DNA of 64,000 nucleotides from Eledone cirrhosa (taxonomy: Eukaryota). Positions 1 to 64,000 of this stretch are shown piece by piece. The stretch is from NCBI GenBank assembly GCA_964016885.1, contig OZ024741.1, positions 41,726,001-41,790,000 on the forward strand, given 5' to 3'. Position numbers and translations under genes: made by a program. The notes under the pieces were generated by a model, which made no database searches, had not been told where the DNA came from, and saw only the letters and a list, made by a program, of their open reading frames with translations. The stretch's first letter is position 1. The number at the start of each line of letters is the position of its first letter.

Positions 1-1010
1 CACGATCACTACAACAACCACCAACACCACCATCACTACCACCACCACTACAACAACCACCAACACCACCATCACTACCACCACCATCACTACCACCACC
101 ACTACAATAACCACCAACGCCACCACCACTACCACCACCACTACAACAACCACCAACACCACCATCACTACCACCACCACTACAACAACCATCACCAACA
201 CCACCACCACCACTACAATAACCACCAACACCACCATCACTACCACCACCACTACAACAACCACCAACACCACCATCACTACCACCACCACTACAATAAC
301 CACCAACACCACCACTACAACAACCACCAACACCACCATCACTACCACCACCACTACAATAAGCACCAACACCACCACTACAACAACCACCAACACCACC
401 ATCACTACCACCACCACTACTATAACCACCAACACCACCATCACTACCACCACCACTACAATAACTACCAACACCACCTTCACTACCACCACCACTACAA
501 CAACCACCAACACCACCATCAATACCACCACCACTACAACAACCACCACCAACACCACCACCACCACTACAATAACCACCAACACCACCATCACTACCAC
601 CACCACTACAATAACCACCACCACCACCACCACTACCACCACCACTACAATAACCACCAACACCACCATAACTACCACCACCACTACAATAACCACCAAC
701 ACCACCACCACTACCACCACCACTACAACAGCCACCAACACCACCATAACTACCACCACCACTACAATAACCACCAACACCACCACCACTACCACCACCA
801 CTAGAACAACCACCAACACCACCATAACTACCACCACCACTACAATAACCACCAACACCACCACCACCACTACAACAACCACCAACACCACCATAACTAC
901 CACCACCACTACAATAACCACCACTACCACCACCACTACAACAATCACCAACACCACCATAACTACCACCACCACTACAATAACCACCATCACCAAGAAA
1001 AACAACACCA
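1..1010. repeat. Low-complexity (ACC/ACT/ACA/AAC)n satellite with ~33-39 bp higher-order unit
   Basis: Recurring unit ccaccactacaa(c/t)aaccaccaacaccaccatcacta; almost G-free on the + strand. Confidence 0.9.
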
Positions 1011-1089
1011 CCCTCAACAATCACCAAACTAATACATCAACAACACCACTACAATAACCACCACCACTACAACCGATACCACCACTAAA

Positions 1090-1680
1090 CTAATACATCA
1101 ACAACACCACTATCACTGTCAACACCACTATCACCACCACCACTACAACTACCACCGTCAACACCACTATCACCACCACCACTACAACTACCACCGTCAA
1201 CACCACTTTCACCACCACAACTACCACTGTCAACACCACTATCACCACCACTACAACTACCACCGTCAACACCACTTTCATTGTCAATACCACTATCACC
1301 ACCACCACTACAACTACCACCGTCAACACCACTTTCACCACCACCACTACAACTACCACTGTCAACACCACTATCACCACCACTACAACTACCACCACTA
1401 CAACTACCACCGTCAACACCACTATCACCACCACTACAACTACCACCGTCAACACCACTATCACTGTCAATACCACTATCACCGTCAACACCACTATCAC
1501 CACCACCACTACAACTACCACCGTCAACACCACTTTCACTGTCAATACCACTATCACCACCACCACTACAACTACCACCGTCAACACCACTATCACCACC
1601 ACCACTACAACTACCACCGTCAACACCACTTTCACTGTCAATACCACTATCACCACCACCACTACAACTACCACCAATAC
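1090..1680. repeat. Second trinucleotide-derived minisatellite (~39 bp unit)
   Basis: Unit caacaccactatcaccaccaccactacaactaccaccgt repeated with variants; explains the poly-Val and Pro-rich pseudo-ORFs. Confidence 0.9.
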
Positions 1681-1879
1681 CATTATTAAACTAATATATC
1701 AATACATCAACAACGCCAGCGTCACCATCATCATCGTCATCATCACCAAACTAATACAAAACAAAACCTCCACAGAAAACAAAATAAATATGAAAAACAT
1801 TGTAAATAAAATAAACTGAGAGGAAATTAAAGTCAGAGAATAAATGTAGATGAAGATACAATAAATAACAAGTAGAATA

Positions 1880-2992
1880 AAGTCACAAAGATAGGGGGGG
1901 GGTCACAGAAACAGGAGGAAGTCAGAAAAGGAGGGAGGTCACAAAAAAAAGGTAACTTTTTCAGAGAAAGTGGAGAGAAAAAGTCACAAAAAAAGGGAAA
2001 TTTTTCAATGAAGGAGGAGAGAAAAAGTCACAGAAGAAGGAGGAAGTCAGAAAATGGAAAATAAATTCAAAGAAAAGAGGGAGAATTTTCACAGAAGGAG
2101 GGGAGAAAAGGTTACAAAAAAAAGGGGAGAATCACATTGCAAATGTAGGAAATAAAGTCAGAAAGAAACAGTGTCACAAAAGAAGGGGAAAGAGTCATAA
2201 TTGACAGCAGTGACAGAGCAATGGAAAAAAAGTCACACAAATTGAAAAATGATACAAAACATGAAAAAAGTCAGAATGAAAAGCGGAAAAAAGCAGAAAA
2301 AATGTGAAAAGTCAGAAAAAAGGGAAGAAGTCAGAAAAAGAGGGAAGTGTCAGTAAAAAAGGGGGGGAAGTCAGAAAAAAGGGGAAAGTCAGAAAAAAGG
2401 GGGAAGTTAGTAAAAAGAGGAGAAATCAGAAAAAAAGAGAAAAAGTAAAAAAAAGAGAAGTCAGACAAAGGGGAAAAGGGCAGTAAAAGAAGGGGGGAAA
2501 AGCAGAAAAGGGGGAAAGTCAGAAAAAAGGGGAAAAAGTCAGAAAAAAGAGGAAAAAGTCAGAAAAAAGGGGGAAAGTCAGAAAAAAGGGGAAAAGGGAG
2601 AAAAGGTCAGAAAAAGGCAGATAAAAGGGGAAAGAGTCAGACAATTGGAAAATAGGCAGAAAAAAATGAAAAAAAGAGGAAAAAAAAGAGGAAAAATAAA
2701 AAAAAAGGGAAAAGTAAAAAAAAAGGGAAAAATAAGAAAAAGGGGGAAAAAGGTCAGAAACCGGGGAAAAAGTCAGAAAAATTGGAAAAGTCAGAAAAAG
2801 GGGGAAAAGACAGAAAATGGGGGGAAAAGGCAGAAAAAGTCAGAAAACGGGGAAAAAAGTCAGAAAAATTGGAAAAGTCAGAAAAAGGGGGAAAAGACAG
2901 AAAAAAGGGGACAAGTCAGAAAAAAGGGAAAAAGTCAGAAAAAAGGGAAAAAGCCAGAAAAAAGGGAAAAAGCCAGTAAAAAGGGAAAAGAG
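1880..2992. repeat. Purine-rich degenerate satellite
   Basis: Recurring aaaagtcagaaaaaagggg motif, ~20 bp period; the Lys-rich ORFs are artefacts. Confidence 0.85.
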
Positions 2993-3215
2993 TGATGGTG
3001 GTGGTGTTAGTAGTAAGAATGGTGGTGATGATAGTGGTGGTGGCAGTGGTAGTGGTAGTGATGGTGGTAGTAGTAGTGATGGTGGTGGTGGTAGTGGTAG
3101 TGATGGTGGTGGTGGTAGGAGTGGTGGGTGGTGGTGGTGGTAGTAGGAGTGGTGGGTGGTGGTGGGAGTGGTGGTGGTGGTGGTAGTGGTGTTAGTAGTA
3201 GGAGTAGTGGTGGTA
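2993..3215. repeat. (GGT/AGT/GAT)n low-complexity tract
   Basis: Direct reading of the sequence. Confidence 0.9.
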
Positions 3216-3277
3216 GCAACTGTAGCAGTATCATCAGCAATAATTTATAGTATATGACATGACAAAAAGCATAGTCC

Positions 3278-3480
3278 ACCTTGTAAGGTGGTTGGCATTA
3301 GGAAGGACATCTAGTTGTAGAAAAACAATCCCCAAAAAGATCATATGAGCAAGATGTGACCCCCTGACTTGTCTAACCCTATATCACAACAACTTGTCTA
3401 ACCCATGCAAACACTGGAAATAGATGTTAAATAGATGTTACTGATGGTGATGTAATAGTAATTATAACAGTGATGATGGA
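3278..3480 (+). mobile_element. Degenerate RTE-type SINE/LINE 3' tail
   Basis: ggttggcattaggaaggacatctagttgtagaaa ... aacccatgcaaacactggaaatagatgttaaa matches the RTE 3' end at 9577-9736. Confidence 0.75.
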
Positions 3481-3699
3481 AATGAAGACATGGTAAAACT
3501 GGATAGGATGTCTTGTGTTGTTTGTTTTTTGTGATGGTGGTGGTCATAAAAGTGGTAGGAGGAGAAAAATCTATAGGTAATACATGAATAGATAATAGGA
3601 AAAAGAGAGAAATAAGGGAGAAAAGGTAGAAAAAAAAGTAACAGAGAAGGATTGGTGTCAATTTCCAAACTGTAAAGTAGATGAGAGATTGGAGTTTTA

Positions 3700-3945
3700 T
3701 TGTTAAGCAATTGACCCATCCCCCACCCGGGTTGGGGTGAGGGCTCTGCATAGTAATTTATTTGAGCTCTCAGCTGAGCTTTTTAGTTTGAGGATGGTTA
3801 GAATTTTTGAATTTAATAGCTGTATCTATAACTTTTCAATTCCAATTACTTGCACCAAAGCTAACTTTGGTATGTAAAAATGGGGGAAGCTGTGTATTCT
3901 AATTTGTTTGTTCCTTGGGAACCCTAAGGTCTAAATCCAACCCTG
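3700..3945 (+). mobile_element. Non-autonomous DNA transposon (hAT-like), family E
   Basis: Shares aatttatttg..ctcagctg..tttttagttt.aggatggttagaattttt with 18787-18975 and, inverted, 55817-56094; ends taaatccaaccctg. Confidence 0.6.
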
Positions 3946-4921
3946 ATTATAGTGTCAGTTCAAGGAAAGAGGTTTTATTGCTTGAAAGAGTCATTAGAGC
4001 ACAGTCCTGTCACACAGCATGTCATGGCCATTTTAACCCTGGCACAGCCCATCCCTCTGCAGGCTGGAATACACCTGATTTCTTACAGAGAAACTGATAA
4101 AGACAATGATAAAAGAAAGTGATAAAGACAAATAGTGGAAGAATCCCCATTATTTGTCTTGACAGGTACTTTATCGACCTCAAAAACATGAAAGACATAG
4201 TTGAACTCAACAGGATTTGAACTCAGAGCATAGTGAGCTAGAATAAATACTGAGGCATTTAATCTGGTGCCCTAATGATTTGGCTCGCATAATGCAAAAC
4301 AAAAAAAGAAGGATCAACCGCTTCAGGAATTCTCCAGCTTCCAAACATAATTTTACCTCAGGGAATATGGTGCTTGACAAGAAGACAATGAAAGCAAGGA
4401 GTGATGTTTCTTAATGTCTGAAATAAACAATGCATTAGAGCTAATGCCATTTCAGAAACGTTCAATGGGAAAAACATACTTAGAAATAAAGTATAGGTGT
4501 GCATCAGGAAGGACATCTAGTCATACTAAAAAAACCTTCCTGAAATCTGGCCATCTTGTCCAACAGATATATTGTCCATGTCAAAATGAGAAGAAAAGAT
4601 GTGAAAACAGTAACAGATACTGAAAGTGTAAAAAAACAACTTTCTACTCTTTTCTACAGACAGAAAATAAGTCACACTGCAAATAATATATTTTACGCTG
4701 TTTTCTTTTATATTTTCTCATTTGTTTTATCAATTCACTTTTCAAATTTGTTGCCTTTTTTTCCTTTCTTTAAATATTTCAACCTGCTACACTAAATATA
4801 TACCAGTAAACGTCAATCAGAGAATTGTTCCTATATTCAATAAATTGTCTGCTAAAAGCAGTCTTTCTCTCAAATGAAATACTTTTATTTTATTTATATA
4901 TATATATATATATATATACAT

Positions 4922-4956
<35 letters not shown>

Positions 4957-5173
4957 TTTGTGGTTGTTGTTATCATATATCTGTTTATTTTTCAATGAAA
5001 CTGAGGAAGTTCTTATAATAAAATTATAGAAAGTAGAAGCAACCTAACAAAATGAAGAAAGACACCCCAAAAATAGAAAGGAAAAGGAAAAAAGAAACGG
5101 CAAAATTTCAAAAAAAAGAAAAAAAGACGAATTATTGAAAAATAAAATATTTGAGCAGTGGCGGGGACAACAA

Positions 5174-5189
5174 TATATATATATATATA

Positions 5190-5288
<99 letters not shown>

Positions 5289-5577
5289 AACAGAGATAAA
5301 TGTAAATAGGCAATGATTATTGATTGAAGAATATGGTAGAGGAAGGGGGGAAGGAAGGATGAAAGAAGGGAGGGTGCAAGGGGAGGATATAGGAAGGAAG
5401 GGAAAGAGAAGAAAACTTGAAGAATGAGCAAAATTGGAAGAAATATAAAAGACAAACGAACAACAAAACAAACAAAAAGCAACATCCCCATGACTTCAAG
5501 GGAAGCACTTTTTATATATTTACTTTTATAAAGTATTGTGGTTGACTCCATATATATATATACACACATATATATAT

Positions 5578-5644
<67 letters not shown>

Positions 5645-6017
5645 CATATATATATATACACACACACATATATAAATATATACATACACATATATATATA
5701 CATACATACACATATATATATACACACACACATATATACATACACATATATATACACATATATATATACACACACATATATATATATACACACACACATA
5801 TATATACACACATATATATATATATACATGCGCACATATATATATACACATATATATATATACACACATATATATATACACACATATATATATACACACA
5901 TAGATATATATATATATATATACATACATATATATATATACACACATATATATATATATACACATACACACACATATATATATATATACACATACACACA
6001 TATGCGCATACACACAC
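5174..6017. repeat. Microsatellite cluster (TA)n, (TTA)n, (GTA)n and a long (TA/CA)n tract
   Basis: Direct reading; source of the Y/I/C/V-rich pseudo-ORFs. Confidence 0.95.
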
Positions 6018-6730
6018 CATTTTACTTTTCCTTCCAGATAGATTTCTTTTCCGATATTGTTCAATTGGTTTAGATGCCAGATAACAATAAAATTTTGTAT
6101 AAAAAGGTAAATTTAATAGACATTATACTTTAAGGCATAAGAGACTAGCAAGTCTATAATAAAATTTTCTTAATATTTTTATTACTAGTATTATTACTAT
6201 TATTATCACTATTATCAATATCATTATATTCTTTTTGTTTTCCACTGCCACTTTTCCTGTTTCTTTCTCCTGGTTTAGTTGCTTGGCCTTTTCCTTTCTT
6301 ATTTATTTTAGTTTAGTTTTGTTTTGTTTCCTTGCCACACTTTGTGAAACATTTCTCAAGACAAAAACTACATAAGACAAACAGTACAACTAGCTATGCA
6401 TACATTTAATTTAAAGCTAAGGATATATTGAGGGAAATATCTCATCGCTTGTAGCTCACTTTCAAATATAAAAGTTTGTTGGGTCTCCCCTCTCCCCCTG
6501 TAAAACGACTCTACAGACAATACATTAAAACAAGACTCTGGCACAATTTTTGTTATTTTCTACAATATAATATGCACATGTGTTGGTGAGTGTGCACACA
6601 TGTAAGCATCAGTCTGTATCCGCATGTATGTGTTTGTGTTCATGTTCAAACAAAAGAGGCTGTGTGTGTGTGTGTGCACATGCAAGCATCAATGTGTATC
6701 TGCATGTGTTTGTGTATATATGCAAACAAG

Positions 6731-6804
<74 letters not shown>

Positions 6805-8039
6805 ACATGCAGGCTACATAGTGTGTATGTAAGTATCCATGGCCATATGATGGATGCTCCATCGGTTTTGATAATGAGCATTCAGAAGTTGTTCAATTAA
6901 CTGAATGCTCAACTCATACAAGTGGTTGGGTATTTCATGGACACATGTAACTTTAATGTAAGTTACAAAAGCAAATCCCCAATTTCCATGCCAAGTCAGC
7001 ATGATACCACGATATGTGATGACTAGGTACAATTCATCTGGTAAGATTCCACACAAGTTTACATCTACCTAATTTCACTCATAAGGCTCCAGTTGACTCA
7101 CAGCTATGGTAAAGACACTTGCGCAAGGTTCCACACAGTGAGATCGAACCCGACACCTCATAACTGTGGGAAGCCAACCATGTTTGTATCTATATAGACA
7201 TTTTTTGCAATCATATCAATTTCACCAATTTCAAATTTAACCCATAGCTATGGTAAAAACACTTGCCTAAGAATGTCATGCAGCTGGATGAAACCTGGGT
7301 TGTCATGATTGCAAATCAAACTTTTTAACCAGTCAGCCATGTTTGAGTTCAAAAAGGTCTACATTGTCATCATATCAACATTGCCAATAAATAATTCACC
7401 ACACTACCATTAACTGGCTTTAGGGGTTTTTTTAAGGATCTTTTCTTTTTAATAAAAAAAAAAGAAAAGGAAATCAGTTTTTTTGGCCTGTAACCATTAT
7501 AGTGTCAAACTAATATAACCTTTTCAGTATCAAACAATTTAACATTCCAGCAATGTTGCTTAGGTTGTTGTCATTAGAGATTTAATAATTCACTCTATCC
7601 TAAAGTAAATTCAATTTTGTTTGAGAGACTTTCTGCTAAATTAAATCGAAAATACTTCAATGGCCATACCATACCTCCTTTTGGAGATGAAGATAGAAAA
7701 TAAAATTGAAATAAATTACATACTGACTTGTGTGCCTGTGTATATGTATGTGTGCCTGTGTGTATCTGATAGAATAACAAGTAGTCACATAGAAATGCTT
7801 CTTACTGTTAAGTGTGTATGTATATATGTGTGTGTCTGCATGAACAGTTTGACTTATCTATGCATTACCAAGCAGTTTCGTAGATGCAAACACATCTAAC
7901 TCTTTCAGATGCTAAGAATTAGATGTGTTTAAGTCAAAAAACTATTCTGTAATGCATAGAACAGTCAAATTATTAAATAAATATTCTCAACTTCTAAATT
8001 TATGTGTTCGTTGCTCTTTTCATTTGTACCCACACTTGC

Positions 8040-8200
8040 ATGTATGCCTGTAATTCGAAGTGCTAGTCTTGTCACATTCTATGTCATGCTGAATCTCCCT
8101 AAGAACTACGACAAGGGTATGTGTGTCTGTGGAATTCTCAGCCACTTGCATGTTAATTTCATGAGCAGGATGTTTCGTTGATCACATCAATTGGAACACC
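8040..8200 (+). mobile_element. 3' part of tRNA-derived SINE family D
   Basis: aagaactacgacaagggtatgtgtgtctgtggaattctcagccacttgcatgttaattt is homologous to 59968-60290, 12862-13690 and 57130-57530(-). Confidence 0.7.
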
Positions 8201-8256
8201 ACCACAAGAAAAAACAATCAAAACTTCCTCAAATCACCCACTACCTTCCTTTTCTA

Positions 8257-9348
8257 AAAATCAATGATATTGAAGAGTTTAGTGTAAAAGTTGGTGTTCA
8301 TCAGGGCTCCGTTCTTAGCTCCCTACTATTTATTATTGCCCTTCAAGCTATAACAGTGGCGTTCAAGACCAGCTGCCCATGGGAACTCCTATATGCAGAT
8401 GATCTAACGCTCATAGCTGAATCAATGGCCGAACTAGAGAAGAAATTCCAAACATGGAAGCATGGCCTAGAATCAAAAGGCCTTAAAATTAACCTGTCTA
8501 AGACTAAAGTTCTAGTTTGTAGGAAGGAAAATAGGGCACCGGTCTCATCCGGGAAATGGCCATGCTCAGTGTGTAGGAAAGGAGTAGGTAGAAACTCCAT
8601 TTTATGTCCCAAATGCAAAGTATGGGTGCATAAAAGATGTAGTGGGATCACAGGTAAGCTAACTAAGAACATAGATTTTATATGTGGCCGGTGCTCTGGT
8701 GCAATAAGTAGCAGCAAGTGCCCAGAGAATACTAGCTCATTCCATTGCACAGATGGTTCTATAGAAACAGTGGACACCTTCCGTTACTTGGGTGACAAAA
8801 TCAGCAGTGGTGGAGGGTGCTCTGAAAGTACAGTAGCTAGAGTCAGAACTGGATGGAAAAAGTTCAGAGAGCTTATACCACTATTAGCCGCTAAAGGGTT
8901 CTCTCTAAAAATGAAAGGCAGGCTGTATGATGCCTGCATACAAACAGCAATGTTACATGGCAGTGAGACCTGGGCATTGTGTGCAGAGGATAAACGCAGA
9001 CTGGAGAGGAACGAAGCTTGCATGCTCCGCTGGATGTGTAATAATAATATACGTGAACGGCAAAGCATAAATGAACTAAGGGAAAAATTAGAAATAAGAG
9101 GGATCAGATGTTGTTTACTCGAGAGAAGACTATGTTGGTATGGTCATGTGATGCGCATGAAAGATGACAGCTGTATAAAAAAGTGCAGGGCAATAAAAAT
9201 AGACGGTAGCCACGGAGTAGGCAGACCCAGAAAAACCTGGGACGACTTGATAAATTCCGACCTCACACACTTACACCTCTCCAAGACAATGTCACTGGAC
9301 CGAGATCTTTGGCGCTACACAGTAATACAGAAGACCCGCCTTACCTAA
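8257..9348 (+). pseudogene. Truncated RTE reverse transcriptase ORF (motifs 4-7, PHD insert, C-terminus)
   Basis: Open frame to TAA at 9348; the first ~22 codons of track ORF 8191 come from flanking repeat, not the LINE. Confidence 0.9.
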
Positions 9349-9736
9349 GTACAAAGTGAAACCTACTACAGTCAGTATGCACCTCTAACAAAATACACCC
9401 CCGTCCCACTACCCCCACCCCACCCCTTTCAATGTAAAGTTATGTTGGTACCACAACATCCAGTCCGAAACAAATGAGGTCGTGTAGGTGTCACAACAAA
9501 AAAAACACACAGTCCATGCTGTAATGTGGCCGTGTAGGTAACACGGTAAAAACCTCCCAGTACACACTGTAAACGTGGTTGGTGTTAGGAAGGGCATCCA
9601 ACCGTAGAAAACCCGCCAGACAGTCCTATGCAAGCGAGACAACCACTCTTGCCTCAAGTGGGAAAACTCCCGTCCAAACCCATGCAAGCGTGGAAGATGG
9701 ACGTTAAACAATGATGATGATGATGATGATGATGAT
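8257..9736 (+). mobile_element. RTE-clade LINE, 5'-truncated copy 1 (PHD finger within RT)
   Basis: RT motifs GVHQGSVLS, LYADD, GLKINLSKTK, FRYLG; C-terminal WYGHVMRM and GRPRKTW; ~390 bp 3'UTR ending in (ATG)n. Confidence 0.95.
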
Positions 9737-9879
9737 TGATTGATTCTATCTGAATAAGAATAGGGTGGTCATGACTGGAATTCTTTTGATCGTAGGTGAT
9801 CCACCAGGACTTGACCTGGGGCTAATTTATCAACAACATGTAATTATAAGTCAGCAAGAGAGCCTTTATGTGGATGTTT

Positions 9880-10138
9880 GGCCCTAGTGGTTACTTTTTG
9901 AAATCTGGTACTTATTTTATCAACCTCTGCTTTAACAAACTGCTAAGTTACAGGACAAACACAGACACACACATACACATTTATACAATGGGCTTCTGCA
10001 GTTTTCCATCAAGTATATTATACTCACAAAACATTTATCAAACTGACAAAGAATACACTTGCCCAAGGTGCCACACAGTGAACATGAGCCTAAAACCATG
10101 TGGTTGAAATGTGAACTCTTTAACCAAGCAGCCATGTG
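9880..10138 (-). mobile_element. Degenerate tRNA-derived SINE resembling octopus OK-type SINEs
   Basis: Minus-strand head catggctgcttggttaaagag..., CORE-like ggcaccttgggcaagtgt; related fragments at 7070-7345 and 25246-25296; family name from recall. Confidence 0.6.
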
Positions 10139-11561
10139 ATAAGAAAACTACACAGAGATAGTATTAGGAAGGTGGGCTGGTTAGTTAGTGGGTTGGTTAG
10201 TTAGTTGGTTGGTTGGCTGGTGGAAAATATAACTATAAATTATAGAAGATAAGACTGAATGTCAGTTGAGAAAAAGAGAAACAGCCAGTCCCCTCCTCCT
10301 CTAAATGACAGGAACAGAGACATGGTTTTGTTTGTTGGTTGTTATATTTTTACAACATTTAAGTATTTTTTCTATGACAGATCTACAGAGAAACAAAGAA
10401 TATTTCAATAACCAGATAAAAATATATAAAGTGATTAAACCATGCACTAAACTAACAAACAAAAATCACAAAAAAATAACCTGTCTTTCTTGTCAGCCAT
10501 GCTGTCACAAAAGAATGCAAAGATTTCCACAAGGAGTATTCAAAAGGTAAGGCAGAGTGGTTATTCTAAAACTGAATATATGAATTGGTCATATATCATC
10601 ATTATCATTATTTTATGTTTGTTTTTCTATACTGGCATATGTTGGGACAGGTTGATAAAGATCAAGTCAGTACTTAATCAGAGTTACTTCCCTTCTAGAT
10701 TGGTCAGAGATTCACATCACACTCAATACATTCCTTTAGGGTGTGGTTTCTATAGTTGAATACCCTTCGTAACATCAACAATTTTACCGATTGTACTGGA
10801 TACATTTAATCATGCCATCAGGAATAGAAACGTTGCCATATTGTCGGTATAACTGCAGAGCCCTCTCTACTCATTTCTAAAACTGTTTCTACAGATTGAT
10901 GCCCTTTCAAATGCCAATCTCTTTATAGAGTATATATATACATGCACACCAATGTCATATCAACAACATTTATAAAGCTTGCAGTTGCACTTAGTCATTC
11001 CCCCTATACCCTGCAGAATAGTGGTACAACAAACGTCAACATCATATATCATGCTTAGAACAAGGTATGTAATCATATGATTTACCACTGTACTTAGGTG
11101 TGCTTAAGCACAGGGCCCAGTTGGGGCAGTGGGGGCATCTTCCTGCCCCCAAATTATTTACAATGAATCTTTTATGAGTAAGGGGCCTCATAACTTAACT
11201 AGCACAGGGCTTTATTTGTCCTAGATTCGACACTGTATGTATTGATGTCAAGAAGGATATCTAGCTGTAGAAAACCTGCAAGACAGATCTCATGCAGCTG
11301 ATGCCAACATGGAAAAAGGAATATAAAAACAATGATGATGATGATGATGATGACTAACTATACAACATTAATTCTATTTCAATTCACTCAAAATTTGACC
11401 ATAAACTACATCGGTATTCATTTGCATCACTCCGTTCTTTCATCCAGTCAAAATCATCCTTCAACACAGGGCCCAGCCAGTGTTTCATCAAAAGTACCCC
11501 ATGATGAACGAAGATGAAAAATAATTAAGTGAATTGTAATTTAAAGTGCTGTGTAGATTAA

Positions 11562-11758
11562 CACTTTATCATTTAAACCTGCCATATCTGACCAGAATTC
11601 TCTCACTTCTTTCTGTTCAAACCGGCCACTCATACTGACATTAAGGTATTGTTCTCAAAATAAATAACAACATGATCAAAATCTCGTAGATTCTATATTA
11701 TGTGAGGTAATGCCTTTTCCGTGAAAATACAAGAGTAAGTAATGTAAATGCTAAAGGG
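11562..11758. mobile_element. piggyBac-type MITE (family C)
   Basis: TTAA flanks at 11558-61 and 11759-62; TIR c(a)ctttatcattta / taaatgctaaaggg. Confidence 0.85.
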
Positions 11759-12659
11759 TTAATGAGATTTTTAAAATGTCTCAATTAGCAGTAATATTAA
11801 AATATTGTAATAATCACAATTGCTATCATAACCATCATTTTCATTTTACATTGCTTTCAATGTTCACATAGGTAGAATGGATTGTAGTCTGAGACAAAAC
11901 ATAGTTAACTAATCACATCTTGCTATGGTATGACTTCTACAGCTGGATGCCCATCCTAATGCCAACTATTTTACAGAGTGTACTGGATGTAATTTATAAT
12001 GTCACCAACACTAACTCTTTACAATGTGTACCGGGTTCATTTTATCATGACACCAGTACTACCACTTTGCAGAGTGTACTGGTTGCATTTTATCATGATA
12101 CCAACACTACCACTTTACAATTACATGGTAAATAACATGTTGATATGATCCAGGCAAATGATTGCTGAAGCAGTTTATTCAATGAAATAATCCTGTGTTC
12201 TACTTACTGGATATGAGATTAACAAGACTAGACAAAACTAGACAAGACGTTTCATATAAAATTGAACAAATCAAGAAAAATTACAAAAACAATTGGGAAT
12301 TCATGGATAAAGACAAGACTGATGTAACATATATAGACATATGATTAATGAAATGATAAATAGAAGTGTCTGAGGAGAGAAAGAAACAACATAATTTCTA
12401 GCAATAAATGTTTTAAATCTTTTGACTGAAGCACTAATGATTTACCAAAGAGAATTGAAGATCATAGAGGCGAAAGTGGATGAAAAAATGAAATGGCATG
12501 GCATGATATGATTTGATGTGAATGTTGTGAATGTTGTACAAAATTACTAAAGAAAGTCAGATGTGAAAATATGAATGGTGGTGGTATAGATGATGGTGTT
12601 GAAGAGGATGATAGCAGTGAGAGTAATACTGGTGGTGGTGGTGGTATTTATGATGGTGT

Positions 12660-13700
12660 GGACGTAGCATAGTTAAATGATTTATAAACTAATTTCACAA
12701 TCATTTGGTCTTGGGTTTGATCCCACTGCGTGGAATCTTGGGTAAGTGTCATTTAGAATGTGTTTGGGTCAACCCACACCTTATGAGTGAAATTACATAG
12801 ATGGAAACTGTTTGGAAGCTCATCAGATGAACTGTACCTGAAATTCAAATGGTCCTCCCTGAGAATTATGTGTAGGTGTCACGATAAAAAGCACCCAGTA
12901 TACACTGTAAAGTGGTCATGTAGGTGACATGACAAAAAGCACCCAGTATACACTGTAAAGTGGTAATGTAGGTGACATGACAAAAAGCACCCAGTATACA
13001 CTGTAAAGTGGTCATGGAGGTGACATGACAAAAAGCACCCAGTATACACTGTAAAGTGGTCATGTAGGTGACACGACAAAAAGCACCCAGTATACACTGT
13101 AAAGTGGTCATGTAGGTGACACGACAAAAAGCACCCAGTATACACTGTAAAGTGGTCATGTAGGTGACACGACAAAAAGCACCCAGTATACACTGTAAAG
13201 TGGTCATGGAGGTGACATGACAAAAAGCACCCAGCATACACTGTAAAGTGGTCATGGAGGTGACATGACAAAAAGCACCCAGTATACACTGTAAAGTGGT
13301 CATGTAGGTGACACGACAAAAAGCACCCAGTATACACTGTAAAGTGGTCATGGAGGTGACATGACAAAAAGCACCCAGCATACACTGTAAAGTGGTCATT
13401 TAGGTGACACGACAAAAAGCACCCAGCCCACAATGTAAATGTGGTTGGCGTTAGGAACGGCATCCAGCTGTAGAAATCTAGTCAGAAACAGTTCTGTATG
13501 AGCAAGATACGGTCACCTGACCCAACTTGCTTCCAATGGCACAACCTGTCTAACCCATGCCGGCGTGGAAAGTGGACATTAAACAATGATGATGATGGTG
13601 ATGATACATGTGTTCATGGAATTTTTAGTCACTTCCACAATTTCATGCGCATGCTATTCCATTGACCGAAAAACTGGAACACACATTGCTGAAAGTAACA
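12660..13700 (+). mobile_element. SINE family D interrupted by an RTE-tail insertion
   Basis: tRNA-like head (gggtttgatccc B box) and CORE-like cttgggtaagtgtc; breaks after cctgagaattatg and resumes at gatacatgtgttcatggaat (~13602). Confidence 0.65.
12872..13604 (+). repeat. 48-bp minisatellite (~12 units) fused to an RTE-type 3' tail
   Basis: Unit gtaggtgacatgacaaaaagcacccagtatacactgtaaagtggtcat, then ggttggcgttaggaacggcatcc...acccatgc...(ATG)n. Confidence 0.95.
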
Positions 13701-14319
13701 GATGTCAATTCCATGATGATGATGGTGGTGATGGTGGTGGTGGTGGTGGTGGTGGGTAATGGTGATACTGAAGGTGATTCAAGATCAAAGGAATTCTAGT
13801 CATGACCACCCTGCCCCACCCTCCTATTGAGCATTGCCTATCTAGAACTACTACATTTTCCAGGTGCAAAGAAAACTACTCTAAAAACAAGTTGAGGATG
13901 GCCATGATTGTATTGTAATGTAGATTAACTTAAACAATTGAAATGGCCTACTTGATCCAAACATCTTTTGATAGAAATAAAAATGTGTTCTTTATATGCC
14001 ATTACTGACTCTTAATCTTGCTTCTATTGGAATGGTTTATTGCCATTCCTTTCTTGAAGTGGCTAAATGGTTTTTAAAATGGCAGTTAGCTATCAATAAC
14101 AGAAATGACATTTTATCGTTTAATCATTTTATACATCAAATGTTATTTAAAAGTTTCCATTAAAACATTGCTAATCCTTGAAAATTACAACATTACCATA
14201 TCACTCACCTATTACTATCAAACATCATAAAAGTCACTCAAAGAGTTTCTTATTAATTGTTCAACTTGCTGTCATACAACCTCCGTATATCATTTCCACA
14301 GCTTCTTTACCTATTTCAA

Positions 14320-15560
14320 TCATTTTGTTACCATATTTTTAACTTTTAGCACACTGTGGATTACAAATTGCGACAATAGAGTAATCTCCCCTTGATATAT
14401 AATGCAGTGTCAAGGGAAGTAATTCATAAACAATTTCAGTGTGCTGAAGATTAATGAAGTACACTGCCAATGTGTTTCAATTAATTATGAAAATAATCAA
14501 AACTTGGGGGAATTTAGTAATATAAGTAACTCTCTCACTATTATGTTGATGTTTGGAACATAACAAGGGTTCTTACATAAAAATTATAATGGAAAGCTTT
14601 TAAATAAATACAAATACTTCAAAATAAACAGTTTTGTAATGAAAAGGTTAAAGTGTTTGTATTTATCTAAAAACATTCCATCATAATTTTATCACAATCA
14701 CAATCTTTGTTAAATTGTTCCAAACACCTGCTTAATAATAAAAATGTTAGTTATATAACTAAATCTCTCCACATTCTTCATAATTTTCGAAATTAACTGA
14801 AAATCATAGGCAGTCTTTCATTAGTAATATGGTAACAAAAGGTTCAAGCTATATTCCAACCACTAACTTAATGAAAAAGTTAATTATATTACTAAATTCC
14901 TCCAAATTCTTGATTATTTCAAACTTTTTTTTTTAAAACATAGGCAGTGTTTTCTATTAGAAATATTATCTTGAAACCAGTTATTCTTTGTCACACAATA
15001 GAGAAAAAAATAATAATCCTATTTAATCAATAGATGAAAGATTGTCAAACAGGATATTACAAAATCTTTAAAAAAAAGAAAGGAAACTCCATACACTACC
15101 AAGAAAAAAAACCTTTTAGATTATTATGAAGGTAAATTTCTATTCAACTGAAATTACTAGCAATTTCACTCAATTATATGACCTTTTGAACAGCGTTTAG
15201 AGGGTAGATAAGGTCAACTAATTTAAGGAGAAAATTGGGAAAAATTATCACTATATTAAGAACAAGTCATACCCAGTCAAATATTTTATCTATTTTTAGA
15301 TCTTTATTTTAACCATTATTATTGGTTCCTTTTAAATAACTATTAACCTTTCATTACCATATTTCTAATGAAAGACAATGTCTCTGATTTTCAAATAACT
15401 TTGATAATAATCATGAAGTTATGTGGAATCTTATCTAAATTAATTATGAAATTACTAACTTTCTCATTATTAAGTTGGTGTTTTGAACATAACTTAAAGG
15501 TTCTTATACAAAATTATGATGGAAGATTTTTTAGTTAAATATAAGCACCTTAACCCTTTA
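14320..15560. mobile_element. Cluster of older AT-rich TTAA-flanked MITE copies (family F)
   Basis: Ends ttaacc(c)tttcattacca / aatgaaaag(g)gttaa and internal ggttcttacataaaa, shared with 51773-51940, ~58995-59242 and 63030-63217. Confidence 0.55.
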
Positions 15561-15899
15561 CTAATAGAATTTCTAATGAGATGTCATTCCATGCTACTAG
15601 ATATTTCCACCACTATACTTTCAACTATAAATCTATCAGAGAGCAGTCAGTAGTTTGACAGCTTGTGACCTTTAGCTTATTGAAAAACAATGCCTACACA
15701 CATATATGTAAACTTGTATAAGAGACTGAAGAAAGGTCACAAATTTGATGCCTCTTGTATTCTGGAGGTATGGTCAAATTTGGGACTTTGAAACCTCATG
15801 TAGCACTTTTGTTCTGTGTATGAACATAAATAAATAATATCATATATATATACATATTTATATATACCTCATCCTCCCTCTCCTGTTCTGTCCACTTTG

Positions 15900-16132
15900 T
15901 CGATGACACAACAGTCCACACTGTAAGGTGGCCATGTAGGAAACATGGTGAAAAGGCTCCCAGTCCACACTGTAAATGTGGTTGGTGTTAGGAAGGACAT
16001 CCAACTGTAAAATAAACCATGAGAGCGAGACATGTTCTCCCGAGCATTCTCGCAACAAATGGAACAAAACCATCTAACCCATGCTAGTGTGGAAGATGGA
16101 CGTTAAATGATGATGGTGATGATGATGATGAT
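15900..16132 (+). mobile_element. RTE-type 3' tail fragment
   Basis: Two 48-bp-type modules, ggttggtgttaggaaggacatcc, aacccatgctagtgtggaagatggacgttaaa and (ATG)n. Confidence 0.8.
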
Positions 16133-18161
16133 TATATATATATATTCACTTTAAAACAAAAATAAGAGGTAAACCTGTCTGAAAAGCTCAATTATGATTC
16201 ATGACCATGAGTTGAGAGGGAGTTGATAAAAATTCTCTAACCAGAATTTCTCAATAACCTTTCAAACTTTCATTCTGGGCAAGCAAAAGTAGTATACATT
16301 ATTATTATTTTAAGGGTGGTGGATCGACAGCATCAGTAGGACACCGGACAAAATGTATTGCAGTATTTAGTTATGACTTTTACATTCTGTGTTCAATTCC
16401 TCCAATGTCAACTTTGCCTTATGTCCCTCAGAGTAATAAAGTACCATTTTAAATACTGGGTCGATATAATCAACTTCCCCTTCCTTCATAATGCTTGTTT
16501 TCTACCAATGATAGAAAGATTGATTTATTCCTCTTAATCCTGAAATTCGTAATCCCATGTGGGTTGATTCTCTCATCATCATTAGAAGCATGTATATGAA
16601 AATTAGTAGCAGACATATGCCAGTGCTAAATCATTCAACTCTACACAAACCATCCCTTGCAAATATTTTGAGCTGGTACAAATGAGTTGTGAGAAGATAT
16701 CATCATGAACAGAATTAAGTGTTGATGCAATAATGAAGAATTTTACAAGACATTTCTTCACAACAAAGTTATGGAATGCCTTTGCTCTGGGGCAGCAAAA
16801 ATCCACAAAGTCTTAAACATTAATCTTACTGGAATAAAACAAAATTAAAAAACAAAACAAAAAAAAAATTAATAGTCTAAAAATCAATTAACTATAACAG
16901 CCCGCCTCCTCTAGTGAGAATGGAATTGTGGTAGGAGAATGAAATCTTTATTACCGAAATAAAATTCCTTCAATCCATCACTTTAAAGTTGCAAATAATA
17001 TAAATGAATTTAGCATAAACAAACCCAAAAAATCCTCATTAATTATGAAAATAAATAACAAGTATAAAACAAAACCAACAAAACAACCAGTATAAGGTGA
17101 CATTGACAATTAAAAGCTAGAATTAATTTCTAGAACTTTAAATGAAAAAAAAAAAATTTATTTTTAATAAAACAAAACCACTTTAGCTTATCAATAAAGA
17201 ATTTTACAGAGTTTTGTTTTTAACTATGTCTTAGAATTTTTTCGTTTTCTTTTCTTATTTTACTTTTAACAACATTTAAAAAAATTTTTAATTTATTTTT
17301 AATTCTTATTTATTTATTTTTTTACAAGTCGTGAAATTAAACAAACAGTTTAATGTGTTGCAAATCTAACAGCTTAAATTTTGATAAAGTTTTCTATTAC
17401 ATGTTTTAAAATCGATTTTTTTTTTTTTTTTTAAACCATTTGAATGTCAAATACATAAATAAATAAAAACGCAACAAAAAAAATGTTTAAGAAGGAAAAA
17501 AAAAATACCAAAAAAAGAAACAGTACAACACACTAAAAAGAGAAATTTTTCAATTCATTACTAATGTCTTAAAATTTAACAGAATTAATTAACCACCACT
17601 ACTCCCCACCTCCTCACCCTGGCCCGGCCCACAAAAAAAAAGAAATAAAAACAATAAAAAATATATTACAAAAAGCAATATATGGTATCCAGAAACAAAA
17701 AAAAAATCAGTGAAAGAAAATTTTAAATAGCAACAACAAAAACAATAGTAAGACAAGAGAAGATATAATACTATTGATTACTAACAGTGTTTAGATGTCT
17801 GATTATACACTTGTTAATTAATCGTAAACAGTGTGTGTGTGTGTGTGTGTGTGTCACAAGGTATTTTGTCCTACACTCTAACTACTGCCAGTTCACTGCC
17901 AAGTGCAATCAAGACTATTCATTGTACAACCACCTGGCTTCTGATGTAATCAAACAGCATGCCACCTTGGATATGCATATGACTTCTACTATAGCTGTGG
18001 GTTTACCAATACTCCACAAGTGAATGTGGTAAGCAGAAACTGTACAAATGTGTATGCAAGCATGTGTGTCTGTGATTGGGGATTGCTGGACAGATGTAGA
18101 GATATATTATCTTCAATTAAATAATTTCTTTTTGTATGAAGCAGGCAGCAGCCTACATAAT

Positions 18162-18338
18162 TGTTTCTACTTTAGGCACAAGGCCAGCAATTACCCAGTA
18201 CATTACTGGTACTTTATTTTATCGACCCCGTAAGGATGAAAGGTAAAGTTAACCTCGGCGGGATTTGAACTCAGACTGTAAAGGGACGTAACTGTGCTAG
18301 AAAGCATGGCGTCCAGCCCTCTACCAATACTGCCAATT
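18162..18338 (-). mobile_element. tRNA-derived Nin/Deu-domain SINE (family B)
   Basis: A box tggcagtattgg, B box gagttcaaatcc, Nin-like ctttcatccttacggggtcgataaaa; 13-bp TSD cagcctacataat at 18149-61 and 18339-51. Confidence 0.9.
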
Positions 18339-18786
18339 CAGCCTACATAATGTTATGTAATATTACTATTGAAATGGCAAGAGCTCAGCCATTGGTCCCA
18401 ACACTTTATAATATATCCATACTCGACTATCCCAGAGTACTGTTGAGTAATAGTTTAACCAGTTTCAAACTGAATCCATCCTGATTTATATATATATACT
18501 AGAAATGTCAGTGGATGGAAGCCACAGTAGAGGCAAACCGAGAAAGACCTGGGCAGAGGTGATGAGGGCTGACCTCAAATTGTTGAGACTCACACAGAAT
18601 GTAAGACTTGTAAGCCTTCTATGAAATAATATCCTCATATTTTCAACAGTTCATCTCTATAGTTACCATATTTATTTGTTAAAATTCAGAAGAAAGAAAA
18701 TGAGTTGATTATTTTTTTGTTACATATTGTCTGGAGGAATGGACAGTGCCCATGCCTTCACAACCTCTCTCCACTGACCAGAGACA

Positions 18787-18975
18787 AGGGCCAGCTTTAA
18801 TGGGTGGCAAAGGGGGGAAATGCTCTGGAACCCTGTTGTGGGGAGAGGGAGCCCACCAGCGACATCCGTAGCAATTTATTTGTACCCTCAGCTGGGATTT
18901 TTAGTTTTAGGATGGTTAGAATTTTTGAATTTAATACCTGTAATCGAAAAGATATAATCTTTCCAATTCCCAGTT
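18787..18975 (+). mobile_element. DNA transposon family E, partial
   Basis: Homologous to 3700-3860. Confidence 0.6.
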
Positions 18976-19188
18976 AACTTTGTCTTTCATCCTCACAGGG
19001 TTCAGAAAATAAAGCACCAGTAATGTACTGAGGTCGATTTAATCAACTTTCACTTCCCTCAAAAATTTCAGGCCTATTGCATATAGTAGAAATCATTTGC
19101 CTTTCATCCTTACGGGGTCGATAAAATAAAGTACCAGTAATACACTGGATAATTGCTGGCCTTGTGCCTAAAGTAGAAACAATTATTT
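18972..19188 (+). mobile_element. Two nested Nin-domain SINE 3' halves
   Basis: Two tttcatcct...ggg.tc..aaaataaag.accagtaat cores, each followed by a ggcct..tg...agtagaaa tail. Confidence 0.75.
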
Positions 19189-19362
19189 CTTAAATATGTG
19201 TAAATACAGATTTACACAGAGATATATAGAGCAAAGATCCGCTAAGGTGAAACAATTGTTCTTGGTATGGTGAACTAACTGTTGTGTACCCACTTCTACC
19301 TAACTCGTCCCTTGGACTGAGTGCTCTACCACTACGGATATTACCTTCCAGTGTTCCACCAC

Positions 19363-19393
<31 letters not shown>

Positions 19394-20211
19394 GCATATA
19401 TATAATAATACCAAGATGGCGACAAGGAAGGTCGCTTGACCAAACAAAATATAATATTTTCACCAAAAACTGCCCTTTAAACACATGTCAGATGGATTAC
19501 AATATTCATTATTACAATTACTCTGACTGTTCCCTGACAACTAGTACCAGCTTCAACATAGAATTATTTTAACGAAGTATATTTAATTTGACTTGATTTT
19601 CGCCAACAAACCACGTGTGGACATGGACGGGGAAAAAGGGAAAAAAACAAACAAATCACTACATCCCTTAGGGATCGCAGTAAGTACTTCACAAAACATA
19701 TAAACAACAATATACACACAGATTTATATACAGATATATACCATATGCATATACACACATACGTGAAAAGAAACCACACTATTTCGTGTGAGACACTATA
19801 CCGGCCAATCTTACGTACATTGGTAAAATATCTCTGAACATTGACTTCGCTTCTAACCCACATACACCTTTTAATTATATATATATACTAGCAGCTGAAA
19901 GTTAATAATTTGAAAAATATTATTGAAAGTTTATTATAAAGAAGCAGTATCAGGGAAAAAAAAAAACGTTATTTCGCTGTTAATAAACTGTTGCCTTCTA
20001 CAGTACGTTTCATTTAACTTACGCAGCATATTTATTTGTTTACATGCACAGACTCTTCTGTACACACACAACATTTAGGAAAACGGAAACAAAATACATA
20101 AAAACAAAACAAAAAAACAGACATTTTATTTCTATCGTAATCAAGTGCGCTAAACCTATATTGTTTACATTCTGTGTTTTTCTACGGGTGGGTAGAAATA
20201 ACAAAATTGCC

Positions 20212-21458
20212 ATGGTGATATCCATCGATGAAGTATGCGACAAAACTGGTCGATGTTCCAAATTAGAACATTGCCCAGAAAACCACATCTGCCATATCTG
20301 TGCGGAACCCGAAAACTCGTTCCATAATCGCTGGGTCGAATGTGGAACCTGTCACATCTCTGTCTGCCTTCAATGCGCCACAGGCTTCCGGAGGATCCCA
20401 GGCCCAAAAAAAAAGAGACATAATGCTATGATGGATGGAATCTGGGAGATGGTCCAGCTAAAATCCTGGTCCTTTCAGTGCCTGGCCTGTGTGCCTGCCT
20501 CCACTAATGTTATTGAAAAACAACAACAACAACAACCAATGACTGTATCTTCCTCTACCATTGTTACTGAACAACGGCAAAAACCTATGACACTGGCTTC
20601 TACTGCTATTCCTGTGGGAGAACATCAGAAGCAACAACAACCCATGTCTTCCGCTCCCAGTACATCTCGACACCAACAACCTGCGACTGTGTCTTCCCCT
20701 ACCATTCCCGTGGAGGAACATTATCATCACCAACAACAACAGCAACAACAACCTGCGACTGTGTCTTCCCTACCATTCCCGTGGAGGAACATCATCATCA
20801 CCAACAACAACAACAACAACCGACCAGTACAGATTTTGCAGAATTGCAGCTAATGATTTCTGCTTTAAGAAGGGAAGTAACAGGAATAAAGGCAAGCATT
20901 CGGGTAGGACCCCACAATGAGGAGTCTTATCGGAATGCCTTGCTAAAGAATCTCCCTGTACCTCTTGTCGTATCTGGCCACACTGAAAAGACTGCGGAAT
21001 CTGCTACCCATGAAGTGATTGCCATTGGGGTACCAGAGGACAAGGCTGATCTTCAGGCATTTGCTGCCAGCTCAGCCAAAGAACTAGGCTGTGTTCCCCC
21101 AAAGGGTGCTCTCCGCCTTGGTCGACCTGGTCCAAATCCCAGACTCATCAGGCTGTCTTTTTCGGACCTCGCTGAGGCAACCTCATACCATCTGGCCTCT
21201 GTTAAAGCTGGGCGTGAAGATCGGATTACCTTCCGAACACGCCCAGGCCTACCACCCCATGTACGTCCAAAGCTCCGTGCTGCAGCTTCCTTGAATCGGA
21301 ACTCAGCACAACATGAAAGTTTTAGTCTGTGTGATGATGGGCAGATCTGGAGGTTTGTCAAGGCTGGTGAAACATGGAAGAGAGATACCAGCTGGTCTGA
21401 GTGTGATCTACCCATAATAACTGGCAATGTAAAAACTGCTACAACTCTGGGAAACTAA
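20212..21458 (+). pseudogene. CR1 ORF1 (~415 aa): PHD-like Cys finger, Gln-rich repeats, coiled coil, RRM-like region; one frameshift
   Basis: ATG in gccATGg context at 20212; CHIC..WVECGTC..CLQC..FQCLAC; FAELQLMISALRREV; VIAIGVPE..RLGR..PRLIRLSF; 1-bp loss (cccc>ccc) at ~20770 relative to the preceding internal repeat. Confidence 0.85.
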
Positions 21459-24278
21459 ACCAGAACAACCTGCCACCCTCTACACACCATCATAAACTGC
21501 GAGCAGAGTACAAATTGTTGTCCTTAAATGCTCACAGTTTATGCAAGAAGATACATCTGTTTGAATCCTACGTCAGAAGCATCAACCCTGACTTCATCAC
21601 AGTCACAGAAACATGGGCACATTCCTTACTCTGTGATGGGGTTTTCAGCATTACTGGGTACAACCTTTTCCGCAAGGACCGCATTAATCGCCGTGGTGGT
21701 GGTGTGATGGTCTACGTTCGTTCAAACTTTTCGGTAATTCCTTGCGTTGATTTGAACGAATCACAGGAAGAAGTTTTTTTCTGTGACATACATATGACCA
21801 TGTCAACACTTCTGCTTGGTGTTGTTTATAGCCCCCCAAACTACCATCAGGACACACAGCTTTGCGATATCCTCAGAGTTGCTGGCAAGAAAACAGCCAC
21901 TTATGTGTTTATTGCAGGTGACTTCAATCATCCTGAGATCGATTGGGAAACCTTTCGTTGGCCACAAGGTGCAAACTATTTCCTTGAACTAGTGCTGGAC
22001 TCAAACTGGTCACAAGTAGTCACCTCTCCAACAAGAGGTGACAACACTTTGGACCTGATCTTCACCACTACTCCTGAAGTGGTTATCAGTTGTACTACTG
22101 AGGAACCTCTAGGCGACTCTGATCATGCTATGATCATTGCCAATCTGGCACTTGAGGGCAGCAACAAAAACCAGAGCCATCTCCAATCTGCTTGCTTTGA
22201 TTGGAAGAGGGCAGATTGGAACTTGTACTGCACTGAGCTACAGCGCCCAAACTGGCATGAGATGTATAACTCTGGAGATGTTAACACTATACTCCAGAGC
22301 ATCCTGGACTCAATATGGATAGCGCGTGCAGCATCGGTGCCACGGAAGCGGAAAAATAACCAGCCCAAAAGTGCAATTTGGGAAACTTCAGCGGTCTGAC
22401 TTGCCAGGAAAGAACGTCGGAACGCTGAACGGGAATATAAACTGCATAAATCAGATGCCAACAGAAAAAAGTGGAATAAATCTGCTAACCATCTCAAGCA
22501 AGTGACAAAGAAGGCAGTGCTTGAATTTGAACAGTGCATAGCAACCAATCCTGACAGTAAGGTGTTCTGGAAATATGTTCATTCAAAGCAGAAACCTCAC
22601 TCTCCAGTTGGTCCTCTTCGCAATCCCCACACAAGCCAGATCACTAACGATCCCAAAGAATGCGCAGAACTCATTGCTGAGTGCTATGCAAGTATTTTTA
22701 CTGTTGAAAACCAGAATGTACCATCTCCACCATTTCTAACATCAAATTCCATAACAACTATGGAATTTACACCTGCAATGTTGCGACGTCACCTTAAGAA
22801 TAAGCGGAACTATGCCTCCCCTGGTCTTGATGGTGTGACATATCTGCTTCTCAAACGTGGCGGGTATTTCCTTTTGCGCCAGCTTTCTTTCTTCTTTCAA
22901 TACTGTCTCAACAATGGTGCTACTCCAGTGCAGTGGAAAACTGCCAGTGTCATTCCCCTGTTCAAAAAGGGCAACCGCATGTCACCTGTCAACTATCGTC
23001 CAGTCAGTCTTACTAGCTGTATGGCCAAACTGATGGAATCCTGTGTCAGAGAAACACTTTGGAACTTCTGGAGCTCTCACAGCCTCATCCGGCCCTCACA
23101 GTTTGGATTTATCCCTAACTCCATCTGCTGTGATCAGCTTATCGAGTTCCTTGAAGACATAACCCGGATCACTGACAGCGGCTCATGGGTGGCTGTTGTT
23201 TATGTTGACTTTGCTAAGGCTTTTAATTCTGTGCCACACAAAAGACTTATGGCAAAACTCTCTGCAATGGGTGTGAGGGATGATCTTTTCGACTGGTTGA
23301 AATCCTTCATTCTCAGCCGAAAAGAAGTAGTCACTGTTCTAGGACAGCATTCTTCACCATATGAGATGTCACTGGTGTACCACAGGGATCGGTTCTTGGT
23401 CCCCTTTTGTTCGTGGCATATATTAATGACATAGATGCCAACTTACAGAATGCCACGGTACTGAAGTATGCAGATGACATCAAGCTGTACCTTGAAATCA
23501 AAAGGACTGATCCTGAAATTTACAACTCTTTCCTACAATCAGACCTGGACACAATGCAGCAATGGATCACAGACTGGCAACTGAAGCTGGCTGTGGACAA
23601 GTGTACCACCATGCATTTTGGAAGGAAAAATCCAGCGTCCACATACTCCCTCCACAACACTGATATCAAGAAGTCCTCTTGTGAACGTGACCTGGGCAAT
23701 ACTGTGAGCAGCGATTTGCGTTGGACAAAGCATGTCTCTAAGATTGTCAAGAAGGCCGAGGGTGTCTTGGCATAACTCAGCAAGACTTTTGTTAGCCGCT
23801 CTCCAGCCATCTATTTAAAACTGTATACAGCTATGGTACGACCACACTTGGAATTCGCATCATCAGTCTGGAACCCCTATCTTGCTCAGAACATTGACCT
23901 CCTGGAAACTGTTCAGAGACGTGCAACCAAGCGCATACCCTCCATCAGACATCTGCCATACTCTGAACGCCTTGCTTCCCTGGGCATGGATTCATTGAAG
24001 CTCCGACGTCTGGCAACGGACTTGGTGAATACCCACAAAGTTATTAACCATCTCGCCAATTGCAACCCTGAGCGCCTTTTTGATCTCATGTGTCTAACAC
24101 ACGTGGACATGCCTACAAAATCAGAAAACAGCACAGCTCCCATGACTTTCGTAGACATTTTTTCACGCTCAGATTTGCTGAAGCATGGAACAAACTGCCT
24201 GCGTCAGTTGTTAGCTGCCGAGACACTGCATCCTTTAAGACACTCATGCTTCCCGAAATATGCCAAAACTACACCTGA
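21407..24278 (+). pseudogene. CR1 ORF2: apurinic endonuclease plus reverse transcriptase, inactivated
   Basis: APE motifs LNAHSL, VTETW, GDFNHP, LDLIFT, SDH; RT KYADDIK. Lesions versus copy 2: CGA>TGA at 22397, 1-bp deletion ~23370, TCA>TAA at 23773, 1-bp deletion ~24085. Confidence 0.92.
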
Positions 24279-24788
24279 TGTCCCCCTTCCATACACATGC
24301 ACACATGTGTGTATCATGACTCGTGCACTGTTCATTTTACTGATGTTTGTGCATTGCCCTATGTACTGTACATGCACTTTTTGATGAGTTGTGGTGCACC
24401 TGGGCACTGTACACAATATTTCATTATTATTATTATTATTATTATATCATGACTCGTACACTGTTCATTTTCCTGACATTTGTACATTATTCTACGTACT
24501 ATACATGCACCTTTGATGAGTTGTAGTGCACCTGAGCACTGTACACAATAATTTCATTATTATTATTATAGATGAAAATAAGCATGGAATCATTAATCCA
24601 TATTGTAATAATGAAATAGGCTTTGTTGTTCATTTGCCACATGAAAGCAAGGATCTGGCAAAAATGCTCTAAACATATTTAAAATTCATGCAACAGAAAT
24701 GTAAGCTCCAAAAGAGAGTGGTAATTTTTCTAGAAACCTATCATTCATAACAGAAATGAGTGTTCTCATGAGTGTATGTATATGTGTC

Positions 24789-24820
<32 letters not shown>

Positions 24821-24898
24821 CATATATATATCCAAACTGAACTTAAAACGGTAAGTTCTTGTTTTTTGGATATGTCAATAATTATAAAACAACTTTTG

Positions 24899-24959
24899 TA
24901 TTTTATCTGATGAGAGCGTACCTAAATTTTGGTACCCTTGAAATATATATAATAAAATA
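24899..24959 (+). ncRNA. Minimal type I hammerhead ribozyme (Penelope/retrozyme type)
   Basis: Stem I tattttat/ataaaata; CTGATGA 24907-13; stem II gag.gtacc/ggtac.ctt; GAAA 24940-43; palindromic stem III tatata; UA cleavage site 24950-51. Confidence 0.8.
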
Positions 24960-25213
24960 AATATGGTTTTATAAAGATAGTTTCCATCTATTAATATCAT
25001 TGATATTATACTCCAGAAGAAATCCTGTAGAGTGCTTTGAATCTGTTATAAATAAATTTGTTGAATAACCAACAAATTACATATCTCTTTGCTTATATAT
25101 ATATATATGCATACCTTTATACATTTAAATGTATGTATCAATGTTTATATATATATAGAGAGAGAGAGAGAGAAAGATGCATGCCTTTATACATTTATAT
25201 GTATGTATGAATG

Positions 25214-25245
<32 letters not shown>

Positions 25246-25299
25246 CTCTTTTACCTGTTCCAGACATCCAGCTGACGCCATGCTGGGGCACCGCCCCGC

Positions 25300-25352
<53 letters not shown>

Positions 25353-25711
25353 CTTTTATATGTGTGTGTGTATATGTGTATATATATATCTGTAAACATA
25401 TACACACACATACATACATACATATATCACCATCAACATTATCATCCACAATTGTGAAATTGTGAATTGTGAAATTTTGGTGAAGAAAGCAAATATTACT
25501 TATTCCATCAGTAAAACAATGGGTGGTTATGTTATGTATTAGTGTTATTAACATGTGAAGTAGATAACACTGTAATGTAAGTGTCTATTGAGCATTGTAG
25601 GCCCAATAAGTCATTGAGAAAAAATTTACTGCAGCACAATTGTTACTTGCACAAGGAGAATAACTGAAGAAAGAAAGGAGTAAGAAGGAATACAAAAAAT
25701 TTCTCTCTTAC

Positions 25712-25739
25712 CAGCAGAAGTTATAAAAATGAGACTCAC
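25712..25739 (-). other. Candidate 28-nt micro-exon / recursive splice exon of a minus-strand host gene
   Basis: Minus strand: tattattcttattttttgcag|GTGAGTCTCATTTTTATAACTTCTGCTG|gtaaga, in non-repetitive sequence. Confidence 0.5.
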
Positions 25740-25899
25740 CTGCAAAAAATAAGAATAATATTATAAGTATAATCATATCATACATTGTAAAACAGTTAAC
25801 ATGTGTACAATGATAATATGGAAGAAAATATAAAGATATGTCAGATAGGGTGAAAGCAGATAAATTCTTACAATTTACTATATATATTTATTTATAGTA

Positions 25900-26090
25900 A
25901 TAATAAATACAAAGAACAAAGAGGTTTCGATAAGGATTTTGTGTGCGTGTTGGTGTGTGTGTATAAGTATATTTAAACCCCATAAAGCAAATATTTATTA
26001 TTAGTACAGATTAAAGTTTAAGCAAAGAATTACTGCTTTCACTCTATCCAAGATCTGAAATTAAGAAAAATTAATCTGTAGATGCAGAAG
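25900..26090 (-). mobile_element. Penelope-like non-autonomous repeat, diverged copy
   Basis: Reverse complement aligns to 41851-42000 (gtgaaagca....ttctttgcttaaactttaatctgt...aataaatatttgct). Confidence 0.55.
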
Positions 26091-26299
26091 TCAATATTTA
26101 AAAAAAACGTTACAACCAAATATTGCCTTTAGAAAACAGGAAGATATAACTGCTGGATGTGAAAACATTCTCTTGAGATGGGTGAAATATATGCAAGGAT
26201 AATTATGTCAATATGTGGAGTGAGAACAAATTTATATATATATATATGTATTGATCAATAAAAATAAAACACAAGTTAGGTATACATGGTTAATTAGTT

Positions 26300-26727
26300 T
26301 CAAAATCAGAACGTCAGCAACCTGTCTGAGAAAGGAACCCCACAAGGTGGGTGGCTGTTGCAGCGGATGTCACTGGCCATTGTCCACAGAGATGCCTTCG
26401 GAATTTGTCAACAGAGCGCAGCCAAAACACTGCCACAATCTAGGCGTAGAGTTTGTTGCCCTCTTCCCTTCTCTGTCTCTTTATTCTGTTGCCTAATAGA
26501 CCTTAGTCTTTCCCTCCTTTTCTTCTCATTTACAGCATTTATAGTCCTTTCCTATACAGACAAATTTGCCCTTCTTTACTCCTTTCCACTCTTTTTCATT
26601 ACTTAATAGTTTTCATCTATTTTTTTTTAATATATCCATCATTGTATCACTTGTGTCAGTAAAATGTAGTTAACATATGTTTATGTATAACAGATAATAA
26701 AATAAAAAGTTGAAAAAGAAAAAAAAT
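26300..26727 (+). mobile_element. 3' relic of a CRE-clade (restriction-like endonuclease) non-LTR retrotransposon
   Basis: Frame of ORF 26358 reads GGWLLQRMSLAIVHRDAFGI, resembling the CRE C-terminal QRxSxAIxRGNA motif; ends aataaa plus an A-rich tail. Confidence 0.6.
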
Positions 26728-26777
26728 TAGTTCATTGCTTTACGATTGGAAACCTATATATATATATATATATATAA

Positions 26778-28036
26778 AAAAGGCCTTAAAATTAACCTGG
26801 CTAAGACTAAAGTTCTAGTTTGTAGGAAAGAAAATAAGGCGGCGGTCCCTTCCAGGAAATGGCCATGCTCAGTGTGTAGGAAAGGCGTAGGTAGAAACTC
26901 CATTTTATGTCCCAAATGCAAAGTATGGGTGCATAAAAGATGTAGTGGGATCACAGGTAAGCTAACTAAGAACTTAGATTTTACATGTGGGCGGTGCTCT
27001 AGTGCAATAAGTAGCAGCGAGTGCCCACAAAATACTAACTCTTTCAATTGCGCAGAGGGCTCTATAGAAATAGTGGACAGCTTCCGTTACCTGGGTGACA
27101 AAATCAGCAGTGGGGGAGGGTGCTCCGAAAGTACAGTAGCTAGAGTCAGAACTGGATGGAAAAAGTTCAGAGAGCTTATACCACTATTAGCCGCTAAAGG
27201 CTTCTCCCTAAAAATGAAAGGCAGGTTGTATGATGCCTGCATACGAACAGCAATGTTGCATGGCAGTGAGACCTGGGCATTGTGCGCAGAGGATATACGC
27301 AGACTAGAGAGGAACGAAGCTTGCATGCTCCGCTGGATGTGTAATAGTAATATACGTGAACGGCAAAGCATAAACGAACTAAGGAAAAAATTAGAAATAA
27401 GAGGGATCAGATGTTGTTTACTCGAGAGAAGGCTACGTTGGTACGGACACGTGATGCGCATGAAAGTCGATAGCTGTATAACAAAGTGCAGGGCAATAAA
27501 GATAGACGGTAGCCACGGAATAGGCAGACCTAGAAAATCCTGGGACGAGCTGATAAACTCCGACCTCACACACTTACACCTCTCCAAGACAATGTCACTG
27601 GACCGAGACCTTTGGCGGTACTCAGTAATAGAGAAGACCCGCCTTACCTAAATACATAGTAAAACCTACTACAGCCAGTAGGCATCTCTAACAAAATACA
27701 CCCCCGTCCCACCACCCACACCCCATCCACACCACCCCCTCCTATGTAAAGTTATGTTGGTGCCACAACATTCAGGCCGAAACAAATGAGATCGTGTAGG
27801 TGTCACGACAAAAAAACACACAGTCCACGCTGTAATGTGGCCGTGTAGGCAACACGGTAAAAACCTCCCAGACCCACACTGTAAATGTGGTTGGTGTTAG
27901 GAAGGGCATCCATCTGTAGAAAACCTGCCAGACAGTCCTATGCGAGCAAGACAATCACTCTTGCCTCAAGTGGGAATACCCCCATCCAAACCCATGCAAG
28001 CGTGGAACACGGACGTTAAACGTTGATGATGATGAT
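26778..28036 (+). mobile_element. RTE-clade LINE copy 2 (5'-truncated; ORF open to 27651)
   Basis: Same PHD, YLG and C-terminus as copy 1; (ATG)n tail; begins directly after (TA)n. Confidence 0.95.
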
Positions 28037-28066
28037 ACATACACACACACTCACATATATATATAT

Positions 28067-29300
28067 TGTCTAAGACTAAAGTTCTAGTATGTAGGAAGGA
28101 AAATAAAGCACAGGTCCCCTCTGGGAAATGTCCATGCTCAGTGTGTAGGAAAGGAGTAGGCAGAAATTCCATTTTACGTCCCAAATGCAAAGTATGGGTG
28201 CATAAAAGATGTAGTGGGATCACAGGTAAGCTATATAAGAACGTAGATTTTATATGTGGCCTTGCTCTGGGTGCAATAAGTAGCAAGCGCCCAAAGGATA
28301 CTAGCTCCTTCTATTGCCCAGATGGCTCTATAGAAATAGTGGACACCTTCTGTTACCTGGGTGACAAAATCAGCAGTGGTGGAGGGTGCTCAGAAAGTAC
28401 AGTAGCCAGAGTCAGAACAGGATGGAAAAAGTTCAGAGAGCTTATACCACTGTTGGCTGCTAAAGGTTTCTCTCTAAAAATGAAAGGCAGACTGTATGAT
28501 GCCTGCATACGAACAGCTATGTTACAAGACAGTGAGACATGGGCATTGTGTGCAGAGGATCTGCGAAGACTGGAGAGGAACGAAGCTTGCATGCTCCGCT
28601 GGGTGTGTAATAGTAATATACATGAACAGCAAAGCATAAATGAACTAAGTGAGAAATTAGGTATAAGAGGGATCAGATGCTGTTTACTTGAGAGAAGACT
28701 ACATTGGTATGGTCATGTGATGCTCATGAAAGACGACAGCTGTATAAAAATGTGCAGGGCGATCAAAATTGACGGAAGTTACGGAGTAGGCAGACCCAGA
28801 AAAACCTGGGACTATTTAATAAATTCTGACCTTACACACTTACACCTCTCTAAGACAATGTCACTGGACCGAGATCTTTGGCGCCACGCAGTAATACAGA
28901 AAACCCGCCTTGCCTAAGTACAAAGCGAAACCTACATTCAGTAGGCACCTCTTAATCAAATATACACCCTCTCCCACTACCCTCAACTCCCCCACCCCCA
29001 TCTCTGTAAAGTTATGTTAGTACCACAACATCCAGTCCTAAATAAATGAGTTCCTGTAGGTGTCACAACAAAAAATACAAAGTCCACGCTGTAATGTGGC
29101 CGTGTAGGTAACACGGTAAAAACCTCCGAGTCCAAACTGTAAATGTGGTTGGTGTTAGGAAGGGCATCCAGCCATAGAAAATCTGCCAGACAGTCCCATA
29201 CGAGCAAGATGACCAATCTTGACCCAAGTGGGACAATTCCCGTCTAAACCCATGCCAGCTTGGAAGGTAGATATTAAACGATGATGATGATGATGATGAT
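28067..29300 (+). mobile_element. RTE-clade LINE copy 3 (5'-truncated; ORF open to 28917, PHD degenerate)
   Basis: Homologous to copy 1; head-to-tail behind copy 2; (ATG)n tail. Confidence 0.95.
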
Positions 29301-29524
29301 ATATATATACACACAAGTCGGCAGAGCCACACATTTCACCACCTCACTTGACTTTTGAAAATCATGAAACTTGTGTAACCGGTAAAGTTATAGATCATTG
29401 TAAATAAACTTCTTAAAGACTCCAATTGCATTTTTAACTTCTTTTTCCTACATTTTTACCCATGAGAGATATATTTAACACATATATAACAAAAACCTTA
29501 CTTACAAAATATATATATATATAT

Positions 29525-29880
29525 GAAGGCATATGGCTTAGTGATTAGAGCATTGGGCTTGCAATCAAAAGGTTGTGAATTCAATTCTCAGACCGGGTGA
29601 TGTATTGTTTCCTTGAGCAAGACACTTTATTTCACATTGCTCCAGTTTACTCAGCTGTAGAAATGAGATGATAGGGACTGGGGTCCCTATCACTCCACTG
29701 TAAAGTGGTCGTGGAGGTGCCACGGCAAAAAAAAGCACCCAGCACTCACTGTAAATGAGGTTGGTGTTAGGAAGGGCATCCAGCTGTAGAAATCAGGCCA
29801 GAATCAGTTCCCTATCCCACCCTTGCAAGCAGGGAAAAAGCGGACGTAAAATGAAATGATGATGATGATGATGATGATGA
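29525..29880 (+). mobile_element. tRNA-derived CORE-SINE with RTE-type tail (family A)
   Basis: A box tggcttagtga, B box gaattcaattc, CORE-like ccttgagcaagacacttt...cagtttactcagctgtagaaatg, RTE tail and (ATG)n. Confidence 0.9.
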
Positions 29881-30623
29881 AGCTTTATACTTACATACAT
29901 ATTTGCTTAAATATAATATATCCTTCCATACCAGGTTCAGTTATTCTATCAATTATCAAAGATTAATTTTACTATTATACACACACACACACATATATAC
30001 ACACATACATATATACGCACACACATATATACACACATGCATATACACACACACACACATATATATATATACACACACACATATATAATTAGTTATACAG
30101 GAAAAACAAAATATATATATATATATATGTATATATATAAGGTATCAAAACATCAATTATGCTTGATATTTGTACTTTTCCATCTAAAGTGCATATTTTT
30201 ACTTGAAATATGCACTTTCTCATAAGATATATGGTCCTCCTCTCTCTCGCTCTCATATATATATATATATATATTAATTTGAATAGTGTGTTTCTGAAAT
30301 ACTTTTCAATTATTATGAGAGAGGGGTGGAGAGGGGGATTCACTGAAAATAACTGATTTATGTGCTTATATCTGTGTATACATTCTATGTGTGAGTGTCA
30401 CACTGAATCACTCTTGGAATTACATTGAACTGTCTGTCATCTCCTCTGTGAGTTTCAGCAATTTGAGGTTGGGTTTGCAAGCTGATCTCAAATGACTGTG
30501 ACTCCCAGAGGAGATGTGACAATGGAATGTCACAAGTGGAGAGGAACCATGCTGAGAAGGACCCATCCAACCCATGCAAATGTTGAAAAATACAGACATA
30601 AAATGATGATGATGAAGCTATAC

Positions 30624-30807
30624 CAGGTTTTTCCTAAACCCCATCAAATGGTGAACCATTTTTGGTTCAGAAACTTTAGAGGAACCCCAAAGTCTAATAC
30701 TGTTATATGGTCGTAATATAAATATATTCCTCTACCTTTTTCATTGAACCCCAGACACTCATTTGCGGAACCCTTGGAATCTGTAGAAATCAATTTGGGA
30801 ACCACTG
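30624..30807. mobile_element. hAT-type MITE
   Basis: TIR caggtttttcctaaa / tttgggaaccactg; 8-bp TSD agctatac / agctctac. Confidence 0.8.
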
Positions 30808-31031
30808 AGCTCTACTGTTGATCAAATAACTAGAACATTCATTGTAGAAACCAATAAAATTTCATTCCAGGAATGGAAATCTAGCTGGTTGCCTTAATAT
30901 ATGAACAGATAGTGATTTCAATTGGAAAAGAAATCAGGTCAAAGGCAAAGTTTACTGAGAACTTGCAGCTGCGTGTTGCTGTTTATCACTGCATAAATAA
31001 ATAAATAATATACATATTCATATATAATAAA

Positions 31032-31067
<36 letters not shown>

Positions 31068-31313
31068 GAGAGAGGGGGAGAGAGATGAAAATAATGAATG
31101 AATTTTTTTCTACACGTACAACTCAAACATGAAGTATATATTTATTTCAAGGGCAGAGAAAATTAAATGGTTGAAAATAAAGAAGAAAAAATAACATTTC
31201 AGGTGGAATCTGAAGATAATGGCAAAGAACCAAAGAACGAAGCAATTATAAATGTTATCCATAATAGAGAAAATAACTAAACAAAATGGAAAATGAAATT
31301 TATCTTAACTGCA

Positions 31314-31345
<32 letters not shown>

Positions 31346-31355
31346 TATATATATA

Positions 31356-31438
<83 letters not shown>

Positions 31439-31677
31439 GGTTCTTTGAAGAGAGATTCTTAGAATTAACAAAAACAATAAAACAAATATTGAATCATTTT
31501 TCTTAAAGTATTCTTAAGTAACATAGAACTCATCGTTTTAAACAGATTTTGTTTTCGATATGGAAAAAAAAATTCACTAACAGGTACAGTAGTAAAAATA
31601 CTTTTATATCTCCGAAACTTTTAACAAATATAATTACACAACCAGAATTTCAATTGCGTGCGTGTGTGTATATGATT

Positions 31678-31945
31678 GTGTTGGTATCATGACAAAATGC
31701 ACCCAGTTCACCCTGTAAAGTTGTTGTATACATGTCATGACCCCAGTACACACTGTAAAGTGATTGTGTTGGTGTCATGACAAAATACACCCAGTACACA
31801 CTTTAAAGTGATTGTGTTGGTGTCATGACAAAATGCACCCAGTACACACTTTAAAGTGATTGTGTTGGTGTCATGACAAAATGCACCCAGTACACACTGT
31901 AAATGTGGTAGGCTTTAGGAAAGGCATCCAGCCAAAGAAACCAGG
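31678..31945 (+). repeat. Array of ~5 RTE-tail 48-bp modules followed by the aggaaaggcatccagcc motif
   Basis: Unit ggtgtcatgacaaaatgcacccagtacacactttaaagtgattgtgtt. Confidence 0.85.
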
Positions 31946-32029
31946 TCACAGAAAGAGGTGAGAAAATTCTGGCCTGGTATGGCTGGTTTAAATGCTAAAG
32001 AGTTAAAGTAAGATCACTGATCAAAGACA

Positions 32030-32290
32030 GAACACAGCTCTTTAAATATACAGTCTTCCATTTTAAACAAAACTCACTGAACAATGTCAGTTTAGAACTG
32101 CTTAAATGTGCAGATTTTCCCATTTTTTAAAACTAAAATCATTAAAGAAAGTCAGTACAGAGCTATATAAATATGAAGAGTTTCCCATTTTAAAGTAAGG
32201 TCACTGAACTAAGTCAATGCAGAGCTATTTAAATATGCAATTTCCTAGAAGTTCAGTACGCAGCTCTTTAAATATGCAGTTTTCTTACAT
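32030..32290. repeat. Degenerate ~60-bp tandem repeat (~5 units)
   Basis: Recurring cag(a)gct.tttaaatatgcagttt.cc.attttaaa...gtcagt. Confidence 0.7.
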
Positions 32291-32499
32291 TTATTAGAAA
32301 AACAGTTCCGTTCAATGAAAGAGCATAAATACTTTAAAGAACATTCTGTTAGGTTTGAGAGAAATAGTAGCAACAGTACCAAATGAAAAGAAATATATGG
32401 GAAAAGAAAAGGTTGTTGTTAAATTCCTAACAGAACAAAAGATATAAGTAGGAAATGTGTGTAGGATAAGGGTGTATGTGTGTATGTGTGTATATCTGT

Positions 32500-32700
32500 A
32501 TTGATGTAGGTGTGTGTATTGCATGTAGGTGTGTGTGTATATTGCATGTAGGTGTGTGTATTGCATGTAGGTGTGTTTGTGTGTGTATTGCATGTAGGTG
32601 TGTGTATGTATTGCATGTAGGTGTGTGTGTGTGTGTATTGCATGTAGGTGTGTATGTGTATTGCATGTAGGTGTGTGTATGTATTGCATGTAAGTGCATG
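32500..32700. repeat. ~22-28 bp minisatellite (tattgcatgtaggtgtgtg)n
   Basis: About 8 units read directly. Confidence 0.9.
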
Positions 32701-32914
32701 TGTTGCTTGAGGGTATACTGCATGTGAACAAGTGCATGTATTAATGAAATGTTTAGGTGCATACATATACATACAGTATGTATATTTACAGATGTCCTTT
32801 TATGTGTAGATAGAAAAAAATGTGTACATTTAAATACATATACACATCTATGTATTATGAACATAATCATAAATGCAAAATAATGTGTGTATGTGACTGT
32901 GTGTGTGTGTGTAT

Positions 32915-32958
<44 letters not shown>

Positions 32959-32960
<2 letters not shown>

Positions 32961-33293
32961 AGGCACATGGCTTAGTGGTTAGAGCATTGGCCTTGCAATC
33001 GAAAGATTGTGAATTCAATTCTCAGACCGTGTGAGGTGTTGTTTCCTTGAGCAAGACACTTTATTTCACATTGCTCCAGTTTACTCAGCTGTAGAAATGA
33101 GATGATAGGGACTGGGGTCCATATCATTCCACTGTAAAGTGGTCGTGTAGGTGCCACGGCAAAAAACCACCCAGCACTCACTGTAAATGAGATTGGTGTT
33201 AGGAAGGGCATCCAGCTGTAGAAATCAAGCCAGTATTAGTTCCCGTCCCACCCTTGCAAGCAGGGAAAAAGCGGACGTAAAATGAAATGAAAT
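32959..33293 (+). mobile_element. CORE-SINE family A, full length
   Basis: A box tggcttagtgg, B box, CORE, RTE-type tail; inserted after (TA)n. Confidence 0.9.
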
Positions 33294-33330
33294 ATGTGTG
33301 TGTGTGTGTGTGCATGCATATGTGTGTGTG

Positions 33331-33361
<31 letters not shown>

Positions 33362-33642
33362 ATGCATATGTGTGTATATATATATATATGTGTGTGTGTG
33401 TATGCATATGTGTGTGTGTGCATGTGTGTGTGTGTGTATATATATGTATCTGTATGTGATTGACAGCTGAGAGAAATGAGTATTCAATACTGAGTTTTGA
33501 TATTCATTTTATTAAGTCAGTCATCTGGATCACAAGGTCGTCTTGTCTGATGACTTTGTGATAAACAGGTGAAACTTCAGAATAACAGGACTCACTGTTT
33601 AGCTTCAATAGAATGAATATATACACACATACATACATACAC

Positions 33643-33842
33643 ATCATCATCGTTTAATGTCTATCTTCCATGCTAGCATGGGTTAGATGGGAATTGTCCC
33701 ATTTGAGGTAAGATTGGTCGGGTGACCGTGCCTCGCTCGAAGAGGACTATCAGGCAGATTTTCTACGGTTGGATACACTTCCTAACACCAACCACATTTA
33801 CAGTGTGGACTGGGAGCTTTTTACTGTGTTACCTACATGACC
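33643..33842 (-). mobile_element. RTE 3' end fragment
   Basis: Reverse complement of the RTE 3'UTR with (CAT)n. Confidence 0.75.
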
Positions 33843-34090
33843 CATTAAAACATCAGATAGAAAGCTTTGTGATATTCACTCTGGCTTTCTTCAGTGTGAG
33901 TTCAAATCCCACTCTAACCCCAAGGTCAACTTAGCCTTTCATATTTTCTAGCTCGATAAAGTACCAGAGAAATACTGTGATTAGCTCTTCATCTATCACT
34001 CTTTATCACTTTCTCTCTCTATCTCCTGCTTTCTCTGGAGGAAATTTAATGTGTTCTAACCTAGATAAGGATGGGTTTTGCTAGGTTTAA

Positions 34091-34309
34091 CCCTTTAGCA
34101 TTTAAGCCAGCCATATCTGACCAGAACTCTCTCACCTCTTTCACTTCAAACCAGCTGTAACTGGCCGCTCATAGCTACATTAAGGTATTGTTCTCAAAAT
34201 AAACATCAAAACCTCATAGATTCGATATTATGTGAGATAATTATGTATGATAAAGCCTTTACTCTGAAAATACAATAGTATATATAGAGTAATGTAAATG
34301 ATAAAAGGG
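34091..34309. mobile_element. piggyBac-type MITE (family C)
   Basis: TTAA|ccctttagcattta ... taaatgataaaaggg|TTAA. Confidence 0.9.
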
Positions 34310-35527
34310 TTAAAATGTCCAGGACATGTTTGTCAGGATAACACACCCACATCTCAATCAAGAGTTAAGGGCTGTTTATCTTTTCTCATAACACACACAA
34401 ATATATATATATATATATTCATGCACATACATAGATAGATATGTGTATACAAACCCAGTAACCTCTATACATAGAGACTGGCAGAGATGGATAAAAAGAC
34501 AAACAGACAGACTACAGATATAAGTAGATGTGAATAACCACATATAAACACTGATATAATGGAAAAATGTACTCCTGTGTACTAGTGTGTGTGTGTGTAT
34601 GTGCACACAACTTTATCTCCAAATACATTCACACACAAACACATTCCTATCTACTTACATATATTCATACATCTCTATATCACATGTAACATATCCACCT
34701 ACCAACATACATACCTACATACATACATAAATACCAGTATATATATATACTGACATACATATATGCACACACATTTCTATATCACATGAAACCTCATCAA
34801 CCATTCTAATTATATCAATTATCTATGTGACATTTTTATGCTTCTCTATCAGGATCAATTAAAACAATACCCAACACAACAAGAGTCTTTTATGCAGTAG
34901 TGGGTTTTTTTTACTCTTTTTAATTCCCTTTTCCCCACAACTCTCACCTTTCCACCCATTCCTCACCATTATACACTTTCCATCTACACAGCATGGCAGA
35001 ATGGTTAAGAAGTTTGGTTCACAATTATAAGTTTCTGGATTCAATCCCAAGCATTGCTAGTAAACTGTATAAAAGGAAATTGTTTGAAAGCTTGTCAGAT
35101 GGATTACACCATGTAATTTATATTGTCAGTCTTATCACAGACTACCACACTAAATTTTCCTCAAAATGTCTGATTATTTTTGAAAATTATCTGATAATTA
35201 TCAGCTGTATCTTTCATGAGAAATATGATAATGAACGGGTTAAAAACCCACAGGGAAAATTGATGAGACAATGGGCAGAATTACAAAGGTCACAACATAT
35301 TCAGAGTTATGAGGGAATACTATAAATTATTCAATTAGCTATGACATGTACCATGAGGAAATTTTAAAATAATCAAACAATTTTGACAATGTACAAATAT
35401 AAATGTGCATTAACCATTTCATTACCAGATTTCTAATAAAATACACAGCCAACAACAAAATATTTTAAAGCTATCTTCCATAAATAGGAGTTAGCCTTGC
35501 AGGATCCTTAACAAATTTCATACTCTA

Positions 35528-35795
35528 GCCCACACTGTAAAGTGGTCATGTAAGTATCATGACAAAAAGCACCCAGCCACACACCGTAAAATGGTTGTGT
35601 AAGAAACATGGCAAAAGGCACCCAACACATGTGGTAAATGCAGTTGGCGTTGGGAAGGGCATCCAGCTGTAGTAATCTAGCCAGAAACAGTCCTATATGA
35701 GCACGACATGGTCACCCAACCCAACTTGCCTCTAATGGGACAAATCAGTCTAACCTATGTTAGTGTGGAAAATAGATGTTAAATGATGATGATGA
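35528..35795 (+). mobile_element. RTE-type tail with 48-bp modules
   Basis: Modules, gggaagggcatccagctgtag and (ATG)n. Confidence 0.8.
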
Positions 35796-36298
35796 TTGTG
35801 TGCACCTTTTAGGAGCAACATTTTACAGCCAGATATCATTCTTGATACTAACCCGTTTAGTTATTTCATATGACCCACATGAATAGGATGTACCTATTAT
35901 GAACTAGACACATACAGAGAAATGAAATACTCAGCCAATGTGCTTCAGTTAATTTAGAAAATAAAACATTGAGTAACACAACTTCAGCATTATTAAACTG
36001 ATTATTAAAATTATGATAGGTTTTAATATAAATAGTGGTTTAGGACAAGAAATACATACAGCCTTATAAAACCTGCCAAACAAAGCATTGGAATGACTCT
36101 TAGGGTACATCAAAGACATGACAATCTCTCTGGTGCTGGTGTTTCAATAAAATACACTTGGTAGAGCATGAGATCATATGTAAGTGAGATGCAGGCTCCC
36201 AACCCATCTGAGAAGTCAGCAATTCTACTTAAATATGAACCTAATCTGTTGATGACCCATCCAATTCTAGCTAGTAGGGAAAGCAAACGTTAAATAAT

Positions 36299-36489
36299 TG
36301 TTTCTACTTTTTGGCACAAGGCCAGCAATTATCCCAGTGTATTACTGGTACTTTATTTTATCGACCCCGTAAGGATGAAAGGCAAAGTTAACCTCAGCGG
36401 GATTTGAACTGAGTCCATAAAGGGAAGTAACTCTTTGCTGCAAAGCATGGTGTCCGACCCTCTACCGATACTGCCAATCCACCGCCCTT
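36299..36489 (-). mobile_element. Nin-domain SINE (family B), full length
   Basis: A/B boxes and Nin core; 18-bp TSD aagcaaac(g/c)ttaaataat at 36281-98 and 36490-507. Confidence 0.9.
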
Positions 36490-37462
36490 AAGCAAACCTT
36501 AAATAATGATGATGAGCTCTTTAAAATGGGTAGTCATGTATCATAGAACTAGGGGGCAGTTAAGGCAGGTTAGTATCAAGAAGATCAACAAAGGATTAAC
36601 TTGTTTTCTTTTATTCCAAAATTTAAGAATGTGTTTGGCACCAAGGATTGCCAATATGTCTACTAAACAGTAAATACCACTGAGATTCCTATGCTAACAT
36701 TAAAGAACAAAACAAAGATGGTTAAGAAAGCTGCTTTGTGTGATAAAAATCCTACAGAACACCTGATTAGTATAAAACTATTAAGAAGACTGTTATTAAG
36801 TTTGATGAGCTGAAAATTTCTTATCATATATTTTGTATAAACTATTCAAATTGTCATTGGGGACTTCTGTGAGAGAACCAGGTGGTGAAGCAGGTGATGG
36901 TAATGTTCTGCTGTGTGTTTTGGTTTGCAGCAAGAGATAGAATGCTATTATCAACTCTTTTCTTGTGGCAAACAAACTTATGATGCCATGGCTCATGAAT
37001 AAATGTATATAGTTGCATATATGTTTAAAATACAGTATGTAAAACATAGAGAGGTTTTTGTGTGTGTGTGTGTCTGTCTGTTAAAAAGATAAGAGATTAC
37101 AATATGAATGTATATCTTCATATCTACCTCGTTTGCCTTCACTCAATAAAAACAGCATAAAGGGGAAAAACAAAACAACAGGTGTGATATATATATATAT
37201 AGAGAGAGAGAGGCATGTAAAGATATGTTAGTCTGTGTGCATCTGTGTGATAGAGAATGTGTTAAGTAAATTAAGTGCTTGTGAATATTATATATATATA
37301 TATACATATATACGCACATATATATATATAACACACGCACACATGTATTTGTATACATAAACACATATGTATACTCACATATATATATGTGTGTGTCTGT
37401 GTATGCCTGATTACAGAACTGCCTCACCCATGGGAGAGAGAGACAGAAAAGAAAGAATATGT

Positions 37463-37595
<133 letters not shown>

Positions 37596-38529
37596 TTTGT
37601 GTGAGAGTCTATATACCTATCAATACTTCTCCCTCTCCACCTCTCTCTCTCTCTTTAAATATTCAATACCTGATAGCTTCAGAACTTATCAAACATTACT
37701 GATTTGTGAATTAAATTAATGAAGACAGGCAAACCTCCATAGGTTTGTTTATTGTATTTTATTGTTTGTTTTCTTTATATAACCCATACTAGCGTGGAAG
37801 ATAATGATGATAACGATGATGATTTATTTTATTTGCTATTAACGAGTTTCTTTTCTCTTTTCTTTAATTAGCATATTTACTTGAATCACAAAAATGATTT
37901 ACCTTTCTGTAAGTTGACAGAGAGAGAGAGAGAGAGAATTAGGGGTGGATGGGTGGGCTAGTGATTACATAAAATATTAATTTAAAAAATAAATATATAA
38001 TTAAAGTGTAGATATGACCGGGAGGTGAAGCAATGTATTTTGTAGTCAAGAGGTTTCAGAGTTCTGCACTACTTGATGGTGTATTTTTAAATGAATAAGA
38101 ACGTGTGAAGTTGAGTGGCTTTATGGTTAGGGTATTTGTCTCAAGATTGTAAGGTCATGAGTTTGATTCCCGGCAGCGCATATCACTGAACAAATGAAAT
38201 CAAAGAGACAAAAAAATGTTTTTTTCTATTTTCTCCAGGCTGTGGTTTGCTTAACTGGCATTTTACATCTTTTTTTTTTTTTTACAACAGTGGACAAAAG
38301 CAAACAAGTACCAGCAACAGCTGGAGGTTAACTCAGAGATGGATTGGTGTTTCAAAGTGCCCTGGGTTGCATAATGCCAAAAAAAAAAAAAATGTGATAA
38401 GCTCTGACCTAGTTAGCCATGGCAAGCTTTAAGTAAAAGTAAAAGAAAAGTCTTCCTCTAGTTTTGGTAATAAGCATTCAGTTGTTTGAGCAACTTCACT
38501 TACAATGCTTGTATTGATTTGAAGCTAAG

Positions 38530-38930
38530 GTAAATGACACTTGCCCACTTGTCCACTCTATAAAGTGGTTGTGCTGGTGTCACAACAAAAAGTGGTTGTG
38601 CTGGTACCACAATAAAAAGTGCCCAGACCACACTGTAAAGTGGTTGTGTTGGTGTTACAACAAAGAATGCCCAGTCCACACTGTAAAGTAGTAATGTTGG
38701 TGCCACGATAAAAAGCAGCCAGTATAAACTGTAAACATGGTTGGCATTAGGAAGGGCATCCAGCTGTAGAAACCAAGAATCAATTCTGTAAGAGCAAGTC
38801 ATGGTCATCTGATCTGGCTTGTCTCATAACAGGACCACACATCTTACCTATGCTAGCAAGACACTTTATTTCACATTGCTCCAGTTTACTCAGCTGTAAA
38901 TGAGATGATAGGACTGGAGTCCCTATCATT
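38530..38930 (+). mobile_element. RTE-type tail with 4-5 modules fused to a CORE-SINE fragment
   Basis: Modules to ~38740, ggaagggcatccagctgtagaaa, then agcaagacactttatttcacattgctccag. Confidence 0.8.
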
Positions 38931-39367
38931 AAATCACCCCAGACACTGCCAATGAGATATACCTTGAAGGAGGCCAGCTAAACCTGCATAGGTGTGAGCT
39001 GTCTCCTAGCAAGGAAAAATGAATGTTAGATGGTGATGACGATGATATAGTCATGATTGTGAAACAAACTTAACTACTCGGCCAGTATAAATACAGTCAG
39101 CTGCAAGGTGTATATAGTAAATTGAAAACAAGATGCTAGATATAGTTGTTCTATTTGAATATTTATATAGAAGTTGCTGTTTGACACAAAGCAAAGGAAA
39201 TAACATCAGCTAGGCAGGAAATAAGATTGAACCAGAAGACAACAACAACAATAATAAGTTTAAATTAAAAGATACAATTAGTTTTAATCTGTTTATGTTG
39301 TTTCATAGTCAGAGACGGGAGGGAGGAAGGGGGTTCCATATGAGTATGGGAGTGTGTATGTACGTAT

Positions 39368-41768
39368 ACAAAAACCAGAGCCATCTTCAATCTGCTTGCT
39401 TTGATTGGAAGAGGGCGGATTGGAACTTGTACTGCACTGAGCTACAGCGCCCAAACTGGCATGAGATGTATAACTCTGGAGATGTGAACTCTATACTCCA
39501 GAGCATCCTGGACTCAATATGGAAAGCGTGTGCAGCATCAGTGCCACGGAAGCGGAAAAATAACCACCCCAAAAGTGCAATCTGGGAAACTTCAGCAGTC
39601 CGACTTGCCAGGAAAGAATGTCGGAACGCTGAACGGGAATATAAACTGCATAGATCAGATGCCAACAGAAAAAAGCGGAATATTCCTTCTAACCATCTCA
39701 AGCAAGTGACAAAGAAGGCAGTGCTTGAATTTGAACGGTGCATCGCAACCAATCCTGACAGTAAGGTGTTCTGGAAATATGTTCATTCAAAGCAGAGACC
39801 TCACTCTCCAGTTGGTCCTCTTCGCAATCCCCACACAAGCCAGATCACTGACGATCCCAAGGAATGCGCAGAACTCATTGCTGAGTGCTATGCAAGTATT
39901 TTTACTGTTGAAAACCAGAATGTACCATCTCCACCATCTCTAACATCAAATTCCATAACAACTATGAAATTTACACCTGCAATGTTGCGACGTCACCTTA
40001 AGAATAAGCGCAACTATGCCTCCCCTGGTCTTGATGGTGTGACATACCTGCTTCTCAAACGTGGCGGGGATTTCCTTTTGCGCCAGCTTTCTTTTTTCTT
40101 TCAATACTGTCTCGGCAATGGTGCTACTCCGGAGCAGTGGAAAACTGCCAGTGTCATTCCCCTGTTCAAAAAGGGCAACCGCATGTCACCTGTCAACTAT
40201 CGTCCAGTCAGTCTTACTAGCTGTATGGCCAAACTGATGGAATCCTGTGTCAGAGAAACACTTTGGAACTTCTGGAGCTCTCACAGCCTCATCCGGCCCT
40301 CACAGTTTGGATTTATCCCTAACTCCAGCTGCTGTGATCAGCTTATCGAGTTCCTTGAGGACATCACCCGGATCACTGACAGCGGCTCATGGGTGGATGT
40401 TGTTTACCTTGACTTTGCTAAGGCTTTTAATTCTGTGCCACACAAAAGACTTATGGCAAAACTCTCTGCAATGGGTGTGAGGGATGATCTTTTCGACTGG
40501 CTGAAATCCTTCATTCTCAGCCGAAAGGAAGTAGTCACGGTTCTAGGACAGCATTCTTCACCATATGAGATGTCATCTGGTGTACCACAGGGATCTGTTC
40601 TTGGTCCTCTTTTGTTTGTGGCATATATTAATGACATAGATGCCAACTTACAGAATGCCACGGTACTAAAATATGCAGATGACATCAAGCTGTACCTTGA
40701 AATCAAAAGGACTGATCCTGAAATTTACAACTCTTTCCTACAATCAGACCTGGACACAATGCAGCAATGGATCACAGACTGGCAACTGAAGCTGGCTGTG
40801 GACAAGTGTACCACCATGCATTTTGGAAGGAAAAATCCAGCGTCCACATACTCCCTCCACAACACTGACATCAAAAAGTCCTCTTGTGAACGTGACCTGG
40901 GCATTACTGTCAGCAACGATTTGCGTTGGACAAAGCATGTCTCTAAGATTGTCAAGAAGGCCGAGGGTGTCTTGGCATCACTCAGCAAGACCTTTGTTAG
41001 CCGCTCTCCAGCCATCTATTTAAAACTGTATACAGCTATGGTGCGACCACACTTGGAATTCGCATCATCAGTCTGGAACCCCTATCTTGCTCGGAACATT
41101 GACCTCCTGGAAACTGTTCAGAGACGTGCAACCAAGCGCATACCCTCCATCAGACACCTACCATACTCTGAACGCCTTGCTTCCCTGGGCATGGATTCAT
41201 TGAAGCTCCGACGTCTGGCAATGGACTTGGTGAATACCCACAAAGTTTTTAACCATCTCGCCAACTGCAACCCTGAGCGCCTCTTTGATCTCCATGTGTC
41301 TAACACACGTGGACATGCCTACAAGATAAGAAAACAGCACAGCTCCCATGACTTTCGCAGACATTTTTTCACGCTCAGAGTTGCTGAAGCATGGAACAAA
41401 CTGCCTGCGTCAATTGTTAGCTGCCGAGACACTGCATCCTTTAAGACACTCATGCTTCCCGAAATACGCCAAAACTACACCTGATGTGCCCCTTCCATAC
41501 ACATGCACACGTGTGCACTGTTCATTTTACTGATGTTTGTGCATTGCCCTATGTACTGTACATGCACTTTTTTGATGGGTTGTGGTGCACCTGGGCACTG
41601 TGCACAATATTTCATTATTGTTATTGTTATTATATCATGACTCATACACTGTTTATTTTCCTGACATTTGTACATTATTCTATGTACTATACATGCACCT
41701 TTGATGAGTTGTAGTGCACCTGAGCACTGTACACAATAATTTCATTATTATTATTTTATTATTATTAT
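39368..41768 (+). mobile_element. CR1-clade LINE copy 2, 5'-truncated, young
   Basis: Highly similar to 22164-24570; same duplicated 3'UTR and (TTA)n tail. Confidence 0.97.
39370..41484 (+). CDS. Uninterrupted CR1 reverse transcriptase ORF (lacks APE domain and its own start)
   Basis: ~704 open codons with SPGLDG, PLFKKG, NYRPVSLTS, YLDFAKAFNSVPH, GVPQGSVLGP, YADD; the first 25 aa of track ORF 39295 are flanking DNA. Confidence 0.9.
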   Translation, partial: KNQSHLQSACFDWKRADWNLYCTELQRPNWHEMYNSGDVNSILQSILDSIWKACAASVPRKRKNNHPKSAIWETSAVRLARKECRNAEREYKLHRSDANRKKRNIPSNHLKQVTKKAVLEFERCIATNPDSKVFWKYVHSKQRPHSPVGPLRNPHTSQITDDPKECAELIAECYASIFTVENQNVPSPPSLTSNSITTMKFTPAMLRRHLKNKRNYASPGLDGVTYLLLKRGGDFLLRQLSFFFQYCLGNGATPEQWKTASVIPLFKKGNRMSPVNYRPVSLTSCMAKLMESCVRETLWNFWSSHSLIRPSQFGFIPNSSCCDQLIEFLEDITRITDSGSWVDVVYLDFAKAFNSVPHKRLMAKLSAMGVRDDLFDWLKSFILSRKEVVTVLGQHSSPYEMSSGVPQGSVLGPLLFVAYINDIDANLQNATVLKYADDIKLYLEIKRTDPEIYNSFLQSDLDTMQQWITDWQLKLAVDKCTTMHFGRKNPASTYSLHNTDIKKSSCERDLGITVSNDLRWTKHVSKIVKKAEGVLASLSKTFVSRSPAIYLKLYTAMVRPHLEFASSVWNPYLARNIDLLETVQRRATKRIPSIRHLPYSERLASLGMDSLKLRRLAMDLVNTHKVFNHLANCNPERLFDLHVSNTRGHAYKIRKQHSSHDFRRHFFTLRVAEAWNKLPASIVSCRDTASFKTLMLPEIRQNYT

Positions 41769-41822
41769 ACAAATATATACACATATGCAAGCTTGTGTGT
41801 GTGTGTGCATATATATATATAT

Positions 41823-42030
41823 ATATTTATTAAAATAACAGATTAAAGTTTACAGATTGACTTTGTTAGTTTCAGAAGATCCCGTTAAGGGTGAAAGCAC
41901 CGATTCTTTGCTTAAACTTTAATCTGTTATTTTAATAAATATTTGCTCTAGGGTTCTTATATATTTGATATATATTTATCCTATCGAGCCCTCTTTGGAT
42001 TTTAGTCTTCAAATTTATTATTATTACTAT
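41823..42030 (+). mobile_element. Penelope-like non-autonomous repeat with inverted 5' segment
   Basis: 28-bp inverted repeat 41823-50 / 41914-41; hammerhead-like cagaaga-tcccgttaagggt-gaaa; (TA)n flanks; further copies at 25900-26090 and 46770-46940. Confidence 0.55.
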
Positions 42031-42053
42031 ATATATATATATATATATATATA

Positions 42054-42673
42054 TTAGCAGTGGTACCCGGCGCTGCACATGATAAGGTATTTTGGAACGC
42101 GGGCCGCCAACAGAACTAATCATGGAAAAACTGCATTCCTGGACAATATGTAAAGAAAATAAACCGAATACTCTTGATGGCTGGATAATCTTTAAGATTT
42201 TCCTCGATGAAGCAGAAAAAATGCAGGTTTTCACCTAATGCGGGCCCAAGGGGATTAGAAAATGAATTTTTTTATGTGCATAATACGCCTTGAAATTTCG
42301 GGAAAATCAGCTAGACGTAACGCCCCAAAAAAGCCCTAAAAAGCTAAAAAAAATGAAGTTTTTCACCTAATGCGGGCCCTAGGCCATAAAAAAGTTGGAT
42401 TTTCTTTGCTCACGGTATGAAGAAGAGTCTGACTAATACATAGTTACAATTTCAAGGAAATCGGTCTGACGTAACGCTTCAAAAAAACCCTAAAAAGCTG
42501 AAAAAACGCAGTTTTTCACCTAATGCGGGGCCTAGGGGATCAAAAAGTTGAATTTTTTTAACCCTGAAACATAAGTAATACACATGTAAAGTTTGGGTAC
42601 TTCGAGTTTTAGGGATTCAAACTCACAGACACACATACACACAGACAGACATCCTCAGTTTTATATATATAGC
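42054..42673 (-). mobile_element. Non-autonomous Helitron
   Basis: Minus-strand 5' ctatatatataaaa followed by (gtct/gt)n; 3' GC-rich segment gcagcgccgggtacc then ctgctaa (degenerate CTAG); three internal tttcacctaatgcggg subrepeats; no TSD. Confidence 0.75.
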
Positions 42674-42819
42674 TAAGTGAAATTTATCAGTACTTGTACT
42701 TTACATCCCAATAAAAAAAACGTTGACCAGTCTGTATTTTTATGTAAGATATTTCTAAATATATATACACATATATATATATAATATGCCCATATAGTCA
42801 ATATGCCTCCACACCCTCC

Positions 42820-43090
42820 CACTACAACGTGGTCGTGGAGTTGCCACGGCAAAAAAGCACCCAGCTCTCACTATAAATGGACGTGTAGGCGCCATGGAAA
42901 AGAGCACCAAGCACTCACTGTAAATGAGGTTGGTGTTAGAAAGGGCATCCAGCTGTAGAAATCAAGCCAGAATCAGTTCCCATATGAGCAAGGCAAGATC
43001 AGCCGACCGGACACTGCCCACAACAAGACAACCCGTTTAACCCATGATAGCGTGGAAGAAAGGACATAAAACGGTGATGATGATGATGAT
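42820..43090 (+). mobile_element. RTE-type SINE tail
   Basis: Two modules, agggcatccagctgtagaaa, aacccatg and (ATG)n. Confidence 0.8.
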
Positions 43091-43467
43091 AAATATATAT
43101 ACATATATACAGTATATATATATACATATATATATACTGTATATATACATATATACAGTATATATATATACATATATACATCTACACATATATACATATA
43201 CATAAATATATCTACATATACAGATATATACATATACATAAATATATATACATATACACATATATACATATACATAAATATATATACATATACACATATA
43301 TACAGTATATAAGTATATATATACATATATACATATACGCATATATACATTCATATATACATATACACATATACATAAATATATATACATATACACATAT
43401 ATACATCTACATAAATATATATACATATACACAAATATACATACATATATACATACTTTATATCCAT

Positions 43468-44005
43468 GTAGGAGAACCCCTACCGATGGGAGTTCAATCA
43501 GCGACTTGAAAACTCTGGTACAAACACTACACCTATGACAATTATTGACACACAGTGCTGGGCCCATGGTACCATGTGACGACAAGTGCAGAGAGATCTC
43601 CAGATATAAAGCAATGCCTGTGCCGAGAAGCTTTTATAGTGAGCAAAGGCACTGCACAAAGCCAGTCCCACTCTCTTAACCAAGATGATATTTACCAAAA
43701 AGAAGAACAAGTCAACATCATTGGATACCATCAGGGTTGCAGGTGTTATATCAGAGTTTTCCTTCTCCTAGAAATCTGCCTTGACAAAGGCTAAGGGGTC
43801 ATCTCTCCCGGTGATTTTGGATGGCCATTGACTCTTAAGAGCTCCTTTGCCCTTTGACAGGTTTTGTTTTTAGTCCTGCAGGATGTCCAAAGTCACCCTC
43901 CTCACCAAGAAAACTTGGTGGGGTTGCCAGTTTAGTCGCCAACGACCCGACCATGAAACAGGTTGTACTGGGATACATGTTACCAGTAGCACCAACTGGT
44001 GACCA
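43468..44005 (-). mobile_element. Probable 5' UTR segment of an RTE-type element
   Basis: Minus-strand tctaggagaaggaaaactctga motif recalled from RTE 5' regions; highly structured 5' end; microsatellite flanks. Confidence 0.5.
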
Positions 44006-44038
44006 TACTTATATATACATACATACATACATGCATAC

Positions 44039-44078
<40 letters not shown>

Positions 44079-44115
44079 ACATACATACATATATATACAT
44101 ACATACATATATATA

Positions 44116-45489
44116 CATCATCATCATCATCGGGTTTAGCGTCCGTGTTCCACGCTTGCATGGGTTTGGACGGGGGTTTTCCCACTTGAGGCAAGAGTGG
44201 TTGTCTTGCTCGCATAGGACTGTCTGGCGGGTTTTCTACAGCTGGATGCCCTTCCTAACACCAACCACATTTACAGTGTGGGGCTGGGAGGTTTTTACCG
44301 TGTTGCCTACACGGCCACATTACAGCGTGGACTGTCTGGCGGGTTTTCTACAGCTGGATGCCCTTCCTAACACCAACCACATTTACAGTGTGGGGCTGGG
44401 AGGTTTTTACCGTGTTGCCTACACGGCCACATTTACAGCGTGGACTGTGTTTTTTTGTCGTGACACCTACACGATCTCATTTGTTTCGGCCTGGATGTTG
44501 TGGGACCAACATAACTTTACATTGAAAGGGGCGGTGTGGATGGGGTGGAGGTGGTGGGACGGGGGTGTGTTTTGATAGAGATGCCTACTGACTGTAGTAG
44601 GTTTTTACTATGTATTTAGGTAAGGCGGGTCTTCTCTATTACTGAGTACCGCCAAAGGTCTCGGTCCAGTGACATTGTCTTGGAGAGGTGTAAGCGTGTG
44701 AGGTCGGAATTTATCATGTCGTCCCAGGTTTTTCTGGGTCTGCCTACTCCGTGGCTACCGTCTATCTTTATTGCCCTGCACTTTGTTATACAGCTGTCGT
44801 CTTTCATGCGCATCACGTGACCGTACCAACGTAGCCTTCTCTCGAGTAAACGACATCTGATCCCTCTTATTTCTAATTTTTTCCTTAGTTCGTTTATGCT
44901 TTGCCGTTCACGTATATTACTATTGCACATCCAGCGGAGCATGCAAGCTTCGTTCCTCTCTAGTCTGCGTATATCCTCTGCACACAATGCCCAGGTCTCA
45001 CTGCCATGCAGCATTGCTGTTCGTATGCAGGCATCGTATAACCTGCCTTTCATTTTTAGGGAGAACCCTCTAGCGGCTAATAGTGGTATAAGCTCTCTGA
45101 ACTTTTTCCATCCAGTTCTGACTCTAGCTACTGTACTTTCAGAGCACCCTCCCCCACTGCTGATTTTGTCACCCAGGTAACGGAAGCTGTCCACTATTTT
45201 TATAGAACCCTCTGCGCAGTTGAAGGTGCTAGTATTTGTGGGCACTTGCTGCTACTTATTGCACCAGAGCACCGGCCACATGTAAAATCTATGTTCTTAG
45301 TTAGCTTACCTGTGATCTCACTACATTTTTATGCACCCATACTTTGCATTTGGGACATAAAATGGAGTTTCTACCTATGCCTTTCCTACACACTGAGCAT
45401 GGCCATTTCCCAGAAGGGACCACCGCCTTATTTTCTTTCCTACAAACTAGAACTTTAGTCTTAGCCAGGTTAATTTTAAGGCCTTTTGA
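44116..45489 (-). mobile_element. RTE-clade LINE copy 4 (5'-truncated, frameshifted)
   Basis: ORFs 45301-45489 and 44616-45245 are pieces of the same RT; 112-bp tandem duplication in the 3'UTR. Confidence 0.95.
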
Positions 45490-45562
45490 CATACATATAT
45501 ATACATACATACATACATATACATACATACATACATATATATACATACATACATATATATAC

Positions 45563-45593
<31 letters not shown>

Positions 45594-45672
45594 CATATAT
45601 ATACATACATATATATAGATACATACATATATATACATACATACATATATATACATACATACATATATATAC

Positions 45673-45706
<34 letters not shown>

Positions 45707-45710
45707 ATAT

Positions 45711-45995
45711 AAAAGTCTAAAGTCTGTCTTAAGCCAGAAGGCTCATTTGGCCGATGCTTATCCCGGTTTCATGGCGTGAAGCGACAGAGTACAAGACTCC
45801 CCCCTGGACAGGACGCCAGTCCATCACAGGGTTAAACCTCCAGCTATTGCTGGTACTCATTTCCAGCTGAGTATACTGGAGCAACGTGAAATGAAGTGTC
45901 TTGCTCAAGAACACAACACGCAACCCAGGAATCAAACCCACGACATTATGATCGTAAGTCCAACACTTTTACCACTAGGCCACGTGCCTCCACCC
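45711..45995 (-). mobile_element. CORE-SINE with a different, non-RTE tail
   Basis: A box tggcctagtgg, B box ggtttgattcc, CORE, then ccctgtgatggactggcgtcctgtccagggg ... cagactttagactttt. Confidence 0.88.
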
Positions 45996-46061
45996 ATATA
46001 TATATATATATATATACATACATATATACATATATATATACATACATATATACATATATAT

Positions 46062-46144
<83 letters not shown>

Positions 46145-46173
46145 CATATATACATATATACATATATATATAT

Positions 46174-46246
<73 letters not shown>

Positions 46247-46257
46247 CATATATACAC

Positions 46258-46288
<31 letters not shown>

Positions 46289-46350
46289 CATATATACAAA
46301 TGTACATATACATATATACAAATGGATTTTACATATACATATACATATAT

Positions 46351-46412
46351 ACAGTGGATTTTAAAAACAAAAATATAATCTAGATTATATTTTTGTTTTT
46401 AAAATCCACTGT
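46351..46412. repeat. Perfect 62-bp palindrome without spacer
   Basis: acagtggattttaaaaacaaaaatataatct|agattatatttttgtttttaaaatccactgt. Confidence 0.97.
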
Positions 46413-46600
46413 CAATAAATACACCAGGATTTTTTCATTCTGATGACTGAAAGCAAATTGTGTTTGCTTTCAACAAACCACTGGTAAATGAAATAATTAT
46501 CTTATGTTGTTTATTACATAACTAATAAGCTCTGTAACCTACATAGAGCACTCTTTTTTCCTGGACCTTTCCGACGGAATTACTTCATTTTCACATATAT

Positions 46601-46766
46601 ATCATCATCATCATCGTCGTTTAACGTCCATCTTCCACGCTTGCATGGGTTTGGACGGGAATATTCCCACTTGAGGCAAGATTGGTTGTCTTGCTCGTAT
46701 AGGACTGTCTGGTGGGTTTTCTACGGCTGTATGCCCTTCCTAACACAAACCACATTTACAGTGTGA
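46601..46766 (-). mobile_element. RTE LINE extreme 3' fragment
   Basis: Closely matches the reverse complement of 9563-9725. Confidence 0.9.
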
Positions 46767-47527
46767 TATAGTAATAATAATAAATGTGACGACTAAAATC
46801 CGAAGGGGGGGGGGGTCGATAAGGATAATATATATATCGAAATATATGAAACCATAGAGCAAATATTTATTAAAATAAGAAGATCCCGTTAAGGGTGAAA
46901 GCACCGATTCTTTGCTTAAACTTTAATCTGTTATTTTAATATATATATATATATATATAGGAAAATGTATGACCCCAATGGCAGAGCTCAAGCCGTTTCG
47001 AAGGCTATTTCTATTACCCACTCTACTACCCTAAGTATTGAGTACTCTGGTGCGTTATGGTCCATTTGGTTCCTTACCACACTTCCTTCGTTATATATAT
47101 AAGGGTATCCAGTTGTAGAAAGCTTGCCAGACAGGAGATCAGGAGGACCCATCAGTGCCATGTGAAGGACATGACAGTCACCCTAGTGTATGGTGACCTA
47201 CATGATAAACACACCCATAGTGATTGGGAATCACATCCAACCATAGAAATCTTGCTAAACAAAAGGGCCGTGAGGACTATCAGTTGTGTGAAAGACATGA
47301 TAACCTCTCCTGTGCACCTGATGGAGCATCAACCGTACATAAAGTGAGACACAGATTCCTGGCCTAATTGGAAAATCAATGGCTCTGTTTCAGTACTAAC
47401 TTGGTCAATGTAGATCCATCCAACCCTTGCTATCAAGGAAAGCAGACATTAATCTAACAATGTTGATAATGCATTATTTTTCCTGTGTGGATGCCTGTGT
47501 TTCCCAGTTTTTAGAACAGATACACAT

Positions 47528-47899
47528 GGAGGCACATGGCTTGCAATCGAAAGGTTGTGAGTTCAATTCTCGGACCGGGTGATGTGTTGTTTCCTTGAGC
47601 AAGACACTTTATTTCACGTTGCTCCAGTTTATTTAGCTGTAGAAATGAGATGATAGCACTGGGGTCCCTATCATTCCACTGCAAAGTGGTCGTGGAGGTG
47701 CCAAGGCAAAAAGGCACCCAGCCCACACTGTAAAGTGGACGTGTAAGTGCCATGGAAAAAAAGCACCCAGCACTCACTGTAAATGAGGTTGGTGTTAGGA
47801 AGGGCATCCAGCTGTAGAAATCAAGCCAGAATCAGTTCCCGTCACACCCTTGCAAGCAGGGAAAAGTGGACGTAAAATGATGACGATGATGATGATGAT
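47528..47899 (+). mobile_element. CORE-SINE family A with A-box deletion and one extra module
   Basis: Aligns to 32959-33293; possible TSD gatacac. Confidence 0.9.
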
Positions 47900-48227
47900 A
47901 CACTCTATGCCTATGTGTCATGCTAGGTGACTAAAAGGGTTCTGAGCTGGTCATGCTAGGTGACTCTCAATCTTCTTAACTCTTAACATCCTGCACCATA
48001 TAAAACCACAGTGGCAACACAGTTTTCAAAAGTATTAAAAATCATTATGCCTGCATCACATTAGCAATTCAAGTCTTTATTCTAACATTACAGATTTTCC
48101 CAATGATTTGCCCACTAGTAAGTAAACTAGGAACATTTTGGCACTACAATGGAGTTACAAAAGATAACCTTTAAATTGGTACTCATCAATGTTATTCTTT
48201 TACCAGTTCCAGATGACTGGCTGATGG

Positions 48228-48335
48228 AATTGAAATTTGCTGATGACAATGCTTGGCTGAAAGAAACAAAGGAAGACCTACAACAACTGACCTAGAATCC
48301 TGAGGAACCAGCAAAGAAAGAAGAAGAAAAAAAAC
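48228..48335 (+). pseudogene. Old LINE RT relic
   Basis: Translates ELKFADDNAWLKETKEDLQQLT*. Confidence 0.6.
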
Positions 48336-48404
48336 TATGCAAGTTCTTGTCAACTAGACTGATACCCCAATGACAGTGGAAGATGCATGTAGACTTGACA
48401 TTAA

Positions 48405-48623
48405 CACTTCAGCATTTAAACCTGCAATATCCGGCCAGAATTCTTGCACCACTTTCTGTTCAAACTGGCTGTAACTGGCTGCTCATACTGATGTTAAGGT
48501 ATTGTTCTCAAAATAAATAATATCAAAATCTCAGATTCGATTTTATATGAGATAATTATGGGGAATAAAGATTTTTCTGTGAAAATCCAATAGTAAATAT
48601 AGAGTAATGTAAATGTTAAAGGG
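48405..48623. mobile_element. piggyBac-type MITE (family C)
   Basis: TTAA at 48401-04 and 48624-27; TIRs. Confidence 0.85.
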
Positions 48624-49450
48624 TTAAATGATGATGAGGATGTATAGTTATACAGACAATGAATAGAAATCAAGAGATAGATGGGATCCCCTGACTATGA
48701 TTAAAATACTAACTTCAACTGAAATGACCCATCCAACATATGCCAGAATGGGAGGAAAAAAATGGACGATGATGATGGTGGTGATGATGATGATGACACT
48801 ACTTTTGGTATTGAGTACTTATCTCAGAATCCAAACATAAATGTTCACCTATTTACAGGTGATTGTAGTTGTTTCATAACAAAACCACCCAGTCCACGCT
48901 GTAAGATGGTAGTGCAAAAATCACAATTAAATGCTCCCAGTCCACCCTGTAAGATGGTAGTGCAAAAATCACCATAAAATGTTCCTAGATCATGATATAA
49001 AGAGGTTGGCATGAGGAAGGGCAGTTAACTATAGGAACCAAGCCCAAAACAGAGCATATGAGAAAGACATGGTCACTCAACCATGCTGGCCTCAGTATAT
49101 GAAAACCTGTCTAACTCATACAAGCATGGAAAATCGACATTAGATGGTGGTGATGATGATGAGGATGGTGATATATTTGTATGTGTGCGTATGTATACAT
49201 GTGTATGTATACGTGTGTGTGTAAGTTTAGAGAGAGGCTAAATCAACCAATGGAAAGATGAATATTAAAGTCTTTTTTCAGATTTGTCCAACTGATATCA
49301 AGATGAAAAGTAATGGTGGTGCATGCACACACACACACACACACATATTCACACACAGACACACACACACTCATACATACAAGCACACAGACATTCACAC
49401 ACACACCCCTACACACATCCACGCACTCCTACACACATACAAACTTTCAT

Positions 49451-49494
<44 letters not shown>

Positions 49495-50060
49495 ATACAT
49501 ACATACACACACACACCAGTACAGTTTCTTCACAACATCCTATAATCAATCATTAGCAGTTTCATCTAAACACAGATATTAAAAACTATATTGAAAGCAA
49601 TAAATAAAAAAGACTATATTCCTTGACTTTGTAGAGAAAAATACATCTATGGAATTATTTCAATAATTAAGTTGTGTTTATTAATTTTGGGTTTATTTGC
49701 TGCTGCTCTTGTTATTTATTTTTTTTTTAAATTATATCTAAGAAAAATGTGTCTATGTAATAAAGAAAGCTAGAAATATTAATAAAATAGTTTTTAAAAA
49801 TTGCCTTCCATCCAATTTTTCTACATTGAATGAATAATGGACAAAAATATATTGAAAAACCATATCTAAGTATTAAGTTACTCAGTTACATCAATTGGAA
49901 CAATCAGAAAATTATAGTGGAATGGAACAAGGGTTTGGGGCATTGCCTGATATATTTATTTTTTTAACTTTCTAGTTATTTTCTTTTAATATATATATAT
50001 ATATATTCATATACACATCATCATCATCATTTAACATCCATTTTTTCATGCTAGCATGGG

Positions 50061-50092
<32 letters not shown>

Positions 50093-50122
50093 GAAAAGAT
50101 TCACATATATATATTTATATAA

Positions 50123-50153
<31 letters not shown>

Positions 50154-50592
50154 AACGGAAATAATTTGTGAACATTTTTTTGTGCAATGTGTGTAATGTA
50201 TGTGGTGCGTTTATGTGGGTGGGTGATGTGTGTATTCACATATATATGCATGTCTGTGTAGATGAGTATGTGCACATGTATGTGTACATGTATGTGTACA
50301 TGTATGTGTACATGTATGTGTGTTTCAAGGCATAAAAACAAAATATTAAATCATTATTGGTTAGTGGATTGGCAGATGCAGTAAACGAATTGAAAAAAAA
50401 ATGTTTTGCATTCTGAGTTCAAATCCTACCAGTGTTTATCATGGCTTGCATTTAAGCAAGGGTTAATAGATTACTGTATATACTCAAATATAGGCTGATA
50501 CAAATATAAGTACCAGTAACACACTGGGGTAATTTTAATTGACTTTCCTCGTCCCCTCCAAAATTGTTGGCCTTGTGCCTAAATCAGAAACC

Positions 50593-50628
<36 letters not shown>

Positions 50629-50637
50629 TTGTTATAC

Positions 50638-50836
50638 AGGTGGTGGATTGGCAGAATTGGTAGAGAGTCGGATGCCATGCTTTGACGCAAAGAGTTATGG
50701 CCCTTTCCATTCTGAGTTCAAATCCCGCTACGGTTAACTTTGCCTTCCATCCTTACGGGGTCGATAAAATAAAGTACCAGTAATACACTGGGTAATTGCT
50801 GGCCTTGTTCCAAAAGTAGAAACTATTATTATTATT
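50638..50836 (+). mobile_element. Nin-domain SINE (family B), full length
   Basis: tggcagaattgg A box, gagttcaaatcc B box, Nin core, (TTA)n tail; sits behind the (TTA)n tail of an older relative (50365-50630). Confidence 0.9.
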
Positions 50837-51401
50837 TGTTCATTTTAATGCGCGCACATCATACCAACAGAAATATTTATTTTTCTGTTGAATAAGCCGG
50901 CATGTTTATGTGGTACTCTCAAATTGTGCGAAACCACAACCAATCTGAGAGCTGAAGAGGTCAAAAGATGTGTATGTGATTGTATCTGGTTCATTTTTCC
51001 TTTATTTCTTTCTTCCTATCACTTCTCCAGGCCAACAGACTACTATCCACTGATTTCTCTCTTTGAGGTAATTTTTACCCTACAAATGTCATTGATGGCA
51101 TGCTATTCTTGCTTCAAACTTTTCTCATTATTCTATGAATTCTAATACACTCACACTAATGTTCAATTCCACACTGGTGAGGGGAAATTTCCAAGGTGGT
51201 AAACTGGCAAAATCATTTGAGTGTCAAACAAAATACCTTATGGTATTTATTTATAGTTCTTTATTTTCTGAATTCGAATCTCACCTTTGATCCTCCCAGG
51301 GTCAATCAAATAAAATACCCGTATAATAACATAACCTGGGTCAATATTGGCCCAAATCTATATAATTTTATAGAGTTTCTAAGTTCTTTTTCTTTGCCCA
51401 G

Positions 51402-51663
51402 TTAATCCTGGGATGGTCGTGGGGGAAGAGTCCCGAAACACTCCTTCCAGTGAGTCCTGTCAGAATCAACTGTCTCCAACTGATCCGACTAGATCCCCAA
51501 GCAAGACCAGCCCCAAGCTCATGGATGTTATTCAACTATCTTGCTCAGGGTCTAACCCTGGGACTCCTGCTGGTTGGTTTTGCCCGTAAAATCTATCCAG
51601 CAATTCTTTCCTGAGACATTCTAACCACATGCCCATAGCATCGGAGCTGTGATGTCTCAATTC
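51402..51663 (-). pseudogene. Old RTE C-terminal relic (different family)
   Basis: Minus strand translates IETSQLRCYGHVVRMSQERIAG*ILRAKPTSRSPRVRP. Confidence 0.7.
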
Positions 51664-52968
51664 AGAAAATTTATATTATAAATTATAAACTAATTCTAAT
51701 TGTCTCTCTTTCTTCCAAGCCTTAATTTTGAAAGGAAAAATAGTTTTATAGATTTCATTTTCAGCTATTCATTAAACCTTTTCTTACTCTTGTTCCCATA
51801 TTTGAAATGTAGCTTATAAAAGGTTCTTACATAAAAGTATGAAGGAAGATTTTTTGATAAAATATAAACAATGTAAAACAAGAAACTTCTGTATCATGGA
51901 ATCAGGAATAGTCTTAGGCAGTTTGGTATCTAAAGGGTTAAAACTATAGTTATTTCATTGTGCTGCCATTTTAAGTTTTCTTTTATAACACAAAGTGTCT
52001 ATTTGCAGAAAGATTCTCTGGACTAAGTAATTTATTATTATTATCATCATTATTCAGTAATCTTTTGACAATGTAATCAATTTATAAACTTGTTTTATTT
52101 GCTTGTGGTGTAACTTTTGGGGTATTTTTGTAGGAAAATATATCTTTATCTCATTCACATTACTCATTACACATTCAATGAACGATACTTAACTCATTTT
52201 TTGTGTTCTCTCTTTCCTCCAGGAATTCACCCATCAATCCTAGATAACCAATCAACTCTAATATAAAATGTGCTTACCTTAGCTTTAGAGAAGATAGAGA
52301 AATCTATTGTTATCACAAAAAGAAAGGAAGCCCTTAAAATGGTTTTCAATCACTGCAAACTTCTGACTCAATAGTATTTCTTTTAACTTCAGTATTCATC
52401 TATTTTCTTTTTAACAAGATTTTCTTCAATCAAATTTAAGAAATTAAATTTTCCCTTTCTATCACATCATGTAACAAGATCTAAAGCATGTAACTGAATT
52501 CCCTAAAGCTAGATTACAGATTCAAGGAGTTTTGACAATGTCCAAAGAAAAAATAAATTTGATAGATTCAATTTCTACTTCACACCACCTTACACAATCA
52601 CTCTTCCTCAAAGTTATCAATTTATATTCATTTAGATATAAAAGAAAAGTAAATTTGTCTATCAAACGATGTACTTTATAAATTCCAAGCTTTCATAATA
52701 TCTGCAATAAAGAATTTTTCTCTTTTATTTTTTTTTCCTTAATTTCGTACTTCACTATTAAAAGAGTTGATGTAATTTCATTTTAGGAAATCTTACACCC
52801 TCACAAAAGCAGGTATCTTGTTAAAAGTTATCAACAAGACAATGTCAAAATATATCCATAAATATAGGTATAACACTGATATTCCAACAACTGATGGTCT
52901 GGTATTGCATTTTATTTGATCAAAATTATGAGGGAACATTGGAATTTCCTACAACACACTAGACTTAA

Positions 52969-53186
52969 CCCTTTAGCATTCACATTACTCTATATATATA
53001 TACTATTATATTTTCATGGTAAAGGCTTTACCTCACATATCTCACATAATATCGAATCTGAGATTTTGAAAGTATTTATTTTGAGAACAATAGCGTAACA
53101 TCAGTTTGAGCGACCAGTTACAGCCAGTTTCAACAGAAAGAGGTAGAGAATTCTGGCCGGTTTTGCCCGGTTTGAACATTAAAGGG
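52969..53186. mobile_element. piggyBac-type MITE (family C)
   Basis: TTAA|ccctttagcatt ... aaaggg|TTAA. Confidence 0.88.
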
Positions 53187-53404
53187 TTAATTCAGGTAAG
53201 AGGCTACTGCTAGGCATTAGATATGATTTTAAACATTTATGCCTTCATAATCATTATAGTTGATGAGCTAGGGTGGGTCTTCCTGGCTTCATATTATGCT
53301 TCTAGTGAATGTAGTCTGGTAAAATGGATAATCTTGAAGAGGTCTGAAACCAAGGGTGCCAAAGCATCGGCCTTATATCTGTAGTTAAACAAACAGAAAA
53401 TTGT

Positions 53405-53746
53405 CTTGATGTTTGCTACATAAGGATGCTACATGTAGCCCTTGATCTGAAGTGGCAGCAGAACACAATGAATGAATGTCTCTATGGAGACCTCCCAAAA
53501 GTAAGTGAAAATATCAGAGAATGTCAACTCCATCTATCAAGACATTGTGTACAATATCCAGAAAAAGAAGTATCAAAGCTGATCCTGTGGGTTCCATGGC
53601 ATAAGGTGGGTAGGCATGGTGGACATCATGTGAGATATATCAACAACCTGGAATCTGTCCAGGATCTGAAGGTAGTAATGATGGACAGAGAAGTGTTGAA
53701 TAGGAACTTTGTTGCTTTGGCCTGTGCAGGAGGAACATGCCCATAG
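53405..53746 (+). pseudogene. Old RTE/RTEX-like RT C-terminal relic
   Basis: LDVCYIRMLHVALDLKWQQ..LYGDLPKVSENIRECQLHLSRHC resembles the RTE-group C-terminus. Confidence 0.7.
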
Positions 53747-55371
53747 AAAGATATTAATAGTTGCCACCACATAAAGATCTGTCTAAGTTTTACAAGTGCT
53801 ATAACTAGACACAGATGACAACATTCTGAATGTAAGAATTTGCATAGCATATTGTTTAACAAATATAACAGCTCTTTTTTGGTTGAAATTTAAATTATTT
53901 CATAGTTATTGTTGCAGTGGAACTGTATCAGTGACCATATCACAAATAGTGAAACAAAACGTTTAACACCAAGAAATATGTGATAAATGTAAAGTGAATT
54001 TAACAGGTTTTTTTATGATTTTATATGTGATTGCTTTAGTTTCAACACACAATCTCAGATTAAGATAATTTTTAAAAAGTACAACTAAATTTTGTAATCT
54101 TCAGCTAAATTACCCAAACTCTGAAGAACACTGTTACATGCTGACAAAAGATAATAACTGTGCAACAACTTTACTATATAAAACACTGATTCTCATAGAC
54201 AATCTATACAAATACTAAAGAGTTACAGTGGAACTGTGTTAGTGACCAGGTACAAATAATGCAACATAAATGTTGACGCCAAGAATGAAATGATAAATAG
54301 CAAGTGAATTTAATAACTGAAATAAATCTTCCATAGTTGGATATGTTATTGACCAGTCAGTACTCAGGCAGAACCATTGACCTTCAGTTAGGGTAGAAGG
54401 ATGCATCCTGCTGACATATGTTCCTGTACTCTATTGACTGTTCCTGGGTTGAACAACATACAATCTTGCATTCTACCATGTGCATTTTATTATGGCCTCA
54501 ACATTAGGGAAGTTTTCATATGCTATTACCAACTATTTTACAGAGTGTACTGGGTGTGCTTATCATGTAGATCACCAACACTATGGAGTTTGTCATGTCT
54601 ATGGCACAGCTGAAGAATCCTTCTGATTCTTTGTTTGGAAGATTTTCTCTGCTAGATGCCCTAGCTATCAATTTAATTGCTTTAGTTCCAGCACACAGTC
54701 TCAGTTCAAGTCACTTGCCAGACAAATACAACTCCATTTTATTTATTTATTTCTCCTTTCTCCTGTCACTTCTTCGAGCCAACTCACTTCTGGCCACTGA
54801 TTTCTATATTTTGAGGTAAAAATGTTATCCGCTGCCATCATTGATGGCATTTTGTTGTTTTAACAGCTTCCTTACGCTGAGTTTTCCCATTTTCCTATGA
54901 ATTCTAATACACTTGTGTCTCAAACTCGATGTTCAAGTTAAGTTAGCTTAAACTCCATAGTTATTGGGTTTCAGGAACTGGCAAAACTGCCATCTAAACA
55001 TAAATGGCAAATTGGCAGAGACATTAGAATAGAGGATAAGATGCCTTGCAGTAATTGTTCCAGCTCACTGCATGCTGAATTTAAATCCATGTTGGTTGGT
55101 ACATTTATTAATTCAATGGAGCCTTCTTATTCGGTGATGTATTCGTTTTGAGAATTTATATTTATATTTATATGTTTAACTGATGGTAAATCAATGATAA
55201 ACATTGATTGCTAACTAAATTACTAAAAAAAATATAAGAATATACTGAAGTAAAAACTAAACCAACAGTGAGTGTGTTTTACTATTCTTTGCAATATAGG
55301 ACAACATGACCCTTCCCAAATATAACCTTCTTATTATTTTTCATTAGTTTAGTTTTAAAATAGTGAAAGAG

Positions 55372-55577
55372 CAGTGGTACCTTACCTTACCTTTCATGGA
55401 ACCCCTATACTGGTATTTTACATACACATCCTCGCCTACAATCCTAATTATAATAAAACAAAATTTATTTCGGAAAAAGAATTTATTCATCTAAAAAGAA
55501 TTATGAATTTGTATTATAAGACACCTTATCATGCAGAAACTCAGAATCTTTTTATGGAACCAACTTTGGAAGCACTG
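55372..55577. mobile_element. hAT-type MITE related to 30624-30807
   Basis: Ends cagtggtacc / tttggaagcactg; internal ggaacccc motifs; TSD not evident. Confidence 0.55.
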
Positions 55578-55816
55578 ATGTCAAGTAATAAGAATTACCA
55601 ATATGCTGTGACACAGACTATATAAGATTAGAAAACTTTCTGCACCACAGCAATTGAGCTGTGAAGATAAACTAAGCTGATACCTAGTAACTAAAGCTAA
55701 GAAAAAGTTTCTTATGACACTCTAAAGTGGTAGTATTGGTGCCACAATAAAATGCAGCCAGTACACTGTAAAGTGATTGAAGTTCTGAAACTATGCAAAA
55801 AATGGAGTGTATGAGC

Positions 55817-56094
55817 AGGTTTGGATTTAGACCTTTGCTGGCCCAGGGCATTTCAGGTTTGGGGGACCCTCTCATACACAATAAATTAGAATACCCAGCA
55901 AACTCCCCAACTTTGTATATCAAAGTTAGCTTGGTGCAAGTAATTGGAATTGAAACATTATACGTACAGATATTAAATAAAAAAAATTCTAACCATCCTG
56001 AAACTAAAAAGCCCAGCTGAGGGCACAAATAAATTATTACTACAGCTGTCGCTGGTGGGGCCCTGGAGCAATTGCCTTCTATTAAATCTGGCAC
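55817..56094 (-). mobile_element. DNA transposon family E
   Basis: Reverse complement of 3700-3945; TIR-like caggtttggattta / taaatctggca. Confidence 0.65.
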
Positions 56095-56430
56095 AGTGTA
56101 TGAGTAAGTTAGGGTTATCTGACCACACTAGTCCTAGACTATGAAAACCTATTGAACCTGTGCCACCATGGAAAACAGATGTAAAACAATGATGATGTTA
56201 CATAGGTACAATAGTGGAAACAAAGTCAAAGCAAGGAAGAAAACGGAAAGCAGAAATCCTTATAAGTTATCTACCTTTCTGATTCGATTATATGTACAGT
56301 GTTTGTAAATAGTTTGGTTGTATCTATTGACTTTTACGACTTGTATGTGGTTACATAAGAATTATATCAAAATTAGTATTCTTCTAACATCTTGAACACA
56401 TGTAAAATGGCCAACTATTATAGACAATCA

Positions 56431-56460
56431 AGATAAAGAGAGTGTGTGGGTGTTATATAC

Positions 56461-56514
<54 letters not shown>

Positions 56515-56548
56515 GTATGTATATAACACCCACACACTCTCTTTATCT
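56431..56548. repeat. ~118-bp fold-back palindrome centred on (TA)n, followed by a long (GA)n
   Basis: agataaagagagtgtgtgggtgttata(tacat..) mirrored by ..tataacacccacacactctctttatct. Confidence 0.95.
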
Positions 56549-56556
56549 CTCTCTCT

Positions 56557-56689
<133 letters not shown>

Positions 56690-57182
56690 TACATATCTAG
56701 ATATACATACACAAATCCACACACCTCACATACATATACCAATTTCTAACTATTCATAGAATAAGAAACAAAACAAACAGAAAAATGGAAGAAAAAAAGA
56801 GAGAAAGAAGTTAAAGGAAAAAAACAAGAAAAACAACATCAACAACAAAACACAATTTTAGACAATTCTTTGGCCTTATCTGGAACAGACAGTGATTAAT
56901 TTGAACACTTTGGTGAATTTATAGTTTAGATCTATTTACTCAGGAATTACAATGTCTCAAAAAAGAAAACAGGACATATCATCTGAGAAGTTTTAGAAAG
57001 AAATCTCATAAATCTGGATGCATGTCTATGCAAGCTGGCAACATCATTAATGCAGCTTGTATAGTTTGGGGTTACCTTTGTAGCTGGCATACTTGAAATA
57101 TAAGCACTCACAGGCAGCGAATTGGCAAAATTGTTAAAACACATAAGTGGTTGACTGTTCCACAGACATGTGAACCCTTTCA

Positions 57183-57398
57183 CCCTTTAGCATTTAATGT
57201 TACTCAATATATACTCTTATATTTTCACAGTAAAGGCTTAACCATACATAATTATCTCACTGTCAAATCTGAGATTTTGCTATTATTTATTTTGAGAAAA
57301 ATACCTTAACATCAGTATGAGTGGCCAGTTATAACTAGTTTGAACAGAAAGAGGTGAGATAATTGTGGCCGGATACGGTTGGTTTAAATGCTAAAGGG
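57183..57398. mobile_element. piggyBac-type MITE (family C) nested in a minus-strand SINE D
   Basis: ccctttagcattta ... taaatgctaaaggg|TTAA; flanks are the two halves of SINE D. Confidence 0.88.
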
Positions 57399-57630
57399 TT
57401 AAGTAATTCTCCAGCTGGATGACCATGACATAAGATGTGGCAAGGCTGGCCCTTTGAATTATAGGTGCAATTCACCTTGTATATGAATATTGAGAATTTC
57501 ACTGACACGTGTACCCTTTAAGTAATTCCCCAGCTGAATAACTATGACATAATATGTGATAAAAAATAGTGGAAGCATGTGGCCTAGTGTTGGACTTACG
57601 ATCATAATGTCATGGACTCTATCTTTATAC

Positions 57631-57661
<31 letters not shown>

Positions 57662-57671
57662 AACTCCCACT

Positions 57672-57955
57672 CCATGCTGTAAAATGGAGGGGTGAATACG
57701 GCATCCGAATCCAGTAAGACAACCTCTCTAGTGCTGGTGGCACGAATAAAAGCACCTAGTCCATGCTGTAAAATGGAGAGGTAGAGAGGGCCACTGAGTC
57801 CAGTAAGACAACCTCTCTAGTGCTGGTTACATGAATAAAAGCACCCAGTCCATCCTGTAAAGTGGTGCTGGTGTTAGGAAGGGCATCCAACCAGTATATA
57901 CTAATGCCAAAAACTATGAGCACAACAAATGAAAATGATGATGATGATGATGACG
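57672..57955 (+). repeat. ~88-bp tandem duplication running into an RTE-type tail
   Basis: ccatgctgtaaaatggag...ccagtaagacaacctctctagtgctggt twice, then ttaggaagggcatcc and (ATG)n. Confidence 0.8.
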
Positions 57956-58216
57956 ATTCTCAGTGCTTCAGAAGCCAAAAGTTCAGCTTTGTACATTCTA
58001 ATGTAAGTTATTTTCTCAGGTTTAAGAAAGCTAAGGCAACAGACCACAAAATACAATGTAGCCATTTACTTTCTATTGCCAATTACTTCAGAAGGTGGTG
58101 GGGAAGAAGGGATGTAATCTAGTAAAATGAAACAGAAGGAAAAATGATCTTAATTAGTTAGGAAACTAGAAGAAACAAAAGTTCTTATCTACATTAAATA
58201 TAAAGTTGGCTATTTA

Positions 58217-58247
<31 letters not shown>

Positions 58248-58272
58248 GATGTGCGTGTATGTATGTACACAC

Positions 58273-58309
<37 letters not shown>

Positions 58310-58341
58310 AGGGTGGGTGTGTATATATATATGTGTGTGTG

Positions 58342-58398
<57 letters not shown>

Positions 58399-59777
58399 AT
58401 GTATATGTGTATATATATATATAAATGTGTGTGTGTATGTATTTATGTATGTGTGGGTATGATGAAATGCACACGTAAAATGGTACACACATACATACAT
58501 ATTTTGATGATACAAGAAAGACTAGAGATATAAAAGAAAAGATTTTTGCTCAAGTATTCTTTTAATATGAAACTACTTTTATCTTAATAAGAATGTTTTC
58601 TTTATTTTAATAATAATAATAATGGTGGTAATAATAATGGTAATAATAATAACAGTAATAATAAAAAATAAATTTCAACACTTGGTACATTTGTCTAACA
58701 AGAGAAAAGAATTTTTCAGTTCATAGAATGGTTGTTACCATTTTTCTAGCAAAGCTCTGTAGACCAATTAAACAGTCACCAATGCTTTAATGCTTGAATT
58801 AATAAATGAAACCAGTAGTAACAGGTGTTGATTAATGAGAAATATCATCTCCCAATTCTATTGCTTTCATACCATTTTCTAGTCTTCTTAGTAAAAAGCT
58901 TAATTGTTTTAATTCAATTGTACTTGTTTGTTTTGATGCATGTTGTTGTTGTTTTTTTAGTGGGGGTTTTTTTAATGCACCTCAACGTCTTACTGTTTTA
59001 ATTCTTCTCATTAGTATATTTCTAATGAAAGTCACTGCCAAGGACTTTCTATTAATTTGGAGGGATTTAATAAGATAATTAATATTTCATTATTTAGCTG
59101 ATGATTGTAATCCAAATTAGCAAAGTTTCTTATATAGTATTATGAAGAAAGAATTTTAGATATTTATAAACACTTTAGAATAAGCAGCCAAGAATTGTAA
59201 AACTAGAGAAAGTTTTAAGCAGTTTTGTATGAAAAGGGTTAAAAATCAGGAGATTAAATAGAGCTAAGGAAGAGTTAAGATCAGTGGCATTGTTAATACT
59301 TAGTATAGTTTATATGAAACATGTGCAATATGTTGGGTTTAAATGATTTAAGAAAGCAAGTAAAATGCAAGCTAGAAGAGGTGGAAACAGGTGTGAAATA
59401 TAACAAGGCCATCTATTAATAGTAGATAAGAATTATATAAAGCTGATTGGTTATTGTGACCATACCAATCCACACATACCCTTCAATGGCACTACATTTG
59501 GCACCATGGCACTACATTTCCTTTTTTCTTTTGAAAAAGGGTGTGTGAAGTCTGAAATATTATGGAAAAGTTCAAAGTGTAAAATAGTTTGTTTTGTCTA
59601 ACTTTATTCCTGTTTTCACTCCTTTATTTGTAACTTATATAAGTTCTTTGTTTTAAAATTGGCTACCCGCAGGTGTGAGCCCCGCAGAGTGGCCGTCCCA
59701 GCACGTCTCCTTCATCCTACTTCAAGGCACTGTATTCACCATCTTGCCGGCTAGCACCCAGGAGGATAAATTATGAA

Positions 59778-60305
59778 GTGGACGCAAGTATGGCTGTGGT
59801 TGAGAAGATTGCTTTGAAATTATGAGGTCCTGGGTCCAATCACATTACAAAGCATCTTGAGAAAGGGTCACTGGTAGAGAAAAACTGCTTAGAGACCTGT
59901 TAGATGGATTTTACGTATAATTCAAAGGTCCAACCCTGTCACATATTGGGTCGTACTAAATATACCCGAGAATTACTTTAATCCTTTAGCATTTATGTTA
60001 CTATATATTTACTATTGTATTTTCACAGAAAAGCTTTACCTCAATTATCTCACATATTATTGAATCTATGAGATTTTGATGTTATTTCTTTAGAGAACAA
60101 TACCTTAACATCAGTATAAGCAGCCAGTTATGACTGGTTTGAGCAGAAAGGGTGTGAGAAAATTCTAGCCGGATATGGCTGATTTAAATGCTAAAGTGTT
60201 AAGGGCACATATATCTGTGGAATGCTCAGCCACTTGCACATTAATATGAGAAGTCAGTTTGATTGATCAAACAACTAGAACACTCATCTAAACTGACTGA
60301 GACCC
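59778..60305 (+). mobile_element. SINE family D containing a family C MITE (59982-60198)
   Basis: Head tggctgtggttgag..gggtccaatc; gagaattact-TTAA[MITE]TTAA-gggcac. Confidence 0.85.
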
Positions 60306-60799
60306 ATACATAAAGCCGCAACAATCTACTCTTTGTCTTAATGAATCATATGAAACAATTGCAGTGATACTTGAACACAAGTTATCAACAGGACATACTC
60401 ACTCAGTCAATGCAATCACTTGTGCCAAGAATAACAAAACCAAGTTCAGCATATTCAATTAATAGCTTGTTAATCAAGCTTAAACTATTATTAGAGATAT
60501 AATGAGATGCGAATTGAAAGTTGTGCTGTTAATTGCTGCAACAATTGCTTTTCTGTGCCAATATTTCAAGTGAGAAGATATATGGTTTAGTTTGTATTAG
60601 GTGTCCTATATCCAAAACAATTGTAACACTAGCACTAAATAAATAAAGCTTATAGAGTTTGAAATTATCAACTAATATTCCTTTGTCAAAACTTCTTAAC
60701 AATTTGAATCCACTGGCCCAGGCCTCTAATACTAGCCATGTTTAAACTATATCCCGTCAGCCCAATATTTTTGATCTACTGCACACATCTGTTTATTAC

Positions 60800-61122
60800 T
60801 GTTCATCATCATCCTCATCATCATCATTTAACATCCATTTTTCTACGCTAACATGGGTTAGATGAGTTGTACCATTGTGAAACAAGTCAGCTCAGATGAC
60901 TGTGTTTTGTACTCACTGAACTGCTTCTGGCTTGGTTTCTATGGCTGCATGTCCTTCCTAATGCCAACCACATTTACTGTGTGGACTGGGTGCTTTTTTG
61001 TCATGGCACTAAAACCGACATTATTATTAACTTTGCCTTTCATCCTTATGGGGTCGATGAAATAAAGTACCAGTAATGCACTGGGACAATTGCTGGCCTT
61101 GTGCCAAACGTAGAAACAATTA
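60800..61122. mobile_element. Minus-strand RTE-type tail abutting a plus-strand Nin-SINE 3' half
   Basis: (CAT)n..catgggtta..tccttcctaatgccaacc, then tttcatccttatggggtcgatgaaataaagtacc. Confidence 0.8.
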
Positions 61123-61421
61123 TATATAATAAAGGTATATATCAAGCCATATATGATATGTTTATTTATAGTAAACATATATAAGTCTTGCTATGAGTGT
61201 TTAAGCAGTGATCATATCACAGCTTCTATTTCAGTAGTTGTGTGAGAACACTAGACACTAGTATTTCAGGATTTATTATCCATCGTCAGTGAGATTTATT
61301 TTTCAGTACTGAGATAAAGATTAACTAGATCTTATATATTTTTTGCATATAAAACATATGTTGGGGACGTTCATTTACATATAGCACATACTTGACTAGC
61401 TGGGATTATCCCACCAGCCTA

Positions 61422-61735
61422 CTCTCAGGTCTTGAATAATCGACCCCCACCACCGCTTTTTTCCAACCCCCTCACTTTTATTCCAAACCTCTTACTTATT
61501 AAATTTTGCTAATCTATTTTCTGAGAAATGTTATTGTGAGTGATTCATATTGATACAGCAGCTGGAGAATCTAATAATTATTTCATTTTACATTAAAAAA
61601 AAACATTATATATGACAAAAAAATAACATTACAAGAAAACCCATATTTACAAACATACACTATACAATTACCAATTTCTCAACTCCCCCCACCCCTACTT
61701 ATTACCCTCCACCCCTATTATTTGGGACCCAAGAG
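61422..61735. mobile_element. Tc1/mariner-type MITE
   Basis: TA|ctctcaggtcttgaataat ... attatttgggacccaagag|TA; imperfect 19-bp TIR with TA flanks. Confidence 0.65.
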
Positions 61736-62254
61736 TACTTGTTCTACTGCACACTTCTGTTGACTACTTTTGTACACTCCACTTTCTACAAAAAACAGCA
61801 GCTGTTTTACATTACTGATTTATCTGAAGTTTTTTGGGAAGGCACTGCAATGATTTTTGTCAAATTCATACATTTATAACGTTTTTCCAGGTTTAATTGA
61901 CAGATATTACATTTTTTCAGAAATTTTCATACAGCTGCCTAGGGCCGATGATCACACGGGGACATTGAAAGCTTTGATCTATACCTATTGTATATTGCAA
62001 TGGTTAGTATAGCAATGTTAAGACAAACAAACAAAAAATGACATAATAATTATATATAAATCATTATTTTTATTTTAATATTTCATTACATTTTCTCTAA
62101 ACAAAATATTTTGAAAATGTCTATCTACTGACAGATTTATTAATTAAATTCAATGTTTCAATTAAGAAAAAAAACATGGCTTTCCATTATTTATGATTTT
62201 TTTATCTTATTTAATATATATATCGTTTCTGAATTTGTTTAGCAAGATTCTTTA

Positions 62255-62285
<31 letters not shown>

Positions 62286-62825
62286 TTTTTCAAAGTATAA
62301 ATAATTTATCAGCCTCAAGAGATTTTGCTTGGTCACCATTCTCTTATTGTCTTGACTGATATTGTTTGTGTAATTCAATTAAATAATCTCGAGAATACGT
62401 CATGTTTATCTAGTTTGTTACTATCGCTTTTGGCTGGAGGAAGATCGCAAACAAAAACAAAAAAAAATGAGATATAGAAATTGATAAACCACAAGGTAAC
62501 AAATCTATTATTTATCAACAGTATTGGTACTATTGAATAGCTCCAAGTCATTTCTTTTATCTGCTAGTATTTCAGCAAGTTAATCTTTATATGTCTGCAA
62601 CTATATATTCTCTATTTACATCATGGAATGGTTATATTAACTATTCAAAAAAAACACAAAAAACTGTTCAATTCACTTTACATTTATCATTTATTTTTTA
62701 TTATCAATATTTCTGTTGCATTATTTTGCGAACTAGTTACTGACATCATGAATTAAATCATAAAATTAAAGTGAATTTAGCCCTTTTGAAGCCAACCTAC
62801 CCCAAACTGCCTCTGGTTCTATTAA

Positions 62826-63021
62826 CCCTTTAGCATTTACATTACTCTATATTTACTATTGTATTTTCACGGTAAAGGGTTTACCTCACATATCAAATCT
62901 ACGAGATTTTGATATTTATTTCGAGAACAATACCTTAACATGAGTAGCTGGTTACAGCCAGTGTGGACAGAAAGAGGTGAGAGAATTCTGGCGAGATACA
63001 GCTTGTTTAAATGCTAAAGGG
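62826..63021. mobile_element. piggyBac-type MITE (family C)
   Basis: TTAA|ccctttagcattta ... taaatgctaaaggg|TTAA; perfect 14-bp TIR. Confidence 0.92.
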
Positions 63022-63662
63022 TTAAATAATATAACCCGTTTTGATAGGTTCCAATTTAAATTAAAATCTTCCAACATAATTTAACATAAGAACCTTTTGT
63101 ATATTACAAACACCATATTAACAATGAAATAATTATTTTAGTTAATTCTCCAAATTCTTCATTAAATCATTCAAATACAGTGCATTTTAATTATAAATCT
63201 GATAATGAAAGGGTTAACAGTTTTTGTGTTATTAGCTAGTTAAATATTCTTCGACAGTGAAATAGCTTTAGTTTCAACACACTGTCTCAGATTAAGTTAC
63301 TTGTCAAACAAGTACAACCCTGATATTTTATGTTTGTTTAAGAGATTTAATCAATTCAGCACAGCCCAGCTCAACTCAGCTTAAATAAATTCATATTAAT
63401 AAGAGTGTAAGAATTCTTGTATTGTATACATTGTATAGCACAGGTATAGAACCTCAGCTCTTTAATCTATCTCATGTGGCTTATAGTTACTCTTGATTTC
63501 AGTTGTGCCATAGACATGACAACCTTCCTAGTGTTGGTGATCTATGGTAATGATAAACACACCCAGTACACTGTAAAATAGTTGATAATAGGAAGGACAT
63601 CCAGCATAGGAAACCTGCCAAACAAAGAATCAGAAGGATTCTTCAGCTATGTCAAAGATATA

Positions 63663-63847
63663 ACTGTTTCTACTATTGGCACAAGGCCAGAAATTACCCA
63701 GTACATTACTGGTACTTTATTTTATCGACCCCGTAAGGATGAAAGGCAAAGTTAACCTCGGCGGGATTTGAACTCAGAATAGCAAGGGCCGTAACTCTAT
63801 GCATCAAAGCATGGCGTCCGACCCTCTACCGATACTGCCAATCCACA
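63663..63847 (-). mobile_element. Nin-domain SINE (family B)
   Basis: Closely matches 18162-18338 and 36299-36489. Confidence 0.9.
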
Positions 63848-64000
63848 ACAACTTCCCAAGTGTTGAGGCCATGATAAACTGCACTTGGTAGAATGCAGGT
63901 TTGTCTGTTGGTTCACCTAGGAGCAATCAATAGAGTACAGAAACATATGTCAACAAGATGCATCCCTCTAGCCCACCTGGAGGTCAGTGGTTCTGCCGAG

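Follow-up and report, generated by a model that had tools for sequence, protein, structure and literature searches.

SRV-1 uses the heptamer G_GGA_AAC. The sequence GGGAAAC is given as the frameshift site of PEG10, PNMA3, PNMA5 and Rtl3 (PMC11299033), and G_GGA_AAC is reported to rank with the heptamers that shift most readily on mammalian ribosomes (PMC5009743). The sites of the PEG10 group and of retroviral gag-pol and gag-pro are LTR-derived and have a stem-loop or pseudoknot 5–8 nt downstream. Among non-LTR elements, Dictyostelium TRE5-A and TRE3-A depend on a −1 frameshift to express ORF2, according to the legend of a review figure (PMC5911963). Drosophila HeT-A is also said to need a frameshift (PMC5009743), but this shift lies within gag and HeT-A has no RT. 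L1 and SART1 are described as bicistronic LINE RNAs with low ORF2 output (PMC3894237, PMC2881922). The available text of a dedicated review calls LINE ORF2 translation an open question and discusses IRES, reinitiation and 2A; it proposes no frameshifting between the ORFs (PMC3894237). The literature searched, as far as its text was available, gave no statement on CR1 frameshifting, and did not include the 1997 chicken and turtle CR1 papers. Those papers reportedly treat ORFs that overlap or lie close together, and a frameshift may already have been proposed there.

The octopus element described here has the same heptamer in the same phase as the PEG10 group and the retroviral gag-pol and gag-pro junctions, and its downstream enzyme frame likewise lacks its own start. 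Unlike the retroviral systems, it is a non-LTR element and has no protease to cut a fusion, and none of the downstream structures of those sites was found at its junction. It resembles TRE5-A and TRE3-A, APE-type non-LTR elements for which a −1 shift to ORF2 is stated; those elements differ in being amoebal, in having a C-terminal zinc finger and in targeting tRNA genes. L1 and SART1 differ from it in having an AUG at the ORF2 start, a spacer or UAAUG overlap, and a separate ORF2p. The earlier note contrasted the junction with the characterised LINEs. L1 and SART1 use reinitiation or coupling; the contrast is incomplete given what is stated for TRE5-A and TRE3-A (PMC5911963).

The window (the whole stretch of 64,000 nt that was analysed) contains a near full-length two-ORF APE-RT LINE at 19411–24569; this and all features below lie on the + strand. 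By its sequence the LINE likely belongs to the CR1 group, an assignment that we presume from its architecture and a C-terminal motif, the APE tree containing unnamed rows only. The 3′ end of CR1-group elements is a short tandem repeat instead of poly(A), and a (TTA)n tail is present in the window copy, L102 and L093. The intact copy L093 matched above the Pfam cut-offs only RVT_1 and two endonuclease families. The N-terminal APE and central RT, with no RNase H or restriction-like domain, follow the ORF2 layout of the CR1 group. The ORF1 types given for CR1/L2 elements are PHD, RRM, Tnp22 or esterase (PMC4120745). ORF1 of the window LINE is Cys-rich with PHD-like spacing by eye and matched no Pfam family above its cut-off. 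The Atlas search with the C-terminal half of ORF1 gave leads below 0.9 only, and the named homologues of ORF1 come from Octopus vulgaris.

ORF1 (20188–21458) has a Cys-rich N-terminus, a Gln/His-rich middle and a conserved C-terminal domain. Where the window has GTG (20188), intact copies have the start codon ATG. The AUG-less 5′ part of ORF2 (21407–22399) comprises a linker and the AP endonuclease (PF03372, E 6.5e-15; PF14529, E 2.9e-13). The remaining ORF2 (22400–24290, end approximate) carries the reverse transcriptase, with PF00078 matched in two frames. The window copy is damaged by 1-nt losses near 20770, which splits ORF1, and near 23371, and by premature stops at 22397 (TGA) and 23773. 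Other copies keep open ORF2 frames of 945–957 codons. The window LINE is a dead member of a young family with many copies: the junction DNA returned 1339 candidates in its own genome, and own-genome copies are 97–98% alike. The 5′ boundary was located at 19405–19416 in 8/20 long copies. Since the window copy is broken, ribosomes starting at the ORF1 start would miss the heptamer frame in it, and the frameshift signal is thus a trait of the family.

The window junction reads ctG GGA AAC TAA. The slippery heptamer G_GGA_AAC (21449–21455), the predicted −1 shift site, forms the final two sense codons of ORF1, and the ORF1 stop TAA (21456–21458) adjoins it. The heptamer, stop and phase given by the earlier note are borne out in the window sequence. 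An X_XXY_YYZ heptamer (as defined in PMC3542737) in the zero-frame phase within an ORF overlap is one feature of eukaryotic programmed −1 frameshift signals, and it is present here. The ORF1 frame at the junction is 20571–21458 and the ORF2 frame, −1 relative to it, is 21407–22399, giving an overlap of 52 nt. A second feature of such signals, a −1-frame downstream ORF open from the heptamer and without its own AUG, is also present. The earliest ATG in the ORF2 frame, at 21707, falls inside the endonuclease (GGGVMVY), past the Asn motif at 21527, so that ORF2 indeed has no usable AUG; none of the five further ATGs in 21381–21720 is in the ORF2 frame. An in-frame CTG (21470–21472), 7 codons past the heptamer start, is a candidate non-AUG start. 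A strict heptamer directly before a stop triplet occurred in 20/3524 cases on the + strand of the whole window and in 1/170 within the element, the latter being the site at 21449–21455 itself.

The heptamer and stop were exact in 72/79 young copies (subfamilies A1 and A2) and in 22/30 older copies, whose upstream tail differs; these own-genome copies were chosen as best hits, which favours similarity. The TAA itself was found in 79/79 young and 30/30 older copies. A1 and A2 differ at 59/350 aligned columns and at none within 21443–21459. The last −1-frame stop before ORF2 is a TGA at 21404–21406 in A1, the youngest subfamily. In A2 and A3, a −1-frame TGA closes the frame 9 nt before the heptamer and the overlap is 19 nt, so that the only overlap in common is taken up by the heptamer. 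The −1 frame open from 21407 was described correctly in the earlier note, and its 52-nt overlap applies to the youngest subfamily only, the shared overlap being 16–19 nt. The 'WQCKNC' stretch of the 52-nt overlap was considered as a coding zinc-finger piece and rejected, because stops interrupt it in A2 and A3 and in part of the A1-like copies.

An in-frame ATG upstream of the endonuclease, or ORF1 and ORF2 in one frame, had been named beforehand as evidence against frameshifting. Neither is a property of the family. In 78/79 copies the stretch from the heptamer to the endonuclease Asn has no in-frame Met, and in 78/79 the ORF2 frame has no stop before the Asn motif; the exception with an in-frame ATG (L109) arose by a local deletion. 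ORF1 and ORF2 share one frame in only 2/150 copies, through private length changes in an A run. The heptamer, whose conservation was the third point to be checked, is kept across three octopus subfamilies and the distant relative L141. As a control, L1/Tx1-type copies of the same genome keep the ORF2-start AUG, with Met 8–11 residues before the APE Asn in 25/27, unlike the CR1-like family. In another, distantly related octopus family, U_UUU_UUA lies 15–18 nt past the last −1 stop in 8/9 copies scored (13 examined). The first family also occurs in other organisms (Logan contigs, four other runs). Logan contigs of three runs, which reveal neither expression nor splicing, showed no variant at 21449–21458 at 5% share among those listed.

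L141 comes from another organism. Its APE is 58% identical to that of the octopus family, its ORF1 is homologous (41–51%), and it groups with the octopus copies in the APE tree (SH-aLRT 99). This is a quick tree, which leaves out clusters with an APE translation under 150 aa (such as L189). L141 has G_GGA_AAC followed by TAG in the −1 phase, though its ORF1 tail is unrelated to the octopus one. Its −1-frame stop lies 6 nt before the heptamer, and the overlap is 16 nt. Two codons ahead of its APE Asn there is also an ATG, which counts against the frameshift reading.

The 80 metagenome loci, which are related LINEs, were grouped into 64 clusters at 80% DNA identity. The ORFs overlap in −1 in 49 clusters, are in frame in 5 and in +1 in 1, with 9 unresolved (55 resolvable). 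With XXX relaxed, 40/49 clusters have the in-phase heptamer vs 6.3 expected (other phases 8 and 6); with the strict definition, 17/49 have it vs 2.8 expected (other phases 6 and 0). Only the non-canonical G_GGG_GA(A/C) is carried by 9/49. The shift site was also defined by a protein motif alone, independent of the heptamer. At this site, a preceding G and AAC were found in 37/37, GAA in 33 and GAG in 0; the joint chance of this codon pattern from codon usage is 0.06. In 30 clusters, −1-frame stops numbered 0 after the motif-defined site vs 59.9 expected, and 91 before it vs 97.5 expected. The octopus stop directly follows the heptamer, so the decisive long-overlap test comes from these relatives on other branches. 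The clusters are phylogenetically linked and come from few host types, with 25 G_GAA_AAC clusters in one clade, so these counts are not independent events. Nucleotide-level conservation beyond the needs of the protein, another feature of a −1 signal, is present and strongest in the relatives, whose lineages are linked. In sequence terms, the wider-family pattern is a comparative signature of −1 frameshifting. Five clusters instead have a single in-frame UGA, a readthrough candidate.

In the large relative clade, the invariant GTGGTAGG was considered as a splice donor and rejected; no shared acceptor was seen by eye, and stops are purged from what would be the intron. The viral contig scan gave 13 pattern matches and no relative. 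No naturally fused longer ORF1 protein was found among 1730 candidates, which is weak evidence. The predicted N-termini of 105 ORF2 homologues are uninformative, because gene callers write M for other starts.

A stem-loop or pseudoknot 5–9 nt downstream, typical of eukaryotic −1 signals, was not found among the proximal structures examined. No stem or pseudoknot starting 3–14 nt downstream is common to A1, A2 and A3, and the first 60 nt downstream had z scores of −1.2 to +1.0 in five octopus copies. The 27 G_GAA/GGA_AAC relatives have no consensus structure downstream, and 49 relatives gave no mean z signal there. The sole case of a hairpin starting about 8–14 nt past the heptamer is L141 (z −2.7 to −3.5). 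A long hairpin at 21491–21543 shows strength in subfamily A1 alone (z scores: window copy −3.1 to −3.9, L103 −5.8, A2 copies −0.2 and −0.3). It was rejected as stimulator, being 35 nt from the heptamer, too far for a classical one, and not significant in A2. The earlier caveat that no strong downstream pseudoknot is seen is thus upheld.

We consider it probable, from these sequence comparisons, that programmed −1 frameshifting at G_GGA_AAC translates the AUG-less ORF2 of the octopus LINE family. For most ribosomes, translation would end at UAA and give ORF1p, whose length in intact A2 copies is about 410 aa. A smaller share would slip by tandem re-pairing, GGA to GGG and AAC to AAA, and continue through ...TLG(N/K)-LNQNNLP... 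to translate the endonuclease and reverse transcriptase as well. This would yield a fused ORF1-APE-RT protein of about 1,350 aa and keep the ratio of ORF1p to ORF2p high. Given no structure at 5–9 nt, the pause would most plausibly come from the adjacent stop codon or a trans factor, and the shift efficiency is probably low. The retrovirus-style fusion proposed in the earlier note is supported by the three sequence tests above, none of which refuted it, and by the wider-family pattern, from which we infer the fusion.

Termination-reinitiation as in L1 and SART1 is an unlikely explanation. Ribosomes would stop at UAA and restart at the CUG (21470) 11 nt on, giving a separate ORF2p, with the heptamer as a relic. 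Each of the three octopus subfamilies retains this CUG (it is present in the copies shown of A1 and A2 and in 24/30 older ones), and a start there would leave the entire endonuclease intact, but L141 keeps the heptamer and stop and has no in-frame CTG, GTG, TTG or ACG. Among the 49 clusters, 9 have no ATG, CTG, GTG, TTG or ACG ahead of the endonuclease. L1 ORF2 is reported to tolerate a non-AUG first codon (PMC1965478), and ORF2 translation of L1 and SART1 to depend on ORF1 translation (PMC2881922). The octopus junction includes UGGGA, which is TURBS motif 1, but it lies 3 nt before the stop vs 40–90 nt for TURBS (PMC3542737), L141 reads AGGGA, and no in-frame AUG start codon lies beside the stop. 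In the relatives, stops are purged from the ORF2 frame already from the heptamer on, some 70 nt ahead of the ORF1 stop, which a downstream restart fails to explain.

It is more doubtful still that the heptamer results incidentally from a conserved Gly-Asn at the ORF1 C-terminus and from recent common descent, with ORF2 reached by internal initiation or a subgenomic or spliced RNA. The genome copies are young, which speaks for this reading, but in the relatives synonymous sites are fixed at the motif-defined site, amino acids swap (Glu/Gly/Lys-Asn) while slipperiness persists, and the heptamer bias is phase-specific. For a spliced RNA, no polypyrimidine acceptor is seen by eye at the junction, and the expected intron-less element copies were not seen among the aligned copies. 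Least credible is that the whole family obtains its fusion protein by slippage during transcription or from rare master copies fused in frame. The two one-frame copies, L091 and L092, do have a 1381-codon frame, with the A-run change just upstream, but their changes differ (+1 and −2), and as each was seen once, no spread of fused copies is evident. Intact two-ORF copies are commoner (9/20 fetched, picked for long frames). The A run is present in A2 and absent from A1, and a polymerase would not prefer one codon phase as the heptamers do. A-to-I editing to make a start was rejected, as the A1 copies shown and L093 have no in-frame ATA ahead of the Asn motif; such an ATA is present in L061 and 19/30 older copies, and so is not shared.

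Beyond the octopus family, we lean towards the view that in much of the animal CR1 group ORF2 is never self-initiated and may be reached by recoding without a local RNA stimulator, giving a Gag-Pol-like ORF1-APE-RT fusion. This recoding would be mostly −1 shifts at several independent heptamers (G_GGA_AAC, G_GAA_AAC, A_AAA_AAC, U_UUU_UUA and possibly G_GGG_GAH), with UGA-C readthrough in some lineages. CR1-group elements are described as the dominant retrotransposons of most vertebrates (PMC13343379). The seven-base site beside the stop makes the question of ORF2 translation testable with a single reporter construct. If frameshifting is confirmed, a large natural set of frameshift sites, seemingly without the usual stimulator, would be added, and gene callers would be misplacing ORF2 starts. 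The ORF2p of CR1-type elements would then bear ORF1p at its N-terminus, which would change the understanding of their particles, cis preference and engineered versions.

The LINE copy in the window occupies about 19411–24569 on the plus strand and is dead: single nucleotides are missing near 20770 and 23371, and stops interrupt it at 22397 and 23773. This octopus LINE is probably a CR1 element, a name drawn from its architecture and a C-terminal motif rather than from a tree with references. Frame reading placed ORF1 at 20571..21458 (+) and ORF2, one base back from it, at 21407..22399 (+). Pfam identified an AP endonuclease at residues 39–240 of the ORF2 frame and an RT in two later frames of the copy. 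ORF1 ends in ctG GGA AAC TAA (21447–21458, +), in which the slippery heptamer G_GGA_AAC (21449–21455) stands in the zero-frame phase, with ORF2 in the -1 frame, as the earlier note had read. The strict heptamer lies immediately 5′ of 20 of the 3524 stop triplets on the plus strand of the window, so the chance of meeting it at a single random stop is about 0.6%. The first in-frame ATG of ORF2 is at 21707. Because it lies 60 codons past the N-terminal Asn motif of the endonuclease at 21527, an intact enzyme could probably not be started there, and the supposed lack of a usable ORF2 AUG was borne out.

The search with the junction DNA in the octopus's own genome gave 1339 candidates, the top 40 at 97–100% identity, and many copies have open ORF2 frames of 945–957 codons. 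Three subfamilies were seen: A1, to which the window copy belongs, A2, about 83% alike to A1, and the older A3. Removing one duplicate and four loci not spanning the junction from the 84 matching loci left 79 copies of A1 and A2. GGGAAACTAA was exact in 72 of these, the TAA after the heptamer was kept in all 79, and the stretch from the heptamer to the Asn motif lacked Met in 78 and stops in 78. In A3, sampled as 30 of 40 listed copies (82–91% to the query copy), the ORF1 tail is 9 nt shorter; the site was kept in 22 copies and showed scattered changes in the remainder. Heptamer and phase, which the earlier note had proposed to compare, are conserved across copies. The family is bicistronic in -1 phase, with a conserved heptamer and no usable ORF2 AUG. 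Of 350 aligned columns, 59 separate A1 from A2, none of them within 21443–21459; this unchanged run is only the third longest between them and is therefore, taken alone, modest evidence for site conservation. A -1-frame TGA lies 9 nt upstream of the heptamer in A2 and A3, where the overlap is 19 nt, so the 52-nt overlap described earlier is true of A1 but incidental, not a general trait. Both ORFs were intact and in -1 phase in 9/20 long stretches, which had been selected for long frames. The copies L091 and L092 (2/150) have one 1381-codon frame, each through a different private length change in an A run; these changes may be mutations or assembly slips.

Named homologues of ORF1 comprised three matches, all from Octopus vulgaris. 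ORF1 contains a Gln/His-rich repeat region (window 20520–20820) with a duplicated unit of ~72 nt, the length differing among copies. In the 3′ UTR (24312–24569), a ~130-nt unit is duplicated, each closed by (TTA)n; the A2 copy L093 has one unit only. A second copy of the family, 96% alike and 5′-truncated, lies at 39368–41758 (+) without the junction. The GC skew at 1–4000 is very strong, -0.82 then +0.54, probably reflecting simple repeats.

Among metagenome relatives, 465 loci were confirmed, and the 80 best of these formed 64 clusters at 80% DNA identity, with one locus counted per cluster. The junction was a -1 overlap in 49, in frame in 5, +1 in 1 (a broken copy) and unresolved in 9. The 49 -1 clusters, which represent only a handful of independent lineages because they are related (25 in one clade) and in many cases stem from similar hosts, all overlapped by at least 58 nt. 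A right-phase heptamer was found in 40 of them vs 6.3 expected from the same ORF1s, with XXX relaxed to the tolerated variants GGA, GGU and GUU named in an excerpt of PMC3542737; the other two phases gave 8 and 6. Strict right-phase heptamers numbered 17/49 vs 2.8 expected. The site lay a median of 12 nt past the last -1 stop and mostly 49–85 nt upstream of the ORF1 stop. The remaining nine -1 clusters (L160, L169, L171, L175, L182, L199, L204, L210 and L217) all carry an in-phase G_GGG_GA(A/C), a candidate non-canonical shift site, at the start of a 76–106-nt -1 overlap; its background was 1 in 13704 codons.

As a guard against circularity, the site was also set solely from a protein motif. 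Of the sites so defined, 37 lay in -1 phase, and every one had the preceding G and AAC; the middle codon was GAA in 33, GGA in 2, another in 2 and GAG in none (joint chance from codon usage 0.06). Elsewhere in ORF1, Glu-Asn occurred 44 times and never formed the heptamer. In 30 clusters, -1-frame stops from the site to the ORF1 stop numbered 0 vs 59.9 expected given the amino acids, and 91 vs 97.5 in the 25 codons upstream. Constraint on the ORF2 frame begins at the heptamer in these relatives.

The closest outside relative, the metagenome contig L141, has a homologous ORF1 (41–51%) and an endonuclease identity of 58%, and joins A1 and A2 at SH-aLRT 99 in a quick tree, about 0.7 changes per site distant. 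Its broken ORF1 places it among the unresolved clusters in the statistics. Its ORF1 tail is unlike the octopus one in sequence and length, yet ends CAG GGA AAC TAG, so a stop follows the heptamer here too; conservation of the heptamer in relatives was one of the checks the note had suggested. The -1 frame opens 6 nt upstream of the heptamer, and no CTG, GTG, TTG or ACG was found in frame at the L141 junction. The single ATG is two codons before the Asn motif, and a protein begun there would have a truncated first endonuclease strand; L1/Tx1-type copies of the octopus genome, used as controls, have Met 8–11 residues before the same Asn (25/27).

The junction is real as a feature, its kind is common to many related LINEs, and a frameshift is its most likely reading. 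For the octopus family, reinitiation after the ORF1 stop is possible: the stop adjoins the heptamer directly, all three subfamilies share an in-frame CUG (21470–21472) 7 codons on, and L1 tolerates non-AUG starts, according to an excerpt of PMC1965478. In the relatives, however, the stop depletion from the site onward indicates that ORF2 coding sets in at the heptamer, some 70 nt upstream of the ORF1 end, a pattern that matches a frameshift rather than a restart beyond the stop. Conservation, phase and the stop pattern in relatives make it quite probable, as judged from sequence, that programmed -1 frameshifting fuses ORF1 to the endonuclease and RT of ORF2, as had been proposed. Presumably tRNA-Gly and tRNA-Asn slip in tandem on the heptamer, and a trans factor or the stop next to it supplies the pause. 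The output would be a low-level fusion protein of about 1,350 aa (409 ORF1 residues + 940, from L093).

No strong downstream pseudoknot had been seen by eye, and the searches agreed. In five octopus copies the first 60 nt past the heptamer showed no folding advantage over shuffled sequence, no common stem or H-type pseudoknot beginning 3–14 nt downstream was found in the octopus subfamilies, and 27 relatives gave no consensus structure after the heptamer. A strong A1 hairpin was ruled out as stimulator, being 35 nt from the heptamer and not significant in A2. A -1 site is usually defined by a heptamer together with a structure, and the second of these features failed here; the junction is therefore not filed as a classical -1 site, although it appears to work like one. 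In the relatives, GTGGTAGG, 12 nt 3′ of the heptamer, is nearly invariant (26/27 aligned) although no shared fold emerged; dual coding may constrain it, or it may act as a linear stimulator bound by a protein.

The in-frame clusters (L159, L187, L208, L214 and L219) are each interrupted by one TGA, with CAA, CTA, CTG, TTA and CTA as the next codons. This resembles the leaky UGA-C context and the type II readthrough motif UGA-CUA described in part of PMC3542737, so these clusters may reach the fusion by another route, stop-codon readthrough. A second, distant octopus LINE family with a CCCH-like ORF1 (L037–L060, two subfamilies) has U_UUU_UUA 15–18 nt past the last -1 stop in 8/9 copies scored (13 examined), the copies being old and several broken. 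The zero-frame stop follows 76–109 nt after it in the six copies retaining phase. One of its subfamilies has an extra A_AAA_AAC about 30 nt beyond. In another LINE family (L031, L032 and L035), a PHD-like Cys motif lies directly 5′ of the endonuclease in the same frame.

Few heptamers are as prone to shifting as G_GGA_AAC (PMC5009743), and the octopus junction shares it with the PEG10 site (PMC11299033). According to PMC5911963, TRE5-A and TRE3-A depend on a -1 shift, so frameshifting in APE-type LINEs has precedent. No statement on CR1 frameshifting was found in the literature searched; older papers may have proposed it.
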